A stretch of 64,000 nt of DNA from Cyanobacteriota bacterium. Its GTDB lineage: Bacteria > Cyanobacteriota > Cyanobacteriia > Thermostichales > Thermostichaceae. The first letter of the stretch is position 1. Each line of letters starts with the position of its first letter. Positions 1 to 64,000 of this stretch are shown piece by piece. The position numbers were made by a program, and so were the translations under genes. The stretch lies in the NCBI GenBank assembly GCA_033764955.1, contig JANRIL010000041.1, positions 1-64,000 on the forward strand, given 5' to 3'. The notes beneath the pieces were generated by a model that did not search any database, was not told where the DNA came from, and saw only the letters and a program-made list of their open reading frames with translations.

Positions 1-126
1 CAAAACGGTTATGACATTCGCACGGTACAAGAGCTTCTGGGGCATAAAGATGTCAAGACAACCATGATCTACACTCATGTATTGAATAAAGGCGGTCGTG
101 GAGTGAGAAGTCCACTGGATGATTGA
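1..126 (+). CDS. intI: Integron integrase, C-terminal end (5' part outside window)
   Basis: Frame 1 translates [41 protein letters not shown], the IntI C-terminal signature ([31 protein letters not shown]) containing the catalytic His and Tyr. Not in the ORF track because it has no start in the window. Confidence 0.93.
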
Positions 127-544
127 AGCGTTGGGATCCCCTATGGAATTGGAGAAATGCCTCAACATCTGGATGGGGAGAAAAGGCACATCTCAGCCAT
201 TTCCCAGAAGTAACCCTGCTCCTTCGGCCTCTAAAGTCTCAAAAGAGTTGGTTAGACGGCAGGGATGACCTCTACGACTATGGAACGCTATTCCAGGATG
301 CGGCTGGCTGGGATCCCTTGCGGATGAACCATGACTTCTAGGCACGCAAGAGAGGTAGAGGTATTGGATCCGGAGTTAGGTTACTAGCTTGATCATGGAT
401 GACACGCCCTAAGTTGTACCGCTTCGTTTCTGGGTTGTGGCAGTAGTTTGAATCATATCTGTTTTGCCCAAAGTTAAGTTGTTTAAAGGATGCTGGCGGA
501 GCGATTTATCATCTAGTGAGAAATCAAATTTATTGAAAGTTGGT

Positions 545-1120
545 ATGGCGATCACAATCGTCTTGGCATACATTTTGATCGCTTGCTATTTAGTGATGGA
601 GCGATCGCTGAGAAAAGGGAAGCAAGCCCTCAATCTCAAACCAGGGGCGGTTGATGCTGGCAGTTCTCAAGCATTGTGGCTCAGCGGCTTGATTAGTATT
701 TTGCTTGTCATTGCTGCGCCTATCTTAAATGCCCGTCAAATCGGAGAGTGGAACAATGCGACGGTTGGCTGGCTAGGATTGATAGTGATGCTTAGTGGAT
801 TAGCCATGCGATATTGGGCTGCTAAAACACTGGGCGAATTCTATACAAGGACATTACAGGTTATCGAAGGACAGAAGATCGTAGATCAGGCTCCGTACAA
901 CATTATTCGCCATCCTGGGTATCTTGGAACATTATTGATGGAAATCGGTGCGGGATTAGCGGTTACGAATTGGATTGTGTTGTTAGCTACTGTAGTTATC
1001 GGAATTACGTCACGAGCTTATCGAATCGGTGTAGAAGAGAAGATGCTGGAAGCAAGTTTTGGAGGAGAATACAAGATGTATTTAGACAAGACGTGGAAGT
1101 TGGTTCCGTTTCTGTATTAA
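545..1120 (+). CDS. Isoprenylcysteine carboxylmethyltransferase (ICMT/Ste14)-family membrane protein, integron cassette gene
   Basis: Several TM helices, motif PYNIIRHPGY, C-terminal EEKMLEASFGGEYKMY..KTWKLVPFLY. ATG at 545 preferred over TTG at 464. Followed 14 bp later by attC. Confidence 0.88.
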   Translation: MAITIVLAYILIACYLVMERSLRKGKQALNLKPGAVDAGSSQALWLSGLISILLVIAAPILNARQIGEWNNATVGWLGLIVMLSGLAMRYWAAKTLGEFYTRTLQVIEGQKIVDQAPYNIIRHPGYLGTLLMEIGAGLAVTNWIVLLATVVIGITSRAYRIGVEEKMLEASFGGEYKMYLDKTWKLVPFLY

Positions 1121-1134
1121 AGCTATAGTCGGGG

Positions 1135-1221
1135 GGACAACAACCCTGTTGCAGCGGACTAGAAGGGTTGATCGGTGTGGAAGTGAAGGTCATTGGTAGC
1201 CGCTGAACAGCAGCGTTATCC
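1135..1221 (+). mobile_element. attC recombination site (87 bp)
   Basis: R'' GGACAAC (1135-1141) and R' GTTATCC (1215-1221). Inner arms CTGTT[G]CAGCGG[A]CTA and TAGCCGCTGAACAG pair perfectly apart from two unpaired bases, the classic attC extrahelical-base pattern. Confidence 0.88.
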
Positions 1222-1302
1222 ACCTCACAAGATAAAGCTGGCTTTACTAGATAGCCGCCAAAGTGTTAAACCAGTGAGGGTTTGCTATCACTCCTGCTGC
1301 CT

Positions 1303-1608
1303 ATGCCTCCCCGCTGGCCTCGCCAACCCACCCGCCAGGATCCCGACTATCGCAAGTTGGATGACCGCTATACCCTGGCGGCACATATTGCTATTTTTTT
1401 GACCAGCAGCACCGGTTTGGAGTTCTTTCATCGCCTCTGGCGCAGCGATTGGCCTTGGTTGCTCCCCCTGCTGGGGTGGTGGGGATTGGGGCTGGGACTG
1501 CATAGCTTGTGGGTGTTGGTAATCGCCCGCTATCCGGCTAACCCTCTCTACCAGGAACAAGATCCGATATCAGAGCCACCCCCCCAACCAGAATCCTCCA
1601 ACATTTAG
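1303..1608 (+). CDS. Conserved cyanobacterial two-TM small protein (2TM domain)
   Basis: MPPRWPRQPTRQDPDYRKLDDR followed by two hydrophobic segments; ATG at 1303. Confidence 0.75.
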   Translation: MPPRWPRQPTRQDPDYRKLDDRYTLAAHIAIFLTSSTGLEFFHRLWRSDWPWLLPLLGWWGLGLGLHSLWVLVIARYPANPLYQEQDPISEPPPQPESSNI

Positions 1609-1639
1609 ATCCTTGAAGATGGATCCCTCTAGATCAGGG

Positions 1640-3976
1640 CTAGACCACTTCACTCACAGGGAAACGATCCAACAGCATCTGAGCCGAGCGTGCCGTTTTT
1701 TGCAACTGCGGATCCAGATGGGGGACATGGGGAATCTGGGAGAGCAAATCTAAGGTACGGCGAATTAAGCGCACCAAATCTCCGGCATCCAGGCTGGTAC
1801 TGCGTTCCAGCTCCTCCCACTCCACCCCCAACGCCCAATGCTCGACTAATCCCCCCAGGCTTTGTTCTAACCAAACGGGCAAATGAAAAATCTGCCGTTG
1901 TCGCTGACAGCGAAACAGTTGACGACGAATGCCCCGCAATCCATACAAAATGTCCGCTACCGGATCCCCCAGGCGTAGGCGACTGAAGGTGCCAGAACGG
2001 GGAGCCTCGGTGACAAGTGCCGCCACGGCGGCGGCCAACTGAGGCGGATCCAACTGCCCAAAATCTTCTGATCTGAGAGCTAAAGCCAGCCACAGCTCGT
2101 TATCTCCCCGCAGCGCAGCTACAGCTTCCCCCAAAGGGGTTGGCACATAATCCACTAAACAGCCAAACTCCTCTAGGATCTCCACCAAAGCCAAAAATTG
2201 ATGCCAGCGGAGGTGCTGTACGGGGCCAAGCTGTTGCTCACAGCGTTGTAGTTTTTTCACAAGACGTTGTCGCCGCTCTTGCAGTTTCAAGAGTTTGGAT
2301 CCGGCGCGATGGGCAGGATTGGCGCGAATTTCCGCTTCTAGAACAGCAATTTTTGCCTCTTCTGCTTGAATATGTTGTTGGGCTAAGGCTTGCAGAGTGG
2401 GATCCGCCTCACCCACCACCTGTTGTTGCAAATACTTCAAACTACGCCGTTCTTCCCGCCGCCGAGCCTGTAATTTTTCATAACGAGCCACATCCTGGCT
2501 GGTGATGCCCTGCAACTGCTGATCAATGGCTTGAATTTCCTGCTGAAGCGCCAGGTGTTCCTGCTGTTCGGGCAGCTTTTGTAGGGAGAGAAGATATTGA
2601 CCAAAGCTGCGGTTGATTAACTCTTGGGCGTCGGAAAGAGAGTGTCGTTGCAGCAGGTTGACCACCATGCCATAGCTGGGGGTAAATTGACTAACCAAGG
2701 GATCCGGAGCGGCTGTAGCCAGATGAGCGGCTTCTCTGGCTCCTTCAAAGGGGGACTGCACCGTCACCACATAGCCAAGGGTATCTTTGCCCCGCCGTCC
2801 GGCTCGTCCCGACATCTGCATAAACTCAGAGGCCGTCAAGAGGCGATGTCCGGTATCGGTGCGCTTGGAAAGGGAAGAAATCACCGTGGTGCGGGCGGGC
2901 ATGTTGATCCCTGCGGCCAGGGTTTCGGTGGCAAAAACCACTTTGACCAACCCCTGCTGAAATAGGTTTTCCACTAGCATTTTCCAGGCCGGCAGGATGC
3001 CCGCATGGTGGGCGGCAATGCCCCGATAGAGGGCGGATAACTGATCGTGGCGAATCGCTTCCGGGGTCTCTTGGCAAAACTGATCAATTTGGGCGTGCAG
3101 ACTGTGCCGTTCCGTGGGGGAGAGCATCATATCTTGGGATCCCATCTGTTCGACCGCCTGATCACACCCTTTGCGGCTAAAAATGAAGTAGATGGCGGGC
3201 AGCATATCCCGCTGCTGTAGGAGGTTGACCACATGGGTTAAGTCGGGAACCGCCGGACGATGCTCCTTTTGAGTCATGACCGCCCGTTTGCTTTTCAGGC
3301 GCGGATTGCCGATCCACTGACCGGATTGGCTGGGCAACAATAGGGGGAACATACCTTTGGTGTTGACAAAGGTAAATTGCAAAGGAACGGGGCGATGATC
3401 CGAATCAATCAGATCAGTGGGACCATGCACAGCGCTCATCCAATCAGCTAACTGATCGCCATTGGCAATCGTGGCGGAAAGCGCCACCAACTGGATGCTA
3501 GGAGGACAATAAATGATCGATTCCTCCCAGACCGTGCCCCGTTGCTGGTCATTCATGTAGTGACACTCATCCAGAATCACCGTTTGTACCGCCTCTAGCG
3601 AGGTGCCCACCTGACCGATGGGAGTGCCATAAAGCATGTTGCGGAAAATCTCGGTGGTCATCACCACAATCGGAGCGTCGCGGTTGATGGATATATCTCC
3701 GGTCAACAGCCCCACCTGGTCGGGGCCAAACTGGTCGCCAAAATCCCGAAACTTTTGGTTAGAAAGCGCCTTCAGGGGAGTTGTATAAAAAACCCGTCGA
3801 TGTTGGCTAAGGGCGCGGTAAATGGCGTATTCCCCGATTAGGGTTTTGCCGGATCCGGTGGGGGCAGAAACCACCACAGACCGTTCAGTCGCCAACGACT
3901 GAATCGCCTCAATCTGAAAGGGATCCAGATCAAAGGGAAAAATCTGATCCAACTCGCTCAGTAAATCGACGCTCAC
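1640..3976 (-). CDS. Ski2/HelY-like DEAD/DEAH-box RNA helicase
   Basis: APTGSGKT, TTPLKALSNQK, DECH, ALSAT, ATETLAAGINMPAR, QMSGRAGRRG, DSHCT-like C-terminus. Confidence 0.93.
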   Translation of the reverse strand: MSVDLLSELDQIFPFDLDPFQIEAIQSLATERSVVVSAPTGSGKTLIGEYAIYRALSQHRRVFYTTPLKALSNQKFRDFGDQFGPDQVGLLTGDISINRDAPIVVMTTEIFRNMLYGTPIGQVGTSLEAVQTVILDECHYMNDQQRGTVWEESIIYCPPSIQLVALSATIANGDQLADWMSAVHGPTDLIDSDHRPVPLQFTFVNTKGMFPLLLPSQSGQWIGNPRLKSKRAVMTQKEHRPAVPDLTHVVNLLQQRDMLPAIYFIFSRKGCDQAVEQMGSQDMMLSPTERHSLHAQIDQFCQETPEAIRHDQLSALYRGIAAHHAGILPAWKMLVENLFQQGLVKVVFATETLAAGINMPARTTVISSLSKRTDTGHRLLTASEFMQMSGRAGRRGKDTLGYVVTVQSPFEGAREAAHLATAAPDPLVSQFTPSYGMVVNLLQRHSLSDAQELINRSFGQYLLSLQKLPEQQEHLALQQEIQAIDQQLQGITSQDVARYEKLQARRREERRSLKYLQQQVVGEADPTLQALAQQHIQAEEAKIAVLEAEIRANPAHRAGSKLLKLQERRQRLVKKLQRCEQQLGPVQHLRWHQFLALVEILEEFGCLVDYVPTPLGEAVAALRGDNELWLALALRSEDFGQLDPPQLAAAVAALVTEAPRSGTFSRLRLGDPVADILYGLRGIRRQLFRCQRQRQIFHLPVWLEQSLGGLVEHWALGVEWEELERSTSLDAGDLVRLIRRTLDLLSQIPHVPHLDPQLQKTARSAQMLLDRFPVSEVV

Positions 3977-4116
3977 AACACAATGGGGGGGGCAAAGGAA
4001 GAAAACATGGGAAACTCACCATCAAGGAAGACAGGCGGAAAAATGCCTGGATCCTTTAAGAATAGCTAAAGTTTAATCCCAGCAGCTTAACCCCAACCGA
4101 TACCTTCCCCTCCCCC

Positions 4117-5670
4117 TCATTCCCGATCCGCCAACTGAGCATGACGGGCTTGTGCCTCAGCCAGCGCTTCGGCTACTACCTTAAATCCCGTTCCTCCCAA
4201 GCTGGTACGGGCAGCCACCACCTGCCGAGGCGCAATCGCGGCAAAAATATCCTCCCCAAAAATCGGATCCATCGCCTGCCACTGGCTGAGGGAGAGGTCT
4301 TGTAATACCTGCCCTGCCGCCAAACAGGTTTTGACAATTTTCCCCACCAGATCATGGGCTGAGCGAAAGGGCATCCCTTGCTTGACCAGATAGTCCGCCA
4401 CATCAGTAGCGTTGGAAAAATCCTGGGTGACTGCCGTTGCCAACCGCTCCGTTTGAAAGTGAATGCCCTCCTTGAGGAGCACCGTCATAGACTCCAGACA
4501 GATTCCCACCGTGTCTACGGCATCAAATAGCCCTTCTTTGTCTTCCTGCAAGTCTTTGTTATAGGCCAGGGGCAGCCCCTTCATCGTCACCAATAGGGCT
4601 TGCAAATGTCCAAAAACTCGTCCGGTTTTTCCCCTGACCAGTTCCGGCACATCAGGATTTTTCTTTTGGGGCATCAGGCTGGATCCAGTAGCGCAGGCAT
4701 CCGTCAGAACCACAAAGGCAAATTCTTGCGACGCCCAGAGAATCACCTCTTCCGAAAGACGGCTCAGGTGCATGAGAATCAAACTGGCCGCTGCATGAAA
4801 CTCCACGGCATAATCACGGTCACTCACCGCATCCAGGCTATTGGCGGTAATACCATCAAACCCCAAAAGCTGGGCAGTCAACCGCCGATCAATAGGTAGA
4901 GGAGTACCCGCTAAAGCTCCGGATCCCAGGGGGCAGATGTTGGTATGGCGATAAACATCCCCTAGGCGATCCCAGTCCCGCTGCAACATCTCGACATAAG
5001 CCAAAAGGTGGTGGGCTAAGCTGATGGGCTGTGCCCGTTGCAGATGGGTATACCCCGGCATGATCGTCTCTACATGCTGGGCAGCCAGTGCTAACAATAC
5101 GGACTGCAACTGCCAAATTTTGTGGCGGATCTGGCGGATTTGATCCCGCAAATAGAGGCGGAGATCGGTGGCTACCTGATCATTACGAGAACGTCCGGTA
5201 TGCAGCTTTTTCCCCACCTCCCCCACCAAATCAATCAGCCGTCGCTCCACCGCATAGTGGACATCCTCCGATTGGGGATCCGGAAGAAATTGTCCAGCAG
5301 CAGCCTCTTGGCGAATTTGTTCGAGACCCTGTTTGAGCTGCTCAGCCTCGCCGGGGGCAATGATGCCGCAGGATCCGAGCATGTGGGCATGGGCGATGGA
5401 TCCGTTAATGTCGTAGTCGAGCAGGCGAATGTCAAAGTGAATGCTGGCATTGAAGCGGGCAATAGTTGGATGCAAACTGCCCTCAAAGCGTTGGCTCCAG
5501 GGCTGTGGCACAGGGGAAGAAGTGGCGGAGGGGGATCCCACGACTGTCTCAAACACGAGTGATCGGCTTGATGGTATCACGCTCCTCCCTACGGCTTGAG
5601 TTTCTCCCGAACCGATTTTGGAAAAATGCCTTTCGGGATCCCTATCTTTGAGAAAAGGGTTAGCCCTCAA
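4117..5670 (-). CDS. argH: Argininosuccinate lyase (true start probably downstream of the TTG given)
   Basis: [51 protein letters not shown]. Confidence 0.96.
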
Positions 5671-5916
5671 TCCTTCTGCGGAATGCCCCTGAAGAGCTGT
5701 TCATTTTGGGTAGTCAAATAATTCTTTGAGTCAGCTTTGCACCATCAGGCGTTTGATTTTCTTAAGCTCTCTCAGTATTGGAATCCCTCATGCGTCTTTT
5801 AGCTTTGCTCTAGCCAAGTCCTTCTAACCAAGCTGTGACAGGCTTTGCGATTCTCAAATTAAATTGGAATGACTATGAATGACTATATTTAATATTGATC
5901 TCATGTCTGACCTTCC

Positions 5917-7113
<1,197 letters not shown>

Positions 7114-7401
7114 CTACGCCCAGTCGTCCCGTTTGCTAAAGCTGCCTTGATAAATGGTTTTGTGCTGATGGATGCGGCGGGTTTGGGCAAATAGCTCCTC
7201 CTCACTCATCTGGAAGCGTTGCAGTAGTTGATCCAGATCCTGCTGGATATCCCGCGCTCCCGGAAAACCCATATAGCGAATCCGCAGACGAGCCACCTCC
7301 ACCAAGACCAGATCCGGCAGCGGATCCGCTTGAGCATCCGCCATCAATCGATTCAGTAACTCGCGGTCTTTGTGGTATTGAGGATGTTGTTGATCCGCCA
7401 T
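7114..7401 (-). CDS. DUF3288-like conserved cyanobacterial protein
   Basis: MADQQHPQY..DR...ARLRIRYMGFPGARDIQQDL...EEELFAQTRRIH; ATG at 7401. Confidence 0.8.
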   Translation of the reverse strand: MADQQHPQYHKDRELLNRLMADAQADPLPDLVLVEVARLRIRYMGFPGARDIQQDLDQLLQRFQMSEEELFAQTRRIHQHKTIYQGSFSKRDDWA

Positions 7402-7451
7402 GCTGCCGAATTCCCCCAGATATTTCTGAAGATTTTGGTTTCCCAGCTCGC

Positions 7452-8579
7452 TTATCCGCCCGCCAGGTTGAGAAGGCTCGCCAATTGGGCAATCACAGAC
7501 TGAGGGGAAAGCCCCGCCATGCAGGGGTGCCCTTCCACCAAGCAACCCTCATTTTTGAATTTATGCTCGACACAGACCCGACATTTATGCGTAGAAGTGG
7601 GGATATAAACATGCTCCATGCGGGGTGCCCAGAGATGGATGGGGCTGGCTCCATCGCCGTCAGCATCATTGCCAAAAATTCCGATGGTGGGACAGCCTAC
7701 CGCCGCCGCAATGTGAAGAGGCCCAGCATCCACTGAAACACAGGCTTTGGCTCGTTTCAAAATGCCCGCCAACTGAATCAGGCTGGTTTTGCCCCGCAGA
7801 TCAACCATCTGGCTTTGAGCTAACAACTCTTCTTCGCTCGATCCGGCATGATAGAGAGACTGTTGGAGGGTGGGGGCACTGCCAATCAACCCTACCGTCA
7901 AACCCTGCTGCTCACACCAAGCAACCACCACTTGCCAATAATCGGGTCGCCACATCTTAGCAGGGCGGGTAGTGGTGATATGAACCAAAATATCGGGCAC
8001 TTGACAATCAGGCTCTTGACTGGGCAGCTCTAACCGAAAAAAATCTGTTTCCACATAGGCCAGCCGACAAAAAATTTCTCCAATATAGTTACTGGTTAAT
8101 AATCCCTGATAACGCCGCAAAAATTCAGGACTATTCCAATCATCATCCTTGAGCATTTTCTGAGTTAAGTCATCCCCAGAATGCAGCTTTCCGCGAAAAT
8201 CTAAGGTCAATCCCGCCCCAGCAATATAAAGAGGGCGAATGGCCGTCACAGCCACCAGATTGAGTTCACTAAATTCATCGCAATTGATGGCGAGATCGTA
8301 GACTCCTGCCTGTTCAACTCTTTGTTTGAAGCTATTGCTGAGAGCCTCTAAAAAGTCGGATCGTTTGGAATAAAGGGGGAAGCACCAGTCAATATAAGGA
8401 GAATGAACCTCGAAATCATGGGTGATCTCGCTACCAAAAAAATCAAGCACACAGCCGGGATATTTCTCTTTGATCCCCCTCAAAAGGGGAATAGTTACGA
8501 CAAAATTGCCAACTTTAGTGGAAGAAAATACGGCAATATGTGGCTGAGGTCGCAGAGGCTGATTGGCAAAACGTTGCAT
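7452..8579 (-). CDS. Glycosyltransferase family 9 (ADP-heptose:LPS heptosyltransferase-like)
   Basis: KVGNFVVTIPLLRGIK, AKMW, DLRGKTSL.QLAG, DAGPLHIAAAVGCPTIGIFG, C-terminal Cys cluster. Confidence 0.9.
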   Translation of the reverse strand: MQRFANQPLRPQPHIAVFSSTKVGNFVVTIPLLRGIKEKYPGCVLDFFGSEITHDFEVHSPYIDWCFPLYSKRSDFLEALSNSFKQRVEQAGVYDLAINCDEFSELNLVAVTAIRPLYIAGAGLTLDFRGKLHSGDDLTQKMLKDDDWNSPEFLRRYQGLLTSNYIGEIFCRLAYVETDFFRLELPSQEPDCQVPDILVHITTTRPAKMWRPDYWQVVVAWCEQQGLTVGLIGSAPTLQQSLYHAGSSEEELLAQSQMVDLRGKTSLIQLAGILKRAKACVSVDAGPLHIAAAVGCPTIGIFGNDADGDGASPIHLWAPRMEHVYIPTSTHKCRVCVEHKFKNEGCLVEGHPCMAGLSPQSVIAQLASLLNLAGG

Positions 8580-8594
8580 GGCTGATTGTCGAGA

Positions 8595-9485
8595 TTAAGG
8601 CAGTTTAGCGCTGGCGGGATCCCAAATGACAACGACGGCAAAATTATCCAGAAACTTGTCTGATTGGTTTTGCAGGCTAAGCATCCAGGCGTCTTCATTG
8701 GAGATCACCAGATCATACCCTAAGGTCTTTTGGGCACGGATCAGGTGGGGACGGGATCCGATGCGCTGGGTGAGGCTTTTGGCTTGGGCTTCTGAGGTGG
8801 CGTAGGCTGCTGTTCCTTCACTGGCTACATAGTAGGTGTTGAGTTCTTGGTTAGCCGTGGGGGTGGTGTAGATTTGGTTGCCGGAGGGGTCAAATAGGCG
8901 CATCGAGACACTGGGTTGAAAGTCTAGCCCACGGGCATCCACGATCAGTCCGGTGATCGTAGGGCCATTTTTTTGGGTGGCGGCATTGAGGGGATCCGCC
9001 GATGCAGGGGGAAATCCCAAGCCTGTGCCTGTACCCAATCCTGGGGCGATGCCTGCGTCGCCACTCTGTCCGGTGCCAGGGCCAATCAGAGAGCCATTGC
9101 CCGTTCCTTCTCCAGAACCGGAGTCGGTCACGCCGATTTGTTGTTGCAGGTCTAACTGAAAAATCGGGGATCCGCTTTCCTCGTCGTCAGGAATGGGGGC
9201 GGGTTCACCCTCTAATACTTGAGGATCGTAGAGGGGCAATTCATCCACAATGGAGTCAGTCGAGTCAGAGGGAGCCTGGTGCTGAGGGGCTTCTTGGGCT
9301 GAAAGGGGCGGATCCCAGGTCGGGGTTGGGCTGGGCTGAAATAACCAGGTGGATTGAGCCGTAGCGGAGGGAGCTAGGGATCCCAGTCCAACACACAGAT
9401 AGGCCAGTAACCTGACAGGCGGCAAGAAGGGACGCCACCATCTTGGTAACAAGGGAGACAGCATAGCGATTTCACTCCTCTCCAA
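8595..9485 (-). CDS. Secreted hypothetical protein with a low-complexity Gly/Pro/acidic region and a conserved C-terminal domain
   Basis: Signal-peptide-like N-terminus (ATAQS); C-terminal TGLIVDARGLDFQP.VSMRLFD..G.QIY resembles the C-terminal domain of LPP20-associated envelope proteins (from memory). Confidence 0.6.
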   Translation of the reverse strand: MERSEIAMLSPLLPRWWRPFLPPVRLLAYLCVGLGSLAPSATAQSTWLFQPSPTPTWDPPLSAQEAPQHQAPSDSTDSIVDELPLYDPQVLEGEPAPIPDDEESGSPIFQLDLQQQIGVTDSGSGEGTGNGSLIGPGTGQSGDAGIAPGLGTGTGLGFPPASADPLNAATQKNGPTITGLIVDARGLDFQPSVSMRLFDPSGNQIYTTPTANQELNTYYVASEGTAAYATSEAQAKSLTQRIGSRPHLIRAQKTLGYDLVISNEDAWMLSLQNQSDKFLDNFAVVVIWDPASAKLP

Positions 9486-9629
9486 ACCCTAGTTAGGGTA
9501 ACCAGGCGTGACCGGATCCTCACCCAGCCGGACGCCTCTCGATCCTATCCAGTTCATTCTCACCAGACATGGGTATGACCGCAATTTCTCTGAGACTCAT
9601 TTCCCTCAAGCTTAGAATAGCTATCCCCC

Positions 9630-12437
9630 TCATCCCCATCGTTCCGGATCCCCTGGCCAGAGAGGAGAAAGCACCAAACGGGAGGCTTGGTCATTGAGTA
9701 AGGCGGTGGCGGCTTCGCCAGAGACGGGGCGGGAGAAAAGATAGCCCTGCCCAAACTTGCATTTCAACTCTTGCAGATGGTTCATTTGTTGGGGGGTTTC
9801 CACCCCTTCTGCTACCACATCCATCCCCAAACTGTGGGCAAGGGCAATGATCCCCTGCACGACAGCCACATGCTCGCCATTCCGCCCAATCCGGCTGATG
9901 AAGGAACGATCAATTTTTAGGGTGTCAATCGGGAAGGCGTGTAGCCGACTCAAGGAAGAATAGCCCGTACCAAAATCGTCGATACTTAAACAAATCCCCA
10001 ATTCACGGATTTGCCACAGCAGGGTAGCCACCACCTGATGATCTTGAGTAATCAGGCTTTCGGTAATTTCAAACTTCAGCCAATGGGGGGAGACTCCACC
10101 CAAAAGATCCGTCAAAAATGGCCAAAAATCCGGCTGAGAAAACTGTTGTCCCGACAGATTGACGTTAATCGTCAGGTTAAATAGCGAGGAAAACGTCGCC
10201 TGCCACGCTTGGATTTGCTGCTGGGCTTGCTGCAATACCCAGCGATCAATCTCTACGATCAAGCCCGTTTCTTCGGCAATCGGCAGAAACACCCCCGGAC
10301 TGATCAGCCCTTGGGTAGGGTGTTGCCAGCGCACCAAGCCTTCAAAGCCAATAATCTCCTGGGTGGCCATCAAAATAATCGGCTGATAGAACAGCCGTAG
10401 CTCGTGCCGTTCCATCCCCAGCCGCAGATCCGCTTCTATCTGCAACCGTTGCATCGCCAGTTGGTGCATCTGTTGATCAAAGACCGCATAGGATCCCTTC
10501 CCTTGCGCTTTGGCGCGATACATGGCGGTATCCGCATCCCGCAACAGGGCGATTGCCGCCTGAATAGCCCCTTGAGTCACCTGGGATCCCTGGAGTAGGG
10601 CAATCCCGATACTGGCGGTGGTGTGCCCAACCCGCCCGTCCAGATGAATGGGCTGCTTGAGGGTCTCCAAAATATGGCTGGCCTTCTGGTGAGCCGTCAG
10701 GGGATCGATCAAATCCTTCAACAAAACCACAAACTCGTCTCCCCCAAATCGCCCCACCAAATCGTGGGCAGACAGACAGCCTCTCAACTGTTTTGCCACC
10801 TTTTGCAGTAATAAATCCCCTACCGCATGTCCCAAGCTATCGTTGATCACCTTAAAACTGTCCAGATCCACAAATAGCACCGCCACATAATGCTGGAGGG
10901 CAAGATCGGCCAGTGCGGCTTCCAGTTGAGCCAGAAAATGGGCGCGGTTCGGTAGTTGGGTTAGGCTGTCATGCAGCGCGTGGTAGCGCAGATCCGCCTC
11001 AGCATTCTTGCGATCGGTAATGTCATGGGCAACAAAACACCATACCTGTCGTCGCCCGTAAGTGATTTGACTGACGCTAACTTCGATATCAATGCGTGTG
11101 CCGTCCTGTCTGCGATATTGCAGCTCGTGGCGGGGCAGGGATCCCTTTTCCCGGAGAGATGCCCAGTAGGAGGCTAGCCCCCCCTCATCCTCGATCATCA
11201 GATCCCCCAGTGTCAGGCTGCTGATCTGCTGGCTGTTATAGCCCAATAGTCGCTCAAAGGCTGGATTAGCCTGCGCCAAACGCTGCGTGGTGGCATCCAC
11301 CAAAAAAATAGATTCCAGGGCTTGCTCAATCACACTGCGATAGCGTTGCTCACTTTCAAGTTGCCGTTTTTGAAAATAGAGAAAAGCCGCCATCACCTCA
11401 TTGATGGTTTCGGAAAGGCTGGACAACTCATCGTTGCCACTCAAGGTCAGGGGCGTCGAAAAATCCCCCGTTGCCCCAATCTGACGAAATCCCTGACTGA
11501 GACGGCTGATCCGCGATAAAAGCCAGCGATCCAAAAAGATATAGGTGATAGCTCCTGACAAAACCACCACCAACAGCAGGGATCCCCCCAAATAATAAGA
11601 GAACATTTGCCCCTGCTGGTGGATGAAGCGCTCCCCGGTTACCCGCAGCAGCAAATTAGCATCCCCATAAATATCGGACAGCAGGGCATAACCCGCGATA
11701 GCCTCTCCATTCAGGGGCTGTACCTTAGGGGGATCCCCTTTGCGAAGTTGCTGCACCACCCCTTGCACATCGGCAGGTAGGTTTGCCGCCTGGCCGAGAT
11801 CCAAGCTATAGAGATCCATCTGCAAGTCTGTGCCCACCGACAATGCCGCCGAGAGATCCACTAGAACCTTCTCATCCAGATAACGCCCAAAAACCAGGGA
11901 TCCCTGGATCGGCCCTAACCCTTCACTGGTCACAATCGGACGGGAGGAGATCGCCAACAACCCTTCCGGTACAGCCAAAATCCCTTTTCGCACATGTGCG
12001 AGATCTGGATGATCCAGCAGGCGATCCGGTGTCAGGTGAAGGGCAAGACTGATGGGAGCATCGGTTTTGCGTAGCAATTCTGGCTCTAGGGCAATGCCAA
12101 ACATCTGTTGATGATCGGCATTGAAATAAAAGAGCAGATTTAGCTCAAGGCGGGTGAGGGTCAAAAGATTGAGGTTAGCGGTTATGAATTCTAAATTGCC
12201 ATCTTGAGCAAACTGATAGGAATCATCAATGGCCGCCCAATCTTGAGCCACAAAATCAATCTGGTTGATTTCGTTGAGCAGTCTATTGACGGCACTTTCG
12301 GTATATCTTTGGGTGTTTTGAATTTCTAAATTTTGGAAATGGCGCAATAAGGTGGTGTGGAGCGTTGAATAAACAATGGATCCCAACCCCACAAAAGTTA
12401 GCCCAATCGCTAACGCCATCTTTCTCCGCAAGGTCAC
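9630..12437 (-). CDS. Membrane diguanylate cyclase/phosphodiesterase (CHASE4-HAMP-PAS-GGDEF-EAL)
   Basis: Two TM segments flanking a CHASE4-like domain (DWAAIDDSYQF, GSLVFGRYLD), HAMP (DELSSL), PAS, intact GGDEF, EAL-type EGLVRW and DDFGTGYSSL. Confidence 0.93.
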   Translation of the reverse strand: MTLRRKMALAIGLTFVGLGSIVYSTLHTTLLRHFQNLEIQNTQRYTESAVNRLLNEINQIDFVAQDWAAIDDSYQFAQDGNLEFITANLNLLTLTRLELNLLFYFNADHQQMFGIALEPELLRKTDAPISLALHLTPDRLLDHPDLAHVRKGILAVPEGLLAISSRPIVTSEGLGPIQGSLVFGRYLDEKVLVDLSAALSVGTDLQMDLYSLDLGQAANLPADVQGVVQQLRKGDPPKVQPLNGEAIAGYALLSDIYGDANLLLRVTGERFIHQQGQMFSYYLGGSLLLVVVLSGAITYIFLDRWLLSRISRLSQGFRQIGATGDFSTPLTLSGNDELSSLSETINEVMAAFLYFQKRQLESEQRYRSVIEQALESIFLVDATTQRLAQANPAFERLLGYNSQQISSLTLGDLMIEDEGGLASYWASLREKGSLPRHELQYRRQDGTRIDIEVSVSQITYGRRQVWCFVAHDITDRKNAEADLRYHALHDSLTQLPNRAHFLAQLEAALADLALQHYVAVLFVDLDSFKVINDSLGHAVGDLLLQKVAKQLRGCLSAHDLVGRFGGDEFVVLLKDLIDPLTAHQKASHILETLKQPIHLDGRVGHTTASIGIALLQGSQVTQGAIQAAIALLRDADTAMYRAKAQGKGSYAVFDQQMHQLAMQRLQIEADLRLGMERHELRLFYQPIILMATQEIIGFEGLVRWQHPTQGLISPGVFLPIAEETGLIVEIDRWVLQQAQQQIQAWQATFSSLFNLTINVNLSGQQFSQPDFWPFLTDLLGGVSPHWLKFEITESLITQDHQVVATLLWQIRELGICLSIDDFGTGYSSLSRLHAFPIDTLKIDRSFISRIGRNGEHVAVVQGIIALAHSLGMDVVAEGVETPQQMNHLQELKCKFGQGYLFSRPVSGEAATALLNDQASRLVLSPLWPGDPERWG

Positions 12438-13199
12438 AACTGCTCTCCTCTGGCCATCTGTCCTTTAGGTTGCTAATCACCTCAACGATGTCTTACCCAG
12501 ATCAGGGTGGTGGATTAAGCTCTCCCCTTTGCTGATGCCGCTATCTGAAGCGCTTTTACTTCCTCAGACTCAATAGGGAATTACCCAAAAGCAGCCAACG
12601 ACTTAATAGAACTATCTGAATTGGGCATGGCTATTAAACCAGATCCATCCATAAAGCTGGCATGGATAATATCAACCCCAAAGGGGGGGGAGTCACCGTC
12701 AGCCTGACCTTTTTCTTCCTACTTTCCTCAACTGCCTCTATCATGCCTGGAAGCAAAGCATCTGATGTTATGAAATCGTTAAGAAGCCATGATCAGGAGC
12801 AAGGATCCAGCAACGATCTTCCAGGTCTGAGAGGTCTCCTGAATCGAAAGCTACTCACCTTTTCGGATTCTCTTCATCAAGAATATCGGGCAATTCTTCA
12901 GTCGGGATCCCTTCCTCAGGTTAACTTTATCGCTGGCATCAGAGGCGTTGAGAGCCAGTCACTAGGGATACCGGTGCAACCTCACCAGAGATACAGCAGT
13001 CCTAATCACCCTATTGAAAAACTCCACCATCACAGAAATCGAGTGAGAGGTTTTCTCTTCTCCTTTCGATGCCGTTCATGGCAGAAGAAGATGTAACGCC
13101 ATATACAAATCCAAAGTAGATGGGACTTCTCAGTCTGATAAAAGTAATACTTGAGCCACAAGACACTACTCACTTATTTCAGAAGTTTTTTAGGTTTAG

Positions 13200-13518
13200 G
13201 TGTAGGGTTATTATCGTTCATTAAGCCAGATAAAAAACCCTTCACAGATCCGAGTTTTCTGAGGATGGTTACCCGCAAGGCTTAGTGGTGGGTGAAGATA
13301 GTTTTGTGATTACAGATTCTGGCAAGTTAGTTATGATTAGTCCCGATTGGATCCAAACTGACATCACCCACAATAATCCCCATCCTTCTGATGGACTTCC
13401 TGAATTTATTAGCCAATATGACAAAGACTATGTAGTAACAACAGATTCTGGATCCCTTTATCGAGTCAATCCTGCGGGAGTAGTTACCCGAATTTTGGAT
13501 GGAGAACGTAGCGGCTAA
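13200..13518 (+). pseudogene. Degraded beta-propeller-repeat (NHL/Vgb-like) gene fragment
   Basis: Repeating units GYPQGLVVGEDSFVITDSGKLVMISPD and GLPEFISQYDKDYVVTTDSGSLYRVNPAG, with a third unit end (GLLSFIKPD) in another frame upstream; AT-rich surroundings with many stops. Confidence 0.4.
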
Positions 13519-13699
13519 CTGCTTGCCTCCTACACCGAAGCCAACCCCCACCCCTGAGGGTTTCCCTCCTAATCTCAGGGATCCATTTTCCTTAGAGCAA
13601 CATCTGCTATCTCACGTTGACAAGCTGGCAAGGCAACTTCTTGAGATTCCTCTACTTTGTGGGTGCTCGCTCCTCCCTCCAATCAAAGAGCAACAGAAC

Positions 13700-14608
13700 C
13701 TAATCTTGAGTCAGCACAATTGCTGTAGGGGTGGTATGGGTAGCCCAAAATTCAAACTCAGGATGGGTACGGCTCAACCGTTCCTGCATGGCTAGGGCAT
13801 CACTATCTGTCAGCATCAGGCCAAACACAGCAGAACCGGATCCCGACATCAAAACCCCTAACGCTCCTGCCTGAAGAAGCACCTCTTTCAGGTAGCCCAC
13901 CACCGGATGATGGGGTAAAACGGCTCGTTCCAGATCGTTAGCCAGATGCTCGACCAGATCCGAAACCGTTGTAGTTTGACCAATCGTCAGCAATAAATTC
14001 TGCAAACGGGAGGCTGGGCGAGACTGGTCAACATGCCCATAGTCAAGCTGGCGATAGGTCTGATAAGCCCAAACAGTGGGAATAGAGAGTTCTTTTGGTT
14101 TGGCCAAAATCAGCGGAAGTAAGGGCAGATCCGCCAGAGGTTCCAGAATTTCTCCGCGTCCGGTCGCCAGTTGGGTTCCACCCGTGATGCAAAAAGGCAC
14201 ATCGGATCCAAGACGGGATCCCAAAATTTGCAGATCCGCCACCGTCAGCCCCAGTTCCCAGAGTTGGTTAAGTCCCACCAACACCGCCGCCGCATCCGTA
14301 GAACCACCCGCTAGACCCGCCCCCACCGGGATCCGCTTGTGCAGGATGATCTCGACACCGCGACCACCCGCACATTCTTCTTGAAGGAGGGCTGCCGCAC
14401 GATAGGCCAAATTGGTGGCATCCTGAGGGACTTGGGGATGATCTGAGCGCAGGTAAATGCCTTTGGAGAGGGCACGTAAATGCAGATGATCGGCAAGGGC
14501 AATACTCTGAAGCACCATTGCCACCTCATGGAAACCATCGGGCCGTTGTCCCAAAATCTCCAGATAAATGTTGATCTTGGCTCGTGCTTCCAAAAAACAG
14601 CTTTGCAT
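13700..14608 (-). CDS. ispE: 4-diphosphocytidyl-2-C-methyl-D-erythritol kinase
   Basis: AKINIYLEI..RPDGFHE, KRIPVGAGLAGGSTDAAA, LGSDVPFC, NDLE, MSGSGS; ATG at 14608. Confidence 0.96.
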   Translation of the reverse strand: MQSCFLEARAKINIYLEILGQRPDGFHEVAMVLQSIALADHLHLRALSKGIYLRSDHPQVPQDATNLAYRAAALLQEECAGGRGVEIILHKRIPVGAGLAGGSTDAAAVLVGLNQLWELGLTVADLQILGSRLGSDVPFCITGGTQLATGRGEILEPLADLPLLPLILAKPKELSIPTVWAYQTYRQLDYGHVDQSRPASRLQNLLLTIGQTTTVSDLVEHLANDLERAVLPHHPVVGYLKEVLLQAGALGVLMSGSGSAVFGLMLTDSDALAMQERLSRTHPEFEFWATHTTPTAIVLTQD

Positions 14609-14762
14609 GATGAACAACTCAGATGAAACACTAAACTGAAAACCGTAACCGAGACACCATCGATAAAAACCTGCGGCTATCCCGAACGGGCAAATTCCCA
14701 TATTTCTGATAGCTCTGTCTCCATTAAGATCTTAGTGCGAACCCTCACCCTGAGACCTGCCG

Positions 14763-15245
14763 ATGCCCCCCTTGGAAACTCTCCACCAATTGATTACCAG
14801 TGAAAGTGTGGCTAGCTTGGCAGTTTTACAGGAGGGATCCCCCTTGGTGACGCTAGTTCCCTACGTGGTGCTCTGGGATCCCTTACGAATCTATCTGTTG
14901 ATTAGCGATCTCTCCCCGCATACCGCCGCTCTGCGAACCGATGATCGCTGCAGCCTGCTGATCCATGAGCCGCCACAGATGGGGGATCCCCGCAGCAACC
15001 ATGCTCTAGCTCGTACCACGCTACAAGGTCGTGCTAGCTTTTTGGTTCGCCGAGAAGCGGTTGATCTGGGGGTCGAAGCCCTTTATCGGCAAAAATATGA
15101 AATTGCTGACATGATTTTAGGGTTAGCGGATTTTCATTTTTGTCAAATTACTCCCACTACGGGCACATTCATTCAAGGATTTGGCAAGGCTTTTCAATTG
15201 CAAGGATCCAACTTAGATCAGTTGCAGCATTTAACAGGCCGTTAG
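14763..15245 (+). CDS. HugZ / pyridoxamine-5'-phosphate-oxidase-like split-barrel protein
   Basis: LLISDLSPHT..L, ARTTLQG, LADFHF, FIQGFGKAF. Confidence 0.85.
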   Translation: MPPLETLHQLITSESVASLAVLQEGSPLVTLVPYVVLWDPLRIYLLISDLSPHTAALRTDDRCSLLIHEPPQMGDPRSNHALARTTLQGRASFLVRREAVDLGVEALYRQKYEIADMILGLADFHFCQITPTTGTFIQGFGKAFQLQGSNLDQLQHLTGR

Positions 15246-15249
15246 TTGG

Positions 15250-15478
15250 TTGGTGAGGGTCATGCTTCAGCCTGATATTGGGAATCAAATTGTTGTCAAG
15301 ATAGCCTACTCTTTGATGGAGCAAATAACTTTTCCAGATCTGAAAAATTGGGAAGACAGCGAAGACAAGATCCGAGATGCTGATACGGCTGCTGAGAGGC
15401 TCAAAGCCTTGCATAAAAAGCAACAAGAAGAAATTGAGCAACAGATATCTAAAGAAGCACAAGTGTTCCGAGTTTTTA
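15250..15478 (+). pseudogene. Internal fragment of a foreign gene (resembles the N-terminal part of a restriction-endonuclease-like protein), cassette remnant
   Basis: AT-rich; SLMEQITFPDLKNWEDSEDKI..A..A...LK....KQ recalls Mrr-type endonuclease N-termini (from memory, unverified); runs directly into an attC-like site. Confidence 0.4.
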
Positions 15479-15563
15479 CACACTCTTGCGTTGGTGCGGA
15501 CTGATGGGAAATGTTGGTGCCGATGCAAAGGTTACTGGCAGCCGCTCAGCCGGAACGTTATCG
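15477..15563 (+). mobile_element. Degenerate solo attC site
   Basis: GTTGGTGCGGACTGATGGG...TTGGTG...AAAGGTTACTGGCAGCCGCTCAGCCGGAACGTTATC aligns along its length with the attC at 1135-1221 (GTTGCAGCGGACTAGAAGGG...TCGGTG...GAAGGTCATTGGTAGCCGCTGAACAGCAGCGTTATC). The R'' AAC appears mutated to CAC. Confidence 0.72.
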
Positions 15564-15670
15564 AATTGATCACAGACCCCAGACATCCCCCGCCTGCGCA
15601 CCTTCACTCAACCCTCTCCACGCAGAATACATCCACTAAGATGTAGACTACCCGTTTGGGAATAACTGCC

Positions 15671-17299
15671 ATGTCTAGCCCTGCTTTTTCTGGCTCTTCC
15701 CCTGGGTGGGGTGGGGGATCCCCTTTGACGGAGGCTCAACAGGCGCAGGTGGACTTTTGGTTAACCACCCTTTCCCCCGCCGAAAAATTGGGGCAACTGT
15801 TCATGGTCTATTTTGAGGGATCCACCCTCTCTGCCCAGCTCCGCCAGATGATCAACGAATGGCATGTGGGGGGAGTCATCCTCTACCACATCACGGGCAA
15901 TATCGAATCTCCCGCCCAAGTGGCTGGGTTAGTCCAATCTATTCAGGCAGAAGCCCGTTTACCTTTGTGGGTGAGCATCGATCAAGAGGGCGGAGCCGTG
16001 GTGCGCCTGCGGGAAGGAGTGACTGTTTTCCCTTCCCAAATGGCGGTGGCCGCTACCGGATCCCTAGATTTTGCCCGCCAGATGGCGCAGGGGATCGGGC
16101 AAGAGTTGCGGGCTATGGGCATCACCATGAATTTTTCTCCTGTTCTGGATGTGAATAGCAACCCCGACAACCCGATCATCGGCACCCGCGCCTTTGGATC
16201 CCGTCCAGAACAGGTCGCGGCCTTTGGTCTAGCGATGGTCGAGGGCTATCGGCAAGCAGGGGTGGTCGGCACGGTCAAACATTTCCCTGGGCATGGGGAT
16301 ACCGATATCGATTCTCACTTAGGGCTACCGACGGTTCTGCATCCCCTCGATCATCTGGAACAAGTGGAGCTTTACCCGTTTCGAGAGGCCATTCAGGCGG
16401 GCTGTGAGGCGATGATGACGGCTCATGTTTTAGTGCCCGCCCTCGATCCGACCAGACCAGCGACTCTCTCACCTGTGGTGATGCAAACTCTGCTGCGGGA
16501 GAAGCTAGGGTTTGGCGGTGTGTTAATTACCGATTCGTTGACGATGGGGGCATTGGATTCCCACTATAGAGTAGCTGAAGCGGCGGAGCAGGCTTTGCTA
16601 GCGGGAGCCGATATATTGCTGTTTGGAGCCGATGTCGGGCACACCCCCGCTGAGGCCGGAGTCGCCTATCACCATCTTCTGAGCTTAGTGGAGTCAGGCC
16701 AGATCAGTGGGCAACGGCTGGATCAGTCCTTGACACGTATTCTCAGCCTAAAAGCGGCCTATGGTCTCCTCCCCTCCACCCCCGTCCCCCACCCCCTCGA
16801 CTGTTTGGCATCCCCCACTCAGCAAAACCTAGCTCGCCAGATTGCCCAAGCCAGCATCACGCTAGTCCGGGATCCCCAACAGAAACTTCCCATACAAGCA
16901 GAAAAATCCCTGCTAGTGATTTGGCCTCGCTCTGCTGGCAACTTGGGATCTGCCCTACAAGCCCACCATCCCCAGGCACAGACACTCCCGCTTGCCCTCA
17001 ATCCTTCTCAGGCCGATATCCTCCAGGTACAGCAGTTGGCAGCCACCGTGGATCAAGTGGTGGTGGGATCCCTTCAGGTGGCGCGCTATCCCCAACAACG
17101 CCAGATGATCCAGGCTTTGCCCCCCGACAAGCTGGTAGTGGTGGCGTTGGGATCCCCCTACGATCTGAACGGGTTGCCTGATATCGATACCTATCTGGTG
17201 GGCTATGGCGACGGGGAAGCCACCGTAGCCGCCTTGGCAGAGGTTCTCATGGGCAAGCGAGCAGCCAGCGGTCAATTGCCCATTGAGTTGGAAGGGTAA
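15671..17299 (+). CDS. nagZ: GH3 beta-N-acetylhexosaminidase
   Basis: SIDQEGG.V.R, NFSPVLDV, KHFPGHGDTDIDSH, MMTAHV, ITDSLTM. Confidence 0.93.
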   Translation: MSSPAFSGSSPGWGGGSPLTEAQQAQVDFWLTTLSPAEKLGQLFMVYFEGSTLSAQLRQMINEWHVGGVILYHITGNIESPAQVAGLVQSIQAEARLPLWVSIDQEGGAVVRLREGVTVFPSQMAVAATGSLDFARQMAQGIGQELRAMGITMNFSPVLDVNSNPDNPIIGTRAFGSRPEQVAAFGLAMVEGYRQAGVVGTVKHFPGHGDTDIDSHLGLPTVLHPLDHLEQVELYPFREAIQAGCEAMMTAHVLVPALDPTRPATLSPVVMQTLLREKLGFGGVLITDSLTMGALDSHYRVAEAAEQALLAGADILLFGADVGHTPAEAGVAYHHLLSLVESGQISGQRLDQSLTRILSLKAAYGLLPSTPVPHPLDCLASPTQQNLARQIAQASITLVRDPQQKLPIQAEKSLLVIWPRSAGNLGSALQAHHPQAQTLPLALNPSQADILQVQQLAATVDQVVVGSLQVARYPQQRQMIQALPPDKLVVVALGSPYDLNGLPDIDTYLVGYGDGEATVAALAEVLMGKRAASGQLPIELEG

Positions 17300-17415
17300 G
17301 GAAGAATCAATAAGGGATCGCGGTGCCGCCTTTTTCCACCAGCCAATAGCTTGGGACTGGTTGACCCCAGACTGAAACGACACAATAGGAAAGTCAAGAC
17401 AGCCCCGATCCTCCC

Positions 17416-19500
17416 ATGAGTGACTTTCAGATTCATTCTCCCTATCGACCCACTGGCGATCAACCGCAAGCTATTGCTGGATTGGTGAATTTTCTGCGGC
17501 AGGGGCATCGTTTTCAAACCCTCTTAGGAGCTACCGGAACCGGAAAAACCTATACCATCGCTAATGTCATCGCAGAAATGGGTAAACCGACTTTAATCAT
17601 GGCTCCCAATAAAACATTGGCTGCCCAACTATGCAATGAAATTCGTGAGTTATTTCCCAACAATGCTGTGGAATATTTTATTAGTTACTACGACTATTAT
17701 CAGCCAGAAGCCTACGTCCCTTCTACCGACACCTATATTGCCAAATCCTCTTCGATTAACGATGAAATTGATATGCTGCGTCATTCCGCCACCCGCTCTT
17801 TATTTGAACGGCGAGATGTGATTGTTGTTGCTTCCGTTAGTTGCATTTATGGCTTGGGAATGCCCGATGAATACCTGAAAGCCTCAATTCCCTTCCAGGT
17901 TGGGCAAACCCTCAATCAGCGAGATTTATTACGAGATTTGGCGACCGTTCAATACGAGCGAAATGATTTGGAGTTGGTGAGGGGGCGGTTTCGCCTCAAA
18001 GGGGATGTCCTAGAGATTGTGCCCGCCTATGAAGATCGAGTGATCCGCATAGAATTTTTTGGAGATGAGATTGATGCGGTTCGCCTCATTGATCCCATCA
18101 CCGGAGAAATCTTACAAAGTCTCAGCTCCCTACGTCTTTATCCAGCTCGTCACTTTGTTACTCCGCAAGAACATCTCGAAAAAGCTCTTATTGCTATTGA
18201 ATTAGAGCTTAAAGAACAACTAGAACTTTTTGAGAAATCCGGCAAATTGTTGGAGGCTCAACGGCTAGAGCAGCGAACCCTCTATGATCTAGAAATGTTG
18301 CGGGAAGTTGGCTATTGCAATGGAGTTGAAAATTATTCCCGCCATCTCACCGGACGACAAGCAGGGGATCCCCCCTCCTGTTTGATTGACTATTTTAAGG
18401 CGAATGATTGGCTATTAGTACTGGATGAATCCCATGTGACAGTTCCGCAAATTCGTGGCATGTATAACGGAGATCGCTCTCGCAAACAGGTGTTAGTCGA
18501 TCACGGATTCCGCCTGCCCAGTGCGGTTGATAATCGCCCCCTCAAAGCCGAAGAGTTTTGGGAGAAGGTGGATCAAACTATTTTTGTTTCTGCCACACCA
18601 GGAGACTGGGAATTAGAACAATCGGGCGCTCAATTTAAGCTAAAAACCCAAGAAAAAGGTGAGATCAAAGTTTATCTCTCTGGAACAGGAAATGTAGTAG
18701 AACAGGTGATTCGTCCCACCGGTGTGGTGGATCCTGAAGTGGAGGTGCGACCGACATCTGGACAAGTGGATGATTTGCTCAGTGAAATTTATGAACGACT
18801 GGAGCGATCCAAAAGTGGAATAGCTGAACGGGTGATCATTACTACCCTTACGAAACGAATGGCCGAAGATCTCACGGAATATTTACAGGAGCGCGGCATT
18901 CGGGTTCGCTATTTACACTCTGAGATTACTTCTATTGAACGGATCGAGATTCTCCAAGATTTTCGAGAGGGATCCTTTGATGTGTTGGTAGGAGTCAATC
19001 TCTTGCGAGAGGGGCTGGATCTGCCGGAAGTTTCACTCGTCGCTATTTTAGATGCTGACAAAGAAGGATTTTTACGAGCGGATCGTTCTCTTATTCAGAT
19101 TATTGGTCGGGCAGCTCGCAATGTCAGAGGAAAAGTCATCATGTATGCCGATCAATTAACAGGCAGTATGGAGCGAGCCATCGCGGAAACAGAACGTAGG
19201 CGAGAAATTCAAAAAGCCTACAATCAAAAATATGGTATTACTCCCACCGCAATCATTAAAAAATCGAGCAATGCCATTTTATCGTTTTTAGCTATCTCTC
19301 GTAAGCTAAATGATCAAGAGCTAGAAACGGCCTACCAGCAATCGGATGAGATTCCCCTTTCTGACATTCCCGAACTGATTACCCAACTGGAACAAAAGAT
19401 GAAAAAAGCTGCCGCCGAGCTAGAGTTTGAAACCGCCGCTGATCTGCGAGATAAAATTAAGAAATTACGACAGCGACTCTTGGGAAGCCGCCCCCAATAA
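17416..19500 (+). CDS. uvrB: Excinuclease ABC subunit B
   Basis: [39 protein letters not shown]-terminal UVR domain. Confidence 0.98.
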
Positions 19501-19566
19501 ACAAAGATTACCCAAATTTGGGTGCGAGTTTCAACCACGCCACCTAGGGATGCTTCCTTTCTGTGG

Positions 19567-21192
19567 CTAGCTAGATAGGCGGCGTTGCAGTTCTTGAGCT
19601 TTTTGGGGGTGGGGGATCTCCTGGGTCAGGGCTTGGATCAGTTGTAGGCGACTGAGGGTATTGCCGCGAGCCATCACCTGTTTCAACACAAAGGATCCCA
19701 TAGGTCCTACTAAGTCCACCATTTCCCGTTCACAACGTTGCAAAAACACTTCATCTACCCCTGGAGAGGAAGGATGGGAAGGGGCTTTGGGCTGAGTGGG
19801 GGGCTTGGGCTGTGTGGGGGCAGAACGATAGTTAGCAGTTTGGGGTTGAGAGGGGGGCGGAGTCGTTGGAGGGTGCTGAGCCTGATTGAAGAGAGAGGTA
19901 GCCTGTTGCCGAAACATGGGTTGTTGATGGGGGGGCAGGTTGGCGGCTAGCTCATCGATCAGGTATTCAGGACTGGGGGCTTCTTGCAAGGATTGTTGTA
20001 AGAGAACGGGGGCAATCGGACCGATGCTCTTGATCAGCAGATTTTCCAGTTGGGTTTGATGCTGTTGGGTGAGGTGAAGCTTGGGACCAGTCGTCAGAGG
20101 AGGGGGGTTATTAGTGGCCTGGGTTTCTAGCTCATTGCTGCTGCGGTTGGGCGTAGTGAGGGTGGAAAGGTTCGCCCGATAAATTTGGGATCCCGAAACA
20201 TCCTGAAGCACCATCCCCAAATGTTGGGAAAGCGCCTGCATCGAACTGGGTCGCAACTGCCGATCTTTAGCCAGACAAGACATCACCACTTGTTCTAGCG
20301 AGGCCGGCAACAGGCAGGGCTGCATCACCTCCCGAAAACTGCGGGGAGGCAGGTAGTTATGGGCTTCGTACCAGGCAGGGAAGGAGGGGGTCTTGGGACT
20401 GAGGGGAAGCTTGCCCGTCAACATTTGATAGATCACCACCCCCAGAGAATAAATATCCGAGCGGGCATCCAAGTCTTCTCCGCGCAGTTGCTCAGGGGAA
20501 GCATAGCCGGGAGTGCCGATGAAGCCGGATTGGGTTCCCATGTTGATCGTGGCATCGCTCACCACCTTGGCAATGCCAAAATCGAGGATCTTAATGGTTT
20601 CTCCCAGGGTGCTATCGCCCAACACAAAAATATTGCTGGGCTTGATATCGCGGTGGATCACGCCACGGATCGCCCGTCCTTCTAGGATGGTTTCAAAGCG
20701 GTGGGCATGATGCAGACCACTGCAAATTTGCTGAGCCAGCCGCACCACCCGCTGGGGATCCAGTGGCCCCTGTTGATCAATCAAATAGCCCAGATCAAAG
20801 GCGGTGGGGGGGAATCCCAGATATTCCATGATCAGATAGGGTTGATGCTGGTCAAACCCATAATCAATCACCTGAATAATCCGCGGATGTTCCCCCAACA
20901 AAACGCTCACTCTGGCCTCTTCCTCAAAACGTTTCTCTAGTTGCAGCCTGAGTTTGGGAGAATCACTCAGGGGTTGCGACAACAACTTGATGGCTACGGG
21001 ACGTTGAAACAAACGAGTATCGACGGCCTTAAAAATTTGCCCCATTCCCCCCGCCCCAATTAACTGAGTCAACCGATAACGGTCGCCAATCATCTCTCCG
21101 ACTTTCCGCTCACTCATGGCTGACTCAACTGAGGACGTTCGAGCAGGGCTAAGGTATGTTTTCATTGTGACCATTCCTGTCACGATTGCCAC
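19567..21192 (-). CDS. Hanks-type Ser/Thr protein kinase with two C-terminal helical repeats
   Basis: IGAGGMG, VAIK, HRDIKPSN, DFGIAK, GTPGYASPE; repeats L..SIGPIAPVLL and M..LVGPMGSFVL separated by a Pro/Gln linker. Confidence 0.92.
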   Translation of the reverse strand: MAIVTGMVTMKTYLSPARTSSVESAMSERKVGEMIGDRYRLTQLIGAGGMGQIFKAVDTRLFQRPVAIKLLSQPLSDSPKLRLQLEKRFEEEARVSVLLGEHPRIIQVIDYGFDQHQPYLIMEYLGFPPTAFDLGYLIDQQGPLDPQRVVRLAQQICSGLHHAHRFETILEGRAIRGVIHRDIKPSNIFVLGDSTLGETIKILDFGIAKVVSDATINMGTQSGFIGTPGYASPEQLRGEDLDARSDIYSLGVVIYQMLTGKLPLSPKTPSFPAWYEAHNYLPPRSFREVMQPCLLPASLEQVVMSCLAKDRQLRPSSMQALSQHLGMVLQDVSGSQIYRANLSTLTTPNRSSNELETQATNNPPPLTTGPKLHLTQQHQTQLENLLIKSIGPIAPVLLQQSLQEAPSPEYLIDELAANLPPHQQPMFRQQATSLFNQAQHPPTTPPPSQPQTANYRSAPTQPKPPTQPKAPSHPSSPGVDEVFLQRCEREMVDLVGPMGSFVLKQVMARGNTLSRLQLIQALTQEIPHPQKAQELQRRLSS

Positions 21193-21347
21193 CCATTCTG
21201 CTAGATTGGGTCATCTCAGCAGCGGGATCCGTGACCAATTGCGCGTGCTTCTTTATTGTCTCGTTGCCTGATCCACAGTTTTTTGATAGAGATCACCGAT
21301 GGACTGTGGGATAGATTAGGAAGCAATCATCAAACGAAAAGCCCCTA

Positions 21348-22487
21348 GTGGTAGCCATGGCTATTCTTTCCTCTCGTCCGGATCCCTCTCCTTTGTCAAC
21401 GGGGATCCCTGATTTGCTCAACCCCCAACCCAGCCCTGCTGAGCTGTCGGAAGATCCTCTGGCGAGAGAAAATCAAGCACCGGATCCCAACACCCCGGAA
21501 GAATCCCTACGCCCACAAACGTTGCAGGACTACATTGGACAGACCGAGATGAAAGCGGTGCTGTCGATTTTTATTGCGGCGGCTCGTTCTCGCCAAGAAC
21601 CGTTAGATCACATGCTTTTTTATGGCCCACCGGGGTTGGGGAAAACAACCGTAGCCACTGCCCTTGCCCATGAGATGGGATCCAAAATTCACATGACGAC
21701 AGCTCCCGCCCTAGAAAGCCCGCGGGATATTGCTGGATATCTGGTGCGACTGAAACGGGGGGATATCTTGTTTATTGATGAAATCCATCGTTTGCCCAAA
21801 ATCACCGAAGAACTGCTCTATCCAGCAATGGAGGACTACCGCCTAGACATCACGATCGGCAAAGGGCGCTCTGCCCGTATTACTTCTGTTGCCCTGGAGA
21901 AATTCACCTTAATCGGAGCCACGACTCGTGCCGGAGCCTTAACCTCTCCCCTGCGGGATCGCTTTGGGCAGTTGATCCATCTGCATTTCTACGAAGAAGC
22001 CGAGCTTATCCAAATTGTTCAACGCACCGCCCGCCTGCTCAACACCCCGATTGATGAGGAAGGAGCCAGCGCCATTGCCCGCCGCTCCCGTGGCACTCCC
22101 CGCATTGCCAACCGCCTCTTCAAGCGGGTGCGGGACTACGCTCAGGTGAAGGGGGATGGATGGATCCATGGATCTATCGCGGTGGAAGCCCTGGAACTGT
22201 TTCATGTAGATCCGAAAGGACTGGATTGGACAGACCGCAAATTGCTCACCATGATCATCGAGCATTTTCAAGGAGGACCGGTGGGGTTGGATACCATGGC
22301 GGCCATTACGGGAGAGGATCCCCAAACGATTGAGGAGGTGTATGAGCCTTATCTGCTACAGATTGGTTATCTGCAACGCACCTCCCGTGGGCGGGTCGTG
22401 ACAACAGCAGCTTTCCGTCACTTGGGCTATCCCGTTCAGCCGGCATTCCAGCATGAGGGGCAAGCTCCCCTCCCCCTCTGGAGTTAA
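21348..22487 (+). CDS. ruvB: Holliday junction branch migration helicase
   Basis: [47 protein letters not shown]. Confidence 0.97.
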
Positions 22488-22907
22488 TGGTAGGTCAGTC
22501 AGAGATTTTGGAGGATCCCCATAAGCAGAGGTCTCTGCGAATAGATATACTTCTTCTGAATTAGGGTAGGCAAGAAAAAGTAAAGAGCAAGTTAAAGGTA
22601 ATCATTTTGGCAACGGGATAAGCAGCCTATTGAGTTTTCGGTTTTGCGTTGGGATGACTGTACAGCTATGGTTTGGATGGAATAAGTTGGTAGACAGATT
22701 ACCCAAATTAGGTTGTCTCCTCATTTGACATGTCTAACTTCCAGGAACCTCAGCCTAACTAGACTGATGCACTGACTAGCCGCCAAAAATAGATTATTGA
22801 GAGTAGCCTTTTTTCAAGAGACTTGGTAATGTCCTATAGGATTATAGTCTGAGTCATAATCTACAGTTCAACATCAACCGTAAAAGCTACCCCAATAGGT
22901 TTATCTT

Positions 22908-23444
22908 ATGCCCTACTCTAATGTTGATAAAGGCAAGCACACCTCTCGATTCAGATGGGCTTACCTCATCACCCTTGTAACGATTATGGCAACCCCTTTC
23001 ACTCTTGTAGGCTGTAATTCTGATGACAGTGAGCCTTCTATCCTAGTGACTCCTACTTCCATACCGACTCCTGTTCCAGTACCCAGTCCGACTGCCGTGC
23101 CATCGCCCAGTGCTACCTCATCCCCGTCTCCCAGTCCGACTGCCGCCCCTGCTTCTAGCTTTAATGTGGTATTTAATAACTCTATTCCTGACGGAACCCC
23201 TGCTATCCTGACGCGCATTGTTGTTCGACCCGCTTTAGCTAATCCTGTATCCATTACCGTGGACGGAATCGCTTTTACGGCTGTCAACGGTGGCTCCAAT
23301 CCTGATACGTTTACTAACTATGCAACCGCTGCACCAGGAACCTTGATTGTTCCGGTGGGGGAAGCCATTACGATCCCAGGACGAACCACAGAGGTGGTAG
23401 AAGTTTTCGTAGATAGTTCGTTGGTTGCGACCAATACCAACTAG
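22908..23444 (+). CDS. Putative lipoprotein with Pro/Ser/Thr linker
   Basis: Hydrophobic leader with lipobox LVG-C, PTPVPVPSPT linker, small beta-rich C-terminal domain. Confidence 0.7.
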   Translation: MPYSNVDKGKHTSRFRWAYLITLVTIMATPFTLVGCNSDDSEPSILVTPTSIPTPVPVPSPTAVPSPSATSSPSPSPTAAPASSFNVVFNNSIPDGTPAILTRIVVRPALANPVSITVDGIAFTAVNGGSNPDTFTNYATAAPGTLIVPVGEAITIPGRTTEVVEVFVDSSLVATNTN

Positions 23445-23477
23445 CTATATACCTTTTCTATCTTCTTTTCCCAGAAC

Positions 23478-23530
23478 AGCAACCGGGATCGCGGTTGCTC
23501 AGCCTCTTGTTACCAAGAGGCTTTGTTTTT
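23478..23530 (+). terminator. Tandem hairpins / intrinsic terminator
   Basis: AGCAACCG..CGGTTGCT hairpin, then AGCCTCTTG-TTAC-CAAGAGGCT followed by TTGTTTTT, just after the lipoprotein gene. Confidence 0.75.
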
Positions 23531-23635
23531 GGGCGAAATGTTTGGATATAGCGACTAGCCACGAGCCGCTTTATGCTTTACCACCTCACAATTCCTGGGT
23601 CGGGGAACTCCTCAGGTACAATTTGAAAGAGCTAT

Positions 23636-26422
23636 TTGAGTTTGATCGTTATGACACCTTCCGAAGGGCATTCTGCAGTTAGCCCCTGGCATACCCTGAG
23701 CTTGCCTAAGTTGCTTCAGCAGTTGCAAACGGATCCCGAAAAAGGACTATCTACCGCCGAAGTCGGTCAGCGCCAGGAGCAGTATGGAGCCAACCAACTG
23801 GAAGCGTCTAGGGGACGGAGTAACTGGCAGGTGTTGTTGGATCAATTCACCAACATCATGCTGCTGATGCTCTTGGGTGTGGCTATCGTCTCTGCATGGC
23901 TGGATCTGCGGGAGGGATCCTTTCCTAAAGATGCCATCGCTATTCTGGCCATTGTTGGTCTAAATGGGGCACTGGGTTACCTCCAGGAAAGTCGGGCAGA
24001 AAAAGCCCTAGCCGCTCTCAAAAAACTGGCCTCTCCCGTGGTAAAGGTGCGCCGCGATGGCAAACTACAAGAAGTTCCGGCAGTGCAACTGGTGCCGGGA
24101 GATTTGGTGAGCCTCGAGGCTGGGGTGCAAATTCCGGCGGATGGTCGTCTCTGGGAGGCAGTCAATCTGCAAATTCGGGAAGCCGCCCTCACAGGAGAAG
24201 CCGTGGCGGTCACCAAACAAGTGGAAGCAGATTTGGATCCTGAAACGCCCCTGGGGGATCGCCTTAACATGGCCTTTCAGGGAACCGAGGTGATGCAGGG
24301 GCGAGGAACTCTGGTGGTGACCCAAATTGGCATGCAGACCGAACTGGGCAAGATCGCCAACCTACTCCAATCGGTGGAGAACGAACCCACACCCTTGCAG
24401 CGACGCATGGATCAGTTGGGTAATGTTTTGGTATCGGGATCCCTGGTTTTGGTTGCCTTAGTTGTGGTGGGCGGGATCCTTCGCACAGGCAATTTTAGTA
24501 TTTTCACGGATTTACTGGAGATCTCCCTGAGTATGGCAGTGGCGGTGGTGCCGGAAGGGCTGCCCGCTGTGATCACGGTGACCCTGGCGATTGGTACGCA
24601 GCGGATGGTGCGTCGCCATGCTTTGATTCGCCGCCTGCCCGCTGTAGAAACCCTCGGCTCCGTCACCACCATCTGCTCCGACAAAACGGGCACCCTCACC
24701 GAGAACAAAATGGTGGTGACTTCCCTTGAAACCCCCAGTGCCCACTACCATGTGACGGGAACGGGATATTTACCAGAGGGGGAGTTTTATCAGCAGCAGC
24801 AACGGACGGATCCCACCCAATCGGTGGAGCTAAGCGCCCTCTTGGTAGCGGGGGTATTGTGCAACGATGCCCTCCTGCAACCCACCTCCAATCCCCAGGA
24901 GTCTGCCCAGGTGTGGGGAGTGCTGGGGGATCCCACGGAAGGGGCACTGTTGGCGGTGGCCGGTAAAGCCAAATTATTCAAAAGTGAGGTGGATACATGT
25001 TTCCCCCGCAAAGCGGAGATTCCTTTCTCCTCCGAACGCAAGCGCATGAGTGTGGTGGTATCTCCAACCGGTGAGGGGAATAGCCCTCTACTCTTGTTTT
25101 GTAAGGGATCCCCGGAGTTGGTGTTGGAGCGGTGTAGCCAGATTTTTGTGCAGGGAGAACATCAACCTCTGACGGATACTCAGTGTCAGGAGATTTTGGC
25201 TGCCAATAACGCCCTGGCTGGGCAAGGAATCCGCGTTTTAGGGTTCGCCACGCGGGAGCTTGCCGATCTGCCCACCGGTGAATCCCAGGAATTCCTGGAA
25301 GCGGAGATGACCTGGTTAGGATTGATCGGGATGCGGGACGCCCCTCGCCGGGAAGCACGGGAAGCGGTGGCTCAATGCCGCGAAGCAGGCATTCGCCCCA
25401 TCATGATTACCGGAGATCACCAGCTAACCGCCATTGCCATTGCCCGCGATCTGGGGATTGTGGGAGAGAGTGATCGGGCTGTGGAAGGCAAAGCCCTCAA
25501 CCACATGACCCCACAGCAACTCAAGGAAACCGTCAAAACCGTCAGCGTCTACGCCCGTGTGGCTCCCGAACACAAGCTACGGATTGTACAGGCACTGCAA
25601 GAACAGGATCAGTTTGTTGCCATGACCGGGGATGGAGTCAACGATGCCCCTGCCCTCAAACAGGCGGACATTGGGGTAGCAATGGGGATCACAGGTACCG
25701 ATGTCAGCAAAGAAGCTAGTGACATGGTTCTGCTGGATGACAACTTTGCCACCATCGTGGCGGCAGTGGAAGAAGGGCGATTGGTTTACAGCAACATCCG
25801 CCGCTTTATCAAATACATCTTGGGTAGCAACATTGGTGAGGTCTTGACAATTGCGGCAGCTCCCCTGCTGGGCTTGGGGGGAGTCCCCCTCACCCCCCTA
25901 CAAATTTTGTGGATGAACTTGGTTACGGATGGGTTACCTGCTCTGGCTCTGGCTATGGAGCCTGCCGAAGCGGGAATAATGCAGCGTCCCCCCTTTGATC
26001 CCAAGGAAAGTATTTTCTCCAGAGGGCTGGGATCCTACATGCTGCGGGTTGGGATCGTCTTTGCTGTGATCACAATTACCATGATGGTGTGGATGGCACC
26101 CCTCACCTCCCATTGGCAAACGATGGTATTTACGACCCTCTGTATTGCCCAAATGGGACATGCCCTGGCGGTGCGCTCCACCAGCAAGCTGCTCATCGAA
26201 ATCAATCCGTTCACGAATCTCTACCTGCTCTGGGCGGTGGGATTAACCATACTCCTACAAGTGGCTCTCCTCTATGTGCCTTTCCTCAGCCGTTTCTTTG
26301 GCACGGATCCCCTCACAGGAGCAGAGTTGCTGATCTGTGTTGGCTTTAGTTTGTTAGTGCTGCTCTGGATTGAGATCGAAAAATTGGTGATTCGCTGGTT
26401 GGCTCCCAAGGGAGGACTTTAA
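23636..26422 (+). CDS. P-type IIA cation (Ca2+)-transporting ATPase, PacL-like
   Basis: [40 protein letters not shown]. Confidence 0.95.
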
Positions 26423-26822
26423 GCTAGGGCATGTCATCAAGTTAAAGCTAATAACCAAATTCTGGATCCAACACCGCGAACTTTTGCCATTCCTATTCCA
26501 GTCATGGTTATGAGGCAATAGAAGGCTCCACAGGCTTAGCTTATGGAGAATAGAAAGCCTGGGATAAAAATGATGGGCTTCGTTCATTCTCAATAAGACG
26601 TCCGGCTCAATGCTTTCCTATGAACGCTTGGGTACTACCATGGGTGGCAAAGGGTTATGGCTTCTTGAATGGTTGGGTATAGTCGTTCCAATTTAGTTTG
26701 AGAACCCCAAAATCTCTCAAAGCTTGGATATCAAGGTTTAGGTGGTCGCATTCTTATTTGGAATGACTATATCTTTATCATCTGGTTTGGGCATGGAACC
26801 GTTGATGGCTGACTATCAGAAA

Positions 26823-29705
26823 TTATGGTTTGGGCAAAATCTCAACCGTTCCCCGATAACCATCCACCCTCACCCATTGTCCATCTCGCAGTTTTTGGCT
26901 AGCTTGTTCGACATTCATCACCGCCGGGATCCCATATTCTCGTGCCACGATGGCTCCGTGGGAAAGTTGTCCTCCCACTTCTGAAATGATGGCTTTGGCG
27001 GCGATGAGCATTGGTGTCCATCCGGCATCGGTGTAGGGGACTACCAAAATCAGCCCTGCCCGCCAGCCATCTTGACTACTGGGCAAATTCACCCGATCTA
27101 TAGACTGAAAGATCTTGATTTCTCCCTCAACACAGCCAACACTAGCTGGGATCCCCCGCAGTTGGTTTTCGCAGGGGTGGAGGGTCGGTGACAAGAATTC
27201 TGGTTGTGGTAGGTGGGATCCATAGACAACAGCAGGAACAGACTGCTGCTGATCATCCAAAAATGCTTGATGTCGTTGCTTAATTTGGGCTTTCCATTTT
27301 TCGTAAGCATTCGATTGAGTTTGAATACCTTCTCTAATTTCTGGCCATTCTAGATAAAAAATATCCCCTGGGTTTTCTAGAATTCCTTTCTCAATCCAAT
27401 GACTTTCTAGAGCCAAAATCATCCAACGGAGATAGGCCAATAATTGCAGATAAACCTGAGTGATCCGCCCTTTGAGATCAACCCGTGATTGACATTGTCT
27501 AACTCGCCACTGAGCAGGAGGAAAGGATGACAAGACGGCAGGAACACGGCTAGCAGGTGGCTGTAAGGCCAAAGTGATGATGAGGTGACGTAAAATCTCC
27601 GGCTGTTCCCGCCAACAGGGTATGGCAATATCGGTGCCCACTTGACTGAGCCACCCATAGTTGTTTAACAACTCCGCCACGACTTGGGCAAAGGGATCCC
27701 TATGCAGAGCTGCTTCCATCTGTGCTTGTGGAGATAAGGGTAAATCAGGTTGGAGGCTTTGCCGTAATTGGCTAGCTAGATTTTGCAGGGCTTCAGCAAA
27801 AGCTACCTCCGGTAACGACCGGGAGCTAAGCGCTGCATCGGGCACGTTGAGGATATGACGACGGATGGCTAAACCAATTGGCCCCACAATATTAAAGTAG
27901 GTGGCTGGCCGGAGGGCTTGCAAAATTGCCTCAGCCCAGTGGAGGAGTTCTTGGGGATCCTGTTTGGACAACGCTTGTGTTTCTAATTGGATCTCTAGTT
28001 GCCTGAGTAGGGGCTGAAAGGTGTGCTGATCCGCTTGGGCAAAGTCTTGGACTAAGCGCCATTCTCGCCCAATCAAACGAGCTAGTCCCGGCAAACAGGC
28101 CAGCAGATGGGTATAGGCAGAACGGGGTGGCTTGCCCATTTTTCCTCCCCGCAACAAAAACTCCAGTCCCTGCTCTGGTAACCCCATTTGCCGAAAGATC
28201 TCCCCCAGCAGGGTGGCATTAAAGTAGGCATGGGATCCCAGCAAGGTGGCCGTCTGGTTAAAGTCGAGATGTTGGGCAGATTGACCCAAGACTAGGCTAA
28301 AAAGCTCCCCCCACACACCGCAGGTGAGGGGACGGTTGATCGACCAGGTGAGGGGGCGAATCGCTCCGGGAATTACCTCGCTGGCAATGGTGCGCGTCCA
28401 GATGGGACGCAGGTTGGTGATGGGGCGGCTCTGTAAAATCCAGAGGGTTTCTCCATCCCACGTCCATTCAATGTCTTGGGGGATGCCGTGGAAATGAGCT
28501 TCGATCCGGCGACTCACCTGCACCACTTCCGCCAGCGGGAAGGGAAACGGCAGAGTGGACTCATCCAGATCTTGTGGATCTTGATCACCAGCTATTTCCA
28601 GATGTAGGGGCTGCACCTGACCCGACACAACCCCTGCCGCTCCTCCCAGCACCGCTTCTACAACCACCTGGGATCCCCCATGCAGAGGATGGCGGCTAAA
28701 GGTAACCCCCGATACCTTGCCCATGATCTGCTGTTGAATCAAAACCGCTAAACCGGAAGAAGTAACTGTGGAGCCGGATGGATGAGTCTGTCGATAGGTG
28801 GTGGCTGCCGGACTGTTATAGGCTTGCCGACAGTGGGCAATGGCCGCTGTCAGTTGATCGAGGGTGCGAATATCAGGGATTGAGGTGTATTGTCCTGCCG
28901 CCGAGCTAGCCGAGCTGTCTTCCCCCACCGCTGAGGAACGGACAATCCAGAGGGAGTGCTCTGGTGTGACGAGAGCCGCGAGAACAGCAGTAGGAATAGT
29001 AGAAATATCTCCCGCCGCCGCTAGCACCCAACCCTCCGGTACGGTAAAGCCCGCCTGTTGCAGTTGGGCAAGATGGGCTGCTTTCCCCCCCCAGCGTTGG
29101 GGATCCCTGGCTTCTCGCAAGCGCACCCACAGTTTGGCCACAGCCATATCATCCTTTTGCAGCAGATTCATGCCTATGACTAGCACGGCCAGGCTGAGCA
29201 TCGCCAGAGTTTGGTGGGGCGACTGTTGCCAGACGGCCACCCAGAGGGCGGCGCTCAAACACCCCAAGCGAGCCGCTAAGAGCCGCCGTCGCGTTAGGAC
29301 TAAAATCCCCAGCCCCGTTAAGCCTGTCGAAAGAGCCACCAGCGGCGCATAAAAGACCACCCCCCACACCACATTGGTCACCCCACCCCCCCGCCCGCAA
29401 AACCGCCCCACCACTAGGGGCAGCAACACCAACACCTGCCAGAGGGGATCCCCCAACTGTCCGGCGATCCAAACGGGCAAAACCCCCCTGACAATTTCCG
29501 CCAGAGCCACCCAAATCCCCACACGGGATCCCACCTGCCGAAAGGCTGCTGATACGCTGACATTGCCGGTTCCCACTTGACGCAGATCGTGACCCGTCAG
29601 TCCCCAAACGATACCGTGACCCAACGGTAACCAGCCCCACACCAAGCAGGCCGCTAACCCCAGCCACCCTCTGTTTTCCGCCCACCAACCGCCATCTACC
29701 ACCAT
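26823..29705 (-). CDS. PlsY-like membrane domain fused to a PEP-synthase / rifampicin-phosphotransferase-like dikinase
   Basis: N-terminal DLRQVGTGNVSVSAAF...GGGVTNV plus TM helices; GGKAA.L, VRSSAVGED..SAAGQY, PQDIEW, LQSRPIT (ATP-grasp); C-terminal TDAGW...GGQLSHGAIVAREYGIPAV phospho-His swivel. Confidence 0.88.
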   Translation of the reverse strand: MVVDGGWWAENRGWLGLAACLVWGWLPLGHGIVWGLTGHDLRQVGTGNVSVSAAFRQVGSRVGIWVALAEIVRGVLPVWIAGQLGDPLWQVLVLLPLVVGRFCGRGGGVTNVVWGVVFYAPLVALSTGLTGLGILVLTRRRLLAARLGCLSAALWVAVWQQSPHQTLAMLSLAVLVIGMNLLQKDDMAVAKLWVRLREARDPQRWGGKAAHLAQLQQAGFTVPEGWVLAAAGDISTIPTAVLAALVTPEHSLWIVRSSAVGEDSSASSAAGQYTSIPDIRTLDQLTAAIAHCRQAYNSPAATTYRQTHPSGSTVTSSGLAVLIQQQIMGKVSGVTFSRHPLHGGSQVVVEAVLGGAAGVVSGQVQPLHLEIAGDQDPQDLDESTLPFPFPLAEVVQVSRRIEAHFHGIPQDIEWTWDGETLWILQSRPITNLRPIWTRTIASEVIPGAIRPLTWSINRPLTCGVWGELFSLVLGQSAQHLDFNQTATLLGSHAYFNATLLGEIFRQMGLPEQGLEFLLRGGKMGKPPRSAYTHLLACLPGLARLIGREWRLVQDFAQADQHTFQPLLRQLEIQLETQALSKQDPQELLHWAEAILQALRPATYFNIVGPIGLAIRRHILNVPDAALSSRSLPEVAFAEALQNLASQLRQSLQPDLPLSPQAQMEAALHRDPFAQVVAELLNNYGWLSQVGTDIAIPCWREQPEILRHLIITLALQPPASRVPAVLSSFPPAQWRVRQCQSRVDLKGRITQVYLQLLAYLRWMILALESHWIEKGILENPGDIFYLEWPEIREGIQTQSNAYEKWKAQIKQRHQAFLDDQQQSVPAVVYGSHLPQPEFLSPTLHPCENQLRGIPASVGCVEGEIKIFQSIDRVNLPSSQDGWRAGLILVVPYTDAGWTPMLIAAKAIISEVGGQLSHGAIVAREYGIPAVMNVEQASQKLRDGQWVRVDGYRGTVEILPKP

Positions 29706-29917
29706 CCCTTTGCTAGCCCCTCCCCCTTAACATCCCTTAACCAAATTCTCACCCTCATGCTAGTGCCTGAGAGCCGTCAGGAAAAACTCGGTTACAGCCA
29801 CCTTCTTTACCACCGTTGCGGACAAAATGGCGGCAATGTGCGTTCAATCACTAGGGTCAAATGGCAAGAGGCATTTACACTTGTTTACAGACTTCCTTCG
29901 CAAAGGGATCCCCTGGC

Positions 29918-30754
29918 ATGTTGCAGAGCCATACTGATTTCTCTTCCCTGAGATTGCCGTGGTCAGAACTGCTTCGTCAATCGGTGCAGGAAGTGGGGGC
30001 AAAGGTGCAAACCTTGACCGGATTGGGGCTCGCCAGCATGATCATGGGGCTGTGGCTGCTCACCTTGATCAGCGTGTTGAGAATGGATGTCGGTCGTCTA
30101 CCCTGGCTAGCCTGGATCCCGCTCATTCTCTGGCAAACCTTTCTGCAAACCGGTCTCTTTATCACCGCTCACGACGCCATGCACGGAACGGTTTGTCCTC
30201 AGCAGCGTTGGCTCAACGATGGGGTGGGCTATTTGGCGGCTTTTGCCTACTCGGTGTTGTCGTATCCGCAACTGCGGGAAAAACATCACGCCCATCATGC
30301 CAACCCAGCCACCGCCGCGGATCCTGATTTTGATGAACGGGATCCCCACCATCCCCTCACTTGGTACTGGCAATTTATGTGCGGCTATTTGAAAGGATGG
30401 CAGGGATTGATCACGCTAGCGGGGATCAACGGGTTTTATAACGGCTGTCATCTGTTGTTAGGGATCCCGATTCTGAACCTCGTGATTTTTTGGTCGCTAC
30501 CTATCCTCCTCAGTTCCATCCAGTTATTCTATTTCGGCATTTATTTGCCCCATCGTCGCCTACCGGAAGGGTATCCTGACGAGCATCGTGCCCGCAGCAG
30601 CAGCCTGACCGGATTTTGGTCGTTTATTAGCTGCTATCACTTTGGCTATCACTGGGAACACCACGATAACCCTGGGATCCCGTGGTATCGCCTGCCTTCC
30701 CATCAGCGCCGGAGTCTGGCAGGGATGATATATCCCACCGATATATCCTGCTGA
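29918..30754 (+). CDS. crtW: Beta-carotene ketolase (fatty acid desaturase fold)
   Basis: TGLFITAHDAMHG, HHAHH, DPDF, QLFYFGIYLPH, CYHFGYHWEHH..P.IPWYRLP. Confidence 0.88.
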   Translation: MLQSHTDFSSLRLPWSELLRQSVQEVGAKVQTLTGLGLASMIMGLWLLTLISVLRMDVGRLPWLAWIPLILWQTFLQTGLFITAHDAMHGTVCPQQRWLNDGVGYLAAFAYSVLSYPQLREKHHAHHANPATAADPDFDERDPHHPLTWYWQFMCGYLKGWQGLITLAGINGFYNGCHLLLGIPILNLVIFWSLPILLSSIQLFYFGIYLPHRRLPEGYPDEHRARSSSLTGFWSFISCYHFGYHWEHHDNPGIPWYRLPSHQRRSLAGMIYPTDISC

Positions 30755-30804
30755 GATCCCTAAAGAGGAGCCAGAACCCAAACAGAAATCCCACCCAAAA
30801 TTGG

Positions 30805-31656
30805 CTAAATCGGCTCCGCCAACCCTGAAATTCGCAGATACAGCCCAATCAACGGTTGACCCACCAGAGCAGCCACTGCCCCACCGATCGCCAGATAAGG
30901 TCCGAAGGGAATTGGCCGCCCCCACTGCACCCGCTGCATCGCCATTCCGATAGCTCCCCCCAGCGTCCCCACCAAACAACCCACCAACAGCGTCACCACC
31001 ACCCCCGGCCAGCCCAACCACATCCCCACCATAGCCAGCAGTTTGCCATCCCCCAAACCCATCGCCTCCCGCCCCAAAAACAACTTGCCCAGATAGCCGA
31101 TGATTTCTAGGCTCCAGATCCCCAGCACAGCTCCCAAAATACCCGCCAAAAGCGACTCCAGCGAAGCCATCCCCGAACCGGATCCCTCCAGCCAGGGCAT
31201 GAGTAGGCGTACCGGGATCCCCAGCAGCAAGCCCGATTGGGTCAGTTCCTCCAATAACAAAAAGGTATCCAAATCAATCAACGCCAGTGCTAGCAGCCAA
31301 CTTAGCAGGACACAGACGATGCCCGCCTGGGGCGAAAGTCCTAAAACCAGAAAACTCAGGCCATACAATCCCATCGTCAGGGCTTCCACCGCCGGATAGC
31401 GCCAGGAAATAGCCACCCCACAATGACGACAATGCCCCCGCAGCCACAACCATCCCAAAATAGGGACATTTTCGCTCGGACCAAGGGGAGTTTTGCAATG
31501 GGGACAATGGGATCCCGGCTGAATCAGCGATAGCCCCAGAGGTAAACGATAGACAACGACATTGATAAAGCTGCCAACCGCCGCTCCTACGTAGAGAATG
31601 GCGATCCAGATGGGCAGGTAAAGCTCCCACATAACCGCGACCTTATCCCCACTCAA
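30805..31656 (-). CDS. pilD: Type IV prepilin peptidase
   Basis: GSFINVVVYRLP, SHCPHC, G.CRHC, IDLD, MGLGDGKL, IPFGPYL. Confidence 0.95.
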   Translation of the reverse strand: MSGDKVAVMWELYLPIWIAILYVGAAVGSFINVVVYRLPLGLSLIQPGSHCPHCKTPLGPSENVPILGWLWLRGHCRHCGVAISWRYPAVEALTMGLYGLSFLVLGLSPQAGIVCVLLSWLLALALIDLDTFLLLEELTQSGLLLGIPVRLLMPWLEGSGSGMASLESLLAGILGAVLGIWSLEIIGYLGKLFLGREAMGLGDGKLLAMVGMWLGWPGVVVTLLVGCLVGTLGGAIGMAMQRVQWGRPIPFGPYLAIGGAVAALVGQPLIGLYLRISGLAEPI

Positions 31657-31661
31657 CCCAA

Positions 31662-31868
31662 CTAGCTAGCCGCCTGAAACTCCAACATATCCACAGGCAC
31701 AAACAGTTCGTGGGGCAAGAGGATGGGGAAGTCAGAAAAAATTAAATCGCCCCGCAGAGTCGAGCGATGAATCACCACGCCACGGGGGGGCTGCACCGCT
31801 ACATCAGGCCGCAACTGCACATGCACTTGATAAATTTGCCGAGCAGCTTGCAGAATCGTGGTGTCCAT
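31662..31868 (-). CDS. Small conserved cyanobacterial hypothetical protein
   Basis: AARQIY..H...P.GVVIH...RG.LIF..PILLP.E.FVP; RBS-like AGGCGG upstream; directly upstream of pilD. Confidence 0.7.
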   Translation of the reverse strand: MDTTILQAARQIYQVHVQLRPDVAVQPPRGVVIHRSTLRGDLIFSDFPILLPHELFVPVDMLEFQAAS

Positions 31869-32000
31869 AAACCGCCTTTTTCCTCGCCTTGCAACACTCT
31901 TTACCTACAATAACGGGAGATTTCACAAAATAGATCCGCGAAAGCTCATAATCGCAAGGGCTCCAGGACTTTTAAGGATCTTTTAATCCTTCGCTAGGGG

Positions 32001-33263
32001 ATGTCCATAGGGTTGTCCATGTTACCAACTGAACTGTTGATTCACCGCTCGCAGGGAGAATCCCTCCGACCCAAGCGCCTGCCCCTAGATGGTCGTCATC
32101 GAGAACTAGCCAGCGAACTGATCCGTCTTTTTGCCGATCACCAAGGCAAAACCCAGGCCGAATTGGATCACCATCTGAAGGCGCTAGCGGGTGATAGCCC
32201 TGATTATCGAGTCATGCGCGGCTTAGCCCACCTTCTCAAAAATCATTTTGCTCACTTTGAGGCCGTCAGTATTTTGCCTCCCGTAGATCTACGCCAGCGG
32301 GTGTTTCGCCAAGCCGCTCAACGGATCCCCACGCCCGCTGTCCTGGCCGACTTACTCGATCAGATGGCTCTTCAACTCAGCCAAGAACTCAGCCAAGATC
32401 TTCTCCCCATTCACCTGGAGGAAAGTCTCTACGCCGATCTCCCCGACAACCACCGCCTGACCACCTGGGATCCCCCCAGCCCCGACGCCCTGATCCACCG
32501 CTACAACCTCTCTCAAGTGCAGGGCATTTTTTACAAAGCTAGCCAGGTGGTTTTACACGCCTACCGCAATGATCCCGGTGAATATAAGCTCCTGTTTCGC
32601 TACCTGAAGTTGTTTCAACTGATGGCCTATATCGAGGGGGATGCTGACCACGGCTTCACGATCAGCGTGGATGGTCCCACCAGTTTGTTTGGGGCGAGTA
32701 CCCGCTATGGTCTGGCGATGGCTAAGTGGATCCCGGCCTTGCTGCATGTCTCCCGTTGGAGTTTGACCGCTACGCTGCACAGTCGGGATCCCGATACCCG
32801 CCAGCCGCGAATCGGACGGTTCAGCCTCGCTGCAGATTGTGGATTAGTCAGCCACTATCCCCCTAGCTCCCCCTACGACAGCTTGATCGAATCCTCTTTT
32901 GCTGAGGCTTGGGCTACCCTCAAAACCGATTGGCAACTGGAGCGGGAAGTAGACTTAATCCCCCTGCCCGGCAGTGTGATGATTCCTGACTTTCGTTTGG
33001 TTCATCCCGACGGACGGGTTTATTTGTTAGAAATCATTGGTTATTGGCGACCGGACTATCTGAAAAAGAAGTTTTGGCAAGTGCGGCAATCCGGTTGTCG
33101 TCATTTAATCTTAGCGATTTCGGAGCGGCTCAATGTGGCCAAATCAGGGATCCAGTTACAAGATATCGGTGTTCCCATCCTCTGGTTTAAGGAGCGACTC
33201 TTGCCCAAAGCCGTCTTAGCGCTTCTCAACGCCGTCAAGCCAGCCAATGCCACCATAGAGTAG
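32001..33263 (+). CDS. DUF790 family (Bax1-like) predicted nuclease
   Basis: MLPTELL, RYNLSQVQG, DGPTSLF..STRYG, YDSLIE..F, MIPDF, LEIIGYW..DYL.KK (PD-(D/E)XK-like). Confidence 0.88.
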   Translation: MSIGLSMLPTELLIHRSQGESLRPKRLPLDGRHRELASELIRLFADHQGKTQAELDHHLKALAGDSPDYRVMRGLAHLLKNHFAHFEAVSILPPVDLRQRVFRQAAQRIPTPAVLADLLDQMALQLSQELSQDLLPIHLEESLYADLPDNHRLTTWDPPSPDALIHRYNLSQVQGIFYKASQVVLHAYRNDPGEYKLLFRYLKLFQLMAYIEGDADHGFTISVDGPTSLFGASTRYGLAMAKWIPALLHVSRWSLTATLHSRDPDTRQPRIGRFSLAADCGLVSHYPPSSPYDSLIESSFAEAWATLKTDWQLEREVDLIPLPGSVMIPDFRLVHPDGRVYLLEIIGYWRPDYLKKKFWQVRQSGCRHLILAISERLNVAKSGIQLQDIGVPILWFKERLLPKAVLALLNAVKPANATIE

Positions 33264-33313
33264 CTAATGTCGAGGAACGGGGATCCCGAACCCCATCCAG
33301 CCACTAGGGAGTT

Positions 33314-34399
33314 TTGCTTGTGTCACGCCCCCTCCAGATCACCGATCAGCCCTGGGGAGAAACCTACTCGGAGATTATTGACGTTCGCTCCCCCAGCGAG
33401 TTTGCCGAGGATCACTGGCCGGGATCCGTCAATCTGCCTGTGCTCAACGATAGCGAACGGGCGGAGGTAGGCTGGCTCTACAAACAGGTGGATCCCTTAA
33501 CCGCCCGCAAACGGGGAGCCACTTTTGTGGCTGCCAACATTGCCCATCACCTCAACCAGCACTTTGTCGATAAAGACCGCCATTATCGCCCCCTCATCTA
33601 CTGCTGGCGGGGGGGACAGCGTTCCCGCAGCTTAGCCTTGGTGCTGGCGGAGGTGGGCTGGTGCGTCAGCCTACTGCAAGGGGGATACAAAACCTATCGC
33701 GCCTGGGTGCGGGAACAGCTCAAAACATTACCTGGCCGGTTTCACTATCGTCTCTTGTGTGGATCCACAGGATCCGGCAAAACCCTAATTCTGCGCCGCT
33801 TAGCCGTCCAGGGATCCCAGGTTTTGGATCTGGAGGGGCTGGCTTGCCATCGGGGATCCCTGTTGGGGGAAGAATGGCGGATCCCTCAGCCCAGCCAAAA
33901 GTGGTTTGAGACACAGCTTTGCCAAGCCCTCCAGCAGATGGATCCGCAGCGTCCGGTTTGGCTAGAAGCAGAAAGTTGCAAAGTGGGTCAACTGTATATC
34001 CCTCCCGCCCTTTGGCAAGCCATGCTACAAGCTCCTGCCCTGGAGATCCAGACCCCCCTTCCCGAACGGATCAAAGGATTAATCCAAGACTACCCCCACT
34101 GGATCGCCCAACCGGAATGGCTAAAAGCCAAGCTTATTTTGCTCAAGCCCCGCTATGGACAAGCCCAAATCACCCTTTGGCTAGATTGGATCGACCAACA
34201 GAACTGGTATTGCTTAGTCGAGGATCTCCTCAAGGTTCACTATGATCCCAGCTACTATCACGCCCTAGAGCGCAGCTTCCGACCGAGCAGCGAGCGCATA
34301 GTCCTAGCTGATTTCTCAGAGGGCAGCCTCCAGCAGGCGGTGCAAAAGCTTCAGCATTGGCAAGGGATCCCTCTGCCTCGCCCCGTTAACCCAGCCTGA
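33314..34399 (+). CDS. mnmH: tRNA 2-selenouridine(34) synthase
   Basis: Rhodanese domain IIDVRSPSEF, YCWRGGQRS, GGYK.YR, P-loop GSTGSGKT, DLEGLA.HRGS, PSQKWFE. Confidence 0.93.
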   Translation: MLVSRPLQITDQPWGETYSEIIDVRSPSEFAEDHWPGSVNLPVLNDSERAEVGWLYKQVDPLTARKRGATFVAANIAHHLNQHFVDKDRHYRPLIYCWRGGQRSRSLALVLAEVGWCVSLLQGGYKTYRAWVREQLKTLPGRFHYRLLCGSTGSGKTLILRRLAVQGSQVLDLEGLACHRGSLLGEEWRIPQPSQKWFETQLCQALQQMDPQRPVWLEAESCKVGQLYIPPALWQAMLQAPALEIQTPLPERIKGLIQDYPHWIAQPEWLKAKLILLKPRYGQAQITLWLDWIDQQNWYCLVEDLLKVHYDPSYYHALERSFRPSSERIVLADFSEGSLQQAVQKLQHWQGIPLPRPVNPA

Positions 34400-34412
34400 T
34401 CAACTGGGCTGT

Positions 34413-35594
34413 TCATCCACCAAAATGAATTTGGACTAAAGAAACATCATCTGCAAAACTGTCTCGGCCACCAAATTGCTGCACCTCCTGCAAGATCTGA
34501 TCCAAGGGATGTAGAGAAGGTTGTGGATGAACCAGGCTGTGGTTTAGTCCCAACAACCCCCATAGCTGACCCTCTAAATTGGTTACCTCATAGACTCCAT
34601 CACTAAATAAATAGAGAAAACTATCTTTCTCAAGCTGACAAACCGACTCGATAAAAGTTGTATTGGGCATCATCCCAATCGGGATATTCGCGGTTTTTAA
34701 GGCTTGAACAGAAGATCCAGAAGCCCCGTGATGAACCAAAAGAGCCGGAGGATGTCCGGCACTGGCATAAACCAACTGGCGATGCTGCGGTTGATAGACC
34801 CCATACCAAATCGTAAAATACATTTCGTTCTGGTTCGCCATCTGAAACGTATCGTTGAGGCTGGCTAGCACGGAAGCTGGTTGAGCAAAATCAGTGGAAG
34901 GCAAAGAGGGGAATAACCCCTGCGTCAAAGTTGCTGAACGCAGTAGATTCATGACTGAAACTGACAATAAAGCCGCTCCCACCCCATGACCCGAAACATC
35001 CAATAAATAGAGAGCCAAGTGATCGGCATCTAACCAATAATAGTTAAAGCAATCTCCCCCCAAATGCTGGGAAGGAATAAACCGCCAATCGGCCTTTATT
35101 TGGTATTCAGAAAAAAGTTGACTGGGTGGCAGTAAGGACTGCACATATTTGGCCGCTTCTGCCAATTCTGCCTGTAAAAGTTGCGTTTGTTTGGTCAAAT
35201 CGCGGCTTAACTCATGCAACCGCAAACCCGCCCTTACCCTGGCTTGCAATTCATTGGAATCAATGGGCTTGGCTAAAAATTCATCTGCTCCTGCATCCAG
35301 TCCTAAAACTCGATCCTCCACCTCGGTACGGGAGGTGAGCAAGATAAAAAATGTTGTGGAAAATTGGACTTGTGACTTCAGATGACGACAAACTTGTAAG
35401 CCATCCATCGCGGGCATCATCCAATCACAGATGATCAAAGCAGGTAGATATTGCTGAGCCTGCTCCAAGCCCTCTTGGCCATCACAAGCAATCCTGACTT
35501 GGTGCCCCTGTCGCTCTAAGCCTCGCTTAAGCACCATGCGAATGGTGGGGTCATCATCAATAATTAGTATCTCGGCCATAAACCAGCCAAACAA
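34413..35594 (-). CDS. Response regulator with SpoIIE/PP2C phosphatase domain (RsbU-like)
   Basis: REC domain (LIIDDD, CDWMMP, AKP); LGGD, DVSGHG, SAGHPP, FSDGVYE, DDVSL. Confidence 0.93.
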   Translation of the reverse strand: MFGWFMAEILIIDDDPTIRMVLKRGLERQGHQVRIACDGQEGLEQAQQYLPALIICDWMMPAMDGLQVCRHLKSQVQFSTTFFILLTSRTEVEDRVLGLDAGADEFLAKPIDSNELQARVRAGLRLHELSRDLTKQTQLLQAELAEAAKYVQSLLPPSQLFSEYQIKADWRFIPSQHLGGDCFNYYWLDADHLALYLLDVSGHGVGAALLSVSVMNLLRSATLTQGLFPSLPSTDFAQPASVLASLNDTFQMANQNEMYFTIWYGVYQPQHRQLVYASAGHPPALLVHHGASGSSVQALKTANIPIGMMPNTTFIESVCQLEKDSFLYLFSDGVYEVTNLEGQLWGLLGLNHSLVHPQPSLHPLDQILQEVQQFGGRDSFADDVSLVQIHFGG

Positions 35595-35760
35595 GCATGT
35601 TTACTTAACAAACACTTTATTTTATGTAGATGCTTCATTTGTTCATCAATATTTATTCATGAACATTATTGAGAGGAGCTCAACAGGAGCAAGGCATAGA
35701 ACGACACCCAAAATTTCGGATGATTTTCCCACCCAATGGGCGGCAATTAACCATACAATG

Positions 35761-35802
35761 CAATCTAGTCATGGCAATCTAGTCATGGCGATCTAGTCAT
35801 GG
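35761..35802. repeat. 3 x 14-bp tandem repeat C(A/G)ATCTAGTCATGG
   Basis: caatctagtcatgg / caatctagtcatgg / cgatctagtcatgg, read directly. Confidence 0.95.
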
Positions 35803-35897
35803 TCTCTAATTATATTATCTGGGTCTGCTCCTGAGTTGAGCAACTTCATCTTACGAAAGACTAGCCTTGCGGATGCAAATCCTGGAGGGAATGTTTT

Positions 35898-36389
35898 ATG
35901 CTGACATCAGTATATCCCGCTAGCAAGTTCTGGAGCCAGTTTTATCCCGTGGTGCAAACCTTTTCTCTGCGGGTCGATACTTCTTTAGATGCTCTCAATC
36001 AAGTTCTGAGTTGGTTTGAAGCATTTAAGAATGATCCGATTCCTAGTTCTGTGTGGATGAAGTGCCAACTCGCACTGGTAGAGGGATTTACCAATACGGT
36101 TCGCCATGCTCACAAATCTCTGGCTGCAGATACTCCCATTGATCTGGAGTTAACCCTGTTGCCAGAAGGTTTGGAGATCCGCATTTGGGATCAGGGAGCG
36201 CCCTTCGATATGATGGCGTTTATCGAAAAAATCGGTGACAAGGTGGATGAAGAGGCAGAAGGAGGACGGGGCATTCATCTCATGAAGGTCATTGCCAGCC
36301 ATCTCAGCTATACACGCCTCGCTGATGGGCGTAATTGCCTATTGCTGCAAAAAGATTATGCGGATGAGTTAGATGCTTCCCGCCTCTAG
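35898..36389 (+). CDS. Anti-sigma factor / Ser kinase (RsbW-like HATPase_c)
   Basis: LALVEGFTNTVRHAH, IWDQGAPFD, EGGRGIHLM. Confidence 0.9.
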   Translation: MLTSVYPASKFWSQFYPVVQTFSLRVDTSLDALNQVLSWFEAFKNDPIPSSVWMKCQLALVEGFTNTVRHAHKSLAADTPIDLELTLLPEGLEIRIWDQGAPFDMMAFIEKIGDKVDEEAEGGRGIHLMKVIASHLSYTRLADGRNCLLLQKDYADELDASRL

Positions 36390-37056
36390 CGCCACACCGG
36401 ATCCCTCTCCCCAACCGCGCCAGGGAGGGCAGCCTCGGCAAGACTGGCTGTTTTATCACCTACTTAAGTGGTTGGTGGTCAACCCCCTATTTCGGCTGAT
36501 CTATTGGGGCAAGGTATATGGGGCTGAACGGGTAGATCGGCATCATCCTCTGATTGTGGTGAGCAATCATGCTAGCCATTTTGACCCACCGATTCTTTCT
36601 AACAGTGTCTGTCGTCCAGTGGCGTTTATGGCGAAAGCAGAGTTGTTTCAAATTCCTTTCCTCAAACAGGCTATTCAACTGTATGGAGCTTATCCCGTTA
36701 AGCGAGGGGGTAGTGATCGCTCCGCTCTCCGGGCAACCGAAGCGGCTTTGCAAAAGGGGTGGGCGGTGGGAATTTTTTTGAATGGAACGCGCACTCTCGA
36801 CGGTCGCATCAACCAGCCTCACTTGGGGGCTGCTTTGATCAGCGCCCGCACCCAAACCCCCCTCCTCCCTGTTGCCCTCTGGGGAACCGAGCAGGTTTTG
36901 CCCAAAGGTCGTAAATTTCCCCGCCTCTTTTGTCCGATTACCGTGCGGATTGGAGATCCGATTCCACCGCCTGCTTCTAGCGAGCGGGAAGACTTGCTGA
37001 TCACCACCCAAGCCTGCGTAGAGACTATTCATCGTTTGCTGGCCCAAGGTCGATAA
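36373..37056 (+). CDS. plsC: 1-acyl-sn-glycerol-3-phosphate acyltransferase
   Basis: NHASHFD, FMAKAELF, GAYPVKRG, FLNGTR. Confidence 0.9.
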   Translation: MLPASSATPDPSPQPRQGGQPRQDWLFYHLLKWLVVNPLFRLIYWGKVYGAERVDRHHPLIVVSNHASHFDPPILSNSVCRPVAFMAKAELFQIPFLKQAIQLYGAYPVKRGGSDRSALRATEAALQKGWAVGIFLNGTRTLDGRINQPHLGAALISARTQTPLLPVALWGTEQVLPKGRKFPRLFCPITVRIGDPIPPPASSEREDLLITTQACVETIHRLLAQGR

Positions 37057-37087
37057 TTGCCCCCCATATCAGCCAGCTCTTTCCCTG

Positions 37088-37597
37088 ATGGTCGAATTAT
37101 TTATGTTGGGTTTAACGGAAGATAGTCACCCACCCTGGCCGATGGCCGAAATGCTAATGATCTTTTTTGGTCTATCTGCCCCAGCCCAGCAGGCTATGTT
37201 GCCTAAGCTAGCCATAGCCCAAAAGTTTGATTTTCCTGAAGGGGATTTGCTCTCAGCCAATGCGCTGGAAATATTACTGAATAGTTACAAGGCTTGCCTA
37301 AACACAATTGCTATCCATTTCTTGATCCAGATGGATGAGCTTGAGAAACAGGGTCAGCAGGATGCTTTGCTTTTAGAGTTAACCGATATTGTTGATCAAA
37401 CTTTGTATGAAATCAGCCAACGAGAGGGGAGTTTTGCTCTGGAGGAGGATGCTCATCAATCCACCAGCAGCCTAGATCATCCGGCCTGGGATCCCCTTCG
37501 CAAATGGTCTTTAACCCTAAAAAATCATCTGCATCTTGAGAGGGAAATTACTCCCCCCATGGTGAAATCTTGCCTAACCTATTGGCTACACCCATAG
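37088..37597 (+). CDS. Hypothetical protein
   Basis: 169-aa ORF continuing the operon; no recognised motif. Confidence 0.6.
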   Translation: MVELFMLGLTEDSHPPWPMAEMLMIFFGLSAPAQQAMLPKLAIAQKFDFPEGDLLSANALEILLNSYKACLNTIAIHFLIQMDELEKQGQQDALLLELTDIVDQTLYEISQREGSFALEEDAHQSTSSLDHPAWDPLRKWSLTLKNHLHLEREITPPMVKSCLTYWLHP

Positions 37598-37647
37598 CCG
37601 CATTTTTCATCGACCATCTGCACCCGATCAACAACAGGTGTCTGACT

Positions 37648-37676
37648 CAAAAAAGTCCCCTTAAGTTAAGGGGACT
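37648..37676 (-). terminator. Intrinsic terminator between convergent genes
   Basis: Perfect inverted repeat AGTCCCCTTAA-G-TTAAGGGGACT (37654-37676) with a T-run on the minus strand. Confidence 0.85.
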
Positions 37677-37715
37677 ATCAGGAGAAAAGATGATGGCTAA
37701 AGGGTGGGAATGCCC

Positions 37716-38237
37716 CTATCCAGCTTGGTTAATTTTGGCATCCTCTACCAATCGTGCCAGCAGGGAGGGAGAATCATCGGGAGGCAAATCCAACACTAGC
37801 TGATCTTGCACCTCCGGCATAGCAGGAAGCGGCCCAAAATCAGGAAAAGCAGATTCAGGAATCTCGGATAAAACACTCTTCTGATCGACAGACTTAAGGA
37901 GGGAGTATTTAGGTTCCCCTTTAGAGAAGGTTTGGATGCGCCCCCAGAATTTTTTCTCATAGGGGTTGAAGTAGTAGAGATAGTCAGGCTTCGTAGGAGT
38001 ATAGATGACAAACTGATGCTTATAGCCAGCGTAGCTAGGGGTCGGTTTATAGTAGTAAGTCCGAAACGAAAACTGAGGGGTTTTTACCCAGTCAGAATAA
38101 AATTGACGGGGAGATGCAAACTCAGCCGCCGTTGCTCCTGCTTTGTCTTCTCCAGCCAAAACATGGCTGGTTCCCACCAGAATCAGTACCAAGAAACTAG
38201 CCAAAACCAAGGCTAGGGGTTTCAGGAATTTACCCAT
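37716..38237 (-). CDS. Secreted Tyr/aromatic-rich hypothetical protein
   Basis: Signal peptide ending VLA; RQFYSDW...YYYKPTPSYAGYKHQFVIY.P.KP.Y.YYFNPY.KKFWGR...YSLL...IPESAFP..G.LP.MPE. Confidence 0.75.
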   Translation of the reverse strand: MGKFLKPLALVLASFLVLILVGTSHVLAGEDKAGATAAEFASPRQFYSDWVKTPQFSFRTYYYKPTPSYAGYKHQFVIYTPTKPDYLYYFNPYEKKFWGRIQTFSKGEPKYSLLKSVDQKSVLSEIPESAFPDFGPLPAMPEVQDQLVLDLPPDDSPSLLARLVEDAKINQAG

Positions 38238-38337
38238 GGTCAGACTCCCAAATCGGTTAATCACAACGATACCTCATGCGTATCAATCTGGATTTAGTAC
38301 GGGGCTATCGAGAAATCAGATTTAACAAAAATATCAT

Positions 38338-38353
38338 TGTGATCACAATCACT
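38338..38353. promoter_or_regulatory. CRP/FNR-family-like operator TGTGA-N6-TCACT
   Basis: TGTGA TCACAA TCACT in the divergent intergenic region; 9/10 match to TGTGA-N6-TCACA. Confidence 0.4.
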
Positions 38354-38511
38354 TTTCCCAGATTTCTATAACAAATTTCGATCTTTAACTTCAAAACAAG
38401 AGATTTGATGGATGACTTTGATGTTATGATTTCGTTTCGTAACGCGATCCCCATTTTCCTCCCCGCTACTCCCTCCTTTGCGGTTTGCCACTAAGCTGGA
38501 TCCCGTAGCCC

Positions 38512-39207
38512 TTGCCTAGTCTTAAATTTGTGAGTCAACCTCGTCCCCAGGTGGGGGAATTTCCCTCCCTGCCGCCCCCGCCCCCCCGCCCCCCTGCTTT
38601 GCGCTTGGTGGAAACGGCTTTTTTGGCCAGTACGGCTGTACTTGCTTGGATTTTGAGCCTTACCCCTCTAGCCCCGATTGTTCGTCTGTTTTTTCCGATT
38701 CCAGTAGCTTTAGGGGTGATGCGCTGGGATCCCCGCACGGGCTGGATGACCTTGGTGGTATCGGGTTTGTTGTTAACGATTTTGATGGGGCCGACCCGCA
38801 GCATTCTCTATGTCATTCCCTACGCCTGGATTGGACAGTGGTGCGGCGAGCTGTGGAAGCAAGGCCGCTCCTGGTACTGGTCGATGCTGGTGGGATCCCT
38901 GATCAGTACGGGGGGGTTGATCTTTCAATTTGTCTTTTCGTCGGTGATGCTGGGGGAAAATCTCTGGACTTATCTGACCATTCAACTCACCAACCTGACC
39001 AACTGGCTTTTAGACATCACCCTCAGCCGCTTGGGTATTTATTGGGTGGCGGATCCCTGGATGATTCAAGTAACGGTGATCGGGTTTATTGCCCTCAACT
39101 CCGTTATTTATGTCTTTACTGTGCATTTAGTGGCAGCTCTGGTTATGGAGCGGTTACGCTGCCCCCTTCCTCCCCCGCCCAGATGGGTACAGTTTTTGTT
39201 GGAGTAA
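38512..39207 (+). CDS. DUF2232 membrane protein
   Basis: LVETAFLAST, FFPIPVAL, LMGPTRS, LGENLW.Y, PPP.WV. Confidence 0.85.
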   Translation: MPSLKFVSQPRPQVGEFPSLPPPPPRPPALRLVETAFLASTAVLAWILSLTPLAPIVRLFFPIPVALGVMRWDPRTGWMTLVVSGLLLTILMGPTRSILYVIPYAWIGQWCGELWKQGRSWYWSMLVGSLISTGGLIFQFVFSSVMLGENLWTYLTIQLTNLTNWLLDITLSRLGIYWVADPWMIQVTVIGFIALNSVIYVFTVHLVAALVMERLRCPLPPPPRWVQFLLE

Positions 39208-39363
39208 CCCCCGTCCCCTCTGGCACGATAATTCCCAGAAGAAACTCAAAAACATTAGCAATCAAGTTTGGCCTGGACTAGTCAGGTTGGGACAGATGTA
39301 GCTAGAATAACTAAGCTTCAGGGCTTGTCTTTGATATTGTTTCACGCCCTGTCTCCAAGATTC

Positions 39364-39927
39364 ATGATGCCAATTCCTGCCCTTTCCCACGACCTCCACT
39401 ATCGGGCGCTCGGTTTGATCAAAGGCACATTACAGCGCATTTCTGACCATCAGGGTTTATTGCTGACTGAAGATGGGCAAGAATATCCGGCTACCCCAGG
39501 CCGCGCTCAGATCCTCAAAAAATTTAGCCAGTGCCTCGATAGCCCGCAGCCCCACTGGTTTTATGTTCAGCCGCAGCCTCGACCCGGTGGGGTCTTGGGA
39601 CTGGGGATCATCCGCATTTTAGGGCTACCCGAAGAGGAGCAGGATCCCGCCCATTTTGAGGCAGAATTTCCCCTGGCTCCCCCTGATATGGCGGAAGGAT
39701 TTCATATTCGCGGGGATATTCAGATCGGCAAAGGCACGATCACCGTCTCCGTCAAGCGCAAACCCCAAGGGGCAAAGCAGTTCCCCCCCCTACAGATCCC
39801 ATTGGAGGGTTTTTTACCCGGATCCAACGATGGTGAATTTTGGGATTTGCAAGCGGAGCGAGAAGGGCAGTCCCTCGTTTTGATGGATGGCAGCCGCGTT
39901 TTACCGGCTCGCTCCCCAGCCAGCTAA
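39364..39927 (+). CDS. Conserved cyanobacterial hypothetical protein
   Basis: YRALGLIKG, F.IRG, LEGFLP...FWDL...REG..L; ATG at 39364 preferred. Confidence 0.7.
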   Translation: MMPIPALSHDLHYRALGLIKGTLQRISDHQGLLLTEDGQEYPATPGRAQILKKFSQCLDSPQPHWFYVQPQPRPGGVLGLGIIRILGLPEEEQDPAHFEAEFPLAPPDMAEGFHIRGDIQIGKGTITVSVKRKPQGAKQFPPLQIPLEGFLPGSNDGEFWDLQAEREGQSLVLMDGSRVLPARSPAS

Positions 39928-40094
39928 CCCCGGCGATGGACACGCCATCCCTCACCATCTCTACCCATGTCACCCCAATAAAATGGCCGGATAAAATGGC
40001 TGGAACCTCGCAGCCTAATTTGAGTGACTAGAGCCTTTACCCCTTGCACTGCTCTATCTGACCAGCGTCCCCATCTCCCGTCATTTCTCCCCCC

Positions 40095-41312
40095 GTGAAC
40101 GATAGCCCTCCGTCTGCCCCATCTGCCTCCAGAGCAACGCCCCCTCCTCTCGCGGCTCGTGTTGCCTGCTTGACTCCTTCCACCACCCTCGCCATCTCCG
40201 CCAAAGCCAAAGCCATGCAGACGGCTGGGTTGGATGTGTGCAGCTTTAGTGCTGGAGAACCAGACTTTGATACGCCCCCCCACATTCGAGCCGCTGCCGT
40301 GCGCGCGCTGGAGGAGGGCAAAACCCGCTATGGTCCTGCCGCCGGGATCCCAGCGTTGCGGGAAGCTATTGCCCACAAATTGCGGCAAGAGAACGGGTTG
40401 ACCTATTCCCCTGAGCAGGTGATGGTCAGCAATGGCGGCAAACAAACCCTCTACAACCTGATGATGGTTCTGCTTGACCCTGGGGATGAGGTGATTATTC
40501 CGGCTCCCTACTGGGTGAGCTATCCCGAAATGGTGGCCTTAACAGGGGCAACTTCGGTCATTCTGCCCACAACAGAAGCCCAAGGATTCAAAATCACCCC
40601 CGCCCAGTTGCAGGCAGCCATCACCCCTGCCACTAAACTATTGGTTCTCAACTCCCCCTCCAATCCAACGGGATCCGTCTATACGCCAGCCGAGTTAGCC
40701 GCTCTTGGGGAGGTGATTGAGCCACACAACTTTTATGTAATCAGCGATGAAATCTACGAAAAGCTGGTCTATGACGGGGCTACCCATGTCAGCCTGGGAT
40801 CCCTGAGTCCGCATCTTTTGGAACGAACGCTTGTCAGCAGTGGTTTTGCCAAAGCCTATGCCATGACGGGTTGGCGGATCGGTTATCTGGCAGGTTCCCG
40901 TTCCATCATCCAAGCCGCCACCAATTTACAAAGCCATAGCACGTCCAACATCTGCACCTTCGCCCAATATGGCGCACTCGCCGCTCTGGTCAGCCCGGAG
41001 TCACCGTCAGCCATCGAAGCTATGCGAAAGGTATTTGAGGAACGCCGCCGGGTGATGGTGGAGGGGTTAGCCGGGATCCCTGGTTTAACCTGCGCTACCC
41101 CGATGGGAGCTTTTTATGCCTTCCCCAATATTCAAGCGACGGGTCTGAAGTCTCTGGAGTTTTGTAGTCGCCTTCTGCACGATCATCAGGTGGCTGCTGT
41201 TCCTGGCCTCGCCTTTGGAGCTGACGATTACATTCGCCTCTCCTACGCTACCGACTTGGATACCATCCAAAAAGGATTGTACCGCCTAGAAAAATTCGTC
41301 CAATCGTTGTGA
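40095..41312 (+). CDS. aspC: Class I PLP-dependent (aspartate) aminotransferase
   Basis: [43 protein letters not shown]. Confidence 0.92.
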
Positions 41313-41460
41313 AAGGGCTGGCGGATTGGCATCCTCTTAACGGCCTAAACTCCCGCCAAATTCACTAACCTCTACGGGCATCTTTACGGGTATTAGGGGA
41401 TCCCTTGACCACAAGAGCCTCTGGCTAGCTAAGAAGCAGGGTGATAGGCTGTTTTGTGGT

Positions 41461-43836
41461 GTGCTGGTGGGGACAAAAAACATGGCATTTCAGCAACGTC
41501 AGGGATCCGAACCCGTTTTGCCCAAGATGCGCCGCCCCACCCCCACGGCTGCCCCACCCCCTGCTGGTCAGGCTCATGCACAACGCCGCTCCTACAGTGC
41601 CTACAATCAGCCTTCCCACAAAAGAGGACGGGGCGGCTTTCGCTGGTTTTTCCCCCTTTTTGTGTTGTTGGGTTTTTTGACAGGAGCCGCTTTCTCCTGG
41701 GGCATTGCCCGTCCCGATTGGTCGATTCGTCTGCCAGCCAATCTCTCCGCTCCCCTCTCCTGGGGATCTCCTGCCACCGTCAGTCAGGATCGCACTCTCG
41801 CCAAAGCGGCTCGGTTTACCTCCCTCCCCCTGCCTGTTGCCACCAGCCAGCCGACGGATCCCTTTGCCCTGCATCCTTTGGTGGGGCTGTCCTATGTGCC
41901 CTCCATCATGTATCACGATGTTGTCGGATCCTACAAACAGGTTTGGTTTGACACCACCCAAGCGGAACTACGCCAACATTTTGAGGCGATTCGGGAGGCA
42001 GGCGTTACCCCCATCTCCATCGACCAGCTCTACCAACACCTACAACTGGGGGATCCCTTGCCCCCCAAGGCCATCCTGCTTACCTTTGATGACGCCTATT
42101 TGGGACAATACGAGTTTGCTTATCCTCTCCTCAAAGAATTTAACTACCCCGCCGCCTATTTTGTCCAAACCGCCTTTGTGGGAGTGCCCACCAGCAAAGA
42201 TCACTTTACCTGGGAACAAATGCAGCAGATGGATCGGGAGGGATTAGTCAGCTTTGCCGCCCACACGGTTTCCCATCCCTCAGATCTAAGAGCTTTACCC
42301 GACGACAAACTGCAACGGGAGTTGGTGGAATCGAAGCGGTTGATGGAAGAAAAACTGGGACATGCCATTGAGTATTTTGCCTATCCTGAGGGGAACCGCG
42401 ATGCACGGGTGATCGAGGCCGTCAAAGCAGCGGGCTACAAAATGGCCTTTACGATGGACACTGGATTTACCGGACAGTCCCCCAACCTGTTAGAGGTACG
42501 CCGCTTTAATCAGTTCCGCCTCACCGAGGCGATTGTGGGAGCCAAAACCCTGGCCAGCAAAGCTAATCCCGCCTATGAGCTGGAGGTCAGCACCCCCCTA
42601 CAGGTTAAGACCGAAGATCTGGAGCAAGTGCGAACCCTCACGATTCGCGGGGGACGGATGGCCACCGTACATGCGGATCAACGCTACAACGTGGGTACGC
42701 TAGTTTCCCGCTATCAGGCCACCGCTGGCATCAACGGCAGCTTCTTCTCGATTCCCTGGATCAACGCCTCCAGCAATGTGATGATTGGCCCCGTCATGAG
42801 CGCCAACAGCAAGGTGTTCATTCCGGGGCGACCGGAGGATGATGCCGTGATTCGCGGTAGACCCCTGGTGCTGCTGGGTCAGGATCGCCTGCAATTTGTC
42901 CCTTTTGATCCTGACACCATGAATAGCCTAGAGGAGATTCAGCGGTTGATGCCCGATGTCACGGATCTGTTTGTGGGCGGACTCTGGCTGGTGCGGGATG
43001 GACAACCCCTCACCCCGGCTCAGTTGGATTCCTTCCGGCTCTCCAGTGCCGCCGAGTTTCGCCCCCGTGCCTTTTTGGGAGTGGATCAAGACGGGCTGGT
43101 GGTGGCAGGAGTTACCAAAACCCACGTCAATGCCGCGATCTTGGCTACTATTTTGCCTAAAACAGGGATCCAAGAGGCCATCCTACTCGACTCCGGCTTT
43201 AGCACCTCCCTGATCTACGAGGATGAAATCCTGGCCACAGGACATGCCACCGCCAGCCAACCCAGCCGCCCTGTGCCCCATGTCATCCTGCTTTACGACT
43301 TGCCCAAGCTCTGGCAAACCGGATCCCCAGAGGGTCTGGCCACCCCTCCAGATCGGCTGGAATCCCTGATTAGTAGCCTGCCCACGGAGCAACAAGCCTC
43401 CAGTCGGGCAGTTCTCTCGGCGGTTTTGTCGGGACAGCAGGTGTTGCGCCGAGGGGATCGGGGGAGTGCTGTTGCTGCTGTGCAAATTGGTTTAGCCCGC
43501 TTAGCCGCCAGCCAAGGCCAAACAGGCTTGCTGCCCTCCGGCCCCGATGGTGTCTATGGACGAGAACTGGGACAAGCCCTAATGGTGCTGGGGCTAACCA
43601 TAGATACGACTGCTTCCTCGACTTCTTCCTCACTCCCGTCAGCCAGTCCTACCCCCTTGGCTGGCCCCGGTTCCGCCCCCCTCGTCACCGAGTTTGTGGA
43701 TACCCTGGATGCTTCTATCCTCAACCGCCTCTTAGATCAGGTACAACAAGCCCCTCCCGCCGTCTTGGTTAGCACCACCCTGACTCGTCAACCGCCTGAC
43801 CTCAGCCGCAAACCCAGCCGTAAGCCCCTCTCTTAG
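41461..43836 (+). CDS. Membrane-anchored polysaccharide deacetylase (CE4) fused to a phosphodiester-glycosidase (NAGPA/DUF2233)-like domain and a possible peptidoglycan-binding tail
   Basis: IMYHD, LTFDDAY, HTVSH, FAYPEG; AGINGSFF, RPRAFLG, LLDSGFSTSL, RPVPH; LRRGDRGSAVAAVQ..L...DGVYG. Confidence 0.85.
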   Translation: MLVGTKNMAFQQRQGSEPVLPKMRRPTPTAAPPPAGQAHAQRRSYSAYNQPSHKRGRGGFRWFFPLFVLLGFLTGAAFSWGIARPDWSIRLPANLSAPLSWGSPATVSQDRTLAKAARFTSLPLPVATSQPTDPFALHPLVGLSYVPSIMYHDVVGSYKQVWFDTTQAELRQHFEAIREAGVTPISIDQLYQHLQLGDPLPPKAILLTFDDAYLGQYEFAYPLLKEFNYPAAYFVQTAFVGVPTSKDHFTWEQMQQMDREGLVSFAAHTVSHPSDLRALPDDKLQRELVESKRLMEEKLGHAIEYFAYPEGNRDARVIEAVKAAGYKMAFTMDTGFTGQSPNLLEVRRFNQFRLTEAIVGAKTLASKANPAYELEVSTPLQVKTEDLEQVRTLTIRGGRMATVHADQRYNVGTLVSRYQATAGINGSFFSIPWINASSNVMIGPVMSANSKVFIPGRPEDDAVIRGRPLVLLGQDRLQFVPFDPDTMNSLEEIQRLMPDVTDLFVGGLWLVRDGQPLTPAQLDSFRLSSAAEFRPRAFLGVDQDGLVVAGVTKTHVNAAILATILPKTGIQEAILLDSGFSTSLIYEDEILATGHATASQPSRPVPHVILLYDLPKLWQTGSPEGLATPPDRLESLISSLPTEQQASSRAVLSAVLSGQQVLRRGDRGSAVAAVQIGLARLAASQGQTGLLPSGPDGVYGRELGQALMVLGLTIDTTASSTSSSLPSASPTPLAGPGSAPLVTEFVDTLDASILNRLLDQVQQAPPAVLVSTTLTRQPPDLSRKPSRKPLS

Positions 43837-43995
43837 ACCAACACTGCCGATGTGCCCCCAGAATTTGAGGGATCCCCAGACCTTCCGTAATTGGTGATAC
43901 ATCCATCCTGAGTTTTAGTGCCTATACTAAACACAATTATTTTGTTAGCACCATATATGGTGTAGATCGTTGTGTTTAAGGGGTGAAAAGAGTTT

Positions 43996-44214
43996 ATGGT
44001 TGTTCGACAAACGTCCCTTCCGTCCCTGCGCTCCCGATTTTCTCCAGGCACCGCCGTTGAGGTTCTCTATCCCCCCTACGCCCAGGGATCCGTGGGGGTG
44101 ATCGCCGCGCGGGAAAATGCGGAACGCTGGCTAGTTAGTATCCCTAGCAACGATCTCAACCAGGAACCGCTGTTACTCTCGTTACATGAGCTGGAACTGC
44201 AACTGGCCAGCTAG
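43996..44214 (+). CDS. Small hypothetical protein (SH3/KOW-like pattern)
   Basis: PGTAVEVLYPPYAQG.VG.I..RE...RWLV; ATG with purine-rich upstream sequence. Confidence 0.6.
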   Translation: MVVRQTSLPSLRSRFSPGTAVEVLYPPYAQGSVGVIAARENAERWLVSIPSNDLNQEPLLLSLHELELQLAS

Positions 44215-44426
44215 GGCAAATAGCGTAGAGGAGGAAACCTTTAATCCGCATGATCTCCCAAGCTTTTTCTGGCGATCTGCCGTTACCCTAGAACCTACAG
44301 CTACGTATTTGTGAGGGGCATCCGTAGATATTTCCCTCATTCAGGAGGATATTTCCTGCCTAAGGAGGATCTACCCAGAAGCAGACGTAACTGGACAAAG
44401 CTGGACAACCCAAAGGAAACGAGTGG

Positions 44427-45212
44427 ATGGCAGATCTCAACCCTGGGCTAGGCTCAATTCCTTCCTCGGCTCCTTCGGGATCCGATGTGGTAGGGATTCC
44501 TTTCCCTTTAAGTTCTGATACGTTAGCCCTGCTGGATAGGTTAGCCTATGATACCCAGGGTTTGCTACCCGCCATTGTGCAGGATTATCTGGACGGGGCG
44601 GTGTTAATGCTGGCCTGGATGAGCCGCCAGTCTTTGCAAAAAACCCTAGAAACCGGGCGCACCTGGTTTTGGAGCCGTTCGCGGCAACAGTTATGGCCGA
44701 AAGGAGAAACTTCTGGTCACTGGCAGGAGGTGAAAGCCATTCGCTATGACTGCGACCAAGATGCTCTGCTGATCATGGTGGAACAAAAGGGAGACGTGGC
44801 CTGCCATACGGGATCCCGCAGTTGTTTCTTTCGAGATCTGGTTGGCTTGCCCTCTACTACCCTTGCGCCAGCTTTCTCTGTGGATCCCTCCTCCGGTGAT
44901 AGGGATCACCCTCCCCCCCCTCCCCTAGCCGATACGCTGTCTCAGGTATTTGCGGTGATTCAGCAACGGCAGGCTTATCCTCAGGCCAACTCCTACACCA
45001 ATCAGTTGCTCGATAAGGGGGATAATGCCATCCTGAAAAAGCTGGGAGAAGAAACTGCCGAGGTGGTGATGGCAGTCAAAGATCGGCAGCCGGATGCCAT
45101 CGCTGGTGAAATTGCTGACCTTTGGTATCACTGCCTTGTGGCTCTTGCCTATCATCATGTGGATCTAAAAGATGTCTATCGCAAGCTCCAAGCCCGTCGC
45201 ACCCCCCGCTAA
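44427..45212 (+). CDS. hisIE: Bifunctional phosphoribosyl-AMP cyclohydrolase / phosphoribosyl-ATP diphosphatase
   Basis: WSRSRQ.LW.KGETSGH, DCDQD, ACHTG.RSCF, SYT..L, KLGEE..E, EIADL.YH. Confidence 0.96.
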
Positions 45213-45222
45213 CCCTACCGAG

Positions 45223-45825
45223 ATGCCATCCTCCATTGAGATTGTGGCTCACCAGCAGGGGCAGGTTGACTTAGATACAGATGTGCAGGCTTTAGCCCAC
45301 TATCTCAATCATCATCAATCCTGGATTCACCACTGCTTTAAGCCCTTGCAGGTAGAGGCTCTTTCTGAAGACACCTACCGCCTCCAGTTCTTTCGGATTG
45401 GCGGCATGGGCTTTGAACTGGAGCCATGCTTTGGGGTAAAAATCTGGCCGGAAGATCAACAGGTGTTTCGCCTTAGTTCGATTGAATTGCCCAGTGACGC
45501 CGAACTTCCCTACAAAGTGGATTGTCAGTCTTACTTTCAACTAGAAGCATTGCCGGATGCTGGGAATAGTGCTCCACAAACCCGTGTGCATTGGGATTTG
45601 AAGCTGCGAATCGGGATGGAGCTACCCGGCTTTTTGCTAGCTTTGCCCCGTAAATTGGTTCACAAAGTGGGATCCCGTGTGGTTAACCAGGTGACTCGCA
45701 GCATGAGTGATCGCCTCACCCACAATGTCTGTACCGATTTTTATAAGTCCATCAACAAAGCGGGCCGCAAATACCGCTTGATTAGCCTCAGTCATCCTCA
45801 GGCTAAAGCCAATGACTTGGGTTAA
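45223..45825 (+). CDS. DUF1997 family protein
   Basis: YLNHHQSWIHHC.KP..VE, GFELEP, T.V.W.L.L, LP..LV...G..V. Confidence 0.8.
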   Translation: MPSSIEIVAHQQGQVDLDTDVQALAHYLNHHQSWIHHCFKPLQVEALSEDTYRLQFFRIGGMGFELEPCFGVKIWPEDQQVFRLSSIELPSDAELPYKVDCQSYFQLEALPDAGNSAPQTRVHWDLKLRIGMELPGFLLALPRKLVHKVGSRVVNQVTRSMSDRLTHNVCTDFYKSINKAGRKYRLISLSHPQAKANDLG

Positions 45826-45922
45826 GCCAAGGGATCCCTATCCCCCTCGCCGGTTGTCATTCTTAAGGAAGCAAGCTAGGGTGCTATCGGCAAAAGGTTG
45901 GTTAAGGGATCCCCTTTTTCCT

Positions 45923-45950
45923 TTTGTTATGACCACTTTGTTATGACCAC
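45923..45950. repeat. 2 x 14-bp direct repeat TTTGTTATGACCAC
   Basis: Read directly, just upstream of the antiporter start. Confidence 0.9.
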
Positions 45951-45967
45951 TTCAGAGAGGCTGACGA

Positions 45968-47458
45968 TTGCTGACTATTCCCCTTCTGGCTAGCGCTGCT
46001 ACCGAACTTGAGGTAGCCCATTCTGCCCAACTGGCTCCCTTTGTCCTGATTGCTGTCTTGCTAGCTCTGGTTACGATCTACCTGGCTAGCCGTATCCTGG
46101 GAGAAATCGCCATCCGCCTCAGCCTGCCTCCCGTTCTGGGGGAATTGATCGGGGGGGTGATCGTCGGGTCTTCGCTGCTGAGTCTGCTGGTGTTTGGGGA
46201 GGGGGGAGGAGAAACCCTGACCCATTTGGCTGAGTCCTCGGGCATTATTCGTATCCTCCAGGCAACTGCTGGACTGGAAACAACAGCGATCGGACAGGTG
46301 TTTGCCTCCCAACGGGAAATCGTCGATCTCCTTTCGGAAATAGGGGTGATTATCCTGCTTTTTGAGATTGGTTTAGAGTCTGATCTAAAGGAGCTGATTC
46401 GAGTGGGGCCACAGGCTGCTGTGGTAGCTGTGGTGGGTGTGGCAGTTCCCTTTACCTTGGGTACGCTGGGTTTGATTTTTGCCTTTCATCTGCCGACGAT
46501 TCCATCCGTGTTTGCGGGGGCAGCCTTGACTGCCACTAGCATCGGTATTACGGCTAGAGTGCTGGCGGAATTGCAAAAACTCTCCACCTCCGAAGGGCAG
46601 ATCATCATCGGGGCTGCCGTCTTGGATGATGTTTTAGGAATCATGATTTTGGCGGTGGTGGCAGGGCTAGCCAAAACGGGCGAAATCAATTTGGCCGACA
46701 TTGGCTTGATTGTCGTAAGTGCGGTGGTCTTTTTGGTGGGATCCATTGTATTGGGTCGCCTGCTTAGTCCCTATCTGGTGCAGTTAATCGATCAACTCAA
46801 AACCCGTGGCAACCCGCTGGTTCCCGCTCTGATCCTGGCTTTTGCCCTCGCTTATGTCGGACAAGTCATTCATTTGGAGGCGATTTTGGGGGCATTTGCG
46901 GCGGGTTTGATTTTGGGAGAAACCGAAAAGCGGCATGATTTGGAGGAGCAGATTCGCCCCATTTCCGACCTGTTTGTGCCGATCTTTTTTGTTTGTGTGG
47001 GAGCCAAAACCAATTTGGCGGTTCTCAATCCACTGATTCCGGCCAACCGAGAGGGATTAATTATTGCCATCTTTTTGATTGGGGTGGCAATTGTCGGCAA
47101 GTTGGTGGCGGGGATCGGAGCCTTTGGCAAGCCTGGTATTAACCGCTATGCAATTGGCGTGGGCATGATTCCACGTGGGGAGGTGGGCTTAGTGTTTGCC
47201 GGCGTGGGAGCCGCCAGTGGCGTATTATCCGACTCCCTAGATGTCAGCATTATTGTCATGGTGATTGTCACCACCTTTATCGCTCCCCTCTGGCTACGCA
47301 GTGCCTTGCAGGCAGAACCCAGTCCAGAGGCAACAGGCTCATTGCTGGATTTGCAAGCGCAGGTGGTCGGTGGTGAAGGGGATCCCGATTCCGCTTCTGC
47401 CCAGATGGGATCCCGATTGATCCCAGAGGAAGAGTCATCGGGATCAATTTCTTCCTAA
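45968..47458 (+). CDS. CPA2 Na+/H+ antiporter (NhaS3/NapA-like)
   Basis: PPVLGEL, LLFEIGLES, ATSIGIT, GAAVLDD, GAFAAGL, GMIPRGEVG. Confidence 0.93.
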   Translation: MLTIPLLASAATELEVAHSAQLAPFVLIAVLLALVTIYLASRILGEIAIRLSLPPVLGELIGGVIVGSSLLSLLVFGEGGGETLTHLAESSGIIRILQATAGLETTAIGQVFASQREIVDLLSEIGVIILLFEIGLESDLKELIRVGPQAAVVAVVGVAVPFTLGTLGLIFAFHLPTIPSVFAGAALTATSIGITARVLAELQKLSTSEGQIIIGAAVLDDVLGIMILAVVAGLAKTGEINLADIGLIVVSAVVFLVGSIVLGRLLSPYLVQLIDQLKTRGNPLVPALILAFALAYVGQVIHLEAILGAFAAGLILGETEKRHDLEEQIRPISDLFVPIFFVCVGAKTNLAVLNPLIPANREGLIIAIFLIGVAIVGKLVAGIGAFGKPGINRYAIGVGMIPRGEVGLVFAGVGAASGVLSDSLDVSIIVMVIVTTFIAPLWLRSALQAEPSPEATGSLLDLQAQVVGGEGDPDSASAQMGSRLIPEEESSGSISS

Positions 47459-47477
47459 CCCTTGAGTTGTATAACCC

Positions 47478-47675
47478 TTAAATCCCGTCGTAGGGCAGAG
47501 TGGGGGGATCCTCATCGTTCAGGCTGGGGCGAGTGGGTAAGGGGTAGGATTGGGTGTCATCCAACAAAATTAAGACTCGTATCTGACTATGTTTGGGCAG
47601 GATCCGTAGGGCCTCGCTAGGGAGTTTAAGGTTGCCATCCTCCCCCAAATATCCTAAAAATTCATAAGCTTTCAT
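47478..47675 (-). CDS. Small hypothetical protein (AbrB/DUF104-like pattern)
   Basis: MKAYEF.G.L.EDG.L.LP...L..LP.....RVLILL; ATG at 47675. Confidence 0.6.
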   Translation of the reverse strand: MKAYEFLGYLGEDGNLKLPSEALRILPKHSQIRVLILLDDTQSYPLPTRPSLNDEDPPTLPYDGI

Positions 47676-47779
47676 ATAGCCCGAATCTACTTTGAGTCTA
47701 TTGTGAACTATTGTGAATTTGATCATGAGCCGATGAAACCCAGTCCAATCGTGGCTCAACAGCCATGGGGCTTGTGTCT

Positions 47780-48727
47780 TTAACCTAGCTTTTGCCAATA
47801 GCGTTGCAGCCCTTCATAAACGGTTCTTAAGCGATGCCATTGGGCTTGGCTCTCGGCTTGACGGTCAATCATGCTGGCTGTGAGGGGATAGTCAATTACT
47901 CGTGCGGCTCTCGATTGGTAGTGCTCCAGTGCCACTAACCCCCTTTGGCTAAACTGCCGCAGATAGATCTCTGCCGCGTTTTGACACCCCTGAATGACCA
48001 CATCTTCATAGGAAACTTGCCGGAAGGGTTGCGGCTTATCGGAAGATCCCCCTTGGTTGAGCAGATAGCTGGCACCGCCTAGGAGTGCCGCCCCAGCCGG
48101 CCCCCCAAACAGCAGACCCACTCCGGTAGCCACGATAACAGGCGTCAAATCTTTGCTGGTGGGAGCCGCCGGTTCAGCGGTTGGTAGCACCACTTGGGGA
48201 TGCTCAGGAAAAACTAAGCTCAAGGGAGCCGGCAGGTTCAGATGAAAGAAATTGGAAGCTTTTTCAATCCATGCCTCCACTGCTCGTCGCTGATCTTCCC
48301 AGGCAGGTCGCAAGTCATGCCGCTCCCAGTCATCAAACTCTAGAGCCTGCAGGGCGCGGCTAGCAGCAGCATGATACTGACTCAGGAGGTGATCGACACT
48401 CAGCCAAGTCTGTAGTGCCTGCCCACTCTTGCGGTATCCTTCCTGCAAAAGAACCTGGGCTTTTTGTTTGAGTTCTAGCTCACGGGCGTTTTTAGCCAAC
48501 TGGGCAACTTGCTCAGCCTCTTGTTCACGGATAGTGGTTTCTAGGGTGTCGATGACTCGCTCCAGTTTCTGCCGCCATGTTTGCAGATCGGGGTCATCGT
48601 TGCGAAAGTTCTGCAACCACGTTTGCAAATCCCCCAAGCCCGTTTTCTGGATGGTAGCCGGATCTAACCCTTGATTAGCGGTCACTAAGAGATTGATCAG
48701 CAACGATAAACGTTCGGAGCGAGCCAT
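47780..48727 (-). CDS. Coiled-coil protein resembling the C-terminal half of cyanobacterial dynamin-like proteins, no GTPase domain
   Basis: Helical, with hydrophobic hairpin ATGVGLLFGGPAGAALLGGASYLL; no GxxxxGKS/T motif. Confidence 0.55.
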   Translation of the reverse strand: MARSERLSLLINLLVTANQGLDPATIQKTGLGDLQTWLQNFRNDDPDLQTWRQKLERVIDTLETTIREQEAEQVAQLAKNARELELKQKAQVLLQEGYRKSGQALQTWLSVDHLLSQYHAAASRALQALEFDDWERHDLRPAWEDQRRAVEAWIEKASNFFHLNLPAPLSLVFPEHPQVVLPTAEPAAPTSKDLTPVIVATGVGLLFGGPAGAALLGGASYLLNQGGSSDKPQPFRQVSYEDVVIQGCQNAAEIYLRQFSQRGLVALEHYQSRAARVIDYPLTASMIDRQAESQAQWHRLRTVYEGLQRYWQKLG

Positions 48728-48891
48728 TTTTACCCTCAGCAGGTCGTGCTTTGATCCTAGCCTTCAGCATGAGAGGTTATCCAGCCTGAGGGGAAGCGTG
48801 GCAGTTCTCCATCTCGATCTGGGTATCCGAACAATGGCATGATAGGACGAGTGTTGCGGGGATCCCTGTTCACCCTAAAGGAGTAAAACCA

Positions 48892-49470
48892 ATGGTTCGC
48901 ACCGCCTCTACGATGTTGGCGCTGGGCACGCAAGCCCCTGATTTTGATCTACCGGATGTGGTTAGCGAAAAAAGAATTTCTCTTGCCAGCTTTGCGGATC
49001 GGGCTGCCCTCTTGGTCATGTTTATTTGCCAACATTGTCCTTATGTCAAGCACGTACAAACCGAGCTAGCTCGCATCGGTCAGGACTATGTAGGGCGGGG
49101 TGTTGGCATTGTGGCTATCAGTGCCAACGATGTTGAAAAATATCCTGACGATAGCCCTGCTAACCTCAAGCTGATGGCAGAAACCCTCGGCTTTCCCTTT
49201 CCCTTGTGCTACGACGAAACTCAAGCTACCGCCAAAGCCTATTCAGCGGCCTGTACCCCCGATTTTTTTCTGTTTGATAGCCAACGCAGACTGGTTTATC
49301 GGGGACAGTTAGATGACAGTCGCCCCAGTCTTGATCTTCCGGTCACGGGGAAGGATCTGCGGACGGCTCTGGAAGGGGTCTTGGCAGGTCAAGCGGAGAT
49401 TCCCAATCAAAAGCCGAGTCTGGGCTGTAACATCAAATGGAAACCGGGCAACGAACCCAACTATGGATAA
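48892..49470 (+). CDS. AhpC/TSA-like thioredoxin-family protein
   Basis: APDFDLPD, MFICQHCPYV, ACTPDFF, YRGQLDDSRP, SLGCNIKW. Confidence 0.92.
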   Translation: MVRTASTMLALGTQAPDFDLPDVVSEKRISLASFADRAALLVMFICQHCPYVKHVQTELARIGQDYVGRGVGIVAISANDVEKYPDDSPANLKLMAETLGFPFPLCYDETQATAKAYSAACTPDFFLFDSQRRLVYRGQLDDSRPSLDLPVTGKDLRTALEGVLAGQAEIPNQKPSLGCNIKWKPGNEPNYG

Positions 49471-49533
49471 TGGCTGGGATAGGTTTCTGTTATAGTTTAT
49501 AAGCTGGTTGGTAGGATCTTGCCTGCTGACTGA

Positions 49534-49607
<74 letters not shown>

Positions 49608-49735
49608 TGGGCATCAAATGCTTAGCTAGTCAGGGTTTCAGCCATTATTGGCTTCGCTAAACCCTAGCATTTTTTGTGCCGCACGGATCCGTATAGGCAG
49701 TTTTTAAGAGGATTTCAGGTTAGTTTGGGTATGGA

Positions 49736-50698
49736 ATGGGTATGAAGTCTCCAAAAGGGGTAGTAGCAGTTGAGGCATTCCAGAGCCGACTTCGGCTGCG
49801 TTGGCGGCATGATGGAAAGCGGTATACGCTCTCAATTGGTTTGCCAGATTCAAAAGTCAACCGTCAAGTGGCAACCCAGAAAGCGATGCAGATCGAACTA
49901 GATATGGCCAGCGGCAATTTCGACTCTACCCTCAGCAAGTACAAGCCACAGGTTCATACCCAGCTTCATACCCACAAGATGACGGCTCAAAGTCTATTCA
50001 GCAACTATATTGAGTACAAGGCAAATACTGTTCTGCCCAAAACTCTCGATAACTATCGGGTGGTGCCACGATATCTCCATCTATTTTTCGGTCAAAAAGC
50101 CGCTGAATCGATCACATCAGAAGAGGTGGTGAAGTTTGTTGAGTGGTTTGGGCGAGAAGCTACGCTTATACCTAGAGTTCAGCGGGAAAAAGTCGCTATG
50201 ATTCGTTCCGCTTGGGAGTGGGCGATCAAAAACAGACTTATTGAAATCACTCTAAACCCCTGGGAGGATGCCCCCCTCCGTCTGAAGGTACCGCCAAAAC
50301 AGCCGACAAAGCCTTTCACTCAGGAAGAGATCGAGAAAATTATTCAGGGGTTCCGAACGGATCGATTCTATAGTTTCTATACTGACTTTGTGACATTTCT
50401 TTTTTTAAGTGGCTGCCGAACCGGTGAGGCAATAGGTTTACGCTGGGGATCCGTTAGTGAAGACTGCTCGACGATTTGGATCGGTGAAAGTATGGTTAGG
50501 GGTGAAAGAAAATCAACCAAAACTAATAGAGCCAGAGTCATCGCAGCATCAAAAAATCTACAGCAGATGCTCAAACAACGACGCACCTCTTCTGTTGAGC
50601 CAGACCAACTAGTCTTTCCATCTCCCACAGGGAAATCAATTGATGATCATTGTTTTTCTCAGCGATCTTGGAGATCAGTATTAGGAAAATTAAATATT
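49736..50698 (+). pseudogene. Tyrosine integrase with N-terminal Arm DNA-binding domain, 3'-truncated by IS
   Basis: RLRLRWRHDGKRY.LS.GL, I.LD...G.FD.TL.KY, SGCRTGE (catalytic Arg), KT..R. The frame runs into the IS end after LGKLNI, before the H/Y-x-x-R and catalytic Tyr motifs. Confidence 0.9.
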
Positions 50699-51981
50699 GG
50701 GAACCTCGAAAAATACAATACTCTCCTATAGCCAAGCGACTCAAGTAGGAGAGCACTCGTCATTGAAGCTCTTGTCAAATCAATTGGGCTTCTTATACTT
50801 GTTACCAATTTAATTTATTAGTTTGTCTCAGTACTTACTTTTCGATTCCTCAAAATCCTCCCTGTCTCTGATGCACCGCTTGCTTCTCCCAATAGATATA
50901 TCGCTTAAAGTTATAAGCTAGATTCCTTAGCCCAATCACTGTCTTTGCCCTAGCAATTCCTATCGTCTCAATCAGTTTCCCTCCCATCTCGTTCACCCAT
51001 GTACCAAAGTTATGCTCGACCTTAGCCCTAGTCTTTGACCGTTCATGGTTCTTCCGTTTCTGTTCCTCACTAAGCTCTTGATTCCGGTATTTCCTCTCAT
51101 GTATCTGGCTCTCATATCCCAGCAAACCTAAAACCTTCTCTTCTAAATCACTGCGATAAGCACTGTCTCCCCACAATTGATCTGAATCATTCTCTACATC
51201 CAGTAAAGCTGTCAACATTTGCGAGTCATGCACCGCCGCATCAGTCACCTCATAGCATCGAATAAACCCATATCTTACATCCACACTTAGATGGTTCTTA
51301 TAGCCATAGTATGATTGACCATTTTTGTCCAGCGTGCATCTCTGTCCTTCTGACTCACTTTTTTAGGCTTATCTTCCCACCCCTCTGGAAACTTTCCCTC
51401 TTTCATCTGTGCATTCTCTTTCTTGCTATTATGTTGCTTGGGTACTGGCACTAAACTGGCATCGACAATCTGACCTCCTCTGGCTTCATATCCTTGTTCG
51501 GTTAAATAGTCATTGAACTGTATAAACAGATCCTTTGCATAACCTCCTTTGACAAGCTGCTCCCGAAATAGCCATACTGTTGTCGCATCAGGAACCCTAT
51601 CTTCCAAGCCTAACTCCAAAAACTCCATAAATGAGAGTCGGTCATTCACCTGGTACTCTAGTTCACTATCACTGATATTGTAGAGACGCTGAAGAATCAA
51701 CATCTTAAACATTAGAATCACATCAATTGGCTTACGACCTGCTAGACTCTTGCGTGCTTTTTGATGAATACTCTCCAACTCCAAGCGAAATTCCTCCCAC
51801 GGAATCATTCTCTTCAAACGCAAAAGCATGTCTTTCTGTTCCGTAAGCTTTTCTTTTCGTTTCTCTAGATCCCAAAATCCCTGCTGACCCATTGCTATCC
51901 TTATGATTTATCTCCTTAAACAATCTCATAAACTATAGAAAGTCGCCAGTCAAATCCCTCAATTGATTTATCGATGTGCCC
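50699..51981 (-). mobile_element. IS5-family insertion sequence (1283 bp)
   Basis: 16-bp terminal inverted repeats GGGAACCTCGAAAAAT / GGGCACATCGATAAAT (13/16), TATT on both flanks, transposase inside. Confidence 0.92.
50850..51892 (-). pseudogene. IS5-family transposase split by a -1 frameshift
   Basis: ORF 51287-51892 (GRKP, LSFMEFL, PDATT.W.FRE, IVDAS, DRDARWTK) continues in the -1 frame as NGQSYYGYKNHLSVD...HDS...WGDSAY...R.KVEH.FG; junction at an A5 run (51322-51326). Confidence 0.9.
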
Positions 51982-52360
51982 TATTGCGAAGCTTCCCTGT
52001 CCACTTTGATGTGTTTTTATCGATTCCTTTAGTGAAGGATAAACGATTCCAAACTCTATCATCGTGGATTGGGATTGCCTTTTCTTTGGGTAACCAGACG
52101 ATCGGTTTAACCTTAAAGCGAACCACAAAAGGGTCATCCTGAGGAAGAAAAACTGGGTCATCATCTGAGAAGCATTCGCTTTGCACCTCAAAAACCCCTA
52201 TCCATCGAGATAGCTTAGTCATGTAACAGATAAACTTATCGCCAATCTTAATCCGGCTTGCGGCATTTTGTTGACGTAAACGAAACCCAGAAACAGCACG
52301 ATTTGACTGCGAGAATACTTCATAAGTTTCTGGGGAAAAGAGATTCAGGTAGTACGCCAA
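51982..52360 (-). pseudogene. EVE (PUA-like) domain protein, 3'-truncated by IS
   Basis: YYLNLFSPETYE.F, SGFR, IKIGDKFICY.TKLSRWIGV.EV, DPFVVRFKVKP; frame hits the IS end after WTGKLRN. Confidence 0.82.
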
Positions 52361-52480
52361 CTTCTAATGCTCCTCGTCTTACATCCCCACCTGATTCTAA
52401 GCAATGAAATAGAGGTGGTCACCCTACGGGCAATTTCGCAGTTGCTTCCTCACCAAAAGCTCAAGCCACCTAACAACAAC

Positions 52481-53461
52481 CTATCCACCAATTTGGGACA
52501 TGGTGCGGCGGTAGGGATTGCCTGTCGTGCCAGAGTCCCGCTGCTTGAAATTGATGTCAGGTTTGATCAATAGGAGTTGTCCCACCTGTTCCCGCAGATC
52601 AGCTAGCGGGGATCCCTGGCGCAGTTGTGTCTTGAGATCGATTTGTCCGGTTTCGTTGAGCAGGCAGGGGCGCAGCCAACCATCTGCCGAGAGCCGCATC
52701 CGATTGCAGCGATCACAAAAGCACTCCGACATCTGGCTGATAAAACCCACCGTTCCTGCTGCCCCTGGGATGCGAAACACATCGGCGGGGCCATGTCCGA
52801 CCACCGCTCCCGTCGTCAGACCAAACCGTTGCTGGAGGCGTTGTCGCAGTTGAGCGGAATCCACCCAGCCTTTATCCTCAAACAGGGGTTGATTGCCAAT
52901 GGGCATGAATTCGATAAAGCGGATATGCCAAGCTCGATCAAGGGAGAGGGCGGCTAGATCTTCTATTTCGTGATCGTTCACCCCTGGGATCACCACCACA
53001 TTCAGCTTGAGGGGATCAAACCCGACCCGATGGGCGGTTTGGATGCCCTGCCAGACTTTTTGCCAAAGGTCACGTCCGGTGATCTGGTGAAAGGTATCGG
53101 GGTGCAATGAGTCGAGGCTGATGTTGATGCGCCGTAATCCCGCGTCGTAGAGTGGCTGGGCTTGTGCCGCCAGATCAAATCCATTGGTGGTTAGGGAGAG
53201 ATCCTCCACTCCTGATAATTGGCGGATGGCCTGGATCAGGCGAGGCAACTGGGGGCGCAAAAGCGGTTCTCCCCCGGTCAGGCGAAAGTGATGGATGCCC
53301 AGAGGAATAAAAACTTCCTGTAATAAAGTCAGTAATTCCGGATCCGTTAACAGATTTTGTTTGGCGAGCCAAGCGATCGAATCGCTGTCAGGCATACAGT
53401 ATTGACAACGAAAATTACAACGGTCGATCAGACTAACCCGCAAATAGTTAACCGATGGCAT
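52481..53461 (-). CDS. moaA: GTP 3',8-cyclase
   Basis: [31 protein letters not shown]....G.LRPCL, C-terminal MSQIGG. Confidence 0.97.
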
Positions 53462-53569
53462 AGGCTGATAATGGGTTTGAAGTCAGCCAGATCAAAGGAA
53501 ATGTCTAGCTTCTTTCAACCTCCTAAATTTAGGCTTATTGTAACCTGACTTTTTGAGGGGATCCCGGCT

Positions 53570-54445
53570 ATGTTAACTCCCTCGATGGCTAGTGGGGTGC
53601 TTTATCTGGTGGCGACCCCCATCGGCAACCGCGAAGACATCACCCTCCGCGCCATTCGCATTCTCAAAACGGTGGATTGGATTGCTGCCGAAGATACCCG
53701 CCATTCTGGGTTGTTGCTCAAACATCTAGAGATCCGCACGCCTCTGATTAGCTATCACCGTCATAACCAAGCGCAACGGATCCCGGAGTTGCTGCAACGC
53801 TTACAGGCGGGACAGTCGGTGGCTCTGATCAGCGATGCCGGAATGCCCGCCATTTCCGATCCGGGAGAGGAGATGGTGCAAGCCTGTCTAACCTCTGGCA
53901 TTTCAGTCGTACCCATTCCAGGGGCAACGGCGGCGATCACAGCATTAGCGGCTTCCGGTTTGCCGACAGAGCGGTTTGCTTTTGAGGGATTTTTGCCCAC
54001 CCAAACCGCCGCTCGTCGGGAGCGTCTCAGCCGACTTGCCCAGGAAGAACGCACCCTGATTGTGTATGAAGCCCCTCACCGCCTACCACGCACTCTTCAG
54101 GATTTGGCGATCAGCTTGGGGGAGGATCGGCAGGTGAGCGTGGGGCGGGAGTTGACCAAGCATTACGAAGAGTTTTGGCGGGGTAGCCTGGGATCCGCCC
54201 TCGCCCATTATCAAAGCCAACCTATTCGCGGAGAGTTTACGCTGGTGATCGCAGGGGGTAAGACAACGACAGCCACCGCCTCCATCGATGACCTCAAACA
54301 AGAGCTACAACACCTTTTGGAGGAGGGGGTTTCTCTCTCCCAAGCCAGTCGGCAGGTGGCCAAACACCGCCACCAATCTCGCCATCAGGTTTATCAACTG
54401 GCGTTGCAACTGCTAGCCTCCCAACCTGGATCAGAGGATGCTTGA
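53570..54445 (+). CDS. rsmI: 16S rRNA C1402 2'-O-methyltransferase
   Basis: LYLVATPIGN.EDIT.RA, EDTRHS, SDAGMP.ISDPG, YEAPHR, RELTK.YEE, RGEF. Confidence 0.96.
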   Translation: MLTPSMASGVLYLVATPIGNREDITLRAIRILKTVDWIAAEDTRHSGLLLKHLEIRTPLISYHRHNQAQRIPELLQRLQAGQSVALISDAGMPAISDPGEEMVQACLTSGISVVPIPGATAAITALAASGLPTERFAFEGFLPTQTAARRERLSRLAQEERTLIVYEAPHRLPRTLQDLAISLGEDRQVSVGRELTKHYEEFWRGSLGSALAHYQSQPIRGEFTLVIAGGKTTTATASIDDLKQELQHLLEEGVSLSQASRQVAKHRHQSRHQVYQLALQLLASQPGSEDA

Positions 54446-54505
54446 GAAAAGAAAGTGGCCAAAAGAAAGCCCAGATTCAGGGAGAGAAGAGGATCCCTGG
54501 AAATT

Positions 54506-54907
54506 TTAGGGGGAGGGACGCACCCAACAACGGGGATGTCGGCTAAATCCGATGCGTGGATAATAAGCATCAGCCGCCGGAGCCGCAATCAAAATGAGAG
54601 TGGCATGGGATCCCAACTGCTCTTGAGTCAGAGATAACAGCTTTTGGCCGATCCCGTGCCGCTGATAATCGCGGTGAACAGCCAAATCTGAAACATAACA
54701 GGCGTAGTGAAAATCAGTGAGGGAACGAGCCACCCCCACTAGGCGACTTTCATCCCAAGCCGTGACGATCAGATTGGAGTTTTTGACCATTCCCTCCATA
54801 CAGATAGGATCATCAATAGGTCGGCGTTCTCCTAATGTAGAGGCCACAAGTAGGTCAATAAACTGCTCAGTAGTAATTGCTTGATTGACACCATAGTGGA
54901 TGTTCAT
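54506..54907 (-). CDS. GNAT-family N-acetyltransferase
   Basis: LVGVARSLTDF.YACY.SDLAVH.DYQRHGIG, YY.RIGF. Confidence 0.9.
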   Translation of the reverse strand: MNIHYGVNQAITTEQFIDLLVASTLGERRPIDDPICMEGMVKNSNLIVTAWDESRLVGVARSLTDFHYACYVSDLAVHRDYQRHGIGQKLLSLTQEQLGSHATLILIAAPAADAYYPRIGFSRHPRCWVRPSP

Positions 54908-55078
54908 AAATTATCAATGCTGATAGTAGAGAGATTGTAGATCCTCACTAATACTGCGATTCAGTCCGACTAGCCATTGGCTCAATAGCTCCCTTGAGGT
55001 TGCGCCACACTCATGGGCTGATGTGAGGGTTTATGGCGATGGCTAGCCAAGCTGTCGCCCTCTGGGTTACGGTGAGGG

Positions 55079-56077
55079 GTGCTGATTTCAAGACAGACTG
55101 GCATGGTTAACGGGGGAGCAACACCGTCTCGTGAAGGGTTACGGATCGGATCCCGCAAAAGCGAGCTGGCTCTGGTTCAATCCCGTTGGGTCTTGGCTCA
55201 GTTGCAGCAGCACTATCCGGATCTGAGTCTGGAACTGCAAACCATGTCCACCCAGGGGGACATCATCCTGGATGTGGCTCTCGCCAAAATTGGGGATAAA
55301 GGACTTTTCACCAAAGAACTGGAAGTAGGCTTGCTGCAAAAAACCAGTGATTTGGCGGTGCATAGCCTGAAAGATTTGCCGACCCAGCTACCGGAAGGCT
55401 TAACTCTAGGAGCCGTCACCAAGCGAGAAAATCCTGCCGATGCCTTGGTAGTACATCGCAACAAGCAGGACTATCAACTGGATACGTTACCCGCCGGAAC
55501 CGTGATCGGCACCTCCTCCCTACGCCGCTTGGCTCAACTGCGCCACCACTATCCCCATCTGGAGTTCAAAGATGTGCGGGGCAACCTCAACACCCGCCTC
55601 AGCAAGCTGGACAATGGTGACTATGATGCCTTGATCCTGGCGGTGGCAGGGCTAGAGCGTTTGGGGATGGCGGATCGCATCCACCAGGTGATTGACCCCA
55701 GCATTTCCCTCTACGCGGTCGGACAGGGATCCCTAGGCATCGAGTGTAGAGCCGATGACGCCCCCACCTTGACCCTGATCAAACCCCTGATCGATCCAGA
55801 ATCTCAGGTTCGTTGTTTAGCCGAACGAGCACTCCTCCGTTCCCTAGAAGGGGGATGTCAAGTGCCGATTGGGGTGCATTCCCAGGTCAGCGGCGACCAA
55901 CTCACGTTAATGGGTATGGTGGCTAGTCTGGACGGAAAAACTCTGATTCGGGATCAGGTGACCGGTTCCATCAAAGAACCGGACCATATTGGCCTCACCC
56001 TCGCCGAGCAACTCAAGGAACTGGGAGCCGCCGACATTCTGCGAGAGATCTTTCGGCAAGCTCGCCCTAGTGCCTAG
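55079..56077 (+). CDS. hemC: Hydroxymethylbilane synthase
   Basis: [51 protein letters not shown]. Confidence 0.97.
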
Positions 56078-56094
56078 GGATCCCCATACTTCGG

Positions 56095-56727
56095 CTAACT
56101 CAAGACAATATCCTCAGCAGGGCGTTGAGCCAGCCGCTTTAGGTTTTGGTAGCGCAGCACATCCAACAACTCGTTACCGGAGCGTCCTTCTAGGCGGGCT
56201 TCCACATGCAGGGCTTGTCCGAGGGCTTCTACCGCCTGTAACCGAGGGATCCCGCGCAGCACCAGCCGATCCACCGCGTAGGCATCAGCCGCCAAGAGAC
56301 GACGGTCATTGGTTTGATCCCGACGTAATTGCCAGAGGGCTAAACCCCCCAATCCACCGGAAACCGTAATCCCCACCGGATCCTGCTGGAAGGCTTCAAA
56401 GACAAGGCTCAAACTGCCAAGAGCAGTTAAAGCCAGATAAAAGTCAATTTGCCGTGAGATAGCTCGACTATAGTAGCCAACCTTATGCAAAAACAAACCG
56501 GAGCGTTGATTGGGGGTAAATTGCCGCCATTCATGGGGTTTAACAAACAGCCGCAAGCGTCGCCGCCAGAGAAATTGGCGCTGCCCTTTGATCACAGTCG
56601 TTTGCCGATCGGGGGCAGGCAAAATCTCTACAGAATCGCGTAACCCCGCTGGTAATAGATCGAGGAGACGGGAGACTTCAGCCGGATCCAATTCGGGTTC
56701 GTTGTAGCCGTAATAACTACCATTCAT
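56095..56727 (-). CDS. DUF3318-like cyanobacterial membrane protein
   Basis: E..RLLDLLPA, two TM segments (QQDPVG), ADAYA, LRYQNL. Confidence 0.75.
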   Translation of the reverse strand: MNGSYYGYNEPELDPAEVSRLLDLLPAGLRDSVEILPAPDRQTTVIKGQRQFLWRRRLRLFVKPHEWRQFTPNQRSGLFLHKVGYYSRAISRQIDFYLALTALGSLSLVFEAFQQDPVGITVSGGLGGLALWQLRRDQTNDRRLLAADAYAVDRLVLRGIPRLQAVEALGQALHVEARLEGRSGNELLDVLRYQNLKRLAQRPAEDIVLS

Positions 56728-56741
56728 GCTGACTATCCCTC

Positions 56742-57461
56742 TCAGCCTAAGCCCATTGCTTGTTTCATTTCCCGCACAGCTCGTTCTAATCCAACCAAGA
56801 CGGCTCGGCTAATAATGCTGTGCCCAATGTTGAGTTCCTCCATGCCGACAATCGCCGCCACCGGCGCAACATTCCAATAAGTAAGTCCATGTCCAGCGTT
56901 GACCCGCAGTCCCAAAGAACGAGCCTGTTGGGTAGCCTCTTCTAAAAGCTTAAGCTGGAATGATCGGATGGCGGGGGTTTTGGCTTCGGCATAGCTGCCT
57001 GTGTGTAATTCTACCCACTGGGATCCCACCTGGGCGGCGGTGGTAATGGGATCCGGATGGGGGTCAATAAACAGGCTGACCGGGATCCCGGCGCTCTGAA
57101 GTTGCTCCACAATGGTTTTGAGGGAATCCGCTTGTCCTACCACATCCAGTCCACCCTCTGTGGTCACTTCCTGCCGACGTTCAGGAACCAAGGTGACATA
57201 ATCGGGTCGCAGGTCAAGGGCAATTGCTACCATCTCCGGCGTAGCGGCCATTTCCAAGTTGAGGTGAGTACGCACCGTCTGCCGCAACAGCCGCACATCT
57301 CGATCTTGAATATGTCGGCGATCCTCCCGCAGGTGAGCCGTAATCCCATCCGCTCCGCCCAGTTCGGCGAGAACAGCCGCCGCTACCGGATCCGGTTCTA
57401 CGGTGCGACGAGCCTGCCGTACTGTTGCCACATGATCAACATTCACTCCGAGACTCAACAA
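56742..57461 (-). CDS. pdxJ: Pyridoxine 5'-phosphate synthase
   Basis: [43 protein letters not shown]. Confidence 0.97.
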
Positions 57462-57697
57462 AGTAATGATTTCTCCAAGTTGGCCATACTACACTTTAGC
57501 CGATTCGGTAGGAAGCCCCGCGCCCTTTTCAGGGTGAGTCTGGGGATGAAAGCCGAGCCTGCCGATGAAACTTCTCCGGTCAAGAGGGTAGACGAGTCGT
57601 CCGCCGCTGGTCTAGTCGCCGTTTTCTCAGATAGCGAACCACTATCCTTTTTGATTGAGCCTGAAGTTTATGCAACAGGGATCCCGATCCGGAGTCA

Positions 57698-57814
57698 GAG
57701 TTGGACTGCGTGAAGGAGATGGACTGAAATAAGCAGCTCGCTACTCATCACTTGACCAAACTAACTTGGGAGCAAACCCTAACAACCCATGCTCTTGGAT
57801 CCGCTCAACGAATA
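57698..57814. repeat. 117-bp exact direct repeat, copy 1 (copy 2 at 60366-60482)
   Basis: Compared base by base; spans the immunity-gene 3' end, its stop codon and the start of the Pro-rich linker. Confidence 0.93.
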
Positions 57815-58379
57815 TGTCTGACACATAAGGCCATGCAGATTTTGGGTGATGTAACTTCATTCTGAAAATAGTTTGATCCTTAACTAAATCAGGATAAAAC
57901 TTGAAACTCACGATACGGCTGAGAGTGCGGTCAGCTAATAAACCCTTGCTTCTCAGAGAATGATAAGAGCCAGGAGGCAATAATTTAGCTTCCTGAGCGG
58001 TATAGCAATAATCAAATTCAGAATTTTCTGTATCCAGAGCATGTACATAATTAGTTATATTATAGCAATAATATAGTCCATCTTCAGTAATGATGGGTAA
58101 CAATTCACCGTTTGGAACAAGTAGATCTTCTAATGCATCTACTGCTTTCTGACTGAAGACACGGCATGAGCCACAACCTGGGAAATCTGAAATAGGATAT
58201 TTTTTAGGTTGCTCATCAGTTACCCAATAAGCCTTGCAGGGAGTCCATTCTTGTTGGATAGATATCCCAGTAAACCATTTTTTCTCAGGAATATTCTTTA
58301 TGATTTTTCGAGCATACTCTCGCTCTAAGTTGAGCAAGTTATAAGAATTTACATCTGCGTCAAGAATATATATTCTCAT
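57741..58379 (-). CDS. Immunity protein, Imm11/DUF1629-like (module 4)
   Basis: SDFP, FSQKAV.ALEDLL...GELLP, YY.YN.T..V.ALD.E.S, IF, YVSD.FV..I..HGL.GF....VW; paralog of 60409-61047. Confidence 0.82.
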   Translation of the reverse strand: MRIYILDADVNSYNLLNLEREYARKIIKNIPEKKWFTGISIQQEWTPCKAYWVTDEQPKKYPISDFPGCGSCRVFSQKAVDALEDLLVPNGELLPIITEDGLYYCYNITNYVHALDTENSEFDYCYTAQEAKLLPPGSYHSLRSKGLLADRTLSRIVSFKFYPDLVKDQTIFRMKLHHPKSAWPYVSDIFVERIQEHGLLGFAPKLVWSSDE

Positions 58380-58404
58380 CTGTTATAATCCTTCATTCTG
58401 GAAA

Positions 58405-58790
58405 TCAAAGATCTAAGTGGCCAATTACTAAATCACGGGTAATTAGTCTTAGTTCTGTAATTATTTTAGATCGAAGCTGAGAGAAATCGTCATTAGGATT
58501 ATCCTCTATAATATCCCTCAATCGCGTATTAACAGCACTATAATAATCACCACTATGCCCACCATTGTGAATGGCACCTGGCACACGCTTCGCTACCTCA
58601 CTATTAGCAGGCAACATCACCCCATTCTCGGCACTGTTGATGCCAATGCCATAATCTCTCAGAATATCCTGGGCTAACTTCGCTGCTGTTGCCGTTGCAG
58701 CCACAATATGATGAGGTCTTGTGCCACAGGGCATGTCCCCATAAACAGCTTCTAATGCTCTTGCCAGTTGGTCAGAGTTGCTAGTAGAAG
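58405..58790 (-). pseudogene. Orphan AHH-type nuclease toxin tip (module 4), no linker or pre-toxin domain
   Basis: Frame open from ~58790 (SSTSNSDQLARALEAVYGDMPCGTRPHHIV...INSAENGVMLP...IHNGGH..YY); ATG at 58734 is internal by comparison with module 2. Confidence 0.82.
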
Positions 58791-58901
58791 ATCATGATTC
58801 TGTTTGTATTGTCTCTATCAGAATGCTAAAGATTATGTTGAGATTGCGTTGGCTCTATGAAATGTGAGATTTACCTTTCTCTGATAGGAATTTTGGAGTG
58901 T

Positions 58902-59453
58902 CTAAGAGGAGGATGACCAGACTTTATCAAACTTAAACCCTGTTAAATGATGTTGGCGAACCAACTCGACAAATTGATCGCTGACATAAATACTATATCT
59001 AAATTGTTTATGAGGAATCCTAAAAATTTGCAAATCACCTATTTTACTTGGAAAGAATGAATGCTTTAGAATCTCTATAGGAGATCCAGAGGGAAGTGTT
59101 CTAAATTCGGAGTTTTGTTCATCTAAGCAATCGCAAGATGAGGTAAAGTGATAAGCAAAATATGCGCCGAAACATGGTTGCAGTGGTAAAAGCTCTCCAC
59201 TCTCTAATAAAAAATTACCTAAAACCATAATTGCCAAATCACTAAAAACTGGAATAGTTCCATAAATAGTAGCTCGATCACCAGGTATCCTCCCTCTTTG
59301 TCTTTTTGATATTGAGAGATGTACTGGATTCCAGATATCTCGAATTGGATTATCCTTATGCCATCCCAGCTCCATTAATTTCTTTGACTGATCAGGATCT
59401 AGGCAATGAAACATTATCCCATTATTATCGATTACAAGCAGATATATATTCAT
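58902..59453 (-). CDS. Immunity protein, Imm11/DUF1629-like (module 3)
   Basis: MNIY start 4 bp after the toxin stop; PVFS..A, GELLPL, DCLDE.NS, IFRIP, YVSDQFV......LTGF.F.KVW. Confidence 0.82.
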   Translation of the reverse strand: MNIYLLVIDNNGIMFHCLDPDQSKKLMELGWHKDNPIRDIWNPVHLSISKRQRGRIPGDRATIYGTIPVFSDLAIMVLGNFLLESGELLPLQPCFGAYFAYHFTSSCDCLDEQNSEFRTLPSGSPIEILKHSFFPSKIGDLQIFRIPHKQFRYSIYVSDQFVELVRQHHLTGFKFDKVWSSSS

Positions 59454-59457
59454 GGAT

Positions 59458-60408
59458 CTAAAGCCATAGACTTGAATCATGGTTCAGAAGTCTAGTTCTT
59501 AATTCATTGAGGATTTGAACTATTTCATTGACTGGTTCATTGTTATCTTTAGCAGACTTTAATAATGTATTTACCGTATTGATATACTTGCTTGTATGAA
59601 TAGTTTGATGATACGGCCCAGGAGCATAGGACTCTCTTCCCCCAGGTAAGAAAACTCCATTCACTGCATCATCAATGCTAATTTGATAGCTATCTAATAC
59701 ATCTCGTGCTTGCTGAGCACTAGGATCATTTTGCTCTACAATATGATGCGCCTGAGTATCACATGGTTGAAAGGTTGGGGGAGGCGCTTCAGGTAAATGG
59801 CTCCCTTGTTGCATATTTTGGGCTAGGCGATTAGTGGGTGATATCCGACATTCCACCTCAAATTCTATAAATTGATTGGCTTGACCGTCAGTTCCAAGAA
59901 GACTACTCCAAACAGTAGCTGAGGATGGAGAAATACTGTTCAGCAGTTGAAAACCCATAGTGGCAGGCGGATAAGTCCCCTCAGAAGCTACCTCAATTTT
60001 TATCTTACTGAAAACTGCTCTGAGTTGAAGAGGCTGGTTTGCTACGGTTCCCTGATCCCAAAGCAATTGGCTTGATTGGGTAGTTTCGACTTGTGGGTAT
60101 GGAGGGTTGATAGTGACTCCATTTTGCTTATTCAGGAGAGGTGTAACAGTGATGCTAACTCTGTCTCCATCATCAGGATAATGTCCATTATCCCACAACT
60201 CATTTTCAAGCAAATATTCATTGGAACTAATGACAATACTGGAGGGAGGAATCTTATCGTCAACTTTGGGATCCGGTGAAGGACTAGGAGAGGGAGAAGG
60301 ACAAGCGGAGGGAGTGGGATCTGGGGGAGGATCTGGAGTCGGAGGAGGATCCCGATCTGGAGTCGGAGTTGGACTGCGTGAAGGAGATGGACTGAAATAA
60401 GCAGCTCG
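59458..60408 (-). CDS. Orphan toxin module 3: Pro-rich linker + pre-toxin domain + AHH nuclease, without an obvious start codon
   Basis: Frame open 65 codons upstream of the TTG at 60213 (RAAYFSPSPSRSPTPTPDRDPPPTPDPPPDPTPSACPSPSPSPSPDPKVDDKIP...); DNGH, SEGTYPPAT, FEVECR, PCDTQAHHIV, DAVNGVFLP, HQTIHT..Y. Confidence 0.82.
   Translation of the reverse strand, partial: RAAYFSPSPSRSPTPTPDRDPPPTPDPPPDPTPSACPSPSPSPSPDPKVDDKIPPSSIVISSNEYLLENELWDNGHYPDDGDRVSITVTPLLNKQNGVTINPPYPQVETTQSSQLLWDQGTVANQPLQLRAVFSKIKIEVASEGTYPPATMGFQLLNSISPSSATVWSSLLGTDGQANQFIEFEVECRISPTNRLAQNMQQGSHLPEAPPPTFQPCDTQAHHIVEQNDPSAQQARDVLDSYQISIDDAVNGVFLPGGRESYAPGPYHQTIHTSKYINTVNTLLKSAKDNNEPVNEIVQILNELRTRLLNHDSSLWL
60247..60309. 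repeat. 63-bp exact direct repeat encoding SACPSPSPSPSPDPKVDDKIP (other copy at 63456-63518)
   Basis: Compared base by base. Confidence 0.93.
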
Positions 60409-61047
60409 CTACTCATCACTTGACCAAACTAACTTGGGAGCAAACCCTAACAACCCATGCTCTTGGATCCGCTCAACGAATACGTCTGACACATAAAGCA
60501 GACCAGCTTTTGAGTGATGTAAGTCCATTCTGAAAACAACTTGGTTTTTAACTAAATCAGGATGAAACTTGTAATTTATGATATGACCAAGGCTACGATC
60601 AGCTAATAATCCCTTAGTCCTTAAATAACCATAAGAACCAGGAGGGAGTAATTTAGCTTCTTCAGCAGTATAGTAATAATCAAACTCAGAGTTTTCTGTA
60701 TCCAGAGCATCCACAAAGTTAGTTACGTTGTAGCAGTAATAGGTTCCATATTCGGTAATGATAGGTAATAATTCACCGCTTGGAATAAGTAGGTCTTCTA
60801 ATACGTTCACTGCGTTCTGACTGAAGGCAATACGCCCCCCACAACCTGGAAAATCTGAAAGAGGGTACTTTTTAGGTTCTTCATCAGTTACCCAATAAGC
60901 TTTACAAGGAATCCATTCATGCTTAATTGGTTTTCTATACAACCATTTTCTCTCTCTGTAGTTAGCAGTAATTCTTCTAGAATCACTTGATTCAAGATTA
61001 AGCAAGTTGTAAGGATTAGCATCCCAATCAAGAATATAGATATTCAT
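60409..61047 (-). CDS. Immunity protein, Imm11/DUF1629-like (module 2)
   Basis: RBS AGAGGAG; same motifs as the other three immunity ORFs. Confidence 0.82.
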   Translation of the reverse strand: MNIYILDWDANPYNLLNLESSDSRRITANYRERKWLYRKPIKHEWIPCKAYWVTDEEPKKYPLSDFPGCGGRIAFSQNAVNVLEDLLIPSGELLPIITEYGTYYCYNVTNFVDALDTENSEFDYYYTAEEAKLLPPGSYGYLRTKGLLADRSLGHIINYKFHPDLVKNQVVFRMDLHHSKAGLLYVSDVFVERIQEHGLLGFAPKLVWSSDE

Positions 61048-61082
61048 TTGCTCCTCTTCTGTATCTTTGTTAAAAGTCTGGC

Positions 61083-62045
61083 TTACAATTGCAAATTCCC
61101 AAGAACTAAGTCGTTAGCAATTTTTCTTAGTTCATCAATTATTTTCCCTCTAATTTGCTGATAATTGTTACTGTTAGTAACTGCTTGATCTCTAGTTATT
61201 CTCAGTCGGTCGTTAACAGCACTATAATAAGCACCACTATGTCCACCATTATGAATAGCACCTGGCACACGCTTCGCTACCTCACTATTGGCAGGTAACA
61301 TCACCCCATTCTCAGCACTGTTGATGCCAATGCCATAATCTCTCAGAATATCTTGAGCTTCCTGCGCTGCTCCTGCCGTTGCCGCCACAATATAATGGGG
61401 TCTTGTGCCACAGGGCATGTCCCCATAAACAGCTTCTAATGCCCTTGCCAGTTGGTCGGAGTTACTGCTGGAAGTATAAGATAATCTCCTGCATTCCAAA
61501 TTAAATTGATACTTTTGACCCAGCTCTAGCATTGGTAGATTGGCACTCAATGGCTTTAACTGACTATAGCTACTGATGCTTCCTCCTGTTGGGTCATGAT
61601 TATTAAACAAAAGGTTGAGGGTCGCTGCATCAGGATAACTCCCCAAATCAATCGCCTCAATAGTAACAGAATTGTTAAATCCTGGTAAATCAACTGTCTG
61701 TAAGTTCCCTAATGTGATTGTTAGCTCGACAGGAGAGAGAGCAGGTTGAGCTGCAATATCAGAGGTAGAAGGGTTAAAAGAACCCGCAGATTCGATAGTT
61801 AGCTTGATGCGATCTTGATCCTGGTGATGTCCATTGTCTTCAAAGTTTATACCCAGAGAATAAGTATCATTCTTCAAGACCACTCTTACAGCAGACTGAA
61901 AGGCAAACGGAGTCGGATCCTTTAGGTCAGGACTAGGGCTAGGAGAGGGCGAAGGACAAGCGGAGGGACTGGGATCCGGGGGAGGATCTGGAGTGGGACT
62001 TGGGCTGAGAGGCGGCGGTGGTGGCGAACTGAATAAGCAGCTCAC
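61083..62045 (-). CDS. Orphan toxin module 2: Pro-rich linker + pre-toxin domain + AHH-type nuclease (HH motif reads HY)
   Basis: GTG start overlaps the upstream immunity TGA; SACPSPSP, DNGH, LGSYPDAAT, LECRR, PCGTRPHYIV, NSAENGVMLP, HNGGH. Confidence 0.82.
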   Translation of the reverse strand: MSCLFSSPPPPPLSPSPTPDPPPDPSPSACPSPSPSPSPDLKDPTPFAFQSAVRVVLKNDTYSLGINFEDNGHHQDQDRIKLTIESAGSFNPSTSDIAAQPALSPVELTITLGNLQTVDLPGFNNSVTIEAIDLGSYPDAATLNLLFNNHDPTGGSISSYSQLKPLSANLPMLELGQKYQFNLECRRLSYTSSSNSDQLARALEAVYGDMPCGTRPHYIVAATAGAAQEAQDILRDYGIGINSAENGVMLPANSEVAKRVPGAIHNGGHSGAYYSAVNDRLRITRDQAVTNSNNYQQIRGKIIDELRKIANDLVLGNLQL

Positions 62046-62596
62046 TCCTCATCACTTGACCAAATCTTGCGAAACAGAAAGCCTGTTAATCGAGCCCGTT
62101 CAACAATATTTACAAACTGATCTGTCACACAGGGATAGCTATCATGAGGAATTTGCACAGTCTTAAAAATGGTAAGTTGGGAAACCTTTTGTGGAATAAA
62201 ATAATATTTTTTGATATAATAAACTAAGCCATTTTGATTCTTTGATAGGGAAGACTTTTCTTCATCAAGAGCATCTACAATCGTTGTGGTATTGTAGAGA
62301 TAGAATGTTCCATTATCACTTTCTAACGGTAATAACTCTCCATTCATCTCTAGTACTTCTCCTAAAGCTTCTACTGCTTTCTCGGTAAATGCAGGCATCC
62401 CACTCAATCCTGGAAAATCACTAATTAGTCGAGGGGGTTTGTCAAGATCACTAACGAGCTGGACTGGTACTGGCTCCCAAATTCCTAATACAGGATTTCC
62501 AGAGAGAAATTTACTCACTTTATTGAGTTTCTCCCCACTGCCCACAACTAAACTTCGATATCTACTAACATCGGGTACTAAATGATAAATATTCAT
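62042..62596 (-). CDS. Immunity protein, Imm11/DUF1629-like (module 1, cognate to the full-length toxin)
   Basis: GAGGT RBS then MNIY; SDFP, PAFT.KA, GELLPL, YLYN.T.IVDALDEEKS, IFK, VTDQFV......LTGF.F.KIW. Confidence 0.84.
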   Translation of the reverse strand: MNIYHLVPDVSRYRSLVVGSGEKLNKVSKFLSGNPVLGIWEPVPVQLVSDLDKPPRLISDFPGLSGMPAFTEKAVEALGEVLEMNGELLPLESDNGTFYLYNTTTIVDALDEEKSSLSKNQNGLVYYIKKYYFIPQKVSQLTIFKTVQIPHDSYPCVTDQFVNIVERARLTGFLFRKIWSSDEE

Positions 62597-62606
62597 GCTC
62601 TGAACC

Positions 62607-63998
62607 TCAATGGGGAAATGTTTTTGCAATCAGTTCTTGTCGAATGTTATTCAATACATCTTGAATGTTAAATGTTGTTGCTCCTGGTTGATTTGCTGCT
62701 GCTGCTAATCTTCTCCTAACTTCCTGAACATAAGTGTTCGTATGAAGCCCTGGAGATTGATTATGAGGTGTGCCAGGAACGGGAATGCTATTATTCTGTG
62801 GTAATACTACTCCGTTTGAGGCACTGTTGATATGAATATCAAACTGAGTCAGAATATCTTTAGATGCTTGTACCGCTTCACTCATTTCCGGACTACCACT
62901 AAAGTTTCCTTTCGGCACAATATGATGAGCTGCCGTACCACATGGCATCCTTTTCCCATAATATCCAAATGGCTCTGAAAATACATTCCCAGATAAATTC
63001 ATGTGGAGTCCTTGCTCCATATTTCTGGCTAGCTTAGCGGCATCATCACTGCCACCAGCCGGAGCACGACGACACTCTACTTCAAAGGTAATGCTTTGGT
63101 TAGCACTCAACAACACACTCCCTTCAAATGTGGTGAGGCTAACCGATTGACTAGATCCAGGGAGAGGAGTTGGATCTTGTTCTACCTTTTCTATCTTAAA
63201 TTCTAGAGTGGCTGGCGGATATTCTCCTTCCGATAACCCCTCAATGGTGACTTTGTTCTCAACTGACTGGAGATCAAATACACTTGATTTGTCTTGAGCC
63301 GATAAATTAATAGAATCTTGCTCACCTGTAGCAGAACTAAGAGTATATCCAGTAGGTTCAACGGTAATAATAACGGAATCACCATCAGAAGTATGATGAC
63401 CATTATCGTTAAGCTTCATCGTAAATTGTTGATAGTCATGCACCACAACCTTGACAGGAATCTTATCGTCAACTTTGGGATCCGGTGAAGGACTAGGAGA
63501 GGGAGAAGGACAAGCGGATGGACTGGGATCCGGAGTTGGGGGAGGATCCGGAGTAGGAGTGGGTTGAGGAGTGGGAGTAGGACTCGGTGAAGGGAAAGGA
63601 TCTGGTTGGTTATAAATCTCTTCTAGAGTAGCGGCAAAAGCAGCTAGCTGCTCAGGAGCCATATAGTCCTCGACCAAGGCTAACAACTGAGCCGTGGAAT
63701 AGCCAACTAAGCCAAAGACTTCAATAGTTGTGAGAATACAGCCATTGGGATTGGCAAGAGCCAAGCATTGGTTAATAGCAGTTGCAAACGCTTGTGGGGA
63801 AACAGAACTAGTCTTGCTTTCGCTCTCAGAGAGGTGAAGGCTACTCTGGTCAGGAGGGCAAGGATCCGGAGTGGGAGTTGGGCTGGGAGGTGGCGGTGGT
63901 GGCGGTGGCGGTGGCGGTGGCGGTGGCGGCGGTGGTGGCGGAGTGGGATCTGGAGAGGGGAAAGGAGAAGGACTGGGGGTTGGGCTAGGAGAAGGGGA
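62607..63998 (-). CDS. C-terminal part of a large polymorphic toxin (start outside window): poly-Pro, hydrophobic helical segment, Pro linker, pre-toxin domain, AHH nuclease
   Basis: No stop from 63998 to 62607; PCGTAAHHIVP, INSASNGVVLP, HNQSPGLHT..Y. Confidence 0.85.
   Translation of the reverse strand, partial: SPSPSPTPSPSPFPSPDPTPPPPPPPPPPPPPPPPPPPSPTPTPDPCPPDQSSLHLSESESKTSSVSPQAFATAINQCLALANPNGCILTTIEVFGLVGYSTAQLLALVEDYMAPEQLAAFAATLEEIYNQPDPFPSPSPTPTPQPTPTPDPPPTPDPSPSACPSPSPSPSPDPKVDDKIPVKVVVHDYQQFTMKLNDNGHHTSDGDSVIITVEPTGYTLSSATGEQDSINLSAQDKSSVFDLQSVENKVTIEGLSEGEYPPATLEFKIEKVEQDPTPLPGSSQSVSLTTFEGSVLLSANQSITFEVECRRAPAGGSDDAAKLARNMEQGLHMNLSGNVFSEPFGYYGKRMPCGTAAHHIVPKGNFSGSPEMSEAVQASKDILTQFDIHINSASNGVVLPQNNSIPVPGTPHNQSPGLHTNTYVQEVRRRLAAAANQPGATTFNIQDVLNNIRQELIAKTFPH
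63885..63941 (-). repeat. Poly-proline tract (19 consecutive CCN codons, mostly CCA/CCG)
   Basis: (TGG/CGG)n on the + strand, in frame with the toxin ORF. Confidence 0.9.
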
Positions 63999-64000
63999 AG

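Follow-up and report, generated by a model that had tools for sequence, protein, structure and literature searches.

A cyanobacterial locus with a predicted lipid-anchored AHH nuclease toxin and spare toxin ends that share a proline-rich linker

The island at the end of the window (the whole 64,000-nucleotide stretch of DNA that was analyzed) probably encodes a cyanobacterial polymorphic toxin system with a DNase that is Sec-exported and anchored by lipid, and in which spare toxin ends, or tips, are exchanged at a proline-rich linker. The minus strand harbors four pairs of genes, each composed of an AHH nuclease and an Imm11 immunity protein, as the first-pass annotation had proposed. All four toxin open reading frames (ORFs) match the Pfam family AHH (PF14412) with 43–56 bits at a cut-off of 22.3, which is passed by all seven modules genome-wide, and the four partner ORFs all match Imm11 (PF07791, DUF1629) with 30–39 bits at a cut-off of 22.1, i.e., both family assignments are confirmed. 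One Imm11 gene is located behind each toxin end, where it adjoins or overlaps the toxin 3′ end, and the immunity proteins of the window have no signal peptide. The array was also described as more AT-rich than the genes that flank it, in agreement with a GC content of 0.35–0.47 in the island (57750–63750) as compared to 0.53–0.58 in the flank (52500–57500). An export signal is found in the first toxin gene, tox1, alone, and the array is thus a single signal-bearing gene accompanied by orphan tips, as suggested earlier. A promoter/terminator scan did not rise above shuffled expectation (19 vs 14.6; 3 vs 6.1), and PADLOC gave no match among the six proteins examined.

As defined by ORF coordinates, the Pfam AHH match and the lipobox rule, tox1 occupies positions 62607–64000 of the window on the minus strand, and its ATG is found at contig position 64451, i.e., 451 bp past the window edge. 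The statement that the first toxin ORF is open to the window edge was correct, but the product is not the large, full-length carrier that had been envisaged; it is a small protein of only 614 amino acids with a secretion signal of the Sec/lipoprotein type, as predicted from the lipobox. Residues 1–19 comprise the signal and the lipobox (LAAC), residues 20–60 a disordered Pro/Ala/Ser tether and residues 61–142 a Cys-rich domain. These segments are followed, on the same strand, by linker 1 (residues 143–198; 63858–64000 and on to 64025 beyond the window), recognized from the sequence, in which 22 Pro codons in a row are written as a (CCGCCA)-like repeat, and by a helical middle domain (residues 199–282; 63606–63857) that has no detectable relatives beyond this genome. 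Linker 2 (residues 283–332; 63456–63605), of which the 3′ 63 bp (63456–63518) form a core that is identical in module 3, connects to a pre-toxin beta-sandwich (residues 333–462; 63066–63455), which was delineated from an alignment and an AF2 model and displays the motifs DNG..DGD and ECRR. The AHH nuclease region (residues 463–614; 62610–63065) includes the Pfam match at residues 503–607; its motif reads AAHHIV...NSASNG..LP...H...H...Y, and the HH is kept in six of the seven modules.

When the whole 614-residue protein was scanned at E ≤ 0.05, AHH was the sole Pfam family found, with no match to Rhs, filamentous-haemagglutinin, VENN, Hint or MafB-N/DUF1020, which supports the claim that the junction is not an Rhs core end, a VENN or a Hint domain. 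The N-terminal head is found on one of the seven AHH modules, is unique in the genome and belongs to no Pfam or NCBIfam family; for linker 2, NCBIfam yielded only far-sub-threshold matches to the Pro-rich spacers of TonB, SslE and InlK. The pre-toxin beta-sandwich is absent from Pfam. Its AF2 model (pLDDT 85.2, strands at model positions 9–136) gave nothing at E ≤ 0.001 in a Foldseek search of the PDB, and with VIA-align generic Ig-like, Calx-beta and MG domains scored best (Z 6.0). AHH is a nuclease family of the HNH/EndoVII type, for which a beta-beta-alpha-metal fold would be expected. When the model of the AHH region (residues 463–614; pLDDT 86.1, pTM 0.85) was compared with 48,161 chains, helical proteins scored best (Z 4.4) and HNH was not among the entries listed, and a sequence search of the PDB gave nothing for the toxin, including no HNH structure, and only noise for imm1.

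A word-based search with residues 1–300 of tox1 gave 44 matches, of which six were inspected; five of these were foreign and matched via Pro/Thr/Ser-rich stretches only, while the sixth was a module of the same genome, on contig C44. A search with residues 58–142 found no relatives of the head, and the ESM Atlas gave no usable match for residues 55–145 and 196–285. In G003 and G010 the same beta-sandwich–AHH end is found behind a Pro linker on a different head of ~1069 residues with a lipobox-like N-terminus, and the head of a lipoprotein in G017 is 36% identical over 283 residues to that of a protein that ends in EndoU instead, so that heads and ends are modular in these proteins as well. In a phylum-wide profile search the pre-toxin domain was found in 5 of 401 genomes, the other four with weak partial matches. 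A scan of genome contigs for the locus in a sister strain recovered no more than three loci, which seem to be those on the G010 and G003 contigs, and a degenerate DNA pattern for DPKVDDKIP gave three matches in metagenome contigs, all in unrelated ORFs.

Export of tox1 is predicted from the lipobox rule as applied to the N-termini. The N-terminus of tox1, MARSIWLWGGLLSFGLAAC, passes this rule with LAAC, Cys19, Arg3 and a hydrophobic core, and genes for Lgt and LspA are present in the genome. The exported lipoprotein would be lipidated by Lgt/LspA and carried by a long, Pro-rich stalk within the envelope. Placement of the toxin in the outer membrane is unsupported because LolA was not found in this genome, which is 89% complete (the Synechococcus elongatus control is likewise without LolA). 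The MYXO-CTERM model TIGR03901, which bears on TraA/TraB outer-membrane exchange in the host, matched neither this 89% complete genome nor any control genome.

The absence of a LolA match would also be in line with a diffusible bacteriocin, i.e., a toxin that is freed by linker cleavage or in vesicles, uses the beta-sandwich as its receptor-binding part in the manner of colicins and pyocins, and acts without cell contact. Three proteins with the same beta-sandwich–AHH end (P0056, P0059 and P0061) begin with a plain, signal-like sequence that lacks a lipobox, the order of binding part, nuclease and immunity gene is that of the nuclease bacteriocins, and the long disordered linkers are plausible protease targets. 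However, the lipobox rule is met by five of the nine full-length relatives and a sixth displays the lipobox-like FLTSC, a Pfam search of tox1 revealed neither a translocation nor a receptor domain of the colicins or pyocins, and the island displays no gene for lysis or release. A diffusible bacteriocin is, on balance, unlikely.

All remaining genes of the array are found on the minus strand, and the AHH and Imm11 families are assigned by Pfam. The tox1 gene is followed by imm1 (62042–62629, with a conserved ATG at 62596), the stop of which is overlapped by the GTG start of orphan module 2 (61083–62045). This module is composed of a leader, a linker, the beta-sandwich and AHH, lacks a signal peptide and has PHY as its AHH motif, as compared to [AP]HH or THH in the other six AHH modules of the genome. 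Next are imm2 (60409–61047) and, in frame with it across a single TAG, orphan module 3 (59458–60408; 316 residues from stop to stop), which is composed of a linker, the beta-sandwich and AHH and contains the copy of the 63-bp linker core at 60247–60309, an exact match to 63456–63518. It had been proposed that modules 2 and 3 each restart at a Pro linker; the linker is indeed in frame in both, but in module 3 no start codon precedes it and the first ATG, GTG or TTG is found at 60213. The 3′ end of module 3 is overlapped by imm3 (58902–59480). Orphan module 4 (58405–58791; 128 residues from stop to stop) is a truncated paralogue of module 2 that contains the AHH core only, and imm4 (57741–58379) is a paralogue of imm2 with an amino acid identity of 0.72; together they duplicate imm2 and the 3′ portion of module 2 at 79% identity (57679–58790, corresponding to 60347–61474). 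Of the three orphan AHH tips that were originally counted, all match AHH, but module 4 is without linker and pre-toxin domain. Thus, modules 2 and 3 have kept the linker core and carry no export signal, while module 4 has neither. Some decay among the orphans is real, as the second His of AHH has been lost in module 2 and module 4 is only a truncated copy. At the island edge, 3′ of imm4, a leader and the start of a module-3-type linker (57661–57740) stop at GGATCC and join a ~30-bp sequence that recurs upstream of tox1 (contig 64585–64616). In an empty-site comparison with the pdxJ neighbors of three relatives, PdxJ was ~79% identical and there was no shared synteny with the PadR/efflux side.

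A second array, found on C44, is 88% identical over 5 kb (625 differences at 5030 aligned positions). This array lacks a gene for an exported head; its first gene is an immunity gene, into which the C44 copy of the tox1-upstream sequence (presumed promoter region) leads directly. The immunity content of C44 includes three imm1 copies, an extra Imm11 gene and a SUKH-TPR gene; five of the six Imm11 ORFs on this contig score above the cut-off, and the sixth, with 15.6 bits, matches imm1 by phmmer at 7e-30. The two loci together hold ten immunity genes. The possibility that the arrays represent allelic versions of a single locus, contributed by two strains in a bin, was rejected because both are embedded in long contigs (122 kb and 161 kb) and their housekeeping neighbors differ, pdxJ/PadR vs DUF1501/CbiG.

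The 63-bp identity between modules 1 and 3 (63456–63518 and 60247–60309), noted in the first-pass annotation, is exact and cannot be extended by one base on either side. This core encodes SACPSPSPSPSPDPKVDDKIP and displays 0 differences at 15.0 synonymous sites; just downstream of it, the same two modules show a pS of 0.71 over 163 synonymous sites and an amino acid identity of 0.38. Protein constraint alone is insufficient to account for the identity of the 63 bp because 0.29^15 ~ 1e-8. Between the arrays, two near-identical tracts both start within linkers: 63540–63240 with 7 differences at 301 positions (Poisson 2e-12) and tract B, 60350–59640, with 15 at 711 (Poisson 1e-28), where the background was 0.15 per site and the tract windows were picked after viewing the difference profile. 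Tract B covers the linker, the beta-sandwich and most of AHH, and the conversion tracts comprise toxin sequence, not immunity genes. The most diverged stretches between the arrays are toxin 3′ ends and immunity 5′ halves (81/401 and 80/321 differences), as expected for co-evolving toxin–immunity interfaces. In the fragment C44:112934–113248 a leader of the module-2 type continues into a linker end and pre-toxin start of the module-3 type; judged from its sequence, this fragment is a chimera with the crossover in the linker core. Module 1 of C44 begins within the poly-Pro run, directly 3′ of an imm1 copy, the leader of module 2 is the end of linker 1 fused to the core of linker 2 with the helical domain missing, and the island edges break at GGATCC inside linker DNA. 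Read as a record of past events, the shared core, the tracts and the chimera, seen in two arrays of one genome, demonstrate that DNA exchange within and between both arrays repeatedly began or ended in Pro-linker DNA, and the proposal that the Pro linker is the constant/variable junction is borne out.

Signatures of this type may also be left by non-adaptive processes, i.e., by duplication and unequal crossing-over in Pro-codon repeats, where the orphans and the second array are leftovers, the tips are unused and selection maintains only the immunity genes. The truncated module 4, the PHY of module 2 and a broken end fragment on C44 are consistent with such debris, the content of C44 resembles that of a poly-immunity locus, and no tip swap has been observed so far. 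Furthermore, Pro-rich coding repeats are common genome-wide, with Pro-rich stretches in 69 ORFs of at least 150 residues (some of them spurious), and given this abundance the linker may chiefly have a structural role as a spacer. On the other hand, the orphan frames are all open, with a dN/dS of 0.14–0.32. Six orphan toxin frames of 316–435 residues are open across both arrays even though 12% of the aligned positions differ overall, with a dN/dS of 0.15–0.32; for paralogues, such ratios may arise from constraint that acts on just one of the copies. In addition, the conversion tracts extend over toxin rather than immunity sequence, and the linker core is retained by three of the three full orphan modules in both arrays. 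An origin as mere debris is accordingly quite unlikely.

The same genome encodes another lipoprotein that ends in a NucA/NucB DNase and adjoins a ComJ-like gene, a pairing known from Bacillus competence. Such a protein could point to a self-serving nuclease that, for example, helps to take up DNA, scavenges it outside the cell or mediates programmed death in a filament or biofilm, and for which Imm11 only guards against unexported protein. That role is very improbable, as the locus displays three mutually diverged toxin types with their own immunity genes and divergence that is highest at the toxin end and immunity start, resides in a low-GC island and involves AHH, which is present in only 4 of 41 related genomes. 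This combination of diverged toxin–immunity types, low GC and patchy distribution fits conflict systems, not housekeeping.

In the favored model of an exported, anchored toxin with exchangeable tips, the beta-sandwich and AHH end would reach a neighboring cell by contact, in vesicles or upon cleavage near the conserved ECRR junction, and would then enter the cytoplasm and cut DNA unless a matching cytosolic Imm11 protein is present. Homologous recombination or gene conversion at the ~60–110-bp linker core would place an archived tip and its immunity gene behind the head, which would change the toxin type of the strain, and the head-less array would serve as a supply of spare tips and extra immunity genes. 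A more far-reaching version, possible although doubtful, is that the two loci constitute an expression site and a silent archive, similar to pilE/pilS or vlsE but for weapons, in which conversion started in the linker would switch the toxin type of a clone and the toxin would follow a lipoprotein route as yet undescribed in cyanobacteria, without T5SS, T6SS, T7SS or TraAB. If switching is active, the locus would represent programmed variation of a weapon and would bear on how kin are discriminated in mats and blooms.

Hardly any experimental work has been devoted to interbacterial toxins in cyanobacteria, and experimental support for lipoprotein polymorphic toxins has so far been a myxobacterial speciality. 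The locus offers a compact, testable case (a toxin of 614 residues with three spare tips, and ten immunity genes distributed over two loci) in which to address how a nuclease exported by the Sec/lipoprotein route gains access to the cytoplasm of another cell without a dedicated injection machine. It also makes visible, down to the single nucleotide, that linker DNA of low complexity can act as a recombination boundary for domain swapping.

The architecture was initially not recognized from the described classes. This holds for a Pro-linker junction that occurs together with orphan cassettes and an additional, head-less archive in a cyanobacterium, for which no description was found in a literature search, but not for the constituents: AHH–Imm11 pairing, Sec-type export, orphan cassettes and lipoprotein nuclease toxins (SitA of myxobacteria) are already described. 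Tox-AHH with Imm11 is tabulated, in cyanobacteria, under the "T2SS/Sec" signal-peptide route by Zhang et al. 2012 (PMC3482391), where lipobox-headed polymorphic effectors (APD1/APD2) are also described. The locus shares with this class the AHH end with [AG]HH..N..H..H..Y, the downstream Imm11 (DUF1629) gene, a signal peptide as the N-terminus with no dedicated secretion domain, homogeneous multi-copy immunity loci and stand-alone toxin cassettes as a source of new ends. The available part of that paper does not describe the head (lipobox, Cys-rich domain, poly-Pro rod and helical domain), the beta-sandwich pre-toxin domain, the Pro-linker junction or a second, head-less array.

SitA proteins are lipoprotein polymorphic nuclease toxins, AHH tips included, that are experimentally established in myxobacteria (PMC8546572, PMC5562445). 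According to the accessible portions of these reports, the SitA/SitI pairs share with tox1 and imm1 a type-II signal with a lipobox followed by a disordered stretch, and a swappable C-terminal nuclease (some AHH, PF14412) with a cytosolic immunity gene downstream; a non-toxic N-terminal part and acquisition by horizontal transfer also belong to their feature set. In the same portions, SitA heads are reported only in Myxococcales with traAB and are delivered by outer-membrane exchange, and a tandem array of orphan ends as found here is not described for sitA. The tox1 head has no detectable relatives.

Nuclease colicins and S-type pyocins likewise combine a binding/translocation part, an HNH-type DNase and a tightly co-evolving immunity gene and acquire new types by recombination at domain borders, but, unlike the predicted tox1 product, they are not known to be Sec-exported or lipidated. 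With the orphan arrays of CdiA, Rhs and MafB the locus shares one exported gene followed by tandem toxin-end/immunity modules without export signals, in which, with the exception of module 4 here, a short stretch of constant sequence is retained that permits homologous recombination with the expressed gene. In the present locus, this stretch consists of Pro-linker DNA of low complexity (with a core of about 63–110 bp) rather than VENN, PxxxxDPxGL or the MafB core, export is predicted to be of the Sec/lipoprotein type instead of T5SS or T6SS, and the whole toxin comprises 614 residues.

The array occupies positions 57741−64000 on the minus strand and is composed, as read from its open reading frames (ORFs), of four toxin/immunity pairs. 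All four toxin ORFs match the Pfam family AHH (PF14412; 43−56 bits, cut-off 22.3) and the four ORFs that follow them all match Imm11 (PF07791; 30−39 bits, cut-off 22.1). The GC content is 0.35−0.47 in the array vs 0.53−0.58 in the left-flanking housekeeping genes (rsmI-like, hemC-like, DUF3318 and pdxJ). The AT-rich AHH/Imm11 array described in the first-pass annotation is thereby confirmed as an observation, and its family assignments are sound. The other neighbors are PadR, an HlyD-type adaptor and an RND pump, i.e., no dedicated secretion machine is found among the genes adjacent to the array. The genome (3.8 Mb in 48 contigs) yields 11 phycobilisome-protein matches, which identifies the host as a cyanobacterium, and harbors in total 7 AHH modules, 10 Imm11-like genes and one exported N-terminal head. 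A second low-GC patch (0.41−0.44) at 49309−52360 contains a tyrosine-integrase gene (Arm-DNA-bind_2 and Phage_integrase), a DDE transposase in two ORFs (DUF772 and DDE_Tnp_1) and an EVE-domain ORF; it adjoins a stretch with a tRNA-like look in antisense translation.

The toxin of the first module, tox1, had been taken for a full-length carrier, a description that is overstated: its ATG is located at contig position 64451, only 451 bp beyond the window, and the protein comprises 614 aa. Residues 1−19 (MARSIWLWGGLLSFGLAAC) pass a lipobox rule that, for tox1 and its relatives alike, consists of PROSITE-type patterns. The signal is followed by a Pro/Ala/Ser tether (aa 20−60), a domain with 8 Cys (aa 61−142), linker 1 (aa 143−198), which includes 22 consecutive Pro codons as a (CCGCCA)-like repeat, a helical domain (aa 199−282), linker 2 (aa 283−332), a beta-sandwich referred to as the pre-toxin domain (aa 333−462) and the AHH region (aa 463−614). 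A scan of the whole protein identified AHH as the only Pfam family and none of Rhs, FHA/VENN, Hint or DUF1020, in agreement with the earlier proposal of a constant/variable junction other than an Rhs core end, VENN or Hint domain. Genes for Lgt and LspA are both found in the genome, while LolA was found neither there nor in a Synechococcus elongatus control.

The three orphan modules are toxin ends of different extent. Module 2 (61083−62045) has a GTG start that overlaps the stop of imm1, the Imm11 gene of module 1, and begins with a short leader (SCLFS), then PPPPPLSPSPTPDP and then the core of linker 2. This leader corresponds to the terminal part of linker 1 joined directly to linker 2; the helical domain that separates them in tox1 is missing (61983−62026 = 63861−63904, 91%). 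Module 3 is open from stop to stop at 59461−60408 with the linker in frame, but its first start codon is found only at 60213. A single in-frame TAG separates it from imm2 in both arrays of this genome (window 60409−60411; 5848−5850 of L010, the locus of the second array); read-through, if it occurred, would yield an Imm11-linker-toxin fusion, but the arrangement may be a coincidence. Module 4 consists of the AHH core alone; with imm4 it duplicates, at 79% identity, the 3′ portion of module 2 and imm2. Downstream of imm4 are a leader and the initial ~60 nt of a linker of the module 3 type, which is cut off at GGATCC and joined there to a ~30-bp sequence that recurs both at the left edge of the second array and upstream of tox1. 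This ~26−32-bp sequence, GGATCC CTGTTGCA.AAACTTCAG, is located at window 57661−57692, C4 (the contig of the window) 64585−64616 and C44 (the contig of the second array) 104652−104677, i.e., it flanks the C4 island on either side, adjoining a linker fragment in each case, and recurs at the left edge of the C44 island, in the manner of a direct repeat that would bound the island.

The second array, at C44:104650−113250 (L010 1650−10250), contains these modules in unchanged order and is 87.9% identical over 5052 bp to C4 58876−63905. Its flanks, DUF1501 and CbiG/methylase, are housekeeping genes that differ from those in C4. This array is devoid of the exported head: the 130 bp preceding tox1 in C4 are 93% conserved and lead directly into a copy of imm1. 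Module 1 begins there within the poly-Pro run, with 7 Pro codons (L010 2350−2375) vs 22 in C4 (window 63864−63935). The run is built from CCG/CCA repeats and probably tends to vary in length without loss of frame. The C44 array further harbors two additional imm1 copies (three in all), one more Imm11-like gene, a SUKH(SMI1/KNR4)-TPR protein and, at its end, a fragment with a chimeric linker.

A comparison of these modules points to the linker DNA as the place where sequence has been exchanged. The linker cores of modules 1 and 3 (63456−63518 and 60247−60309) match exactly over 63 bp and diverge strongly downstream, as had been noted from the sequence; the core has no differences at 15 synonymous sites, while at the 163 synonymous sites just downstream the differing proportion is 0.71 and the amino-acid identity 0.38. 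By our arithmetic, protein constraint alone would produce such identity with a chance of about 1e-8, which argues that the linker-core DNA itself was homogenized. The 625 differences over 5030 aligned positions between the C4 and C44 arrays form a mosaic pattern with two low-difference tracts, from 63540 (within linker 2) to 63240 (7/301; Poisson 2e-12) and from 60350 (within the module 3 linker) to 59640 (15/711; Poisson 1e-28), where the background is 0.15 differences per site and the windows were picked after the profile was seen. Values of dS in adjacent genes range from 0.13 (tox3) to 0.75 (imm3). The terminal fragment at C44:112934−113248 combines a module-2-type leader with a module-3-type linker end and pre-toxin start, and its crossover is found in the shared linker core. 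Taken together, the 63-bp core, the mosaic tracts, the swings in dS, the chimera and the breakpoints at the poly-Pro run and GGATCC show that the boundaries of recombination have repeatedly fallen in linker DNA. The suggestion that the linkers serve as exchange handles is supported for the past; tips may also be swapped into the expressed gene today.

None of the six full orphan frames (316−435 aa) is interrupted in either array. Between paralogues, dN/dS (Nei-Gojobori, own script) is 0.15−0.32 for the toxin ends and 0.14−0.27 for the immunity genes. Divergence is highest in the final ~100 nt of each toxin and the first half of its immunity gene (81/401 and 80/321 differences), a pattern expected if the two formed a co-evolving interface. 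Evidence against intact orphans is found in module 4, which is truncated, and in module 2, where the AHH motif (window 61380−61400) reads PCGTRPHYIV; module 4 has PHHIV, as does the C44 paralogue of module 2, and the loss of this catalytic-motif His is likely inactivating.

An AF2 model of tox1 aa 326−614 (pLDDT 85.2, pTM 0.81) displays a beta-sandwich and, C-terminal to it, an AHH part of alpha/beta type; fold searches gave no specific match, only generic Ig-like, Calx-beta and MG folds (best Z 6.0). In a sequence alignment, the sandwich ends in a nearly invariant, dibasic E-C-R-R (column Cys135, tox1 aa 460) and an invariant P-C-G/D-T opens the AHH part (column Cys179, aa 504); these are candidates for a processing site or for a disulfide between the two domains. 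A profile of the pre-toxin domain matched 65 of 1.84 billion representative proteins at E<=1e-3 (12 at E<=1e-10). The 18 of these 65 covered by a Pfam scan comprise seven AHH proteins, at least three of which we read, by length or sequence, as calls from this genome or from the related genome G010, one EndoU protein, four long Ig-repeat proteins with a partial match and six of no clear family. The same profile gave just four weak partial matches in 400 other genomes of the phylum, and AHH is found in 3 of 40 relatives (4 of 41 when this genome is counted).

As judged from sequence, the beta-sandwich(-AHH) module is used with other heads. Two related genomes (G003 and G010) have the same end as in tox1 behind a ~1069-aa head, whose N-terminus is lipobox-like, and a Pro/Glu linker, with up to three Imm11 genes downstream. 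A third (G017) encodes a predicted lipoprotein of 526 aa whose Cys-rich domain is a different one and which has two beta-sandwiches; its head is also found, at 36% identity over 283 aa, on the protein P0086, which ends in EndoU. Five of nine full-length proteins pass the lipobox rule; the G003 protein reads FLTSC with an ambiguous start codon, and three have plain signal-like N-termini. C44 also encodes an 838-aa lipoprotein (lipobox LLSC) that ends in NucA/NucB, at 132053−134566 within the region 131534−134566 (L011 2534−5566), next to a ComJ-like gene. It shares a 212-aa domain (39% identity) with the G003 head, where its residues 190−395 match part of that head, and the protein is a second, putative lipoprotein nuclease toxin family in this genome. 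A 454-aa lipoprotein at C44:130173−131534 (L011 1173−2534) carries a poly-Pro linker and a C-terminal domain beginning GDPHLYTFDG; it matched no Pfam family, and the GDPH motif is reminiscent of autoproteolytic VWD-type domains.

We lean toward a model where tox1 would be an AHH DNase exported via Sec as a lipoprotein with cognate Imm11 immunity, variable ends would be stored at two loci in the form of orphan cassettes, and recombination delimited by conserved Pro-linker DNA would exchange these ends; export, toxicity and delivery of tox1 we infer. Many parts of such a system are known. In Zhang et al. 2012 (PMC3482391), Tox-AHH with Imm11 is already tabulated, with cyanobacteria among the carriers and in the Sec/“T2SS” class, lipobox-headed polymorphic effectors are included, and pre-toxin domains are considered possible processing sites. 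SitA toxins, as described in PMC5562445 and PMC8546572, are lipoproteins in which a disordered stretch follows the lipobox; they have an escort domain and exchangeable nucleases, AHH among them, and were reported there only in Myxococcales having traAB. Full-text searches of open-access articles yielded no description of a cyanobacterial AHH/Imm11 lipoprotein, Pro-linker and orphan architecture. The toxin, immunity and orphan logic are thus known; the head, pre-toxin domain and junction of tox1 are undescribed, and the two-locus layout is found in a phylum where such toxin systems are almost unstudied by experiment.
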